Source: Octopus vulgaris (taxonomy: Eukaryota). From it: a DNA stretch of 64,000 bases. The notes under the pieces were generated by a model. It made no database searches. It saw only the letters and a program-made list of their open reading frames with translations, and was not told where the DNA came from. The stretch spans positions 30,814,001 through 30,878,000 of the forward strand of contig OX597830.1 in NCBI GenBank assembly GCA_951406725.2. The letters are read 5' to 3'. How positions within the stretch are numbered: position 1 is the stretch's first letter; the number at the start of each line of letters is the position of its first letter. Of this stretch, positions 1-64,000 are shown piece by piece. Made by a program: the position numbers and the translations under genes.

Positions 1-32
<32 letters not shown>

Positions 33-291
33 AAGAAAGAGAGACAGACAGTGGGAGTGAGATGGTTATGATGATGGTGATGATAATGGTTTGCATTTCG
101 ATCACTCGTTCTCTAACCATATATATTTGTGTGCGTATATGCGGGCGGGCGCGCGCGTGTTTGCATGTAACTGCAAATGTGTATGTGTGTGCGCGCGTGC
201 GCGCGCGTGTAGGTCACGATGCTCTCGGTGAGAGTATATACAATACTACTGCCATCTGTTACAGCACCACGCCCAATCTTTAACACCTACA

Positions 292-313
292 TACACTATA
301 TATATACATGTAT

Positions 314-359
<46 letters not shown>

Positions 360-433
360 TATATATAAATGTACATATATACATGTATATATATATATAT
401 ATACACACACATATATACACATATAAATATATT

Positions 434-468
<35 letters not shown>

Positions 469-505
469 GCATACATATACACATATATATATATATGTAT
501 ATATA
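292..505. repeat. (TA)n/(CA)n compound microsatellite
   Basis: Direct reading; accounts for the YI/IY-repeat ORFs at 246-602. Confidence 0.95.
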
Positions 506-978
506 CTGCACAGTCAGACACTCGCACACACAACTTCACGTCCACATCCACCTTCAAGCTGACGAACCAAGCTGTTGCCAACCTTGATGTCTTTTTCTTC
601 ACAGCTTAGCGAAGAACTTTATACGCGGATATTGTTTTCGATACGGTCTGCAAAGCTAATCAGATGTGCGTGTGTTCATTTGTGGTGAGGGTGCCGTGTG
701 CTCTTGTTTGATGTCCTGTGTATAATATGCATGTGTGAAGCGTATCGGCGAACGCTGGTAAGCTTTGCCGGGTGATTGACCTAGTATATGCATGTGTATA
801 GCATGTATGTGTATGTTTGTGTTTGTGTGTGTGTATTGGTGTTTGTGTGTGTGTGTGTATGTGTGTGTATTTGGACGTGCGTATGAATGGATGTTTAGAT
901 AGTTATATCTTAAACATGTTTGTTGAAGAGTTGTTTATTATTCAACCCCAGGTCATAGCTATGATCCGCCAGCATTTA

Positions 979-991
979 TAGATAGATAGAT

Positions 992-1028
<37 letters not shown>

Positions 1029-1055
1029 TACAGACAGACAGACAGACAGACAGAC

Positions 1056-1114
<59 letters not shown>

Positions 1115-1128
1115 CAAACAACCAAACT

Positions 1129-1214
<86 letters not shown>

Positions 1215-1236
1215 CAGACAGATAGACAGACAGACA
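979..1236. repeat. (GATA)n/(GACA)n tetranucleotide microsatellite
   Basis: Direct reading. Confidence 0.95.
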
Positions 1237-1292
1237 GTTTTTGGTCTAAAATAAACTAAGCTCATTTGTAAATCTTAGTTTCAACAAATAAA

Positions 1293-2140
1293 TCTGGTTT
1301 CAATTTTGGTTTAAATCTAGCCAGTAGAAAATAATGACAGGTGATTACAATTCTCTTTGGCGAATATATTCAAAGGAGTTTATGAAAAGAATATTTAATG
1401 TGAAATATAACTAGCTTATTCAACTTCGAGGAATCTCTCTTTAATAACTCTGGCTTCAAATCTGGTTTAAATCTGGTCAGCAAATAATAGTAACTGCGAA
1501 CTACAATTCTCTTCGACAAATATATGTTTCTTTATTGTCCACAAAGGGCTAAACACAGAGGGAACAAACAAGGACAGACAAACGAATTAAGTCGCTTACA
1601 TCGACCCCAGTGCGTAACTCGTACTTAATTTATCGACCTCGAAAGAATGAAAGGCAAAGTCGACCTCGGCGGAATTTGAACTCAGAACGTAACGGCAAAC
1701 GAAATACGTATTTCTTTATTACCCACAAGGGGCTAAACTCAGAGGGGACAAACAAGGACAGACATAGGTATTAAGTCGATTACATCGACCCCAGTGCGTA
1801 ACCGGTACTTAATTTATCGACCCCGAAAGGATGAAAGGCAAAGTCGACCTCGAAATACGGCTACGCATTTCGCCCGGCGTGCTAATGGTTTTGCCAGTTC
1901 GCCGCCTTTTCTTCGACAAATATATTCAAAGGAGTAATCGAAGACAATTTTATTTCCTTAAAATTAACTAGGTTGATCAACTATGCAGACACTCGCTTTA
2001 AATTCAAGCTTCGAAAACTATACCTTGATTCAAAATCTGCTCTAAAATCTTGTTTTAAGTTTTAATGTTTTAAACCTAGCCAGCAAATAACAGAAGCAAG
2101 AAATCACTATTGTCTTCCACAAATATATTCACGAAACCTA
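1293..2140. repeat. Degenerate ~155-160 bp tandem repeat (about 3 units) interrupted by a SINE
   Basis: The motif tttaaa(t/c)ct(a/g)g(c/t)cag...(c/t)aca(a/t)t...ctt...aatatattca recurs at ~1310-1380, ~1465-1525 (continuing at 1926) and ~2070-2135. Confidence 0.6.
1526..1909 (-). mobile_element. SINE family A (tRNA-like head GGCGGCGAGCTGGC; central domain TTGCCTTTCATCCTTTCGGGGTCGATAAA), partially dimeric, with 16-bp TSD
   Basis: Reverse complement matches the other family A copies. TCTTCGACAAATATAT is duplicated at 1510-1525 and 1910-1925. The central domain resembles the MetaSINE/Sauria-type conserved domain (recalled from memory, not searched). Confidence 0.85.
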
Positions 2141-2571
2141 TGATGAGATACTGTCTTTTTTTCTAGTTTTTTTTTTTTTTTTTTTTTTGCTAATGAAACC
2201 AGCGGGAAAGCTATTATACAACAGTGACATCACTAGCCGCCTACCAACTTTAATTTCTTTTTTTTTCTCTTTTCTTTTTAAATTTTTTTTTTTATATTGG
2301 CTATTTCTACTGTTGAAAATAACTTACGATAACAAGGATAATTCACTTCTGTTACAAAATGTTCTAGTCTCGATCTCATGGGATTTTTCTCCGGACCACT
2401 CAGAAATATAAAGACCAGATGCAAAATTCATGGTGTTAACCTAATTACAAACAAAAAGGGTGCAAAAAATAATTGAGTGAGGACAAATTATGGAAAAGAA
2501 AATGGACAGTGTTTTAGACGAGAATTACTATTAATGAATGATAGAGAGAGAGAATCCCGTGAAGGAAGGAC

Positions 2572-2604
2572 TGTGTGTATGTGTGTGCATGTGTGTGTGT
2601 GTGT

Positions 2605-2635
<31 letters not shown>

Positions 2636-3086
2636 CGCGTGTGTGTTTTAATTGACAATTTCTAACGTAAGACAGAGACAAAGAAATCGTATAAAAGGCT
2701 ATGTGCATTTGTAATTGGGCGTAAGCGGGTATATACGCGTGTGTATATATACACAGAAATGCACCACACGTTTCTATGTGTGTGTGTGTGTGTGTGTGTG
2801 TTTGTGTGTGAGTGTGAGCGCGTGTGTGTGTATATTTATATATGTGTGTGTGTATGTGTGTGTGCATACGTTGTGTGTGTGTGTATGTATATGAACACAT
2901 ACAGACACTCTCACACGCGCGCATAAATGCATACACATATATGAATCTGTATATACGTATACATATATATATACATATGCATATATACATGTATTTATGC
3001 GTTTGTGTGTGTATATGAAAGAAAGAATATCTGTATGTGTACGTATGTTTATTATATATTAGCATTGATGACAATATCGAATACAC

Positions 3087-3142
<56 letters not shown>

Positions 3143-3149
3143 CTATCTA

Positions 3150-3202
<53 letters not shown>

Positions 3203-3424
3203 TTTTCTCTTTCTCTCATTAAGTATATAACGGTTACACATGCATACGTTCATATATGTGTATGTTGTATATGTATGCATATGTGTGGTGCGTGTATTTG
3301 CGTGTATGTGTGTGTGCGCGCGCTTATGTGTGTGTGTGTGTGTGCGTGTGTTTGTGTGTGTGTATATGTATGTGTATGTACGTGTGTGTGTATGTACGTG
3401 TGTGTGTGTGTGTGTGTGTGTGTG
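2572..3424. repeat. Compound (GT)n/(CT)n/(TA)n microsatellite block
   Basis: Direct reading. Confidence 0.9.
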
Positions 3425-3539
3425 AGCAGATTTAGTGAGCCTGAGGGCTAAAACCCTTAGCACAAGATTCATAGTGATGATGGCCCTGTGGTTGTTAGTT
3501 CTGGTTGAAGTGGCGGTTACCGTAGCTGTGGCAGTCAGT

Positions 3540-3840
3540 GGTTGTGGTGGTGGTGGTGGTGGTGGTGGCGGCGGTGGTGGCGGCGGCGGCGGTGGCGGCA
3601 ATAGTGTTGATGATGGTTGAATTAGTGTTTGTGATAAAAGTGTGGGCGATGGTGATGGTGATGGTGATGGTGATGGTGATGGTGGTGTGATCGTAATATT
3701 TACTGTACTGGTGTTAATTGTTGTGCTCATCATAGTGGTGGTGGTGGTGGTAGTGGTTGGCGAGGATGTGTAAGTGGTGGCGATGATAGTGTCGGTAATG
3801 GTTGAGCGTAGTGAAGGAGAGAGAAGCGGCGGAGACGGCA

Positions 3841-3873
<33 letters not shown>

Positions 3874-4230
3874 GAGGCCACCGCCGCCGCCGCGGTGACG
3901 ACGGAAGTGGTATTAGTGTGGTGGCGGTGATGGTTGTGCCGGTGGTAGTTGTGGTTGGTTACAGTCGTTGTGGTCGGTTACAGTGGTTGTGTTGGTAGCA
4001 GCTGCGACCTTCGTGGTGATCGTGTTGTTGGGGGGGGGGGTAGGACTGCGGTTATCGTGTTGATTGTATTGGTGATCGTGGTGGTGGTGGTGGTAGTGGG
4101 GGGGGGAGGGGGGTGGTTGGGGGATAGTGTTTTGGTGGTGGTTGGGGGATAGTGTTTTGGTGGTGGTGGTGGTGGTGGTTGTGGGGGGGGTAGTGTTTTG
4201 GTGGTGGTGGTGGTGGTGGTGAGGGGGGGA
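3540..4230. repeat. G-rich triplet low-complexity region (GGT/GGC/GAT/GTT)
   Basis: Direct reading; produces poly-G/P/V/H ORFs on both strands. Confidence 0.85.
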
Positions 4231-4371
4231 TTTAATAGTGCCAGTGGAGGCCCTCGTGGTGAACCTGGTGAGGATGGTAGTGAAAGATCTCACAGAAATC
4301 CTATTGGAAGAGTGGGTTTCCGTGTAGGAGGTAGTGCTGGCGGTGGTGTTGGTTGTCATGCTTTTGTCGAC

Positions 4372-5150
4372 ATTATTTAAGCCCAGAATAAGGCGGTGAG
4401 CTGGCAGAATCGTTAGCACGCAGGACGAAATGCTTAGCAGTATTTCGCCCGTCGCAACCTTCTGAGTTCAAATGGCGTCGAGGTCAACTTTGCCCTTCAA
4501 CTTTTCGGGATCGATAAAATAAGTACCAGTTGAACACTGGAGTCGATGTAATCGACTCATCCTCACCTTCCCCCAAACTGCACTTGTGGCAAAAATTTGA
4601 AATAATTATTTAAGCCCAGAATAAGGCGGTGAGCTGGTAGAATCGTTAGCGCGCTGGACGAAATGCTTAGCAGTCTTTTGCCCGTCGCTCTACGCTCTGA
4701 GTTCGAATTCTGCTGAGGTCGACTTTTTGTTTCATCCTTTCGGCGTCGATAAATTAAGTATCAATGAAACACTGGGGTCGATGTAATCGACTCGTCCCGT
4801 CCCCAACAAATTCCAAGCCTTGTGCCTATAGTAGAATGGATAATTTAAACCCAGAATAAAGCGGCGAGCTGGCAGAATCGTTAGCACACCGAGCAAAATG
4901 CTTAGCGGTATTTCGCCCGTCTCTATGTTCTGAGTTCAAATTCCGCCGAGGTCGATTTTGCCTTTCGATCTTTCGGGGTTGATAAAATAAGTACCAGTCG
5001 AATACTGAGGTCGATGTAATTAACTTAATCCTTCCCTTGAAATTGCTGAGTTTGTGCTAAAATTTAAACCCATCTAAAAACATTATTTAACCCCATAATA
5101 GGCGGCGTGCTGGCAGAATTTTTAATACGCCGGGTAAAAATGCTTAGCGG
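4372..5150 (+). mobile_element. Head-to-tail array of four SINE family A copies (last one 3'-truncated)
   Basis: Units begin at ~4372, 4605, 4840 and 5082, each as ATTATTTAAgCCCAgAATAA followed by GGCGGyGAGCTGG... Confidence 0.85.
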
Positions 5151-6578
5151 CATTGGTTCTGGTTGAATTGATTCAGCCCCATTTAATTTAAAATCAGCCC
5201 CATTTAATTATGTTCAGATTGTTTTCAATTTTGGTGTATCGATGCGGTTCTGAATTTTGATTTCGATCAACTAATTACTTTATCTCGTAAATTAAAGAAT
5301 CTGATGTTATTTGGAATTTAAGTTGGAAAATTTGGGTAATTTTAGCCTATCAACAGACAGCGAGGCATTAACAGCTTGTTACCATGACAACCGCATGTTA
5401 TGTTGTGTTTCACTTCACCCGCATGTTATGTTGATTCTTCACACCATGAAATTTACTTCTCCCGCGTATTTTGTTTTAATAAAAAATTATATCTATCAAT
5501 TAGAATTTTATTGTAGATATTTTTCGTCAATTGTCTTAATATTTTTACATATTTTTCATATATTTTTCATATATATATTTTACATATATTTCGTGAAATT
5601 TTTCTGTGTTTACATTCGTTGCAACGAATGCCCTTCAGTTTAAACCCAGGTCATGCCACAATGAACAATTCTATAGTTTTATTGAAGATGTAGGACAAAA
5701 TTATTTAATGTGTCCTTCATTTTAAAAATGTTAGAGCATAGTGTGAGAGAGATTTGGCTGTTATTTCTAGCAAATTGAACAAACATATAGAGATTACCTG
5801 ATTGGCTCATTTGCTGATGTGTATAAGTAAATAAAAACTAAGAGAAATGGATCTTAATCTGTTTCTATGATGATCATTCCAGCTGTATGATCAACTGAAC
5901 TAGTTACACATTCAACTGTTACTTATGTTATCAACCCCACAAAGGATAAAAGGCAAAGCCAACCTAGGTGGAACTTGAACTCAGAATGTAGAGCATTTTG
6001 TCCAGTGTGCTAATGATTGTGTGAGCTTGTCTTATTAATATAACAATTTTTTAAAAACATAATAAAAACATAGAAAACACTATATAAATCAATGAAGAGA
6101 CAAAAGAAACGGTAAGAAGATACATGCTGACTTTATTAGGTACCAGGTCATTTCACAGACGCTAAACTATAAATTTCACAGGGTACAACCTTAAAGTTGA
6201 CACCGCTACAACGCAGACAATTTCTATCTCATTATTGGCCATAATTACACTGTTTTTTTTCTGTAACTTTTTCTTCAACTTTTTTCTCTCCATAAGATCA
6301 TGGGTCCACAACAATAAGTGTGGAAAACTACATCAATATAATCGATTTTCAGATTTTTTTACATCCTTTTTAAAAAAATGCAGATTCTGTGAATCAATTT
6401 AACTAGTACCGTGGCCTTTCGCTCGTCTTTACGTTCTGAGTTCAAATTCCATCGAGGTCAACTTTGTCTTTCGTTTTTTGGGGGATCGATATATGTGTGT
6501 CTATATATCTACGTTACGTATATGGGTTTACTGATGCAAACAGGGAAATAATATTCAAAGCATAAGGCGTGGTTGTGT

Positions 6579-6633
<55 letters not shown>

Positions 6634-6918
6634 AGAGAGAGAGAGGCGTAGGAGTGGCTGTGTGGTAAGTAGCTTGCTTACCAACCACATAGTCCCGGCT
6701 TTTAAGCTACTATATGTGTGTGTGTGTGTGTGTGTGTTTTATGAATTTTGCTTCAGCATAGTTAAGACTCAATATATTTATGCTTTAATGTAAAGAGTTA
6801 AGCGAGTACAAAGTTTAATATCGATTAATTAATGGCAAAAAGAGCCCCCCTGTGTTTATGAAGACAAAAGAAAAAGACTCCAATATCGTTGGAAATAGAG
6901 GCCTATATCTAATGAATT

Positions 6919-7057
6919 ATACAGTTGTGGAGACTCAGATGCAGAATCTTGATGGTGCTTCCAGCACCAGACTTACAACAGCTGAAGAAGTGCTGCAATC
7001 ATCGTATATTTTTTCACAGAAACTTCAAGTCGTGTGTAAGAGTCTCCAAAACTGTAT
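6919..7057 (+). ncRNA. Structured RNA candidate containing a type I hammerhead-like core
   Basis: CTGAAGA 6982-6988; stem II GTG/CAC; GAAA 7019-7022; stem III CTT-C-AAG; GTC site ending 7031. Outer 18-bp stem 6919-6936/7040-7057 (one mismatch) and side hairpin TGGTGCT-TCC-AGCACCA. Confidence 0.5.
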
Positions 7058-7104
7058 CATTCAATATATCACTATATCAATATGTATGTATGTCTCTTTA
7101 AGTT

Positions 7105-8630
7105 TTTAATTATTATAAATCTTCCACTGAGGAGGGAGCCGGTTTCCAACAAAGATACAAGTCTCCATCTTTGGGATGTAGTTATAGATAAATCACATTT
7201 GAAACTTGAAAAAAGTCTTGCATAGTTTTACTGTTTCACTCACAGATTGAACTTGTAATGTACGAATTAGTCAATCAATTTCTCTTTCTGAAAATCCCAG
7301 TTTATCCAGATTCTCTTTTTAGCATTTACTAACAAAATCTAGTGCTCCAATTATTAATGGTATGAATATTAATTTCGTAGGCTGGATATAGATGCTGGAA
7401 GTTTCGAAGCAGTTGCTCATAGATATCCTCTTTTTCTTCGATTTTCAAAGAGAAATTTATATCTGCAGCGAAGTTAACCTCTATGATGGTACGCACCTTT
7501 GCCCCTCTGTTCCAAACAACAATATCCAGCCTGTTATGTTTACATTTGACAGAAGTTTTGATGGGAATATTCTACCAGTATTCCTTGTGGTGATGTTTAT
7601 GAATGTATTCTATACCAGAGGGATTTTCTAAGTTTATTTCAAGACAATCTTTTTTGCGGATGGCATTGTAAATTGTTTTAGCAACAACCTCATGCCGCAT
7701 AGGGAGGTAGTACCGTGACGACATTTTAGAACTGTTGCTAATCACACGCGTAATGCCTTCCTCAGCAACATAACACAGCCTACACATGCACTTGCACCTT
7801 GGGATTACAAGAGCGTCACTCTCTTTCTTGTTCACCGGGTACTTTGTGGCAATCTCCTGTTCCTGGATTGCAAACGCATAACCTTCAAAGTGTGATGTGA
7901 TGTAGTAGTCTTGTGTCCAAGAGAGGCTGCACTTCGTGTCAATTCTACGCATAGCCTTCAAAGTGTGATGTGATGTAGTGGTCTTGTGTCCAAGAGAGGC
8001 TGCACTTCGTGTCAACTCTACTGTCTCCTTCAAACTTCCGGGCAACATACCCATGCCTGGTATTTTTTTTTTTTGTATGCTAAGTGCTTTCCATCCAGGT
8101 CTTCTCTGAGCTAATAGGGACCAGGTGTTTTGGGTTTGTATAGGAGATCAACAAGAAGAGAATACTTCTTGAGGAGTTCGCTGTCAACTCGTACAATGTT
8201 GCTCACTTCACTTTTCAGCACCGCATTTATATATCTATTTTTGCTGTTGTTGTTTAGCAGGTGGTGCCTGGGTGACACCATACGGCATTCGAAGGCCGTC
8301 TGCACTGATCTCAGGCCCCTACCACTTTCATTTCTTCTTAGATACAGCTTGCCAACATCACTGTTTCTGTGGAAGTTCCCAGTTGTCAGAATTTTGCGGG
8401 TTTTGATATCTATGGAGTGGATTTCTTTCACAGACCAATCAAGTATCTCAAAAGTTGGGATCAGCACTGGTACTGCAAATGCATTGTGGGATATTGTTTT
8501 GTTGTAAAAGGAAAGTTCCTTCTGCCATATTTTCATAAGTCTGGTGTAATATTCTCGGGCCACTCTATATTTATTCACAGTACCTTCATATGATCCATTT
8601 TCTCTATGCCTAGGTACTTGTAACATTCTT
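7105..8630 (-). mobile_element. R4/Dong-like non-LTR retrotransposon, 3' part (RT thumb, CCHC knuckle, restriction-like endonuclease), decayed
   Basis: ORFs 8111-8707 and 7572-8054 contain IDIKTRKILT...FHRNSDV.KLYLRRNESGRGL, EGYAFAIQEQEIATKY, CRLC and MRHEVVAK. Downstream KHNRLDIVVW..IIEV is a PD-(D/E)xK remnant. Frameshifts and stops are present. Confidence 0.85.
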
Positions 8631-8864
8631 TGTGTGGAATGGGGGAGATAGAGAGACTTCTTTGCTGGAAATTGGACTGCTATTTTTTGCAAACCGAGCG
8701 AGAACATAGAGGCTTGTTATGTATGTTATTTTTGGTGATGGTCATGTTGTGAGTGTATGTCGTTGTTGCTAACAGCGGGTGGTGGGGTACTAAGTTTGGT
8801 AGTGGTCCTAAGTGTGGTGGTAGTAATGACGATGGTTGGCCGGTCAGTCGGTTATTTTATTGTT

Positions 8865-9012
8865 GCTTGCTTGCTTCGTTGGTTGGTCGGTCAGTCAGGT
8901 GGTTCATTGGTTGTTCGGCTTTCCGGCTAGCAGGTTCGTTTGTTGGCTGGTTGATTGGTTGGTTGGTTGGCTGGCTGGTTGGGTGGTTGGCTGGCTGGCT
9001 GGTTGGTTGGTT
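8865..9012. repeat. (TTGG)/(CTGG)n degenerate tetranucleotide repeat
   Basis: Direct reading. Confidence 0.85.
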
Positions 9013-10099
9013 GGATTTGTTAGTTATCTGTTGAGACTAGAATCATGAACTGGACGAGTCACACGCTTCAGTCTGTTGCTTTAAATGGATCTTAATTCGT
9101 GTATTTCTCAATTATCTTGTCAAGAATTTGGGATGAAGGAAAGAGACAGACATAGAGGGATAGGCGGACAGAGGAAAACACTATACATATATACATGAAT
9201 ACATACATACATACATGCATACATACACATTATATATAAATATATATATATATGTATGTATATACACACACGTATATAAAAATGTGTGTGTATATATATA
9301 TATTTATATGTATGTGTATGTATATATATATATACGTATATATAAGTCTGCGTGCGTGTGTATGTATAACATGCATAAATATATTTGAATGCTTCTCGTG
9401 TGCGTGTGTATATGTGTATATATATATATAGAGAGAGAGAGGGGGAGAGAGATACAGAGAGACAGACAGACAGAAAGAGAACGAGAGAGAGAGGGGGGAT
9501 GAAGAGAGAGGAGTTAAAAGAGGAGAGTGGGACAAAGACGGGAGTAGGAATTGTGGGTGTGTGAGAGAGTGGAAGATGGCAGTGATAGGTGAGATGATAT
9601 TATTGTCGAGTGAAAGACTGAAACTCAGTAAGAGAGTAAAGGATAATTGTGATCAGAGAGAGAGACGGGGAGAAAGAGAGGGAGAGAAGAGAAAGAAAGA
9701 AAGGAAGAAGAAAAGAAAGAAAGCCTGTGAGGTTGTGTGTGTATAAGAGAAGGCGAGCGGGCGCGCGTGTATGTGAAGAGAGAGAGAAGAAAGAGAACTG
9801 TTTAACTAAGCTGCGATGATGTACCGCAATACAAGGGATAAAGAAAAAACAAGAATGAGACGAATACATCTAAGTATTTCTGAATGTGAAACAAATATAC
9901 TGTTTATATGTTTGTATGAGAGCTGTATATATCGACCGTTCTGATGAAAATCCCGTAGAATGGCGACCGGTGAAATTTATAAATGCACTTGCCCATAAGA
10001 AAATTGCCAACATCATGACATATCGAATTATAGTGAAACGTCTAACAGTTTCAGTTGATAGAAACGTAGTACATCTTTAACGTCGAGACTTATGAAATA

Positions 10100-10590
10100 T
10101 GTACTCTGTCCCTGGGTAAGAGGTAGGTGCCTCATCTATGACTCTACAGTCTGTGACTCTTTTGCTTCCTCCCGTATCCTGGATGCTGCGGTAAATGAGA
10201 GGGTCACCGCTTCCCTAGCCGAACGGAACAAAACCCTGAAGAATCGGGACCTGGCAGTGAGTCATTTGCTCCAGCCTGTGGAATTTGAGATGTTTGGAGG
10301 GGCTGGGCCACTAACGGCGAAGTTCTTCTCATCATTGACAACTCGCCTTACTGTGGTGCCAGGTGATACCCATGAAGGTGCTTAGCTTTTTCCAACGCCT
10401 TAGCCTAGCCATCCATCGTCCGTGGTAATGCTGCGAGCGCGTGCTGGTAGTAGGTTCCATTGAACCTTGGGTATGCGACCAACTGAAGCACTTGGTGTTG
10501 CATTGATGATTTTTCTCCCTTTTTTCTTTTTCTTTTGTAATATTTATTCCTTTTCATATTTTCAATGAAATGTACTGCATAAATAAAAGA
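10100..10590 (+). mobile_element. CRE-clade non-LTR retrotransposon 3' fragment (RLE domain plus 3' UTR)
   Basis: Translation PWVRGRCLIYDSTVCDSFA...AERNKTLK...PVEFEMFG...GDTHEGA*LFQRLSLAI.RGNAASV matches the typical CRE C-terminus (PW.RG..L.WD.T; QRLSLAIQRGNA). A T-rich UTR and AATAAA follow. Confidence 0.8.
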
Positions 10591-10795
10591 TGCTATCTTA
10601 TATGGTAATAAATTTTAAAAAAAGGGATAATCGCTTATTAAACTGAAGTGATTCCTATACTATTCTACTGGATTTTTTTATCCTACTGTATTTTTTAATT
10701 AAATATTATTAGGAATGATCTATCACAGTGGAAATGGAATGATGCCAGCCGGGCCTGTCCTGAGTTTCAATGTACGACGCGTTTCTTGCAGTTTC

Positions 10796-11160
10796 CTATT
10801 TCTTTACAGCCCACAAAGGGCTGCACACAGAGGGGACAAACAAGGACAAACAAACGAATTAAGTCGATTATATCGACCCCAGTGTGTAACTGGTACTTAT
10901 TTAGGAAGAAAGGCAATTTGAACTCAGAACGTAGCGGCAGACGAAATACCAGCTAGGCATTTTGCCCGCCGTGCTAATGTTTCTGCCAGCTCGCCGCCTT
11001 GAATTTATTTCTTGCAGTTTCCGTCCACCAAATGCGCTCACAAGGCTTTGGTCGGCCCGGGTGTATTGTAGAAGACAGGAGACACTTGCCCAAGGTGCCA
11101 CACAATGGGAGTGAGCCCGGAGCCAAGTATTGGGAAGCAATTTTCTTACCGCACAGCCAC
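10796..11160 (-). mobile_element. Adjacent SINE family A (10796-10998) and family B 5' part (11010-11160)
   Basis: Similarity to other copies in the window. Confidence 0.8.
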
Positions 11161-11529
11161 CTTAATCATCAAGAAAAACCAAATAAATTATCGGACACAC
11201 TTAGGAATATTACAAAAAAAGTTTTTTATATTTTGTGTCTTGTAGAAATATAACCATTTTATTGAACATGATTTTTAACAAAATAATCTTATAACGACAC
11301 CCCAACCAAGGGTCATATGGTCCCTAATTGAAAACCACTGCTCGAGACTGTTGTAAAGGGATAAACGAACTCAATTCTCTACAGAGCAACTAATAATATT
11401 TAATGATGGCTATGGTTTTGCAAACTATCGCAGCAGTCACTTACACAACACGTCCTCTGATGTCGATAGTAAGCTTAAAACATAGCGAGGGACGTCAGCA
11501 GACGTGACCAAAGATCAATCTCTTATCTT

Positions 11530-12113
11530 TTGTCTTTCTCTTGTTTCAGTCGTTGGGCTACGGCCATGCCGGGGCACCACTTTTGCCCAATCACTACATG
11601 ACAGGGATATTAAGAAACCAACGCCCATTGTCAAGCGGTGGTGGAGAACAAGCATAAACTCGAGGATACATGCACAAGACCAGAAATTTCGAGGCTGGAG
11701 GTAAGTCGATTGCATCGACCCCAGTGTTTAACTGGTACTTATTTTATCGACAACAATGTTCAACTGCTGCTTACTTAATCGACCCCGAAAGGATGAAAGG
11801 CAAAGTCGACCTCGGCGAAATTTGAGCTCAGAATACAAAGATAGTTGAAATGCCGCTAAGCATTTTGCTCGGCGTGCTAACGATTCTGCCAGCCAAATAG
11901 ACATAATATTGGATTCAAATTGTGGCACAAGGCCAGCATGTTTTGGGGGCGGTGCTAAATCGGTTATGTCGACCCCAGTGGTATACATTTTTATCGAATT
12001 CGAAAAAAATGAATGGCAAAATCGACCTCGGCGAAATTTGAACTCAGAACGTAGAGACGTACGACATGCTGCTAAGCATATTTTTGCCCGGCGCGCTAAC
12101 GATTCTGCCAGCA
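11530..12113 (-). mobile_element. Cluster of partial SINE B and SINE A copies
   Basis: Repeated aaggatgaaaggcaaagtcgacctcggcg / gctaacgattctgccagc motifs. Confidence 0.8.
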
Positions 12114-12299
12114 CGCTGTTTTATCTCCAGTTGATACTAAATAGTAAGTGAGGATGTATACAGCTGATTGTCTTTGTTGCAGAGATTAGGCATCTTTGGA
12201 GTATGTTCTGAACTCTAACGATATGCAAGCTACCAAATGTAGAATATACTTTGAGACATAAATATCTTAAGTATCCTTTCCGATTCACTAAAAGAACGA

Positions 12300-12870
12300 T
12301 GCTGTTTATAACAGTGCTAAGGGGATCAAGACCAAATTTCCTTCTGTTGTTTCCAACAAGAAGAGGGAGAAAGACGACGAAGAAACATAAAAGACAGCCA
12401 AATCCCAGACTTCTGCATAACACATGTATCTAGATTTCAAGGATGCGTTCATTTTCCCAATCCGTATCGCAAAAATGATATGGCGCCATGATCATACGGC
12501 ATGGTTCCCCTTGCTCAGTAAAAATCCTTGATTTGACGTTTGGAATGCAGTATGGAGTGAATATACAAAAGACAGAACTTAGAATACAGAGAGCTATGGG
12601 AATCATGCAAGGTACCAAGATGGCACTGGTCTTTACTTCCAGTACAAGTAGTAGTTTTCTATACAGCTTCGCAATGGTTTTCCTTGGTAGCAAGAGTTTT
12701 AGAAAGTGTAGCAACACAGTGATTTGTGGTCTGCAAAGTGAAGTGGGAAATGGTTCATGATGGATGACACAGACAGATGACAGAAAGACCATAGCTAGAA
12801 ATAAAGGATAAATCGTCAGTAAATAGTAACACAAAATTGGTGATGTTTACAAATTCGTTACTTAAGTTTC
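12300..12870 (+). pseudogene. Highly degenerate non-LTR reverse transcriptase remnant
   Basis: In order: YLDFKDAF (12427-12450), GIMQGTKMA (12599-12625) and QTDD...IARNK (~12770-12800). These mimic LINE RT motifs LDF.KAFD, G..QG and YADD with plausible spacing; several stops and frameshifts. Confidence 0.45.
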
Positions 12871-13232
12871 ATAGTCAAGCTCCGATTTGGACTCTTATAG
12901 AGTACAAATTAGCGAGTAAGTCATTATTCAGGAGAAAAACCAATGGATAATCACTTTGGGGTGAAACCTTTTAGATAACTATAAACGGCTGATAGCTTTA
13001 AGCAAAGGATATAACAAACAATTATCCTTTTTTGGGAACTCATAAAGTTTGGTACCAATAATCTCTAAAAACAATAAGCATGACTATAAAGAGGGTCCTC
13101 ACCTGGTCATACGTCTACACACACACATATATATACACACACACACATACACACACACACATACACACAATCGTGTGTGGGCATGTACAAACATACACAC
13201 ACACACACATATATATGTATATATATATATAC

Positions 13233-13267
<35 letters not shown>

Positions 13268-13349
13268 TGCGCATACACACGTACACAAACACAAGCACAC
13301 ACACACATGGATTTGTATGTATACATGTGTGTGTGTGTAGACAGGTAGC

Positions 13350-13560
13350 AAAAAACGTAACAACAAGGATATGTTTACTTATTAGTTTCACGCGAGAGAA
13401 ATAGAAAGCTTTCATTAAAATGACGTTTCGGATACATTCCTTCATCAGGAGAGGTTGTAGGTTAAAAGAGGAAGAAATGAATGAAGATACACCGCAAAAA
13501 TTTTTAAAAGCAATGGAAACGAATATACTCACAGGGAGTTGTATATAGAAACGATGTACT
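13350..13560 (-). mobile_element. Penelope-type terminal remnant with hammerhead core
   Basis: Minus strand reads CTGATGA-A-GGA-atgta-TCC-GAAA-CG-TC (13422-13448); stem I is not intact. Confidence 0.5.
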
Positions 13561-14198
13561 TATATCGCAGTATCTGGACTTACTAGCGTAACCTATTGCA
13601 TTGACGGGTCAACATGATTGTCATATTTTCGAATATCAAACAAAAGCAAGCTGAAAAGCTAATCCTAAATACATCACCATCAGCAACAACAACAGCAGCA
13701 ACAACAAAAACATACGAAATACAATAAAAATTAATATTGAAATATAGAAACATATCGAAAGAAAATTTCAGAAAAGACAAATGGAAGTAAGAAAAAACAT
13801 ATTTTATATATATTTTTATATATAATTCTTTTTAGATATATATGATTTATCTTCAGTCGTTGTTTTGTCCTTGACATTGAGTTGCAGAGGCGGTGGTGGA
13901 AGTAGTGGTGGTGATGGTGGTGATGGTGGCGGCGGCGGAGGCGGTGGTGGTGGTGATGGTGGTGGTGGTGGTGGCTATACTCTGGTTCAATAGACGTTTA
14001 GTGATCTTTACTTGGAAATGTCAGTAGCAATTAGTCGACTAGTAAGTAACAGGGCACTAGAGATGTTCCCGTTTAAATAGATAGACAAAATGTCATTGGT
14101 GCTAATTTGGAAATATGTGAACGTGGCAAACTATAGCTGTGTGCATACGTGTCCACGTATATGCGTGCGAATCTATCTCTGCATACATACACACACAC

Positions 14199-14285
<87 letters not shown>

Positions 14286-14315
14286 CACATAGAGACATAA
14301 GTAATTATACCAATG

Positions 14316-14360
<45 letters not shown>

Positions 14361-14920
14361 GAATACATACGTATGTACGTAGATGCGTAATTATATGTGC
14401 GTATATCTATTAATGTATTTATGTATTTGTGTAACGACATCTATAGATAGGTGTTTGTGTGAGTGTGGCGGCTTGTGTGTGTGTATGGACAACGCACCTA
14501 CATACGGATACTTATAAACTCATATGTATATACAAATTAAGATATAATCACTCTTACGAATACCCATTGGTATATGTGTGAAAGTATGTGAATGTACTTA
14601 TATATGTATGCATATATGAATATGTGTATGTGTATGTATGTTTATATATATATGTATGTATATAAGTATATATATATATGCGTATGTATATGTATATATA
14701 TATATATATGATTGATTCTATGTAGGTGTCGTCTAAATGTATAGGACTGAACTATTAATTTGGTGTAAGCATTTAGATAAAGAGGAAAATGGATTCACTT
14801 TTGTTATTTGGGGGAGCGGTGCTGTCGTGGGTGTCATAATAATGTAGTTAAAACAATCGGTCCTTATGTAGTGTCCTGATAATACATACATATACACACA
14901 CATACATATATACATATGTA

Positions 14921-14954
<34 letters not shown>

Positions 14955-15509
14955 AGTGTGTGTGTGTGTGTGTGTATACGTGTGCGTGTGTGTATGTGTG
15001 TGTGTGTGTGTGTGTGCGTACACACACTCATATAGTTTATTTCAAAGGTCGAATGCTACATATGTACATTTGTTTCTCTCCTATGCAAGACTGTCAAGCA
15101 TTGAAGAAATTAATTATTCTTACACACACGCGTTGCACACACACAGACACACACATACACACACATACATCTATCCATACATACATACAAGCATGCATTG
15201 CAATGTCTACGTCTACCTAGAAGAAAGACATTGTGAAAAACATAATGAGATAGGCCGCTTAGGTAAAGGAGAGAAACTGTTGCGTAGATCTTTGTCTTTT
15301 ATGAAAAAATGAGTGGTGGGTTCGCTTTTCTTGTAGTGTTCTTTTTCTTTTTTCTTCTTCTTTTCTTCTTCTTTTAGCTTTTAAATATCGAAGCTTATGC
15401 AATTATTTCCATGTATTTACATTTAAAGATAAAATATTCCCATAAATTATACGTATGAAGGAATACAAAAGTGCGAAATAATTGACATAAAGGAAAGGTG
15501 CAGCAGTTA

Positions 15510-16070
15510 CTGCCTGACTTGACAGCATTCACCCGGGGTGGGTTGAGCTGGCTTCATTCATCCTCAATGCTGCATCTCTCACAAACGCCGACCTGGCCTG
15601 GCGATTTGAGACTAACGACCGCGTGATCTCCAACCACTCCTTATTCCAGCGGCGAACGCCGTAGATATGGGGGGCCTAGGTTGGGTTCCAGATCAGCCTT
15701 GACTGTAATCAGCCAGGTTTTTCGTTGTCCACCACGTCGCTTTCGCCAACCCTGAAGGGGAGGTGGGGCAATTGCTTCGTTAATAAATTTTCCTGGTTGG
15801 CGATGGAGGGCATGACCCAGCCAACGCAGACGTCTCGTTAGGATGACTTGTCGGAGGGAGGTGATTCTGCACTGGTGTCGCACCGAATTGTTGGAGACAA
15901 AGTGATGCCATCGGACACGAAGGATGCGGCGAAGAGAGAGGTGATGGAAGGATTCTAGTCGCTTAATATCTTCGGCCCTCATTGGCCATGACTCGCTGCC
16001 GTAAAGGAGAATCGTTCGCACTAGTGGTTGGTAGATCCGTACTTTGGTGGTGCGTCGGACAGTTAGAAAC
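15510..16070 (-). mobile_element. RTE-clade LINE 3' fragment
   Basis: ORF 15641-16072: TKVRIYQPLVRTILLYGSESW...FHHLSLRRILRVRW...RRLRWLGHALHR...WRKRRGGQRKTW, the characteristic RTE C-terminus. Confidence 0.9.
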
Positions 16071-17263
16071 ATGAATATGTAAGGAATGGCTATTTATGTA
16101 ATATGGCGGATTGTGTTTGTGTCACTGGGATATTAGAACGAAGGAATTTAACAAATGCTTGAAAATGCTAGACAATTGTTGGAAAATATAACGTAGTTTC
16201 ACTTTTAGTTTGAATTTAAATAATTTTCTTACTGTTTTAAATAGCGAAATGTTAAAAGTTAAACATTTTACAAATTAAATATGTATACTGAAAGGTAATG
16301 ACAGAATTTTTTAAATACCGACGGTAAAAAATTATTGAGTCATAGTTATTGACTGAGGAAATTTTATCGAACGACTCCTAAATCACCGCAAAAATATCAT
16401 CAATAATAGTATTAAAAATATCTCACCTAGACAGTTAAAACACTGTTCGCCAAAACATCTTTAGTGCCTTTGTAATATATTACAAAGATGCTTTGAATAA
16501 CAATGGATATACTAAAGAAATTATAGGTACAGTTTTGCCGATTGGTTAAAAAGTTCATCCCTCAATCATATAGATAATATAGGAAGTTGCTTAAATTGCG
16601 AGGGACATCAAGGTAATTTGCAGCTATAATGTAAAGTATAGTGATTATCTTAAATGCGTGTGATTGAAAAAAAGTGTAAATTCTCATTCATTCTATTCAT
16701 TTGTTGGGGTTTACATTAATGATAATTAATCGTCCATCATCTCTGTATATTCCGCCTACACGTGCAAGAACTTAACAGTATGTGGCGGTTCTAATAGTGA
16801 AAGGTATTTTCGTTGTTAAAATTAGCATACTGCTCATAATTTAGGCAACCCCTCATCTCCACTTTTGAAAGTATAGTGACGTAAAATATACCCGAACCTT
16901 TGTTTAGCACATAGTGAAATGATTGAAAAAATATTGAATATTGGGCTAGAGTTTCTTATCTTTTCCTCACCTTATAAGTATTTCTAATTAGAAAATCTGA
17001 TATACATTCCAGTGAATCTGTTAGTACTAATGTAAATGTATTAAAGCGCGTTATAAATTATTATAAAACTGATTGTTCAGTTTGTATGTATATGTATATG
17101 TATATGTATACGTATATATATATATATATGCGACAGTTTCCTTCAGTTTCCATCTACCATATCCACTCACAAAGGCCTTGGTTGGCCTGAGGCTACAGTA
17201 GAAGACTGAACCTGGAACCTTGTGGTTGCGAAGCAAACTTCTTACCACAAACCTATGCCTGCG

Positions 17264-17337
<74 letters not shown>

Positions 17338-17381
17338 TGTCTGTGTGTATGTGTGTAACTTTTCTTTGTTTGTGAATTACG

Positions 17382-17583
17382 GCTACCATTGGTTTCATGT
17401 TAAGAAAAATAGGGAAATATTCTAGTGTCTTAACAATGTTTCAAGCCGATTGCATGGAGCGATCACGAAGCGATATTGTCTTCCAAAACGGAGGCGAATA
17501 CCTTTCTCCATGTGACCGGCTTGAAAAATGCTTAAGACACTAGGATATTTTCCTACTTTTCTTAACATGGAATCAACGGTAGC
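17382..17583. repeat. ~200-bp imperfect palindrome (fold-back element)
   Basis: Left arm CATGTTAAGAAAAATAGGGAAATATTCTAGTGTCTTAACAATGTTTCAAGCCG pairs with right arm CGGCTTGAAAAATGCTTAAGACACTAGGATATTTTCCTACTTTTCTTAACATG; pairing continues inward to a short loop near 17485. Confidence 0.85.
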
Positions 17584-17605
17584 ACTCATTTCATCGTTCA
17601 ACATT

Positions 17606-17669
<64 letters not shown>

Positions 17670-17809
17670 TAATTTAGGTTATCTAAGCGATACCACCACG
17701 CTGGAAATAGCAGTCAAAATTTGACTCTAAAACCACATTAAATGTTCATACAGCATCAGGAGAGAAGACAAAGGGACAAAATAAACTAGCAAAAAAAAAA
17801 TACTCGATG

Positions 17810-17868
17810 ATTCCAGATCCCGGATTTCTGGCTCTACATAAGAAAGGATCTGCCTTCATCAGTGGAAT
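17810..17868 (-). ncRNA. Type I hammerhead ribozyme motif (PLE-type minimal)
   Basis: ATTCCA-CTGATGA-A-GGC-(19 nt)-GCC-A-GAAA-TCC-G-GGA-TC-TGGAAT: 6-bp stem I, stem II, near-palindromic stem III, AUC cleavage triplet. Confidence 0.7.
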
Positions 17869-17988
17869 ATACTCAGAAAGCACATAAATACAAATATATA
17901 TACATACATACAACATACGATATACTTTGAAGGTTTTTATTCCCATGCTGGTCAACTGATAAGATCGGTTTTATATCGATCTTATCCT

Positions 17989-18066
<78 letters not shown>

Positions 18067-18103
18067 CATACACACATATATATATATATACACATACATA
18101 TAC

Positions 18104-18136
<33 letters not shown>

Positions 18137-18379
18137 CTTACTTGGAAATGGATGCGTTTCCCCCGCCCTCTCTCTAATTCCCTTTTTCTTCCCTTCACCC
18201 ATTTTTATCTCTCTCCCTCTTTCTTTCTCTCTCTCTCTCTCTCTCTCTCGTTGCTCACATGTGACTATCGTCCATCTTTCTTTTCCTCACGAGATCACCT
18301 TTCTTTTCCTTCAGGACTGTCCTAAGGACTGGACGTATTCTATCTCTCTTCTATATTTTCTCTTTTCAAAGAAAATATT

Positions 18380-18720
18380 ACCCCCACCCTTCGCTGTTTT
18401 CCCCTTGTTCTGATCTAACGACTCTCCATATTTTTTTTTTCGTTCGGTTTCATTGTATGTCTCCACTGTCCGGTTTTCGTTCACAACTTTGACCCTCCAT
18501 AAATCCAAAATTTTATGTTGCTACTTATTGAAGCAACTGTCTTCGAAGACTCATATTGTCGTTCAGTGCTCGAAACAAGGAATAGATAACACAGCGGACA
18601 ACTGATGAAGGGTCGTTCTTTGTGTTCCTTGTTCTGCTTTTCCATTTATTTCTCTCGTTGTTTGCGTATTGAACTCATTTGTTTTCGTATTTCATGTTGT
18701 TTTACTTTTTGTGACGTCCG
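18380..18720 (+). mobile_element. Probable Penelope-type terminal remnant
   Basis: CTCGAAAC...GACAACTGATGAAGGGTCGTTCTTTGTG followed by a T-rich tail; a related copy lies on the minus strand at ~52420-52535. Confidence 0.4.
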
Positions 18721-18915
18721 TTACCCACATACACATATAAAAAGCAGTACATACAATTTATTATACTCGACACAAACAAGTATTTCAATCTCCTCAAACC
18801 ACAAACGCGTGCTCTCACACGCAAACACATATCTTTCCTGTTCTGTCACTTTATCTCTCTCTTTCCCTGCATTTAAAACAGCGCATACATAGAGATATAT
18901 GTATACGAATATGTT

Positions 18916-18974
<59 letters not shown>

Positions 18975-19152
18975 TATGTATGTATATTCATAATTATATA
19001 CATAAATATGCATGCATAAATATATATACATACACGCAGACACTCATACAAATATATTTGTGGGTGTGCTTGCGTACGTGTGTGTGTATACATATTTATA
19101 CACACACACATATGTGCACTTATATATAAATAATGTATTGAGTGTATGTATG

Positions 19153-19214
<62 letters not shown>

Positions 19215-19553
19215 CACGCATACACTCATACATACATATATGTGTGTATGTGTGTGTGTGTATTACCACAACAACAAACAAACAACAAGAATAGCAAAAA
19301 CAAAACTCCGCACAGATTTATTCACTAATGTAGTAGATTGCTCTCAAAAAACAATCCTTGAAGATCGCGGCCAGACCCTGTTAATATGTTATTGACTAGA
19401 TAAAAGGGCAATTAACTTGCCTAATTACAGAAGCGGAATGGTGATTTCGGAGAACTATAGTCGTGGGAAAACCTACTATAATATAATAGGATTTTCGATG
19501 TCAGAACAGAACCGTCTGCTGTGTTGCGATGTATGGGTGTGCGTCCGTAACCA

Positions 19554-19637
<84 letters not shown>

Positions 19638-19654
19638 TATATATATATATATAT

Positions 19655-19835
19655 TCTTTTACTCTTTTACTTGTTTCAGTCATTTGACTACGGCCATGCT
19701 GGAGTACTGCCTTTTGTCGAGCAAATCGACCCCAGAGTTTATTCTTTGTAAGCCTAGTACTTATTCTATCGGTCCGCTATGTTACTGGGACGTAAACACA
19801 CCAGCATCGGTTGAGGAGACACACAAACATATATA

Positions 19836-19927
<92 letters not shown>

Positions 19928-20092
19928 CGACGGGCTTCTTTCAGTTTCTATCTACCAAAATCCACTGACAAGGATTTGGTCGGCCCAAGGCTATGGTAGA
20001 AGACACCGGCCCAAGGTGCCACGCAGTGGGACTGAACCTGAGACCATGTGGTTGGTAAGCAATCTACTTACCACACAGCCACTCCTACTCCT
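19655..20092 (-). mobile_element. SINE family B, near full length, with internal (CA)/(TA) tract
   Basis: Head GGAGTGGCTGTGTGGTAAG...GTTCAGTCCCACTGCGTGGCACCTTGGGC; tail ...CAGCATGGCCG..GTCAAATGACTGAAACAAGTAAAAGA. Confidence 0.85.
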
Positions 20093-20211
20093 ATATTGAT
20101 GGAAATGGTAAGACAACAAAAGAATGAAAGAGACCTCGATATTATGTAAATAGAAGAATTTATATGTAAATATATCTATCCTCTCTCTCTCTTTCTCTCT
20201 CTCTTTCTTTC

Positions 20212-20254
<43 letters not shown>

Positions 20255-20282
20255 GTATATATATATATGGATGGATGTATGT

Positions 20283-20331
<49 letters not shown>

Positions 20332-20429
20332 TATATGAAAGAATGGAGTTGAACGACTATTTAACAAATATCCTTTATTCTCTCTCTATATATATATGTT
20401 GTACAAGTGTGCATATGTGTGTATACATG

Positions 20430-20469
<40 letters not shown>

Positions 20470-20663
20470 ACATAAATGTGAAACAAGGTGGAAAAAGAGT
20501 ACTCAAATACCAGTATAATATGCTTTATTTTAAGCAGCAGAAAATCAACAAAATCTTTACTCTGAGTTTCTCGTTGCCGTTCATCAGACAGTTTTTGCAG
20601 AAAACTGTCTGATGAACGCAACGAGAACTCATAACAGATTTTGTTGATTTTTCTGCTTAAAAT

Positions 20664-20666
<3 letters not shown>
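20470..20666. mobile_element. Inverted pair of PLE-type hammerhead termini (palindrome 20524-20666) with a one-sided tail
   Basis: Arms of ~70 bp each carry ACTGTCTGATGAACG(G)CAACGAGAA(A)CTC. The left arm extends ~50 bp further (20470-20523). Flanked by (TA)n. Confidence 0.65.
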
Positions 20667-20719
<53 letters not shown>

Positions 20720-20786
20720 ATATTCATATATATATACACGCACACACATACATATATATACATAGAGCTATACAGATATATATATA

Positions 20787-21205
20787 CTTTTACTTGTTTC
20801 AGTCATTTGACTGCGGCCATGCTGGAACACCGCCTTTAGTCGAGCAAATCGACCCCGGGACTTATTCTTTGTAAGCCCAGTACTTATTCTATCGGTCTCT
20901 TTTTGCCGAACCGCTAAGTGACGGGGACGTAAACACAGCAGCATCGGTTGTCAAGCAATGCTAGGGGAACAAACACAGACACACAAACAACACACACACA
21001 CATACATATATATATATACATATATACGACAGGCTTCTTTCAGTTTCCGTCTACCAAATCCACTCACAAGGCATTGGTCGGCCCGGGGCTATAGCAGAAG
21101 ACACTTGCCCAAGATGCCACGCAGTGGACTGAACCCGGAACCAAGTTGTTGGTTAGCAAGCTACTTACCACACAGCCACTCCTGCGCCTATGCCACTCCT
21201 GCGCC
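20787..21205 (-). mobile_element. SINE family B, full length
   Basis: Complete head-to-tail match to family B. Confidence 0.9.
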
Positions 21206-21224
21206 TATATATATATATATATAT

Positions 21225-21294
<70 letters not shown>

Positions 21295-21801
21295 GTATAA
21301 GTATATATATTGATATTCTATATTCATATTTATATACATATATAAATACATTTATGAATAAGTACACACATATATACATACATTTATATATGTGTGTCTA
21401 TGTATGTACGTATGTATGTATGTACGCATATATACATATACATGCATTCATACATATGAATGTGTGTATCCGGCGTACACAATTGAAACGGCATTCAATT
21501 TAAGTAGTTATCTATGTGTCATATTTAATGTATACAGACATTTTTGACAGGCAAGATACTGTGGTTTTCGCCAGAAAAAAAAAAAAGTCACTTATAGACG
21601 TGCTGCATTAAAAACGCAATACATATCGAAGGGAGGAGAGAAAATATTTTCGCCACCGGTTAGTAATAACGTACGTTGCATTTCAGTCCAATTGGGTGTT
21701 GTCAATGACGTGTACTCGCATGCCTACACGAAATTCAACGCCTTCCTTCATTGATATGGCAAAATTTTGTTTAAACATCTGCTGTACGTAATTCAAGCTG
21801 T

Positions 21802-21854
21802 TGGCGAGATAAACACAGACGCACAAACATATACACACACGTACATATACATAC

Positions 21855-21941
<87 letters not shown>

Positions 21942-21947
21942 GAAAGA

Positions 21948-22000
<53 letters not shown>

Positions 22001-22035
22001 CGACGGGCTTCTTCCAGTTCCCGTCTACTAAAATC
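21802..22035 (-). mobile_element. Internal fragment of SINE B flanked by 12-bp direct repeats
   Basis: AATTCAAGCTGT at 21790-21801 and 22036-22047. Confidence 0.65.
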
Positions 22036-22685
22036 AATTCAAGCTGTATTAATTTTTTAAAAAATCTTCTATATAACATGTATGACGTATGTACACTGCT
22101 AACAGCCAAGATACTGCGGTTTTCGTCCGAGATATAAAAGAACCTTTTATTGATGCCTTGTGTTAAAAACCTAATATATATCGGAGATGAATATAGATGT
22201 CTATTTTATATAATGTTGTTTTTCAACTGCGTACAGTTGTGAGCACCTGACATACTAAAAATATCAGCTAAATCTCCCACAAGCAAAGATGCATAACTGT
22301 CTTAATAAGAACACATTTGAATTTAGCTTTGGTTAATAACGGCTGATTTGGAGTCGTATAAGAACAACAACATAGGACGTGGCTGAAATGGGTAACTGTT
22401 CTAGAGCTGTTGATAAGCTGCCAAAACAAGAACATTTTATACACCCCTGAATAACATGTTCCAAGGTTGTTTTAAGTATATATTTTAATTTAACTCTAGC
22501 CAGGCAAACTCTCGAAGAAATCAGTAACTGTAATGCTTACTGATTTCTGTAACCGAACAAGCATTGTTGGCTTAACTCAAAATGTCCGGTTTATTAATCT
22601 CTGAGAGAGGCCAAATTCAAAGCCGAAACACAATGACTGGAAATTCACCGGCGTTTTGAACGAGGCTCTGTATTTTTAACACATA

Positions 22686-23075
22686 GGCGCGGGCGTGTCT
22701 GTGTGGTATGAAGCTTGTGTCCCAACAGCATGGTTTTGAGTTCAGTCACACCGCGTGGTACCTTGGGCAAGTGTCTTCTGTTATAAACCTTGTGAGTGGA
22801 TTTGCTTGATGGAAACAGAAAGAAGCATATCGTGTGTGTGTGTGTGCGCGCGCGCGTCTGTGTATGTGTTTGTACTCCGCAACCGCTTGATAACCGGTGT
22901 TGGCGTGCTTACATCCTCGTAACTTGACGGTTCGGCAAAAGAGTACAATAGAATAAGCATTAGACTTTAAAAAAAAAAAAAGAAGTCCTGGAATCGATTT
23001 GTCTGACTAAAAGCCCTCAAGGAGGTACCCCAGCATGGCCGCAGTCGAATGACTGAAACATGTAAAAGAATAAAA
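22686..23075 (+). mobile_element. SINE family B (diverged)
   Basis: Head and tail similarity to family B. Confidence 0.8.
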
Positions 23076-23248
23076 GATTTTAAAAATCTCTTTGACTGGT
23101 TTCTCTTTAATCAAAAGTATTCCAGTGAGTGCTGTTCCGTTATTGTATACACGTTGCGTTCTAACAAGGCATTCATGTTATGCTGAATATAAAGATTACC
23201 TTTGAGTATTAACACTGCATCCGTCGCTAATAATTAACGCATAGACAT

Positions 23249-23800
23249 AGGCTGTGTGGTAAGTAGTTTGCTTACGAACCACATCATTCCGGGTTCAGTC
23301 CCACTACGTGCCACCTTGGGCAAGTGTCTTCCACTATAGCATCGGGCCGATCAAAGCCTTGTGAGTGGATTTGGTTGACGGAAACTGAAAGAAGACCGTC
23401 GTATATATGTATACATATATATGTATATATATATATATATGTATATGTATGTGGGTGTATATGTATATATATATATATGTATATGTATGTGGGTGTATAT
23501 GTCTGTGTGTCTGTGTTTGTCCCCTTCCCCCGCCAACATCGCTTATATATGTATATGTTTGTGTATATGTATATGTGGGTGTATATGTTAGTGTATCTGT
23601 GTTTGTCACCCACCCCCCCATCATCGCTTGACAACCGATGCTGGTGTGTTTACGTCCCCGTAACTTAGATGTTCGGCAAGAGACCGATAGAATAAGTACT
23701 AGGCTTACAAAGAATAAGTCTTGGGGTCGATTTGCTCGACTAAAGGCGGTGCTTCGGCATGGCCACAGTCAAATGACAGAAACAAGTAAAATAGTAAAAG
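23249..23800 (+). mobile_element. SINE family B with internal duplication of its microsatellite/mid segment
   Basis: The segment tgtgtttgtc..cccc..catcgctt occurs twice (~23510-23545 and ~23598-23630). Confidence 0.85.
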
Positions 23801-24308
23801 AGTATATATGTTGTTTCCATCTAAGGTTCTTTGAAGTGAGTATTTTAACTTAAACTAGTGAGTATTAAAAAAAGCTAATAAAGAGTATTGATTATTCGAT
23901 ACCAAGAAGATAATGAGAAATATTTTACTTATTCCAGTCATTTGAGTGCGGTCATGCTGGGGCACCGCTTTCAAGAATTTTAGTCGAACGAACTGACTCC
24001 TGTATTTATTTATTTTATTAACCAGGTACATCTTCTATCGTTCTATTTTGCCGAACCGCTAAGTTACGGGGACGTAAACACACCAACACTAGTTGCCAAG
24101 CGGTGTCGTGGGGCAAACACAGACATAAATACACACACATGTGTATATTATTATATATAGATGTATATATATATATGCACACATACTTCCATATATGTGC
24201 GTGTGTATGTATGTGAGTGTATATATACGTATACATGTATGTATGTATGTATATATATATAGAGAGAGAGAGAGACAGAGAGAGAGATTGATAGTTAGAT
24301 AGAGAGAT

Positions 24309-24500
<192 letters not shown>

Positions 24501-24507
24501 CCATATA

Positions 24508-24580
<73 letters not shown>

Positions 24581-24620
24581 TTATTATTTCTAAATCTCTC
24601 AAAGAGAGATATGCAGTAAC

Positions 24621-24842
24621 AGTTCTTTAACGTAAAGGCTATTTGCCAACATAATGTGGCTGGCCTGGAAGCTGGCAATACGACACAATATGTGTTCTCA
24701 TATGTTCGAAAATATAAGGACAAAGATATTGTGTCGCATAGCCAACTGGATACGATGTTTCCTGGGGCTAAACAACAGTAAGATTCGTCCCTTCTAGGAC
24801 AGCCACATTATGTTGGCAAATAGGTATTTACTTTAAAGAACT
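24621..24842. repeat. Imperfect palindromic (fold-back) element centred on TTCGAA (24705-24710)
   Basis: AGTTCTTTAA..TATTTGCCAACATAATGTGGCTG and CGACACAATAT on the left pair with their complements on the right; the right arm has ~40 extra nt. A related single arm is at ~47110-47210. Confidence 0.8.
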
Positions 24843-24971
24843 TTACTTTAAAGAACTATATATATATATATAAAACGGGAAGGTTTACGAAAATAAACAA
24901 AAGACGAAGGCAGGTGGAGTACAAACAAACAAATGTATTAGTATGGCGCTCAGGAATAGAAATAGAACAAG

Positions 24972-25009
24972 TCTTTTACGTTTCGAGCCTATGCTCTTCG
25001 ACAGAAAGA
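24972..25009 (-). ncRNA. Minimal type I hammerhead-like motif in a Penelope-type terminus (~24870-25085)
   Basis: TCTTT-CTGTCGA-A-GAGC-atag-GCTC-GAAA-CG-TA-AAAGA: all three stems formable; the core has U at position A6. Confidence 0.6.
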
Positions 25010-25090
25010 TACACCGAAAAAAAAACAAGGAGAGAAAAAAATGCGTGTAGGAGCTAACGATCTAACATGGCGTTCTGACTTCGATATATA

Positions 25091-25096
<6 letters not shown>

Positions 25097-25126
<30 letters not shown>

Positions 25127-25212
25127 TGTATGTATGTATGTATGTATGTATGTATGTATGTATGTATGTATGTATGTATGTATGTATGTATGTATGTATG
25201 TATGTATGTATG
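25097..25212. repeat. (TATG)n microsatellite
   Basis: Direct reading. Confidence 0.95.
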
Positions 25213-25779
25213 TGCATCCGTAGTTATATTAAATCTAAAATGTAATTTCATATATGTTTGTACATTAGCGTACTCGTATATTTCGATTCTGAGTCTGTAC
25301 GAACGAGTGAGTGGCTGGGAATTAAAGCGTGTGTGTTTGTGTGTCTGTCTGTCTGTGTGTGTGTGTACGTGTGTGTGTGTGTGTGAAGGTTCACTTCTGT
25401 CAAGATGTATGTCAGGTGGAGATTACAAGTCTAAACAATGGGACACAAATGAGTTGTTGAAATCTCATCAACAAATTTGAAAACATGTCACCTTAAGAAG
25501 GACAGAAAGAAAAGAAGGAAAGAAAGAAATCCTGATCACAACACACACACACTCATGCACGACACACGCATGCATGCACTCACATACGCAAGCACACGCA
25601 CACACATGTACACGTACTCATACACACATACATGAAATAAAGGAAATCCACCGAATGGATATAAGAACACTTGTTTCATTTTGACTCGTGCTGTAACCAC
25701 AAATACAGGTTCATGATTTATAATATTGTTTTAATAATTATACATCCATACCATCCACCATGTACTTGTCTATGCTTGT

Positions 25780-25826
<47 letters not shown>

Positions 25827-25928
25827 TGTGTGTGTGTGTGTGTGTTGTGCGTGTGTGTGTGCTACATACACGCATCAGTCCCTAACACATTATTGAAAAC
25901 TAAAGCAAATTGATGCTAAAATAACCCA

Positions 25929-26088
25929 GGCGTAGGAGTGGCTGTGTGGCTTACCAACCACATGGTTCCGGGTTCAGTCCCACTGCGTGGAACCTTGGGT
26001 AAGTGTCTTCTACTATAGCCTCGCGCTGACCAAAGCCTTGTGAGTGGATTTGGCAGACGGGAACTGAAAGAAGCCCGTCATGTATATG

Positions 26089-26170
<82 letters not shown>

Positions 26171-26370
26171 TGTATATGTTTGTGTGTCTGTGTTTGTCCC
26201 CCCAACATCGCTTGACCACCGATGCTGGTGTGATTATGTCCCCGTAAGCTAGCGATTCGGCAAAAGAAACCGATAGAATAAGTACTAGGCTTACAAAGAA
26301 TAAGTTCTGGGGTCGATTTACTCGAATAAAAGCGGTACTCCAGCATGGGCACAGTCAAATGACTGAAACA
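25929..26370 (+). mobile_element. SINE family B, full length
   Basis: Family B head, internal (TA)n and tail. Confidence 0.9.
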
Positions 26371-27422
26371 TATATTAAAACGTTTCCAAATTAAAAAAAA
26401 TATCGCCAGTGAATACCATCACCGAAACGCTATCGCATGCACACACACACGCACACACTCACACACACACACACACGTCTCAGTATCCTAATTCGTACAG
26501 ATCTTAAGCACATCTATTGTAAAGTGCAGCATCATAACTATTTCAGAGTCTATGACTATCATCTATGAGAATCATAAAGCAAACTGCGGCCCATAGGACC
26601 TCCTGAACGAAAAGTTACATTCAATATGTTTTGTAGTGCGGTCCGTCACGTGATGTACCATGTCTCGTTTGGTCCTCCCCTCGAAAAAATGTTGCCCATA
26701 TTTGGCAATGGTGTAGAAATAAAAACGTACCTTTGCGTATTTTCGACGAGTTTTTTTCTCATTATATCAGCCGGATTACCAAAGGAGGCATAGTTCAGCA
26801 AACCAGCCTTCTATATCGTGGGAGATAGCTGGCAATCCTTCAATGACGTATTCGGATAAAAACAAAAGACTTAACTTCCTTCGCGAGGCAACGAAATTGT
26901 TCAGCAGGTTTAGTAATAATAAATCTATAAATATGATTTAAGCTTCCACCAACCAGAAGGTTAGTTTTGTCTTAGTACGAGGAAATGATTAGAACAGGGT
27001 CAATGCTAACGTTTTTATATTTCATTTGTTGCACGACGGCGGCGCGCTGACAGAATTGTTAGCATACCAGGAATTTTGAAAGTATCTATAAAATTAGTTT
27101 TCAAACATCGAACGGCTACGGGGTCCACCGGAGTAAGATAGTAATCAAAGGGATCCGTAGGTGAAAAACTACTTGAGAACCACTGCTCTTGACCGTAGGT
27201 TCTCAAAGTGGGCTCTACCGCCCCCTGGTGGGCGTTGAGAGGGTCCAGGTGGGCGCTGATGTCTAAGGAGGTGGTGCAGGGGGCGGTAGCGAAAAAGGAA
27301 GCATTGAGAGGAAGACAGTGGATTGGCGATGTTATGAATTCATTATAATATTATTATAGTATTGTATATAAATTATATAATATTATATTAAATATCAAAT
27401 GATTCTTAGTATATATAAATTG

Positions 27423-27684
27423 TGGAGGTACATGGCCTAGTGGTTAGAGCAGCGGATTCGCGGTCGAGGGATCGCGGGTTCGAATCTCAGACCGGGTGAT
27501 GTGTGTGCTTATGAGCGAAACACCTAAGCTCCACGCGGTTCCGGCAGAAGGTAATGGCGAACTTCTGCTGACTCTTTCGCAACAACTCATTCTCACTCTT
27601 TCCTCCTGCATCTTGCAGCTCACCTGCGAATGAAACCGGGTAACCGGCCCTAATGAGCCAGGGATGGCTCGAGAAGGAACAAAC
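27423..27684 (+). mobile_element. SINE family C (tRNA-derived head TGGAGG..ATGGCCTAGTGGTTAGAGCAGCGGA)
   Basis: A box TGGCCTAGTGG, B box GGTTCGAATC; same tail as the copy at 41961. Confidence 0.85.
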
Positions 27685-27689
27685 ATATA

Positions 27690-28055
27690 CTCTTTTACTT
27701 GTTTCAGTCATTTGACTGTGGCCATGCTGGAACACTGCCTTTAGTTGAGCAAATCGACCCCAGGACTTATTCTTTGTAAGCCTAGTACTTATTCTATCGG
27801 TCTCTTTTGCCGAACCGCTAAGTTACGGGGACGTAAAACACACCAGCATCAGTTGTCAAGTGATGTTGGGGGAACAAACACAGACACACAAACATATATA
27901 CGACAGGCTTCTTTCAGTTTCCATCTACCAAATCCACTCACAAGGCTTTGGTCGGCCCGACAAAAACACTTGCCCAAGGTGTCACGCAATCGGACTGAAC
28001 CCGGAACCATGTGGTTGGTAAGCAAGCTACTTACCACACAGCCACTCCTGCACCT
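27690..28055 (-). mobile_element. SINE family B, full length, short microsatellite
   Basis: Family B similarity. Confidence 0.9.
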
Positions 28056-28782
28056 ATATATAAGTAAAATATGAAATATTTATTTATACATAAAAATAGG
28101 GGTGGGGGCACTGAGGGTATTATGCGTCCATGAGGCGGGCAGTGTCCCCAAAAATTTGAGAACCTCTGCTCTGTACAAAACGATGTTGTCGGAAGGTACC
28201 AAGATGGATGGTAGTGATCTCCAGTCGACAGCTGATCAAGGAAGTCTCCCGTGGTGAAAGCTGTAATATAAAATTTAAAGAGGAACGAAAAAATGTTTGG
28301 CTTCATTCTTTAAATGAATGGCGAGGGTCATAGAAATAACTTGAAGTTAATGAAGCGTGAAGCTGGTTTAAAAACAATGGTTTACTAACGGCTAAATGTT
28401 GACCCGTTAATGACCTAGTTTATACTGGACGGTACTTCACGTCCCATTAAAATACAAGCATGTGTATGTGTCTAAATGTGTGTGTGTGGGGGGCGCATTT
28501 TAGGAAAGTTCAAGGGACAGAAAGAGATAAAAATTAATGTTTTCGGATTGATTTTCATCCCTTTTTCTTTTTCATGGTAGACTGGCACTTTTACTGTTCC
28601 TTCATTTTATTTATTTCTTGGGGTTTTTTTTAATGTATATAAATATATATACATACATACACATACACACATATAATATATATATATACTTACTTACATA
28701 TACATTTGTATACATGCATGCATAAATGTTCGTCTGTAGATATGTGTGTGTGTGCGTGCGTGTGTTTGGGTATATGAAGACA

Positions 28783-28837
<55 letters not shown>

Positions 28838-28997
28838 GCATATATATATACTGATATCTATGGCTAGATATAACTAATTATAGCTCTTATAGCCACTCTT
28901 GATCCCGTGGACCAAATCTTCGATAAAGATTTTGGTGGTTAAGTTTAAATCAAGGGACCGCTACGTGTTTCCTATATTCAGCATTTCCTTTTGAATT

Positions 28998-29660
<663 letters not shown>

Positions 29661-29728
29661 ATACATATTCTGGATACATACATACTAGCTCATGCACTTA
29701 AAGAATGGGCTTTGAGATATCACTGAGC

Positions 29729-29901
29729 CAAGCTTGTCCAACCTTTCCTGAGAAGCGGGCTGCATGAGATATAGCACATCATCCCACGGGCCGCACGTAA
29801 TATAGCTCACCAGACGAGCTGAAACATTAAGCATTTCAAAGTAATTTTTCGTAAGGCCTTCCACTGAGAATGTCTCGCGGGCCGCAGGTTGCCAATGGCT
29901 G
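29729..29901. mobile_element. Short hAT-type MITE remnant
   Basis: Imperfect TIRs CAAGCTTGTCCAACCT / AGGTTGCCAATGGCTG and repeated CGGGCCGCA subterminal motifs; no TSD seen. Confidence 0.5.
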
Positions 29902-29949
29902 AATTAAACTGTAGTAGTCTTTCAGACATCGTATTTTTTTTCCTTCTAA

Positions 29950-31652
<1,703 letters not shown>

Positions 31653-31727
31653 TATATATTCATTCAGTGATGATTGTATGTGTGTATGTGTGTGCGTGCG
31701 TGCGTGTATGTGACTGTGAGTGTATGT

Positions 31728-31772
<45 letters not shown>

Positions 31773-32393
31773 CTGTCTTAGAGTTTATTAGAAAATGGAC
31801 TAAACAGAATAGGAGACACATGGATGGGAAGAGTCACTGAAGAGGTCGCAGGTGTGTGACGAAGGATTTTCAGACAATGGACATAAGATAAAATACGAAC
31901 GATAAAATACGAACAATAATGAAGAACGAATATACAGTGCGTGTGTTTACTTAGCAAGAAAAATATATGACCGTCTCGAAATATAACAATATCTGTTTCA
32001 GCACACGATTTCACATCAGGAATCTTACAAAAACAAATATTTAAGCGTTAGAGTTTATATTACTTTGTATGCTTTCATTTAACATTGTTTATATGTGGAT
32101 GTGTACACGAGTGTATGTGTGTGTGTGTACTTTTTTGTTAAGGTTTATGATGGATAGTAACGTTTTTTAATCTATGTTTGTGTTTGAGCACACGTGTGCC
32201 TGTGTCTATATATCTATCATGTATGTGTGTGTGTGTATATATCTATGCATGTGTGTGTGTGTATATATATATATATCTATGCATGTGTGTGTGTGTATGT
32301 GTGTTTGTCTACGTTAACGTATTTGTAGTGTTTGTTTACGCGCCTTTGTATATTTGTGTTTGTGTGTGTGTGTGTGTCTGTGTGTGTGTGTGT

Positions 32394-32432
<39 letters not shown>

Positions 32433-33180
32433 TATGTGTTTGTGTTAAGCGGTTTTGTTTCTAATCAACGTATCTGACTGAGTGTGCGTATGTGTACTCG
32501 CAAGTGTGTGTGTGCGCGCGCACGTGCGTGTGTGTGTGTTTGCAAATATGTTTATACATGCGTGTGTATGTACACGTGTGTTTACGTGCGCATGCGCGAA
32601 TTGTCTTGGTGTGTTTTAAGTTGATGTGTTGACGCGTGAGATTTCGTTGGCAAGTAAGGAATCCTCGCGTTGGACTCTAAAAACTGGTTTGTTGACCTTC
32701 TGACCTTATACAAGGCAGAATATAGGGGCAACCTCATCGCCTTTAATTAGAGCGACTTCACCACCTCACCCATAACCCTTTACCCCCAACATTACTAAAG
32801 AAACAGCCGACACTATTTACTGTCCCCAACCCCACCGCTAACCTCCCAACTACCTGACCATCTAACCATGTCTCCTGTCTATAAGCACAGCGATAATGAA
32901 AATATAGTTAAACCGTGTATTATCCAGATAATGAAACAACCTCTACGTTGTTCGTCTCCGTGCTAGAAACAAAAAGCAGCTCTTCGTTAAATCACCCCCC
33001 CCACTCCAACATTTTGTTTTTTAAATTAAGGAATAACATATTGGATGATGTAGTCCTTGATTGACATGTCTGTGAGTTGAGTTTAAAAATAACACGTGTG
33101 ATAAACATATCTAGAATAATTTTGAACAAATATGGATAGATAGATAGATTGATTGATAGATAGATAGATAGACAGACAGG

Positions 33181-33255
<75 letters not shown>

Positions 33256-33797
33256 ATGGATAGATAGATGGGTGGATAGATAGATGGGTGGATGGATGGA
33301 TGGATTTGTTCAACTAAAGGTGGTGCTCCAGCATGGCCGCAGTCATGATTGAAACAAATAAAAGAATAAAAGAATATATTAGATTGATCCAATTCATAAC
33401 TATTGCTCATTTTGACCTCGGAAGGATCAAGGGCAACGCCAGTTTCGGCAGTATTTGAACTCAGAACGTGATAACGGACTAAATGCCGCTAAGCATTTTG
33501 TCCGGCGTGCTAACGGTTCTGCCAGCTCACTGCCTTGACATGACTAAATATCACAAAGCCATCCCCTTCTCTTTGTGCCTATTATGAGTCAATTAACAGA
33601 GTAAAAGGCATCAGTAATGAAACAGAACAACGATAATAAAGCGCAGCTCTGAAAGGAGGACATAAGAAATAAGAAACGTAAAACGTTTCGGATAATTATC
33701 TTTCACCAAGGAAAGCTAAGAGGGGTAAAACGTGAAAAGAGAAATTACCAATAACACAAAGCAGTTTTCATTTCACTCGCTGGTTCTTGAAGGAGTA

Positions 33798-34318
33798 CCG
33801 TAAATCCTCGAGTATAGTCCGCCCTTGAGTATTATACGTAGGGGATTTTTAGGGGGCTGTACTTCTGAACAACCTAAACCTTGTGTATAACACGCAACCC
33901 TTCTCTAACTTGAGTCGTACATAATGAAGTCAGCAGCACCTAGTCGAACAAGCACTTCCGCGCATGCGTAATACAATAATGGTGATGTTCTTAACTGTTA
34001 TATGGAAAGTAAATGTTTGCAAATTGTTTTTGTTATATGTCATTCTGTGTTCTGAATACTTTTATTTTAATAAATGTTGCTTACTGCAAGTTATGGATGA
34101 TTCATTTAAGACTTCATTGCTTTCAGGCTTAGCTTAAGGTATTTTCGCATCCGACATCAAAAATGCATCTGAATAAACATTGCCGGACAGCAAATACTGA
34201 CTCGGACATACTGCTTAGAAAATATTTTTCATTTTTAACCTCGTATATAGTACGCACTTGTGATTTTGACCTTTAAATTTTGGGGGAAAAAATGCGGATT
34301 ATACTCGAGGATTTACGG
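33798..34318. mobile_element. Tc2/pogo-like (Tc1-mariner superfamily) non-autonomous DNA transposon
   Basis: 25-bp TIRs CCGTAAATCCTCGAGTATAGTCCGC / GCGGATTATACTCGAGGATTTACGG (24/25 match); TA on the left flank (GA on the right); subterminal repeats of the TIR core. Confidence 0.85.
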
Positions 34319-35324
34319 GAGTGAGTTTCGTTAGCTATTGCAGACTGGTGATACTCAAGGCGTTAAAGTTGTTTAAATTATTGGAAGTTAACAGTCGTAA
34401 AAAGACATAATAGGGAGGAGATTACAGACAGCTTTTGTTCTGTGAAGGACACGCTGAATAACGTTGTCCTAGATATATCATCTCTGTACGAAAACACTGG
34501 TCGTGTTTGGAAAAGCCCTTCATTGATAGGTTTGCTCGTTGAGAGCTGAACTTGCTTTAAACAGAAATAAGTAGCTGATTGGTACATTAGCCAGAAGTCT
34601 AAAGGACCAAGACAACTTTTTTATACACTGGTAGGCATTTAGTGGGTACAGAATATATTTTTTTTTCTGCCGCTCCACTGCAATAACGATTATGAGGACA
34701 AAGCAACCATTATTATAGCTATAAATGATAACAACAAAAAAATAACAACAACAGCCACGAAGACAACAACGTGATAACAACAGCGACGTTATGAGCTGTT
34801 TAAGTAAGCAACAAGCTTTCTCAAGCAGAACATGTGAAATTTTTGCTGGCCTTTCGCATCGATTAACGCGCAGTCTTGCGGCCTATCAGCTGGTCATCTG
34901 CGTTGACATTAAGTAACTTGACAGAATTCAACAATGTTAAAAAATAAAGGCAAACAAGCTGTTACATACAGCAAAAATGAATAGGCATACAGATTAGTAA
35001 AATAATAAATGTTCTTTTAAGGATAAACAAATAATATAGTACAGCTATGGTTTATGATTTTGTTGCACATTGGGAGGGTCGTTAGGCCAATATTAAACAG
35101 ACGCGCAGGTTCTTTTGCACTTCTTTTATCATTAACAACCAATTAGTTAGCATTTAACTGAAATAAAGTTGGAGTAGAAAGGATATATCATTGATGAGGT
35201 TGTGAGTGGCAACGAAATGACTGACAAACCTAGCTGATTGATTGACTGACCGAACGATTAATCAAACAATCGATTATTTAATTAGTCAAGAGTTAACTAA
35301 TTATCTTTCATATTTTTTGTTGTT

Positions 35325-35517
35325 TTACATGTTTCAGTCATTAGACTGTGGCCATGCTGTGGCATCGCCTTGAAGAAGTTTTAGTCGAATGCATCGATAC
35401 GCCTGAGACTTATTCAATAGGTCGCTTGTCGAGCCGCTAAGTTACGTGGACGTAAACACACCGACACCGGTTGTCAAGCGAAGGTGGGAGACACAGACAT
35501 ACATACATACATATAAA

Positions 35518-35557
<40 letters not shown>

Positions 35558-35740
35558 TGTGTGTGTGTGTCTCTGTGTGTGTGTGTGTGTGTGCACGACG
35601 GACTTCAAAATTTGTCCAAACAATCCACCCAGAAGGCTTTGATCGGGCCAGGCTATTATAGATGACATTTGCCTATGGTGTCACACAGTAGAACTAATCG
35701 CGGAACCATATGGTTCTCACCATACAACCACGCCTGCGCC
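35325..35740 (-). mobile_element. SINE family B (diverged)
   Basis: Family B similarity. Confidence 0.75.
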
Positions 35741-36456
35741 TAATAATAAGAAGTAAAATAGAACCAGTGCATGTGCTTATTATTGGCATAATGACCGTCC
35801 CGAGATACAGCAGAATCTGTTTCAACATATGAATTCACATCAAGTTTCAAACCAGATACAAAATTGAAGTATTATGGTTTATGTATAGTGCATTTTCGTG
35901 CAGTTTGTTGTACTTGAAAAATATTTATTGTTATATAACTTCCATTCTGTATTTTAGTAATTAATTCCAAAAATATTGAGGAGCACTTTGATGTAAAGAT
36001 TTTTTTTATTTTTAAATCTCAAAAGATGGAATCAGAATTACATGACATTTTGGCTTAGTTCATAAAATACCTCAGGCAAAGTCAAGTTTGAATACTGATA
36101 TATTTTTTCTATTTTTTTCTTTTTTACTGATTTTTTTTTTTTGTAGCCTGGTGACGCAGGTAAAAATCTATGAATATATTTATATTTATGCATATATGTC
36201 TGCCAAAAATGTAATTATATCTCGCAAACCGAAAGAACGATATACAAATGTAATTATTTTTAAACGTATATCTCTGTCGATTATCTGTTGTCATGCCACC
36301 TACTACATGATATATTATATTACGATATCGTTCTAGATGCTTCTGTTGGGCCCTTTGGCAGGCTTTTCAAAAAGGAAACACTAATGTATTTGAAAATTAT
36401 GCATATACATACAAACACATATATGTGTGTATGAGTGCATGTATATGTATTTTTCA

Positions 36457-36481
36457 ATCTATCTATCTATCTATCTATCTA

Positions 36482-36514
<33 letters not shown>

Positions 36515-36530
36515 ATTTATCTATTTACCA

Positions 36531-36604
<74 letters not shown>

Positions 36605-36610
36605 TTACCA

Positions 36611-36688
<78 letters not shown>

Positions 36689-36712
36689 TGTCTGTCTGTC
36701 TATCATCTATCA

Positions 36713-36801
<89 letters not shown>

Positions 36802-36906
36802 ATAACAAGTTAAAAACAAAAACAAAAACAAAAAAACAACAACGCAAGGACGTGGAACAAATAAAGTATTATTGGATGCTCAGAAAAATATTATTGGACG
36901 CTCAGG

Positions 36907-36941
<35 letters not shown>

Positions 36942-36949
36942 ATCTACCA

Positions 36950-37041
<92 letters not shown>

Positions 37042-37068
37042 GACTATCTATCTATCCATCTATCTATA
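36457..37068. repeat. (TATC)n/(TA)n/(TC)n/(TGTC)n compound microsatellite
   Basis: Direct reading. Confidence 0.95.
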
Positions 37069-37079
37069 TACACAAAATA

Positions 37080-37640
37080 TGGGAGTTTACTTTACAGGTG
37101 ATCTAAACGTTTAGGTACGCCAGGTAAGTGCTGTAACGGATTACTGGGGCTCCAAGGTAATAGCCGAGACGGCAGTTATGGAGCCATTGCAGATTTCCAT
37201 ACAACTATACACCTTACTTTATCCAAAAGCCAATCCTTAAATTCCACCCTTCCCCCTCACTCTTTCTACCTTTCTATTTCTTTTCTTGTCTTTCCTTTTA
37301 CCACATAATAACCACCTCCGCTACCATTCTGTTATTGAACGTTGATATCTTCACATCTTTTTTCTCTGGATGTCTACTTTATTAGTATTTTAACCCACGT
37401 GGATCTCCGTAGAATTGCACCAAAGGACTTTTGCTCTTGTTTCTATAACTTCGAAAAAGTTGAACTATGAAGTTTTATGCATCTTTTTTCTTCTTTCTTT
37501 CCAACTCCTATGTCGTCATCTCATTAATATATACCATTCTCATTTTCTCTATTTTTCCCTATTTGTGTCTGATGACAGAATATGTCATACTCGGGGTTAT
37601 CCCAGAAACAGCTGTAAGACTTTGAATTTTTTCCAATATA
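37080..37640 (+). mobile_element. Probable Penelope 3' UTR ending in a decayed hammerhead motif
   Basis: Pyrimidine-rich UTR, then CTGATGA...TATCCC-A-GAAA-CAGCTG-TA-AGAC (37569-37620) with palindromic stem III. Confidence 0.5.
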
Positions 37641-37651
37641 TATATATGTAT

Positions 37652-37862
37652 TCTTTTATTCTTTTATTTGTTTCAGTCATTTGACTGCAGCCATGCTGGA
37701 GCACCGTCTTTAGTCGAGAAAATCGACCCCAAGACTTATACTTTGTAAGCCTAGTACTTATTCTAGCGTTCTCTTTTGCCGAACCGCTAAGTTACGGGGA
37801 CGTGAACACACAAACATCGGTTGTCAAACGATGGTAGGCGACAAACACAGACACACAAACAA

Positions 37863-37902
<40 letters not shown>

Positions 37903-38047
37903 TTATATACGACGGGCTTCTTTCAGTTTCCGTCTACCAAATCCACTCACAAGGCTTTAGTCGGCCCGAGGCTACAGTAGAAGACACTTGCCCAAGGTGC
38001 CACGCAGTGGGACTGAACTACTTACCACACAGCCACTCTTGCGCCTC
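37652..38047 (-). mobile_element. SINE family B, full length
   Basis: Family B similarity. Confidence 0.9.
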
Positions 38048-38059
38048 CATATACATATA

Positions 38060-38740
38060 ACCAAAACAAAAAATGTAACAGGCGACAACAAAACATTCGG
38101 ACAGTTAGACGATACAAAAAAGGAGAGAAAAAAACATAGACAGGTCATTCGGAGCTTTCAATCTTCAGTCGAGTACCAGATCGTCTTCCAAGTTTCGGTC
38201 GGTTACTCTCGAGACTGCCCTAATCTGGCCGGCCCCAAGAAAATCTAAGCTAAGAGCACTAGATTCTTTGGAAGAAAGTAAGCGAATGTATACGAAAACA
38301 AGACAAAAAACGGAGAAATGGTACACAATCACCAATACAAACAACAGGACATTAACAACAGTGTCTTTCAACTAAGGACGAATTAAATTAAGCTGGCGTG
38401 TGTGGAAGTGAAGCCTTACGGCAGGAACACAGGAGATGAAAGCCATTGGAAGGAATATAAGAGATGCTACACAGATGGTAGTCGAACCAGGAAAGAAAGG
38501 TCAGGCTTTGCCGAACACTGGTCACGTGGAAGGAGATGAGAGAGTTAGGGTAGAGGAGCTGGAGAATTAGGGAGGGACGAGAAAGAGAGAAAATGAAAGG
38601 AAAGGGACAGAGTGAGGTAAAGGTGGAGGGAAAGTGATGAGAATGAAGGGAAGGCCAAGAAATGTGAGAGAGGGTGGAAGCGAGAAAAAGAATAGTGGAA
38701 GGAACGTTGAAACTGCGAAGAGGGCAAAAGGAAAGAGTAT
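38060..38740 (-). mobile_element. Probable Penelope-type 3' region (related short copy at ~42330-42465)
   Basis: Shared CCGAAA...GACTGA(A/T)GATTGA...CGAATG motif between the two copies; purine-rich plus strand. Confidence 0.4.
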
Positions 38741-38998
38741 ACATATATGTGTGTGTGTGTGTGTGACTTGTTGCAGTCATTAGACTCCTGCCATGCTGGA
38801 GTACCACCTTGAAGAAATTTCGTCGAATTAATCAACCCCCAGTACTTATTTTTCAAGTGTGGTAGTTATTCTACACAGCCACGCATTTGCCAATAGTTAC
38901 GACTGAGCCTATAGTCACGGCTGCGTCTATAACCGTCAATTTCAAAGGCACTAAAGCATGTACCTAAACGGTTAGACTCCTCGCAATATTTGGTCGGT

Positions 38999-39056
<58 letters not shown>

Positions 39057-39535
39057 AAACATATGCATACATACATACATACATATATGTACATACCTAC
39101 ATCTATATGTATATATACATGCATATATGGGTACAGGACACCACAAATAAACGTAGAACACAACGAGAAACGAAAACATAAAGCCAAACAAGGAAACGGA
39201 CTTTTTTTAACAACGAAAAAACAGACTACAGGACAAACAATACAAGGAACATTCCCCTTCTTCAGCTGCCTCTGTTTCGACTCAATGCGTGTTTCGAAGG
39301 TAAGGGCAGAACACGATCCGGCCGTGAAGTCCTTCCTGCAAAATGAATTAAATAAAATTCTTATGCAGAGGGGTAAAACAAGTGACAAGAACAGGACGTA
39401 AAAGCAATACAAATGAAGAAAAAAAACTGCAAAAAAAGAATAAAAACAGGACAAGGAAACCAACAATAAGGGCTTTTCTTTAAGCCTAGACGGTGGAAAA
39501 TTTTGTTAGAACGCATTCTGAAGATCGGTTTGCAG

Positions 39536-39924
39536 AAGACAGAAGAAAGCCGATGTTGACTTGTTGAAAGCAGTGTGCAGAAAGAAAGTTAGTCCTCCGG
39601 TCAGCGGCCAGAGAGAGGAGGAGGAGTGAGAGAGAGAGATAGAGGAAAAGAAACCAGAAAGGGTGAAAAATAAGGAGAGAGACAGGTAGAGAGGAAGACA
39701 GACAGGCAGGGAGGAAAGGTCAAGTAAAAGACAGAAGAAAGCCGATGTTGACTTGTTGAAAGCAGTGTGCAGAAAGAAAGTTAGTCCTCCGGTCAGCGGC
39801 CAGAGAGAGGAGGAGGAGTGAGAGAGAGAGAGAGAGAGAGGAAAAGAAACCAGAAAGGGTGAAAAATAAGGAGAGAGACAGGTAGAGAGGAAGACAGACA
39901 GGCAGGGAGGAAAGGTCAAGTAAA
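39536..39924. repeat. Near-perfect 192-bp tandem duplication
   Basis: AAGACAGAAGAAAGCCGATG...GGTCAAGTAAA at 39536 and 39728; the copies differ essentially only in the (GA)n tract. Confidence 0.95.
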
Positions 39925-39947
39925 GAGTTAAGATATATATATATGAA

Positions 39948-40345
39948 AGCTTCTTTCAGCTTCCGTCTGCCAAATCCACACACAAGGCTTTGGTCGGCCC
40001 GAAGCTATAGTAGAAGACACTTGCCCAAGGTGACACGCAGTGGGACTGAATCCGAAAAAAATCGTTGGGAAGCAAGCTTCTTACCAATACACCCACGCCT
40101 GCGCCTATTTACATATCTATATATACATCTATAAATATATACACATATACATGTATATAAGTTTTTGTGTATTTGTGGTTGTGTATATTAGTCATCCAAC
40201 ACCGCTTGACAGCCGGTGATATTTATTTACGTCCCCCTTTCAAAGACTTGAAAATATATAACGTGGTCGATTTAATCGACTTATCTCTTCAAAAGCGGTG
40301 CCCCAGCATGTCCGCAATCCCATGAATGAATCAAGTAAAAGATAA
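39948..40345. mobile_element. SINE B 5' half (-, 39948-40105) and 3' half (+, 40180-40345)
   Basis: Family B similarity. Confidence 0.7.
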
Positions 40346-40360
40346 AGGATATGTGTATAT

Positions 40361-40414
<54 letters not shown>

Positions 40415-40989
40415 ACGTATAAACAATCGCGCACACATACCTGGTTGTGTATATGTGTGTCTGTATGTGTATGCGTGTGCACGTGTGTGTATGTGAGTGT
40501 GTTTGTGTGTGTGTGCGTTCATTAATTATCGATAGGAGCAATAGCATGTATATTTACATAGAGTGTATATCTATTTGTATGTGTGTGCATGTATATATAT
40601 ATATATATATGTATTTATATGTACAACTGCGTGTATCTGTGTATTTGCGAGTGCATATTAACACTTCCGGTTCCTTATTTTAATTATGACCTTATATGGT
40701 ATGAGTTTTGCGTGATATTTAAGATATGGTTATTTCAATCAATTATTTTGTTTAATGAACCTAAATTAAATACTGTAATTGCTAAAAATAAAACAACTCC
40801 TTAATTTAAAAAAAAAATGTCTGACTTCGACACGAAAACCTGGAGGGAGAAATAATCTGAAACATCGAAATTTTTACAACTACAGGGAATATATATTTAT
40901 ATAAATATAAAGTGCATATGTGTGAATACATATGTCTGTATGTGTGTGTGTGTGTATGTGTGTATTATACATGTATGAATATATGTGTT

Positions 40990-41021
<32 letters not shown>

Positions 41022-41665
41022 CACAAAAATATGTACACACATGCCTTTAAATATATGTATACATGCCCACATATGTCTACATACATATATGTGTGTGTGT
41101 GTATTTATATAGACATACATTTATACGTATGTATATATGTATGTCTATACACACACAGACATATACATACATATACATATTTAAATATATTATGCGTGGG
41201 AAGTGGGATCCGACTTTTGGGGGTTTTTTTCCTTCTATAGTGCAACTAAGCTTGTATTCTTGTATTACAAGAAAATATTCTTTAAAATCTGAGATCTAAG
41301 AATCTAAAAAAAAAATGTGAACCACACTAATTAACTTCCCTAGCCTAACATAGCTCAACATTACTAATTAGTTAAATGTGATGAGTAATTAAAGTCACAG
41401 ACAAATTGGATTTTTGTTTTTACCTGGAGAACTTTTTTCCTTGGTTACAATGCAAAGTATTTTAACTTGCGCAGATATTACATATATTTGACTGTGAGAC
41501 TCGATGTTATACGAGCTACATGAGGCGGCGAGCTGGCGGAATTATTCACATACATATTGCAGTGATCCTTCAGTTTTTCTAAGCCCTTTAAAAGAACACG
41601 GAATTTTGCGACTCCAACAAGGCCTTTCGCGACACCCTTAAAACTAGGAACTTTTCAGCACCTCT

Positions 41666-41766
<101 letters not shown>

Positions 41767-41960
41767 CATATAATATATACATAATATATATGTATATATA
41801 TATACATAGATTAAAAATCTTCGATTTTAAAAAAAACATGCTAGGCCACTGGTTTTAATTGATTAAAATATCAATTTCTCTCCTTATTTAATTTTATACA
41901 CACACACACACATATATATATATACATACATTCATATATACATCTGCGTGTGCGTGTGTG

Positions 41961-42258
41961 TGGAGGCACATGACCAAGTTGTTAGAGCAACGGACTCGCG
42001 ATCGAGGGATAGCGGGTTCGAATTTCAAGCCGGGCGATATGTGTGTTTATGAGCGAAACACCTAAGCTCCACGCGGCTCCGGCAGAAGGTAATGGCGAAC
42101 TTCTGCAGACTCTTTTGCTACAACTTTCTCTCACTCTTTCCTCCTGCATCTTGCAGCTCACCTGCGACGGACCGGCGTCAAGTCCAGGTGGGGAACCTCT
42201 ACGCTATTGAAACAAGGGAACCAGTCTTTATGAGCCAGACATGGCTCGAGAAGGAACA

Positions 42259-42261
<3 letters not shown>
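41961..42261 (+). mobile_element. SINE family C, full length
   Basis: tRNA-like head, B box GGTTCGAAT; tail ...GGCTCGAGAAGGAACAAAC. Confidence 0.85.
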
Positions 42262-42332
<71 letters not shown>

Positions 42333-43138
42333 AAAGTAAACAAATATATACAAACGAGACAAGAACGTGAAACATTTAGAATACGACACGAAAACCATGG
42401 ACGGGACATTCGAAGCCCTCAATCATCAGTCAAGAACCGGATCATCTTCGCAATTTCGGCTGATTAATTTATATATATATATATACGCACGCACGCACAC
42501 TTATTTTGAATTCTGCGTCAAAGTGTAGAATTTGAGATAGTTGTTTTTTTCTTTTTCCTTTTTTTTTTCTTTTCCATGGTGCTATCATTACTTGGTTAGA
42601 ATATCCTGTGTACGAGGAGAAACCGGGTCCGGTTATTTTTCATGTATGTGTACATCTCTAAAACGCAAACACACACACACATGAAATACTTAAAAAACAG
42701 AAGATTAAGGACGCAAAATTTTTTGAATACTGAAATGTTTATATTTTAACCAGATAGATATTTATTGTATCTATAATTTCTTTCATGTCGCTGGACATTA
42801 AATGGCGGACTGTCACAAAAGTGAGATCGACCTACATAATATATATTTTTTCTTAAAGTTGCTTGTACAGTAACATCAAGTAATTAGTTTGACAAGAATA
42901 TGTACGTGGCATGACTAAAGAGTATATATAAGAAATTGCTCTGAACTATTAAGTATGTAGGATTGGCCATAGAAAAAGAAATTAGGCTTTTGTTAACGAA
43001 AACAGAAATAAGGTTTTCTTCTTGTTTTTTTTTTTTTTTTTACTTAGTGTTTTTTTTTTCTTTGGCGGTAGTTTCATTAATTCTCTCACTTTCGTCTTTT
43101 CCTTCGTGCTGTTCTTTCGTTGATTCTTTCTTTCTTTC

Positions 43139-43169
<31 letters not shown>

Positions 43170-43530
43170 CTTCTTCTTCTTCTTCTTCTTCTTCTTCTTC
43201 TTCTTCTTCTTCTTCTGCTTCTCCTAAATATTCTTGTCTGTTTACATCATTATCACCATCATCATCGCCACCACCACCACCACCACCACCACTACCACCG
43301 TCGCCGTCGTCATCATCATTTCTTCTTCTTCTTCTTCTTCTTCTTCTTCTTCTTCTTCTTCTTCTTCTTCTTCTTCTTCTTCTTCTTCTTCTTCTTCTTC
43401 TTCTTCTTCTTCTTCTTCTTCTTTGTAAGGTTAAAATTATTATTGCTGCTGTTACTGCTGTTACTGCTGTTGCTGCTGTTACTGCTGCTGTTGTTGTTAC
43501 TGCTGCCACTGCTGCTGTTGTTGTTGTCTG
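43139..43530. repeat. Compound triplet microsatellites (CTT)n, (CAC/CAT)n, (CTT)n, (CTG/TTG)n
   Basis: Direct reading. Confidence 0.95.
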
Positions 43531-43694
43531 AATACTAATATTTGGTGAATTTTACTTTTTCGCATTATTTAGAGGAAGCGTGCATTATGTCAAACAATTT
43601 TACCCGATGAGTTTCTATTAAGAATTGGAATCCAAATATGAGTCGTGTTGTTCTTTTTTCTCCTTGCTGCTGCTACTACTGCTGCTACTGCCTC

Positions 43695-44500
43695 TGTTAA
43701 CCCCAGTCGACTTTGCCTTTCATCCTTTCGAGGTCGATTAAATAAGTACCAGTTACGTACTGAGGTCGATGTTATCGATTTAATCCCTTTGTCTGTCTTT
43801 GTCCCCTCTATGTTTAGCCCCTTGTGGGCAATAAAGAAATGAAACAAAAATCTTAGCCGAGCATGACCCATCAAGAAGCGTCCTAGCTATGGTTTCGTCG
43901 TACCTTTGATAATATATCTAGGAGTACATTATCAAATGTACCCTTCTGTATTTTACGATAATATAGCATAATCTGTGGGAGATTGCAAAACGATTTTGTA
44001 ACAGATATATTGCACCAAAAGAAGGTTTTACTGTTGTTGTTGTTGTTGTTGTTGTTGTTTTTGGTGATGGTGGTGGTGGTGGTGGTTGCGTAGAGTTCAA
44101 TCCCAAATCAACTCTGATAAAAGAAAAACTTATAATGAATGACATTCCAGATATGACCTTTCCTTTTTCTCTATTTCCTTTCCTGCTTTTTTTTTTCTCA
44201 CATAATGTAATCGACAAGCTGCCTACCCCCAAATTTCAAGCCTTGCACCTGTAATAAAAATGATTATTATTAACATTAAAGCGGCGAACGGACACACAAC
44301 TGTTAGCATGCTGGACAAAACACGTAGGAGTAATTTCCCTCGCCTTTACGCTCTGAATTCAAATTCCGCCGAGGTCGACTTTGTCCTTCATCCATCCTTT
44401 CGGGGTTCTTGAAATAAGTACCAGTTGAGCCCTGGGATCAATGTAATCGACTAGCCCCTCTCCTCCGAAATTCGGACCTTCAGCCTATAATTTGAAAGAA
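43695..44500 (+). mobile_element. Two SINE family A copies (43695-43838 partial; 44280-44500)
   Basis: Family A central domain present in both. Confidence 0.75.
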
Positions 44501-44886
44501 TTATTATTAGTATTATTTTGGTTTTGAAAAGAAGGTAGTGTGTTGTTTTAGGGATGGGTTGGTTGCAGTTTCTAGCAAATCTTGTAATTGCGTTGAGTCT
44601 CTGTCATTGTTTCATTGGTACAAACGTAAGTCATATCTTAGTGACTGCCGCAATTAGGTCATTAGCTGCCTTGGTGAAGTATCGTGGACGTCACAAGTTG
44701 TCATCAGATTTAGAAAATTTGGGTTTAGTTGAATGCAATATTCATTTCTTTATGTAGATACATACATCTATGTGTCTATATACATACATATACATATGTA
44801 CGTACACTTCCGTACATATATACACAGAAATGCATACATATACATACATAAATATGTGTGTGTGTGCATATATATATGTGTGTGTG

Positions 44887-44925
<39 letters not shown>

Positions 44926-45048
44926 TTCTGTGTCCCTTTCTGTAGAAGACTTTTTCAATTCTTGAGCATTATATATATTGATTGATTCTAGTTTCAGCTT
45001 ATGAGCTGTGGCCATACATAATAACATATTGTGATTTATTTATATACA

Positions 45049-45460
45049 GGCGCAAGAGTGGCTCTGTGGTAAGAAGCTTGCATCCCAACCACATAGTTTC
45101 GGGTTCAGTCCCACTGCGTGCCACCTTGGGCAACTATCGTCTATTATAGCTACGGGCCGACCAAAGCCTTGTGAGTGGATTTGATAGACGGAAACTGAAA
45201 GCCCGTCGTGTGTGTGTGTGTGTGGATGTGTGCGTTGTATGTGTGTGGATGTGTGCGTTGTGTGTGTGTTCATTTCCCCCCCCACCATTGATTGACAACC
45301 GATGCTGGTGTGTTTACGTCCCTGTATCTTAGCAGTTCGGCAAAAGTGACCGATAGAATAAGTATTAGGCTTACAAAGAATAAGTCCTGGGGTCGATTTG
45401 TTCGACTAAAGGCGGTGCTCCAGCATGGCCGCCGTCAAAGGACTGAAACACGTAAAAGAA
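45049..45460 (+). mobile_element. SINE family B, full length
   Basis: Family B similarity. Confidence 0.9.
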
Positions 45461-45545
45461 TAGAACAATGAATGTATGTGTACATATATGCATAATACAT
45501 ACATATTGCATACATTCATATAAACGGATACGTACATGTATGTAT

Positions 45546-45605
<60 letters not shown>

Positions 45606-46158
45606 GCACGTACACGCACGCACACACGCACACACACACACACACACACGCACACTTACACACACATTTGAATTGAAATAGTCAAGGTCTTACGTGAATA
45701 TTCATCGAAGTGAGTCGGAAGGGAGTGCAGCATATAACATAACTGGTTAGTTATAAAAACGCCTGGGTGCGGGTACGATGATTAGGAAGCGGCTACCGGA
45801 GATGAGCCGTCAGTTGTTAGGGGTGAAGAAGGGGTGGAAAGGTGTTTGATTAGGTACAGTGGGTTGCATGGTGGAGTAAGGTACGCAGAGAGGCTAGGGT
45901 GTGGGTGGGTGCAGTGGTGGTGCCTATATTTAGAAAACAAAATAACAACTACAACAACATCAGCAAAAAAATAAATGTGAAAAATTTAAATATTCTAAAC
46001 AATATATGCACTCAGTCACACATGTGTTAGGAAACTCAGAAAGCATGCCGAATTTTTTATGGGTTTGTTTTCTCATTTTTTTTCGGCTTTTTTCTTTTTT
46101 TGTTTTTTTTTTGTGGGTGCCTGTGGAAAACAAAGACCCTTAAGTTTTAATAGATGAC

Positions 46159-46195
<37 letters not shown>

Positions 46196-46271
46196 ACAGC
46201 AGCAGTAGTAGTAGTATTGATTGTGGTGGCGGTGGTGGTTGTGTGGTGGTGGTTGTGTGGTGTTGTTGTTG

Positions 46272-46303
<32 letters not shown>

Positions 46304-46426
46304 GGTGGTGGTGGTGGTGGTGGTGGTGGTGGTGGTGGTGGTGGTGGTGGTGGCGGCGGCGGCGGCGGCGGTAGTGGTGGTAGTGGTGGTGGTGGTGGTG
46401 GTGGTGGTGGTGGTGGTGGTGGTGGT
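46159..46426. repeat. Compound (GTA)n(GTT)n(GGT)n(GGC)n triplet repeat
   Basis: Direct reading. Confidence 0.95.
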
Positions 46427-47302
46427 AAAGAGAAATGTGAGTGTGAACCATCCTGTTCTCTTCAAAGGCATTAGAGGCGTTGGTGAAGTTAAAAAGGTAT
46501 TCAATTTAAAGAATGAAATCACGTCACAGATCACGTGATTGTGTCAGTTCCGAACAGGCTTCATCGAGCCTTGACCTATATATCATTGAAGTTATATGAA
46601 ATGAAATAAATGACTGAAAGAAAGAAATAGGAATATACAATTAATTTCATTAGCTTACAAGTGTTTCTGCTAAAAGATGCTGTGCACGCAGAGATGAGTG
46701 TTTGTGCATAACCCAAATAGCTTACTCGGAGCTTTTATCGTGCTGAAGATAATTTTAAAGAGTAATTTGAATGAAGATTTGGGAGATAAAATTTAGTCTG
46801 TCACCCGGCTGAACACTACTTCTGGCCCATGGAGTGTCTTTATTGAAGTCCAGACTGCTGCAAATAGTTGGACTGAGTTTCCAATTTTCAGAAGCTCCCA
46901 GTTTTAAAAATCCTCCAGTTTCAAAACTTCCGGGTTTAAGAAAATTCCCCACTTCCTCTTCGACAATTTCGAGGGACCCGAAAAATATAAAGAGAAATAG
47001 GAGTAGTCAATTTATACTGAAATAAACGCTAAAAAAACCCAGTAGATTAGGCGATTACTTAAATGTAGAAATCGACTTTTAATGGAAAACAGTACAATAA
47101 TCGTGACGTATATTTGCCATATAAATATGGCTAAACCCTAAGGGTGGATGCTACTGTAGTTTGTAGCCCCAGGAGGACACCTCCTCCAGCTGGCCATAGA
47201 CGCACTTTCTGTGCCCTATCAGTATTTGCAAAGGGAAGTCATCCCTCCCGTCTTCAACTTGTGATACACACGGACTCGAGTACAATAATGCTTTCGTAAA
47301 AT

Positions 47303-47448
47303 CACTAGCGTAGTTAGAGCGTGTACCGCCCGGGGCGGCCCTTCAGTTTTCCTCACCTGGGCCCCTACTAAAAAATTCATATTGCCTACAGCAAACCCAA
47401 AAGTGGTGCTGTCCCCATAAAAGGGTCTCCCCTCTAGCGACGCTATTA
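47303..47448. mobile_element. 146-bp hAT-type MITE with perfect 8-bp TSD
   Basis: TIRs CACTAGCGTAGTTAGAG / CTCTAGCGACGCTATTA; CGTAAAAT at 47295-47302 and 47449-47456. Confidence 0.8.
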
Positions 47449-47797
47449 CGTAAAATAGGGACAAAACATAATTATGCAGTTTCTTTTTCTCTTAATTAAA
47501 ATCACGTAGCCATTAGATAGAACGCATTCATCACATCATTAGCAACAACAACAACATCATCACGGCAGTTCATAATAAGAGAGGTTGGTCATCTTGCAGA
47601 CCGAGTGTTATAAACAAAATTGAGCCAAGGGAAGTAACTCAAAGTGACCGATGACATTTAATCGAATAACTTAGACAAATACAAGTATAACGAGTACCAT
47701 ATAACAAAAGTTATGTGTTTTGATCACCAAAGGTAAGTTTTGGTGAGGACTGCTTCGATGTTATTTGGTCATTGCCTCTTCGACGAGGATAACGTTG

Positions 47798-47983
47798 CTC
47801 TGTATTTAAGAGATGAGGAATTATGCACATTATTTATATTATTTACATTCAACGAATATTTGTCCTCATCTTGTTTGTTGTTAACACAACGTTTCGGGTG
47901 ATATACTCTACAGCCTTCATCAGCGGACTCGGGGAAATTTCGAACCTGGGTTCTCATTCTTAAGGTATTTTTCGATGTTATTC

Positions 47984-48046
<63 letters not shown>

Positions 48047-48219
48047 TCACTGTCTGGAATCGAACTCGGAACCTTGGGGTTAGTAGCCCGCGCTCTTAAC
48101 CACTACGCCATATGCCCAAGACAGCTGATGAAGGTTGGAGGGTATATCAGCCGAAATATTATGTTAACAACAAACAAGATGAGGACAACTATCCGTCAAA
48201 TGTAAATAATGTAAATAAT
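47798..48219 (-). mobile_element. tRNA-headed non-autonomous retroelement with hammerhead-bearing Penelope-type tail and inverted 5' tail copy
   Basis: TSD GAGGATAACGTTG at 47785-47797 and 48220-48232; tRNA-like head 48117-48046; (AAT)n 47978-48042; HHR cores at 47884-47927 (-) and 48121-48164 (+); inverted arms 47828-47924 / 48124-48220. Confidence 0.8.
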
Positions 48220-48340
48220 GAGGATAACGTTGACCTTACATCCTTCACACAGATGTTCTTGAAAATACCAGGAAAGCAATGATGATGGAAGGTCTCCAGT
48301 TGAGTTACATGTGGACGTAGATCACACACACACACACACA

Positions 48341-48436
<96 letters not shown>

Positions 48437-48814
48437 GGCAAAAGCACACACATAAACAAATGTATCCCTACATCCAGTTTCTGCCTAGCGATTCTTATTA
48501 ATTCACGAGATTTTCATCAACCGGATGTTAGGGCAGAAAAACACTTGTCTAAGATACCGCGCAACCGAATCGAACCCGAGATAATATGATAGCAGTACGA
48601 ACAAACGAACACCTTAAGAGAACGACAAAAACCTACGTCAACACCTATGTAAAGAAAATGTGGAAAATATTAAAAAATGCTAACGTATGCACAAGTTTGC
48701 TTGTATTAATGTGGATATGTTTGAGTCAATACATACAAATGCTGAAACATACACACACACACACAAAAATACTTAAGCATATACACACATACAAATATAT
48801 ATACATACATAAAA

Positions 48815-49133
48815 GACTCCGCCGGTTACGACGACGAGGGTCCCAGCTGATACGATCAACGGAACAGCTTGCTCGTGAAATTAACGTGCAAATGGCTGAG
48901 CATTCCACAGACACGTGTACCCTTAACGTAGTTCTCGGGGATAATCAGCGTGACACAGAGAGTGACAAGGCTGACCCTTTGAAATACAAGTACAACTCAT
49001 TTTTGCCAGCTGAGTGGACTGGAGCAACGTGAAATAAAGTGTCTTGCTCAAGGACACAACGCGTCGCCGGGAATCGAACTCACAACCTTACGATCATGAG
49101 CCGAATGCCCTAACCACTAAGCCACGCGCTCTC
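48815..49133 (-). mobile_element. SINE family D (tRNA head, GTTGTGTCCTTGAGCAAGACAC body) sharing its tail with the SINE at 50631
   Basis: A box TGGCTTAGTGG, B box GTTCGATTCC; 48815-48984 is homologous to 50820-50990. Confidence 0.85.
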
Positions 49134-49339
49134 ACATACATATATTTATACATACACACACATACGCTTGTATCTATGAATGTACATGAGCGTGTATAAG
49201 TGCAGGTGGATGTCTAAGGCGAATGATTTCATCTGAAGGTATGCATTGAAAATATAACGCTTGCATCTCGAGCGCAAAAACAAGTATTCATGGATGGATG
49301 TTTGTATATATGCATGTAAATGTGTGCGTATACCGCTCT

Positions 49340-49574
49340 ATATATATACATACATGTATTTGTAGATACATATACATATACATATATTTGCGCGCGCACG
49401 CACACGCACACACACACACATGCACATGCACACACGCACATATATATATATATATATATATTTATGTATAGATATATGTACACCCGACTACATACATGCA
49501 TACGAACATACATACACACACACACACATATATATACATAAATATATATATGTATACAGTAATATATATATATT

Positions 49575-49619
<45 letters not shown>

Positions 49620-49627
49620 ATATATAA

Positions 49628-49660
<33 letters not shown>

Positions 49661-49677
49661 TATGTGTGTATATGTAG

Positions 49678-49711
<34 letters not shown>

Positions 49712-49751
49712 ATATATATAAATATATATATATATATATGTGTGTATATGT

Positions 49752-49820
<69 letters not shown>

Positions 49821-49880
49821 CATTTATATATATATATATTTGTGTGCGTGTATGTGTATATATGTATGTATGAACACATG
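49340..49880. repeat. (TA)n/(GT)n compound microsatellite
   Basis: Direct reading. Confidence 0.9.
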
Positions 49881-50316
49881 CACACTAATGTAGAAAGAAA
49901 AATACCTATGGACATATTCATCCACACCTACACGCTACTCACACACACATACACACATACACATTCCCCCCCCCAAAAAAAAAAAGATACACACGCAACA
50001 CCCCTACCCCTCGCAACACCACCAACACCCTTCAGCCCCCACCCCACCCCATCTACCATCCCCCCAACCAGACACGCTATCCCTGGACTTGAAACTAAAA
50101 ACAATATATATACATTAAACTAGGATCTTTTGATGCAACGTTGTCCGATCTCTTGTAAGATCGCCAAATTTTGTAGCCAAATAATCTAGATGGCACAAAT
50201 GCAATGTCGAACAGCCATACTTTCGCTTCTAACGTTTCTTTATCTTATGCCTTTTCATATTTTTTTTAGTCTTTTTTCTTTGCCTTTCATTTCTTCTATG
50301 TTAATATTTCTTTGAC

Positions 50317-50356
<40 letters not shown>

Positions 50357-50630
50357 TTTATTTCGACGATATTTCTTCATCAAATAAAGTAACCAGTATC
50401 TTGGACATCTAGTTTCTATGTAAAAATTATCAGGTCTTTGTGTGTATGTGTGTGTGTGTGTGTGTGTATGTACGCCTGCATAAATATGTGTATATGTACG
50501 TGTGTATCTACGTGTGTGTGCATGAATGTATACTTCTATGTATTCATTTATATATGTTTATATCTACCAGCATTTACATATGCATATAGGTACATGTAAA
50601 TATGTGTATCTTCTTATATACATATAAGTG

Positions 50631-50995
50631 TGGAGGCGCAATGGCCCAGTGGTTAGGGCAGCGGACTCGCGGTCATAGGATCGGGCGTTGTGAGTGTTTA
50701 TTGAGCGAAAACACATAAAAGCTCCACGAGGCTCCGGCAGGGGATGGTGGTGATCCCTGCTGTACTCTTTCACCACAACTTTCTCACACTCTTACTTCCT
50801 GTTTCTGTTGTACCTGTATTTCAAGGGGCCGGCCTTGTCACTCTCTGTGTCACGCTGAATATCCCCGAGAACTACGTTAAGGGTGCACGTGTCTGTGGAG
50901 TGCTCAGCCACTTACACGTTAATTTCACGAGCAGGCTGTTCCGTTGATTCGGATCAACCGGAACCCTCATCGTCGTAACCGACGGAGTGCTTCCA
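50631..50995 (+). mobile_element. SINE family C head with D-type tail
   Basis: Head TGGAGGCGCAATGGCCCAGTGGTTAGGGCAGCGGACTCGCGG (B box deleted). Confidence 0.85.
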
Positions 50996-51006
50996 CTCCA
51001 TATATA

Positions 51007-51067
<61 letters not shown>

Positions 51068-51069
51068 TG

Positions 51070-51365
51070 TGGAGGCGCAATGGCCCAGTGGTTAGGGCAG
51101 TGGATCGCAGGATCGCGATCTCGATTCCCAGACCGGGCGTTGTGAGTATTTATTGAGCGAAAACACCTAAAGCTCCACGGCAGGTGGTGGTGGCGATCTC
51201 TGTTGTACTTTTTCGCAACAACTTTCTCTCACTCTTTCTTCTGTTGGCCTGCTCGCTTAGCCAGCGGGGTAGCGTCATTTGAAGGCTAAAACAATGCGAG
51301 GCGCATTGTGACCAGCGATGTGTAGCAACATCTGATGGCTTGGTCGGTCACGGTGATCACGGTGA
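51070..51365 (+). mobile_element. SINE family C head with a third tail type
   Basis: Same head; tail CTGCTCGCTTAGCCAGCGGGG...TGGTCGGTCACG differs from the other copies. Confidence 0.8.
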
Positions 51366-51450
51366 TATATATATAGATATATATATATATACACAGGCAT
51401 CTGGTTTACATGCGAAACTGGTTGTGTGTATATTTGAAATCTAAAGGCTC

Positions 51451-51520
51451 CCTACTGACGAAAACTAGGCTCATTAAATATTATTTTTTTACTGGAATGA
51501 TTTAGAAACCATGGTCTAGG
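51451..51520 (+). ncRNA. Type I hammerhead ribozyme motif in a Penelope-type terminus
   Basis: CCTA-CTGACGA-(43 nt, weak stem II)-GAAA-CCATGG-TC-TAGG: 4-bp stem I, palindromic stem III, GUC triplet. Confidence 0.6.
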
Positions 51521-51683
51521 AACGAAATTAGATGGTAAACGTTTTTATTTTTCAATCCTTTCGAGAATTTATCCATAATTAGTGGTTTGAGTTTTCTACT
51601 GCTCTTTCTAGCACAAGGCTTTCCTATTTGGAAACTTTTTAATGTGTTCTAATATATACGATATATATATATATATATATATA

Positions 51684-51828
51684 CAGTAGTGTAGCTAGAG
51701 TGGGTGTCGCCAGGGGCGGCTCTTCCGTTTGCCGTCCCCGATTCCACAAAAGACTCATTTTCCCCACAGCAGACCCAACAGTCGTGTCCCTTTAAAAGGG
51801 CCGCACGTCCCCATTAGCTACGCTAGTG
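51684..51828. mobile_element. Second copy of the ~145-bp hAT-type MITE, in (TA)n
   Basis: TIRs CAGTAGTGTAGCTA / TAGCTACGCTAGTG; internal similarity to 47303-47448. Confidence 0.75.
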
Positions 51829-51839
51829 TATATATATAT

Positions 51840-52054
51840 CTTTTACTTGTTTCAGTCATTAGACTGCGACCATGCTGGAGCACCACCTCGAAATTTTAGT
51901 CGAATTAATCGACTCAAGTACTTATTTTGTAAGCCTGATTCTTATTGTATTGGTCTGTTATGCCAAACCCCTTTGCTAGGTTACATGGACGTAAGCACAC
52001 CACCACCGATTTCTAGCGGTAATGGGTAGGGGACAAATACAGTCAATAAAATAT

Positions 52055-52103
<49 letters not shown>

Positions 52104-52252
52104 AGACAGGTTTCTTTCAGTTTCTGTCTACAAAATCCACTCACAAGGATTTGGTCGGCCCGAGGCTATAGCAGAAGAAACTTGCCCAAGGTACCACTCA
52201 TTAGGACTGAACCCGGTTGGGAAGCAAGCTTCTTACCACTCAGCCACTCCTA
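51840..52252 (-). mobile_element. SINE family B, full length
   Basis: Family B similarity. Confidence 0.85.
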
Positions 52253-52308
52253 TACGCGCACGCACACACAGACTCGTGTGTGTGTATGTGTATAAATATG
52301 TATATATA

Positions 52309-52359
<51 letters not shown>

Positions 52360-53003
52360 ATATATAATATAGATAATTAAATAATATATACATACATATA
52401 TATATATAGGATGTCACTAACTATAAGCAGCAACAAATACGCAAACAACGAGAGAAAATATTGAAAACAGGACAAGTAACACAAAGAACGACCCTTCATC
52501 AATTGTCGGCTATCTATCTACTCCTCATTTCGAAGTGACACTGGGGTAAAATATACGAAGACCAGCGTAACATCATAACTACCCGTCTGATAAGGGTACA
52601 CCAGGAACATGCATCATAACCATATGTGCGCGACATGGTGATCTCATATCACGAAAAACAGCGCATGACCTTGCACGTGGGACCAGTTAGAAATTTCTTC
52701 AGGTCGAGTAACCCATCCCACACAAAAGGTCCTTGAATAAGGGTTGTTTAAGGATGTCGAATGAAACACCCATGTTACCTGAGGTGAATAATTCAAACCC
52801 GAAAGAATTCCTCTCAGCACTCGGCTATGATGCATCCCCACTACTTCTGCTCGTGATCAGAGATGCACATATCGTCAGCCACTAAGGGACATGCTCAACT
52901 GGTTAAAGTCAAACAACTAACAAGTAAATCTGTGGTATAAAGCAGAATATTTGCAGTAGCCCATTTTTTATACCAAAACGAAGAATATTTGCTGCAACCC
53001 ATC

Positions 53004-53006
<3 letters not shown>

Positions 53007-53083
<77 letters not shown>
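53007..53083. repeat. (TTA)n microsatellite
   Basis: Direct reading. Confidence 0.95.
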
Positions 53084-53085
<2 letters not shown>

Positions 53086-53119
53086 ATCCTCCTCTTCCTC
53101 ATCATCATTATTATTATTA

Positions 53120-53585
53120 AGGCGAGCTGGCTGATTCATTAGCACGCCGGACAAAATACTTGGCGGTATTTCGTCTGCCGTTACGTTCTGAGTTCGAATT
53201 CCGCCGAGGTTGACTTTGCCCTTCATCCTATCGGGGTCGATAAATTAAGTACCAGTTACGCCCTGGAGTCGATATAATCGACTTAATCCGTCTGTCTGTC
53301 CTTGTTTGTCTCCTCTGCGTTTAGCCTCTTGTGGGTAGTGAAGAAATAGATATTCTGTCCGTCCTTACGTTCTGAGCTCAAATTCCACCGTGGTCAACTT
53401 TGCTTATCATCCTTGGGGGGGGGGGGGGGGTCAATAAATTAAGCACCAGTAAATAACCCCCACACCACCCCAAAATTTTACGCCTTGTGCCTATAGTAGA
53501 AAAGATTATTATCATTATTGTCAACGCGGTGACCTGGCAGAATCGTTATCTCGCTGAGCAAAATGCTTAGCTTTTTGCGTTCTGA
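53120..53585 (+). mobile_element. Two to three tandem SINE family A copies
   Basis: Family A head and central domain repeated. Confidence 0.85.
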
Positions 53586-53930
53586 GTTGCCCTTTGGACA
53601 CCAAGATGTGGTTCGAAAATCGCTAGAGAAAGAGAACATATAAGAACCATTGATAAGGGATTTTCTAATACGGAACCCAGGATACACTTTCAGCTTCATA
53701 TCTATTATTACTGGAGCAACAGGATACATGCCAACCCATCTCGAGCAAAGTATGGCTGAAAATGGGTTCTTGGAGAGATAACACAAATCCTTAATTCATT
53801 ATGCTACAAATGATCGCGATATTTAGGACTGGAAAGATCTGCAAGTCGTTCTTCAGATTTAAAGGATGCTACTAACGAGAAGATGCTCTCCTTCACAAAG
53901 TTGCTACCAATTAGGTAGCCGCTCAAGATT
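53585..53930 (+). mobile_element. R4/Dong-like RLE LINE extreme 3' fragment
   Basis: Translation VVRKSLEKENI*EPLIRDFLIRNPGYTFSFISIITGATGYMPTHL...GKICKSFFRF resembles the RLE C-terminus, including that of the 7200-7460 element (KIEEKEDIYEQLLRNFQHLYP). Confidence 0.7.
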
Positions 53931-54002
53931 TACTTTAAATTAAAAGGGAAGAACATACATACGGACATACATATAAATATATGCATACATGTAATATATA
54001 TA

Positions 54003-54230
54003 TACGAGCAAAACGCCTCCATCCAATGGACGGTGCTGATGTACTTGTGCGTACAAATGCACGTTCCCACGGCTTTATCGATCGCATCCTCACCTGGAAT
54101 CGATTTTTGTAAATTTGTTCAAGACATATACACACCCTGATACCGTCGGTATCTACATATCAAATTTGAGCGCAATCGGATGGAGGATGCCGAGATCTTA
54201 GAAGACACACAGACAGAACGGATTTTATAT

Positions 54231-54235
<5 letters not shown>
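54003..54235 (+). mobile_element. Possible non-autonomous Helitron-like repeat
   Basis: 3' architecture CAAATTTGAGCGCAATCGG...ACACACAGACAGA...TTTTATAT is like Lep1-type Helitron derivatives (recognised from memory only). Confidence 0.4.
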
Positions 54236-54275
<40 letters not shown>

Positions 54276-54651
54276 TACTGTAAATTTAGGATGAATACTT
54301 GATAAGTGTAAGCACCTGTATACGCCAGCTAGTGGCATGTATATGTAACTATTTATTTGTGTGTGTGTGCACGTATTTAGGTATGCTTAGAACTTTCCCC
54401 TCTACTAAATGGTTTCCTTGGTATGCATAGTAACAATATTTCGTTTAACACTAAGCCTCGATTGTTATTGCTCCCTTGTCTTTTGTCGATGTCTTGTTCG
54501 TAGTCGTATTTATACTAAACCCTCAGATGGACACGAACTCAAAACCCCAATATTTCTGAGATTCAATTAATAACACTGTTACCCACGAGGCCACTGCTGC
54601 ATGTCTTTAATCTATATTTTAATATATACGCCCTTCTACCCCTAATTTCAA

Positions 54652-54697
<46 letters not shown>

Positions 54698-55009
54698 ACA
54701 CCAAGATACGCGTTCGCAAAAAAATTATGAACGCACGAAGGAATGCACTTTCACAAAAACAATGAGAAGTAAAGTACAAAAAAAATATAAAAATAAAAAG
54801 GTTATGAAAGACAATAAAGAAGATATATGAGAATCTAATTCTTGAACGCTGATCTCAGACGGAACGGTCTATTCCATAAAGCACCATATACCACTTACCT
54901 CAATAGCACATGGTTTATGGCCGAGCAATGTCTAAATGTCTACGTCCGTGAAAATCAGCAATTTAGATATACAGGAATACGCGCATCGTCTAATCTCCTC
55001 CATATGTGC

Positions 55010-55099
55010 ATATGAATATATATATATACACACGTATATACATACATCACAACACAATCATACACACACACACACACACATACATATATAAATATACAT

Positions 55100-55141
<42 letters not shown>

Positions 55142-55176
55142 ACGTACATTCAAATATATATACATATACATACATA

Positions 55177-55222
<46 letters not shown>

Positions 55223-55291
55223 TATATATATATATATACATACATAAATATATATATATATATATATATATACATACACACACACACACGC

Positions 55292-55328
<37 letters not shown>

Positions 55329-55451
55329 TGTATGTATATATGTATGTATGTATATATATATTCGCATATGTATATATATATATATAAATATATATATACC
55401 TGTGTCCTTTTGGTGTATGTTGTACGTGTGCGTATGTACGTATGTGTATGC

Positions 55452-55513
<62 letters not shown>

Positions 55514-55522
55514 TTGTGTGTG

Positions 55523-55554
<32 letters not shown>

Positions 55555-55560
55555 CACGCG
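55010..55560. repeat. (TA)n/(CA)n/(GT)n compound microsatellite
   Basis: Direct reading. Confidence 0.9.
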
Positions 55561-56066
55561 TGCTTGTGTGCGTGCTTGCACCGAATTTCCTTTGCGGTTG
55601 CAACATTGAGAGCATCGGAGATAGATCTTCAATGGCACCAAATTAGGTACGATTCCTTCCAGTAATATATCTTTCATCACAGAGCCAGTCAGTTGTTGTT
55701 ATGTTTATAGTTTTATGTGCGCGTACGTGCGCACGTCTGTGTGTGTGTGTATGTTGCGATGTGTGTGCATGTGTGTGTGTGTGTGTGTGTGAGTGAGTGT
55801 TTGTGTGATATCTTAGACATATCTAATGTTCTTTTCAGATATAACAAGCTTTGTAAAATGGCCCAAAGAACAGCACCCTCCTTCATCTAGAACTTGGCCT
55901 TCAGCTTTTACGAAGCTATTATATTTTTATCATATTTTTTTGTTATTTTTATCGATATTAGAATTGACTTTGCTGTTGTTTGTTTGTGTGTGTGTGTGTG
56001 TGTGTTACCTATTTCCAAATACACACACAAACACACGTATTTATATACACACATAAATGTATTATA

Positions 56067-56101
<35 letters not shown>

Positions 56102-56183
56102 CGTGTGTGTTTGTGTGTGTATATGCATGTATATTTTTACTTTTATACATGTGCATATTTTGTGCTGTACTTTGTATCTTTTC

Positions 56184-56221
<38 letters not shown>

Positions 56222-56285
56222 TGTAATGTACATGCACGGACACTTCATAAATGAAAAGAATTGCTTCGATTTGCACCCGATCGTG

Positions 56286-56324
56286 ATCATCATGATCACC
56301 ACCATCACCGCCACCATCGTCAGT

Positions 56325-56386
<62 letters not shown>

Positions 56387-56394
56387 TATCATCA

Positions 56395-56426
<32 letters not shown>
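56286..56426. repeat. (CAT)n(CGT)n triplet repeat
   Basis: Direct reading. Confidence 0.95.
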
Positions 56427-56428
<2 letters not shown>

Positions 56429-56759
56429 AGTCATTAGTGTCACTCTATAACTTTTCTATACCGAGATGACATTGAAGCAGTGTCTCAGTGTTGCCTGGAG
56501 ATAATCGCTCTTTTAGAGAAAAGTAAAAGAAAAACCTCAAAAAAAAAAAATGAAAAAAAAAAAAAATGGAAGAAAAAGGGAGAAGAGGGAGAAACACAGA
56601 GAAAGATCTGAGATACCTTGAAAGAGTAATCAAAGACACAGTGTATCGGGTATTTTGAGGAAGCGGTGTTGTAATGGCCTGGAAAGGATATATATCAGTC
56701 TCTGTATATGCATGTTCGGTGTGTGCACGTCTCGCCTAATGTTTAAGCATGTCTACACA

Positions 56760-56855
<96 letters not shown>

Positions 56856-56951
56856 TATACATATATATATATATATATATATATTCATATACATATATAT
56901 ATATATATATGTATCCATAAATACATATACATACATATATATATATGTATG

Positions 56952-57014
<63 letters not shown>

Positions 57015-57278
57015 ATTATGTACTGATAAACGTATAATCGTGTATGCGATAAAAAGTGCTAGGTATGGCCATCTTTTTCCTTTGTGGGGGGTTTTTTTAT
57101 GTTGTTGTGGTTGTTTGTTTATTTTTCGCATTGTCCAATGTGTTTAACATGTAAAGATTTGGTTGCTAGCTCTGGTAAGTCAAACGACCATGTTGAAGCT
57201 GCCTTGTCGGCTTCAAGATACAACAACATGCACAAATACATTTATACATACGCATGTTTGTGTGTATACATACATACT

Positions 57279-57315
<37 letters not shown>

Positions 57316-57445
57316 CACACATGAATGAATGTAATTTACATTTTTACATACATGCGTATACGTTTGCAATTATCATAAATGTATAATTCCTCTGTGTGCG
57401 TGTATGTGTTTGTGTGTGTGTATGTGTGTGTGTGTGTATGTGTGT

Positions 57446-57480
<35 letters not shown>

Positions 57481-57944
57481 TTGTGTGTGTGTATGTGTGT
57501 GTGTGTGTGCAACGTACTTAGCATATGATTTATGTATTTTCGTATACATGCGTACGTGTGCACGTGGGTGAGAAAGAAAGAGAGAGAGAGAGAGGAGAAA
57601 TAAGAAACGATGAAAGATGGCAAGAGAGAGACAGGTAAACAGACAGACGAACAGACAGACAAAGGAGTTAAGTGGAAAGAAGTAGATAGCGGTAAAAATG
57701 ACATGATAGTCAGGTTTAGATAAAAGTGGAAGTACTTAGAGTAAATACAAAAAAAAAAAACAAGAAACAACAAAAAAAACAAAAAATATAAAGGAAATAT
57801 TTGATGCCGAAGTCTTAAAGTAAACATCAGGCACCCCCCCCCCCCATCACCGCCAACAGCATCTCCATCACAACCACCAGCATCATCATAACCCATGGCA
57901 TACTTCTCTACCCCTTCCAATCTCGGCCTCTTGCCCCCCCTCTC

Positions 57945-58170
57945 ATCAATATCATTATCATCACAACCACCATCATCGACACCAGCATCATCGCTATGAT
58001 GGTTTTCACTGCCATCATCATCATCATCATCGTCGTCATGACCAACATTATCGTTGTCGTCGTCGTCATCATCATCATCATCATCTTTGTTGTCATCGTC
58101 ATTATCGTCGTCGTCGTCGTCGTCATCGTCATCATCATTATCATCGCCCTCGTCATCATTGTCACCAACG
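57945..58170. repeat. (CAT/CGT)n low-complexity tract
   Basis: Direct reading; source of the poly-D stretch in the 353-aa ORF. Confidence 0.9.
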
Positions 58171-58674
58171 TTATCAAGAAACCCCGGCAATAAAGAGTAA
58201 AAGTAACACTGGTCACCCACCCAGATACCCACCTCCTGCATAAATGTTACCCCGCAAAAAAAAAAAGAAAATGCAAACAAAAAATTAAAAAATTGAGATA
58301 CAGAGCCAAAAAAAACAAATATGAAAGTAAAACAGCAAAGAAATAGAAAAAAAACAAAGTCACTCTTCTTCAAACACACACACATACAAACATTCACATA
58401 TCAAATAACATCAAACACACACACACACACACACTGACTTCTAGAGCTCCAAGATGGCAGAAAGTTGTGAAGATGACATGAGGCTTGTAAAGAAAAAGAA
58501 CAAAAAGAGAAAGAGACGTTAAACCGGAAGCGAAAACCTATTCTTTCGTAACCAATCAAGATAGGCGACGTCGAATGATAAATAAAAGACGGACAACACA
58601 ACTTTGACCATAAAATCCAGAAAAGATTGGTTTTTGATAGAAAGAGAAGTTGAAACAGAGAAATAGAGAGAGGA

Positions 58675-58725
<51 letters not shown>

Positions 58726-58977
58726 CAGAGAGGAAAAGAGACAGAGATAATGTCAAAGAATTGTGCAGGAGTTGCACGCATACATACACACAAATATACG
58801 CACATACACACACACACATACACACAATCATATACACACAGAGACACACAACGACATACTCTCAAGAGTTTGCACGTACAAATAAATGCACAAACATTCC
58901 AATATATATAAATAAATATACATACACAAACATTCAAGATATATATAAATATACATACATACATGTAATATACATAC

Positions 58978-59030
<53 letters not shown>

Positions 59031-59152
59031 TATATACATATATATATATATACATATATACATATATACATATATACATATATATATATATACATATATA
59101 CATATATACATATATACATATATACATATATATATATACATATATATATATG

Positions 59153-59196
<44 letters not shown>

Positions 59197-59735
59197 CATG
59201 CATACATGCATGCATAGATACATTCATATATGCATAGATATATATGTGTGTATATATATATCCGGACACAAATGCATATGATCTCACACACACACACAAA
59301 CACTCACACTCACTCACACTCACTCAGACACACAAATACATGTACACACGAATAAACACACAGAACGTGTGGCGGCTGCGGCGGCGGCGGCGGTGGCGGC
59401 GGTGGTGGTGGTGGTGGTGGTGGTGGTGGTGGTGGTGGTGGTGGTGGTAGGGAAGAATGAATAAGAAAAAGGACAAAAACAGAAATCACGTTTCTTGAAA
59501 GATAGTGGTCAGTTTTATATCAAAAGAAAAGAAAAGAAAGTAAAAAAGAAAAAAAAAAAATGTCTGATGACTTGTAAATGGCAAACAACAAAGTGATGTG
59601 ACTCCATCTTTATCGAAATCTTTGTTGTCCATGACATCGTCTCTTTTTCCTCCATTCTTTTTGCTTTCTTTTTGTTATTCCATACAGCAATTGTGTAGTA
59701 TCAGCGGCGGTGATGGTGGTGTCGATAGTAGTAGC

Positions 59736-59788
<53 letters not shown>

Positions 59789-60473
59789 CGTGGGTGGTAA
59801 CGGTGGTAGTATTGTTTCTTTTTTTTTCCTTGTTCGCTGTTGTACAATATCGCCAGTCGTTTGTGCATGCTGTAGGTATTTCGTCGTCGCCATAACTTCA
59901 CAGTAGTTTCTCGCCATTGTCTTTTGCTGGCTTTTTGTTGTATGTTTGTTTAAAAAAAGTTTTTTTTCTGTTGCTACCACCGTCACTGACGGTAGTGGTA
60001 ATGGTGGTGATGGTGGTGCTATTCTGTTGTTGTTGCTCTTGTAATTTTCTGTTGTTGTTGCTGTTTTATCTGTAAGTTCTTCGTTGGTGCATGATTTGGT
60101 TTTGTTTTTGCTTTTTTGTTTTTTGTTTTGTTTTTTTTTCACTGATTTTTGATGCTGTGAACGTTGTTACCTTTCTACTTTTTCTTTAATCGTCACCATC
60201 TCTATGTTCAATATCGACTGCAACATCAGCTCCACCATCACCACCAATACTACAAACACCGAAACCACTGCCATGTACGCATATGATATGCATGTATGTA
60301 TAAGTATGTATGCATATATGCATTTATGTACGTGTATATGAATGAATATGAATGCATGTGAGTACACCAGCATATATATATGCCTACGTAAATGTGTGCA
60401 TACATCTAAATTTGAATGTCTGCTTATGTATTTATTCATATATGAGTGTATGCATATATATACAGATAGATAA

Positions 60474-60551
<78 letters not shown>

Positions 60552-60904
60552 TCTTTTATTCGTTTCAGTCTTTTGACTGCGGTCATGCTGGAGCACATTT
60601 AGACGAACAAATCAACCCCAAGACTTATTCTTCGTAAGCCTAGTACGAACTCTATCGGACCCTTTCACCAGACCTCTAAGTTACGGGGACGTAAGCACAC
60701 CAACATCGGTTGTCAAGTGACGATGGCGGGAAAACACAGATATATATATATATATGACAGGCTTCTTTCAGTTTCCGTCTACCAAATCCACTCACAAGGC
60801 TTTGGTCGGCCCGAGGCTTTAGTAGAAGACACTTGCCCAAGGTGCCACGCAGTGAGACTGAACTCGGAACCATGTGGTTGATAAGCAAGCTACTTATCAC
60901 ACAG

Positions 60905-60908
<4 letters not shown>
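60552..60908 (-). mobile_element. SINE family B, full length
   Basis: Family B similarity. Confidence 0.9.
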
Positions 60909-60979
<71 letters not shown>

Positions 60980-61349
60980 GGAGAAATATAAAAATATATA
61001 AAAGGAGTAAAAATACTGGAGATTCAGTATACACCACGTGGCAAAATTATGAGTTGAAAATATGTGGAAAACATAAAAAGTGGAAGAGAAATGCCCTCGT
61101 TTCACATAATTTAATATCTTTTTATAAGGAATTTCTTTTCAAATATATACATATTTTATGGATGTAGCGATACCCAACTAGTTTTCGCTATTTAAATTAG
61201 CTTTTCAAGGAGCGTTGTGAAGTAATCAATTCTTGTGACAAAGAGGTCTTGCCATTTTTGAATGCTTGAAATATAAGAATGAGTCTAGAGAGTGGGCCAA
61301 TGGAGGTAAAAGGTGGCAAAGGGGACAACTAACTCATCAGCATAAATTT

Positions 61350-62085
61350 TAAAGTGGTGTAGTTTGTATATTAAGGTGTGGTCTGTACTTTTCTATGAAC
61401 AGATATTCCTTGTTTAGGCGTTCTTGTAATGAGAATCAATCTTTGCATTGGTATAATGGAAAGATATGGAAATTCGGCGTTTTATTTCTTGCGCATCTGT
61501 CGATATGTTCACTCAAGGCTATCTGCCTGTATTGAGGAAACGAATCTGTTCTTTATGCAACGTGACTCTGCGTCTCAAAGTAAGGCTCGTTTGGCCGACA
61601 TAGTTGTGGCCACAACCTGAGCAGGTTAGGACATAGATAAGGTTCTGGGAAGCACATGTGAAGTTGGTCATAATTGAGAATGTTTCTCCTTGCTGGAATG
61701 TGAATTCTGAGATTTCAGTTAGGTATAGGCATGTACCACAATAAGGTCGTCTGCATTTTTTAACTGCTGGTATCGTATGCATTGAGTATAGTTTTGCATT
61801 TGTTAGGAGTCTCTTGAGTGATTTGTGTTGTCATTTGCATTTGAGGAGTTTATGTGTATTTAGGATGTTGTTCATTTTCGGGTCTAGGGTGAGCAGAGGG
61901 AGATTTTGTATAATTGTGTTGTATGCTTCATTGTTTCTGGGGTTCTGGGTTGATATGTATGGAAGTGATTTAAGGTGAGGTGTGGTGTTTTGTACTTATG
62001 TCCTTAGTGTGTTTGTGTCCAATTTCTTGGCACGTTCAATTCTATGGTCTATAAGTGCGGATGGGTATTGACGTTCAATGAGTGT
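61350..62085 (-). mobile_element. Penelope-like element 3' half: linker plus GIY-YIG endonuclease (decayed)
   Basis: LIERQYPSALI...LPYISTQNP...KSLKRLLTNAKL...KKCRRPYCGTC...FTCASQNLIYVLTCSGCGHNYVGQTSLTLRRRVTLH...KEYLFIEKYRPHLN; stops and frameshifts present. Confidence 0.9.
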
Positions 62086-62390
62086 ATTGCGATGGGAACG
62101 AAAGCAGCGCCCGTCCTTGCGAACCTAATAATGAGTTTCTTTGAATCTACACTATATGATCTTTCGCTCCAAAAATTTGAACCCCCATTTCACCAGTATA
62201 TAAGAGAAAACTGGAAAAGGTACCTAGATGATTGCTTTATTATGTGGAATGAAACCTATGATAAACTCCTGGATTTCGAAACCACACTGAACAATATAAA
62301 CTCCAATATTCAATTCACAATGGAATATAGCAAGGAACAGTTCCCATTTCTAGACATTTTGATTATAAAAAATCCAACAATCAAATCGCA
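62086..62390 (+). mobile_element. Penelope-like RT fragment (inverted relative to the endonuclease half)
   Basis: IAMGTKAAPVLANLIM...WKRYLDDCFIMW...IQFTME...FPFLDILI: PLE RT motifs (AMG..AP..ANL.M, RYxDD, I.FT.E, FLD). Confidence 0.9.
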
Positions 62391-64000
62391 AATAGTAATT
62401 AAATATATTCAATTATTCTTAACCAGTTCCCTTTCTACAGGTATGTAAATAAAAACAAGACTTCACTTTAATATAGGTTTAAATTCTTGAACGGTATGTT
62501 CAGGAACAGAATATATGAATGAATGATTGGAAATCAAAGTTCTAGTAAAGACACCTTTTGAAAGGCTTTCATCCACGAAGCTTTGGTCAGTGCGAAACTA
62601 TGGTGGTAGACAACCTTCTCAAAGTGCTGTACAATGAGATCAGACAAGGGACCTTGTGATTACAAAGCGAAGTGAAAGTCTGCTTTACATTACATAGTAC
62701 CATTTGAAGTGGAAAGCTCGTTGTTTCATTGGTAGAATCATTCTATCATCCGGTTTAATATAATCACTTGGCCTTTGGATGCTTTAAAGGAGAACTCACT
62801 GTCGTAGCCATTCGGGGAACATCTGCAGATAACTTGAGAAAATTTCCCTCTACTAGTCTTCTCCCTTAGAGTCCCTTAAAAGAGTAATAATCTTCTTTCC
62901 TACCAAAAGCTGTAAAAAATTAACAGTCTTTGAGATTGATATCAGGAATTTATTTATTTATTTTCCATAGATAACGGTGGTTTCAACAGTCAAAACAAGC
63001 AAGACATGTCGTTTTAGAAACTTTTATTTCCAAACCCGACCCACCCCCACCACCTATCGTATGCGCCAGCTAAGTAAGTCATGTGCTTTACACTTAACTT
63101 GAATAAATACCAAAAGAAGCTCTGGGCTGAGCTGTTTTTTTCTTTTTGAAGACGTCTTAACGAGAATGTAGCCCGATATCCTTCTTTACTGTGGGAGACG
63201 CGATAATACTGATAAGTTAGTACAGCGTTTTATCGTGTTAACAAATGTTTGTGTTTATTTCATAATGGAGTATAGAGTTGCATTAGTTAAAAGAGGAGGT
63301 CGCATTTGGTGCGCGGGGAGAGGTTTAGAAACATAATACAACGGAAATGTTTTCATCCGGATTTCACTGCCTAAATAGCTGACTATTGTTGAATTACTTG
63401 GAAATCCCGGATTACAATGAAACGATAAATGATAATTTTTCTGCTCCAATACAAATATCGAAAAGGATAAAATTTCCATCTCATAAAATGTAGAATAAAA
63501 CTTAATACGAGGAATGCTACACCCACCAATATTTCTAGTGGCACTGATACAAGTACACTGTGACCGATGTAATTGGTATATACTGCCCCACCTCGAAATA
63601 GCTGACCTTGTGCCAAAACTTTAAACTAATGTTACAAGTGTGTGTGTGGGGGGGTACGACGTGGTTTTAAGTCCAATGTACATCGTCACCTATTGACTTT
63701 TGTCTAGCGTCCATTTTATTCTAGTAGCTCTTACGTTTTCAGTGGTCTAAGGACCCTATAATGAGCGAATGCTAAAAAAAAAAAAATAAAAGAAGACCTG
63801 CTCAGTGGCTTACCTCGGCTAGATGCAGCCCTTGTCTTTGCGGTTTCCTTCTCTCGGGTTCCGAGCTTAAGTGAGTTTCTAAAGTGCCGCCCCCATCAAA
63901 ATGAATCACTCGGGGAAGAGTGCTTGTTGTCACTCCCACCCTTAGCAACGCTATTGTGTCTGCTATAAATAGCAACCAAATCACATTCAAACCACACCTT

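Follow-up and report, generated by a model that had tools for sequence, protein, structure and literature searches.

A Penelope/Poseidon-type element of Octopus vulgaris whose terminal repeat has a tRNA-derived head, and its many short SINE-like copies

The Penelope-like elements (PLEs) of the Penelope/Poseidon group, as described in the available parts of the reports on PAc of Anolis (PMC11167929), on Penelope of D. virilis (PMC2377424) and of PMC8557442, carry one open reading frame (ORF) for a reverse transcriptase (RT) with a C-terminal GIY-YIG domain and a hammerhead over the ORF start, and their insertions show a one-sided tail of 30-40 bp, an inverted, 5'-truncated arm and a target site duplication (TSD). 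The octopus repeat that is analyzed here shares all of these features. It differs in that its terminal repeat (pLTR) consists almost wholly of a tRNA-derived module with A and B boxes followed by (AAT)n, whereas the described Penelope promoter is LINE-like and internal, and in that most of its copies are free of the ORF and start at the tRNA module, in a unit without a run of four T (T4). The minimal hammerheads of PLEs have an extra base between positions 9 and 10.1, a G10.1-C11.1 pair, a short helix I and a palindromic 15.2-16.2, and occur in opposite-strand pairs 100-700 bp apart (Cervera and de la Pena 2014, PMC4209133); the octopus ribozyme has the same properties and shows no difference from them as far as the available text of that paper goes, in which the words tRNA and octopus do not occur.

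Three other systems combine part of these elements in a different way. A tRNA-related Pol III promoter and a type I hammerhead are found together in the very abundant short repeats Sm-alpha and Sj-alpha of Schistosoma, but these are tandem repeats from which a canonical, active ribozyme frees monomers, with no partner named in the available sections (PMC6765202, PMC2770079), whereas the octopus repeat has a minimal ribozyme that does not mark its ends and is part of an identified autonomous PLE. The animal non-LTR retrozymes (bioRxiv 10.64898/2026.07.22.740005, PMC7229834) and Chlamys MRC1 (PMC8557442) are likewise short and non-coding, contain PLE pLTR sequence and likely use PLE enzymes, but they form head-to-tail arrays (with circular RNA in the case of the retrozymes), and the available parts of these sources mention neither a tRNA head nor Pol III. 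The TRIMp3 elements Cassandra, Helenus and Ajax have a small-RNA-derived Pol III promoter in the terminal repeat and are non-autonomous LTR elements according to the accessible text (PMC10886601), whereas the octopus repeat belongs to an autonomous PLE. Already known are the PLE architecture and ribozyme, the tRNA head combined with a hammerhead, non-autonomous PLE derivatives, and Pol III promoters in non-autonomous LTR repeats; apparently new is a Poseidon-type PLE of which the terminal repeat is headed by a tRNA module and which is accompanied by many short, SINE-like copies. In the literature outside most subscription papers, Repbase Reports and Dfam, we found no tRNA-headed pLTR, no tRNA SINE mobilized by a PLE and no autonomous PLE with a tRNA-derived promoter in its pLTR.

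The locus lies in a window of 64,000 nucleotides of contig OX597830.1 (positions 30,814,001 to 30,878,000), which is the whole stretch of DNA that was analyzed and to which the coordinates refer. Read on the minus strand, the insert consists of an inverted tail piece (48219-48115), a tRNA-derived head (48117-48042), an (AAT)n linker (about 47982-48041) of which the length varies among copies, and a tail (47981-47798) that is recognized as the 5' end of the PLE unit by its translation and by its continuity into the RT ORF elsewhere. It is flanked by 13-bp direct repeats at 47785-47797 and 48220-48232 (plus strand) that are 100% identical. A preliminary description of the locus had reported this TSD and the (AAT)n tract, both of which are present, as well as an inverted tail copy of about 100 bp attached through CCC microhomology. 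The inverted copy proper, with the short 3' end, spans 48115-48219 on the plus strand (tail positions 49 to about 153) and shares the CCC at 48115-48117 with the head, so that the arms are joined head to head, by a class of junction that recurs in other loci. The inverted arms 47821-47938 and 48110-48227 are 84% complementary across 118 nt. Also the one-sided extension of the long 3' end (47798-47827, minus strand, tail positions about 155-184) and the absence of poly(A) were correctly noted and are general in the family; with 30 nt, the extension agrees with the tail of 30-40 bp given in the available parts of PMC8557442 and PMC11167929. In the tail, an ATG at 47957-47955 opens the first 53 codons of the PLE ORF, and this frame is still open in the window copy. 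Elsewhere in the window, the minus strand at 49000-49129 holds another repeat with a tRNA head, which scores 25.1 bits with the Rfam tRNA model (less than the gathering score) and has a body unrelated to the present family, and a long (AAT)n tract without adjoining head or tail of this family is found at 53006-53122.

The genome that was searched comprises 2.8 Gb in 227 contigs. First-look candidates numbered 3,916 for the tail, of which 40 were scored, and 908 for the head, and an exact 23-mer of the head occurred 1,585 times, as compared to 0 for the reversed control. Evenly picked stretches adding up to 400 kb contained six family loci (five with tail, one with head only), from which a copy number of about 42,000 is extrapolated (95% range 15,000-91,000). 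The tail arms have a mean identity of 93% to the family majority, a value that applies to loci selected by similarity. Head and tail are linked, as the preliminary description had proposed to verify: the tail was present in 28 of 29 loci found with the head, and 74 of 90 exact-head loci had a forward tail downstream in the same orientation. This linkage rules out an ordinary SINE inserted in an inverted PLE remnant. The segment L002:1387-1700 was found in sequencing runs of five organisms (69-90% of words), with no RNA run among the runs listed as containing it. At one locus (L019:986-1699), an ORF-linked copy precedes a 146-nt tandem array, at the end of which head and tail are complete, the array unit being composed of the head, the first 31 nt of the tail and an inverted tail piece.

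The head (48042-48117, minus strand) is closest to tRNA-Arg among the sampled tRNAs. The family majority aligned best to tRNA-Arg(TCG), with 50 identities in 73 nt and a score of 67 (shuffle mean 26.8, SD 5.1), in a comparison with a partial tRNA set of 43 distinct calls and 11 anticodon types. We take 48110-48100 to be the A box and 48065-48056 to be the B box, presuming the usual box consensus; by the same standard both boxes are intact in the family majority, whereas the cloverleaf has been lost. The tRNA-like head with A and B boxes that was proposed from the sequence thus holds by visual matching of the boxes. ARAGORN called no tRNA in the window, and Rfam gave neither a tRNA nor a hammerhead match on the insert at E<=10; this silence reflects the limits of the models rather than absence of head and ribozyme. 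A separate cluster of seven tRNA calls within 3 kb, six of them Cys, was seen at L116:138-2854.

The source of the repeat became visible by RNA reads on a short copy, of which the loose ends 5' of the head match the DNA upstream of the head in L019 and L020. A search with this upstream sequence yielded copies in which the C-terminus of an RT/GIY-YIG ORF lies about 33 nt before the head, and a search with the RT part yielded near-full copies, including L180, L183, L187 and L190, with the tail running into the ORF. The tail is continuous with the RT ORF in L180, L183 and L187, and head and tail occur again after the ORF in L183, L187 and L190. The autonomous unit, about 2.6 kb long and present in the same genome, has the order head, (AAT)n, ORF start with the hammerhead inside, RT, GIY-YIG, stop codon, about 33 nt, and the next tRNA-derived head. 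An ATG at tail position 25 opens the frame that runs through the hammerhead into RT, and in the majority of 31 aligned pieces the ORF starting there is stop-free over 838 codons, about four of which are an artefact of joining pieces. It is 56.5% identical over 830 columns to P0001, an 847-aa RVT_1/HTH_animal protein for which an Atlas search confirmed the RT/HTH_animal family; L187 matches residues 18-136 of this protein. All copies that were examined are decayed, the longest stop-free stretch among the P0001 matches being 569 codons.

Pfam recognized RVT_1 in the ORF with E=3e-6, which is below the curated cut-off, and GIY-YIG was read by motif, Pfam giving no match on that piece. The ORF contains DKG and two Cys inside the GIY-YIG motif and lacks a CX2-5CxxC linker. 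The presence of DKG, two Cys between GIY and YIG and the absence of the linker are given as Penelope/Poseidon diagnostics in the available part of PMC8557442, and these motifs place the family with the Penelope/Poseidon PLEs. Other PLE properties are the single ORF with RT and C-terminal GIY-YIG, the pLTR formed by partial tandems with its inverted, 5'-truncated arm and one-sided 30-40 bp tail, and the minimal type I hammerhead in the pLTR, recognized by sequence and fold. The preliminary description was right in attributing the tail to a PLE, since it is the N-terminal part of the ORF of an autonomous PLE in the same genome, and a LINE-derived tail is thereby ruled out. What must be given up is the notion of a separately built SINE-retrozyme hybrid that parasitizes a PLE, as the autonomous element itself has this head, linker and tail as its junction region. 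Nor does the name retrozyme apply: copies do not end at the cut site, those sampled are scattered as singles or as head-to-head pairs instead of forming head-to-tail arrays of hammerhead units, and the only array that was seen (L019) has a repeated unit without ribozyme.

The hammerhead in the forward tail of the window copy (minimal type I, 47883-47928, minus strand) has its core at 47923-47917, GAAA at 47895-47892 and a predicted cut between 47888 and 47887, and both helix I and helix II have decayed. In the second copy, on the plus strand in the inverted arm (core 48125-48131), it is the ACGU palindrome that has decayed. The minimal ribozyme had been pieced together from these two copies, which appear to complement each other's mutations because each decayed, at different places, from one consensus; the family majority indeed has an intact minimal type I hammerhead, with a helix I of 5 bp, a helix II of 6 bp and a palindromic ACGU that replaces helix III. 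All 11 scored core positions are kept in 74 of 151 arms, and the only common core variant outside CpG concerns the free position 7 (T in 102 and A in 43 of the 151 arms). Two passes of the motif scan on shuffled loci gave zero matches. By its sequence this is a candidate ribozyme, which would need to dimerize through the ACGU palindrome.

The hammerhead lies inside coding sequence, near the start of the ORF, as it does in PAc of Anolis, for which cleavage was dispensable for insertion in vitro (available part of PMC11167929). The peptide encoded by the ribozyme core is conserved in P0001, which suggests that the overlap of hammerhead and ORF is old. That the ribozyme sets the ends of the copies was considered and rejected, since the 3' ends cluster at tail positions 140-165 and 183-187 and the cut site is at position 94. 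No back-joint at the cut site was present among the joints listed for the RNA reads, which are from libraries not made for circular RNA. We also rejected the possibility that, as in D. virilis, an intron ends at helix I; an AG is present there, but no such joint occurs among those listed, and the frame that is open from the upstream ATG also disfavours it. Most likely the hammerhead has been inherited as sequence that is both coding and ribozyme; if it cuts at all, it would do so only as a dimer, and the ends are not determined by it. The genome contains at least three further hammerhead families (L012:311-372, L055:about 560-950, L069:208-454, L100:3107), by eye without a tRNA head; at three of these loci the copies are inverted head to head next to (TA)n, and the loops of helix III are palindromic.

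The clusters of 3' ends, at tail positions of about 140-165 and 183-187 and without repeats, return in the pairing of the arms. In the first loci, 39 of 40 inverted pairings combined a long and a short end, the exception and one other pairing involving a third copy. Because 29 of these loci had been chosen with a long end, the pairing was examined again on the exact-head loci (89 after one duplicate was dropped), where 40 pairs gave 35 long/short, 5 short/short and no long/long combinations, the long end being found on either arm. A TSD score of at least 8 was obtained for 29 of the 35 long/short pairs, as compared to 2.1% of 238 mismatched flank pairs, with TSD lengths of 8-17 bp (median 13). 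The PLE-type insertion scars that were suspected from the window copy are thus a regular feature of the family. An inverted arm with a one-sided tail of 30-40 bp is known for PLEs (PMC8557442) and has been explained by two internal priming sites, at which PAc of Anolis primes internally (PMC11167929, both sources as far as available). In all copies, tail positions 135-160 are made up of two or three copies of a 9-nt unit, which is in frame in the ORF, and the short 3' ends fall inside these units.

The arms of one locus also share alleles, at tail position 63 in 24 of 28 cases (P=0.0009) and at position 132 in 31 of 35 cases (P=0.0003). Five sites were examined in all, and the other three did not reach significance, position 129 giving P=0.17 and position 22 showing no concordance. 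Shared variants amount to 0.52 per 100 nt within loci and 0.18 between loci. This makes it likely that both arms derive from one RNA or one source locus. Fold-back copying predicts shared alleles too, like two primings on one RNA, and the two are not told apart by these data.

The 5' ends are equally regular. Among the 89 exact-head loci, 69 begin at the 5' edge of the tRNA module and 20 run on into the 3'UTR/ORF; in a BLAST comparison of 90 exact-head loci, 16 continue upstream and, with one exception, the others agree with the native sequence upstream over 0-7 bases. When arms were selected independently of their head, 31 of the 32 that reach the first 9 nt of the head stop there. Partner arms (70) end in the tail (26), the linker (19), the body of the head (6) or at its edge (18), and one runs on, whereas 29 long arms chosen by their tail end short of the head edge (9 + 7) or at the edge (13), with none running on, in a count that misses ORF-bearing arms with a tail more than 900 nt away. 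An inverted ORF arm is present at six loci, and in each of them the central arm is linked to the ORF as well (established by BLAST for four and by inspection for two). These ends are most simply read as the product of an RNA with its 5' end at the head edge, from which most copies likely come.

In our opinion, the insert in the window is probably a head-to-head pair of the terminal repeat of an autonomous Penelope/Poseidon element, likely copied by the RT/GIY-YIG protein of that element from RNA that likely began at the tRNA-derived module, a predicted Pol III promoter. RNA synthesis would start at the head, the endonuclease would nick both strands about 13 nt apart, and each nick would prime at one of two internal sites, separated by 30-40 nt, of a single RNA or of RNAs made from one source locus, after which the two cDNAs would join at their 3' ends via short microhomologies. 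Such two-nick, two-site priming is favoured, with fold-back copying as a possible alternative. With internal priming, no poly(A) tail would be needed, and a SINE-like copy could arise from any RNA beginning at the head, whether transcribed from a pLTR or from a short copy or forming the 5' end of the full mRNA.

An alternative explanation for the sharp 5' edge, which we consider unlikely, is a hotspot for truncation or joining, with full-length Pol II RNA being primed at the 3' repeat, cDNAs stopping or annealing at the palindrome of the head edge, and the tRNA module being an inert relic of an old SINE insertion. At the head edge the native sequence forms a short palindrome (5-bp inverted repeat) that could itself attract junctions, which often use its C/G runs, and 5' truncation is the rule for PLEs (PMC8557442, available part). 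However, the step is very large, since 3.4% of the ends are expected within 10 nt if truncation is as frequent as in the ORF, against the 69/89 found and the 31/32 of unselected arms. Furthermore, the head edge is also the start of copies that directly adjoin flanking DNA (e.g. L245, L254, L263, L300), the majority has kept intact A and B boxes but not the cloverleaf, and T4 runs are absent from the unit.

It is quite unlikely, too, that the short copies are a free-standing SINE lineage in which short masters propagate short copies and the heads of PLE and SINE only share an ancestor. Short copies do outnumber ORF-linked ones (69 vs 20), and their linker is longer, with a median of 36 (n=50) vs 24 (n=8, P=0.046) in the exact-head set and 35 vs 20 (P=2e-5) when differently selected sets are pooled. 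A third 9-nt unit is also commoner in short loci in such pooled sets (33/70 vs 8/35, P=0.02), but this difference vanishes in the exact-head set (3/10 vs 10/24), where divergence does not differ either (0.068 vs 0.056, P=0.43). A comparison of 51 ORF-linked and 84 short heads revealed no diagnostic substitution except two C>T changes, and the tail keeps the PLE reading frame. On whether the short copies are a lineage of their own, the evidence is weak in both directions. Some self-propagation of short copies would fit with copying from the terminal repeat of the autonomous element; only a separate origin or lineage is disfavoured.

There is only a small chance that a Pol II promoter starts the RNA at the head edge, as in D. 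virilis Penelope, with short copies as by-products of internal priming at the 5' signal copy on the mRNA: the internal TATA-less promoter in the pLTR of that element (PMC2377424), the internal priming of PAc near the ORF start (PMC11167929, both in the available parts) and the normal translation of a capped RNA would agree with it, but the start falls at +1 to about -7 in tRNA numbering, a short distance upstream of the intact A box, the tRNA module fills most of the short non-coding region, the absence of T4 runs has no Pol II explanation, and no splice joint occurs among the joints listed.

Returning to a start at the tRNA-derived module, which is predicted to act as a Pol III promoter, the distribution of T4 runs is of interest. 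The majority sequence of head, tail and ORF has zero runs of four T on the sense strand, as compared to a mean of 2.9 in synonymous shuffles (P=0.024, 1,000 shuffles), a modest P for a test on one lineage. Seven pieces of other PLE ORFs in the genome contain 28 such runs in 8,565 nt, three LINE control pieces contain 0, 1 and 2 (the piece with zero being 858 nt long), and decayed copies of the family contain 22 in 38,484 nt. The absence of T4 runs from the majority unit fits Pol III transcription of the whole element. The RNA reads of organism B showed no sign of a Pol III transcript; they were about equally distributed over the strands, without a peak at start or end, which an unstranded library or host transcripts would also give, and their depth only about doubled at the head edge. 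None of the 11 copies that reach the join of tail and ORF has a forward head in front (four reach the tail start or linker). Uncapped Pol III RNA is a poor mRNA.

It is likely, judging from these sequences, that the element uses tRNA-type transcription and spawns its own SINE-like copies. A more far-reaching proposal, which we put forward tentatively and hold to be possible but doubtful, is that Pol III transcribes the autonomous PLE over its whole 2.6 kb from the captured tRNA promoter, the sense strand being free of T4, and that internal priming yields the tens of thousands of SINE-like copies of the promoter region, so that SINE and partner would be one unit.

The short copies resemble SINEs as described in PMC3531059 in being smaller than 700 bp and non-coding, with a tRNA-derived head. 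They differ from that description, which has a partner LINE and a 3' tail of simple repeats, in that the partner is the parent PLE, the 3' ends are two fixed internal sites without repeats, and the tail is a dead-end piece of the ORF. Whereas SINEs are defined as LINE passengers, a SINE-like family of PLE origin is here tied base by base to its partner, which itself carries a Pol III-type module where the promoter should be. This would be a route for the birth of a SINE straight out of the terminal repeat of an autonomous element, and it raises the question of whether RNA made by Pol III can function as the mRNA of a retrotransposon. With so many short head-to-head pairs, the integration step of PLEs, which is unexplained, can also be studied by counting: a long end paired with a short one, a stagger of 13 bp and alleles shared by the arms fit the two priming sites seen in vitro.

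For the annotation of the octopus genome it follows that part of the sequence labelled as SINE is PLE sequence. Ohshima and Okada reportedly described, in 1994, the octopus tRNA SINEs OK and OR1 and a tRNA-Arg origin. The short form is possibly the same repeat as OR1, in view of its tRNA-Arg-like head, length of 300-400 bp and copy number in the tens of thousands. OR2, which PMC4758252 lists among the CORE SINEs, is unlikely to be the same repeat, given the PLE coding body of the octopus family. The parts covered of a report on octopus repeat annotation (PMC13282606) are without a description of the family. A search of the genome with the Pfam GIY-YIG profile detected Neptune-type families, none of them matching the tail, and thus failed to pick up the autonomous element described here. 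A young Neptune-type PLE, with a 781-codon open frame in many copies, is present at L091:2245-4587 and at many other loci, and the L091 copy is preceded by an open frame of 359 codons.
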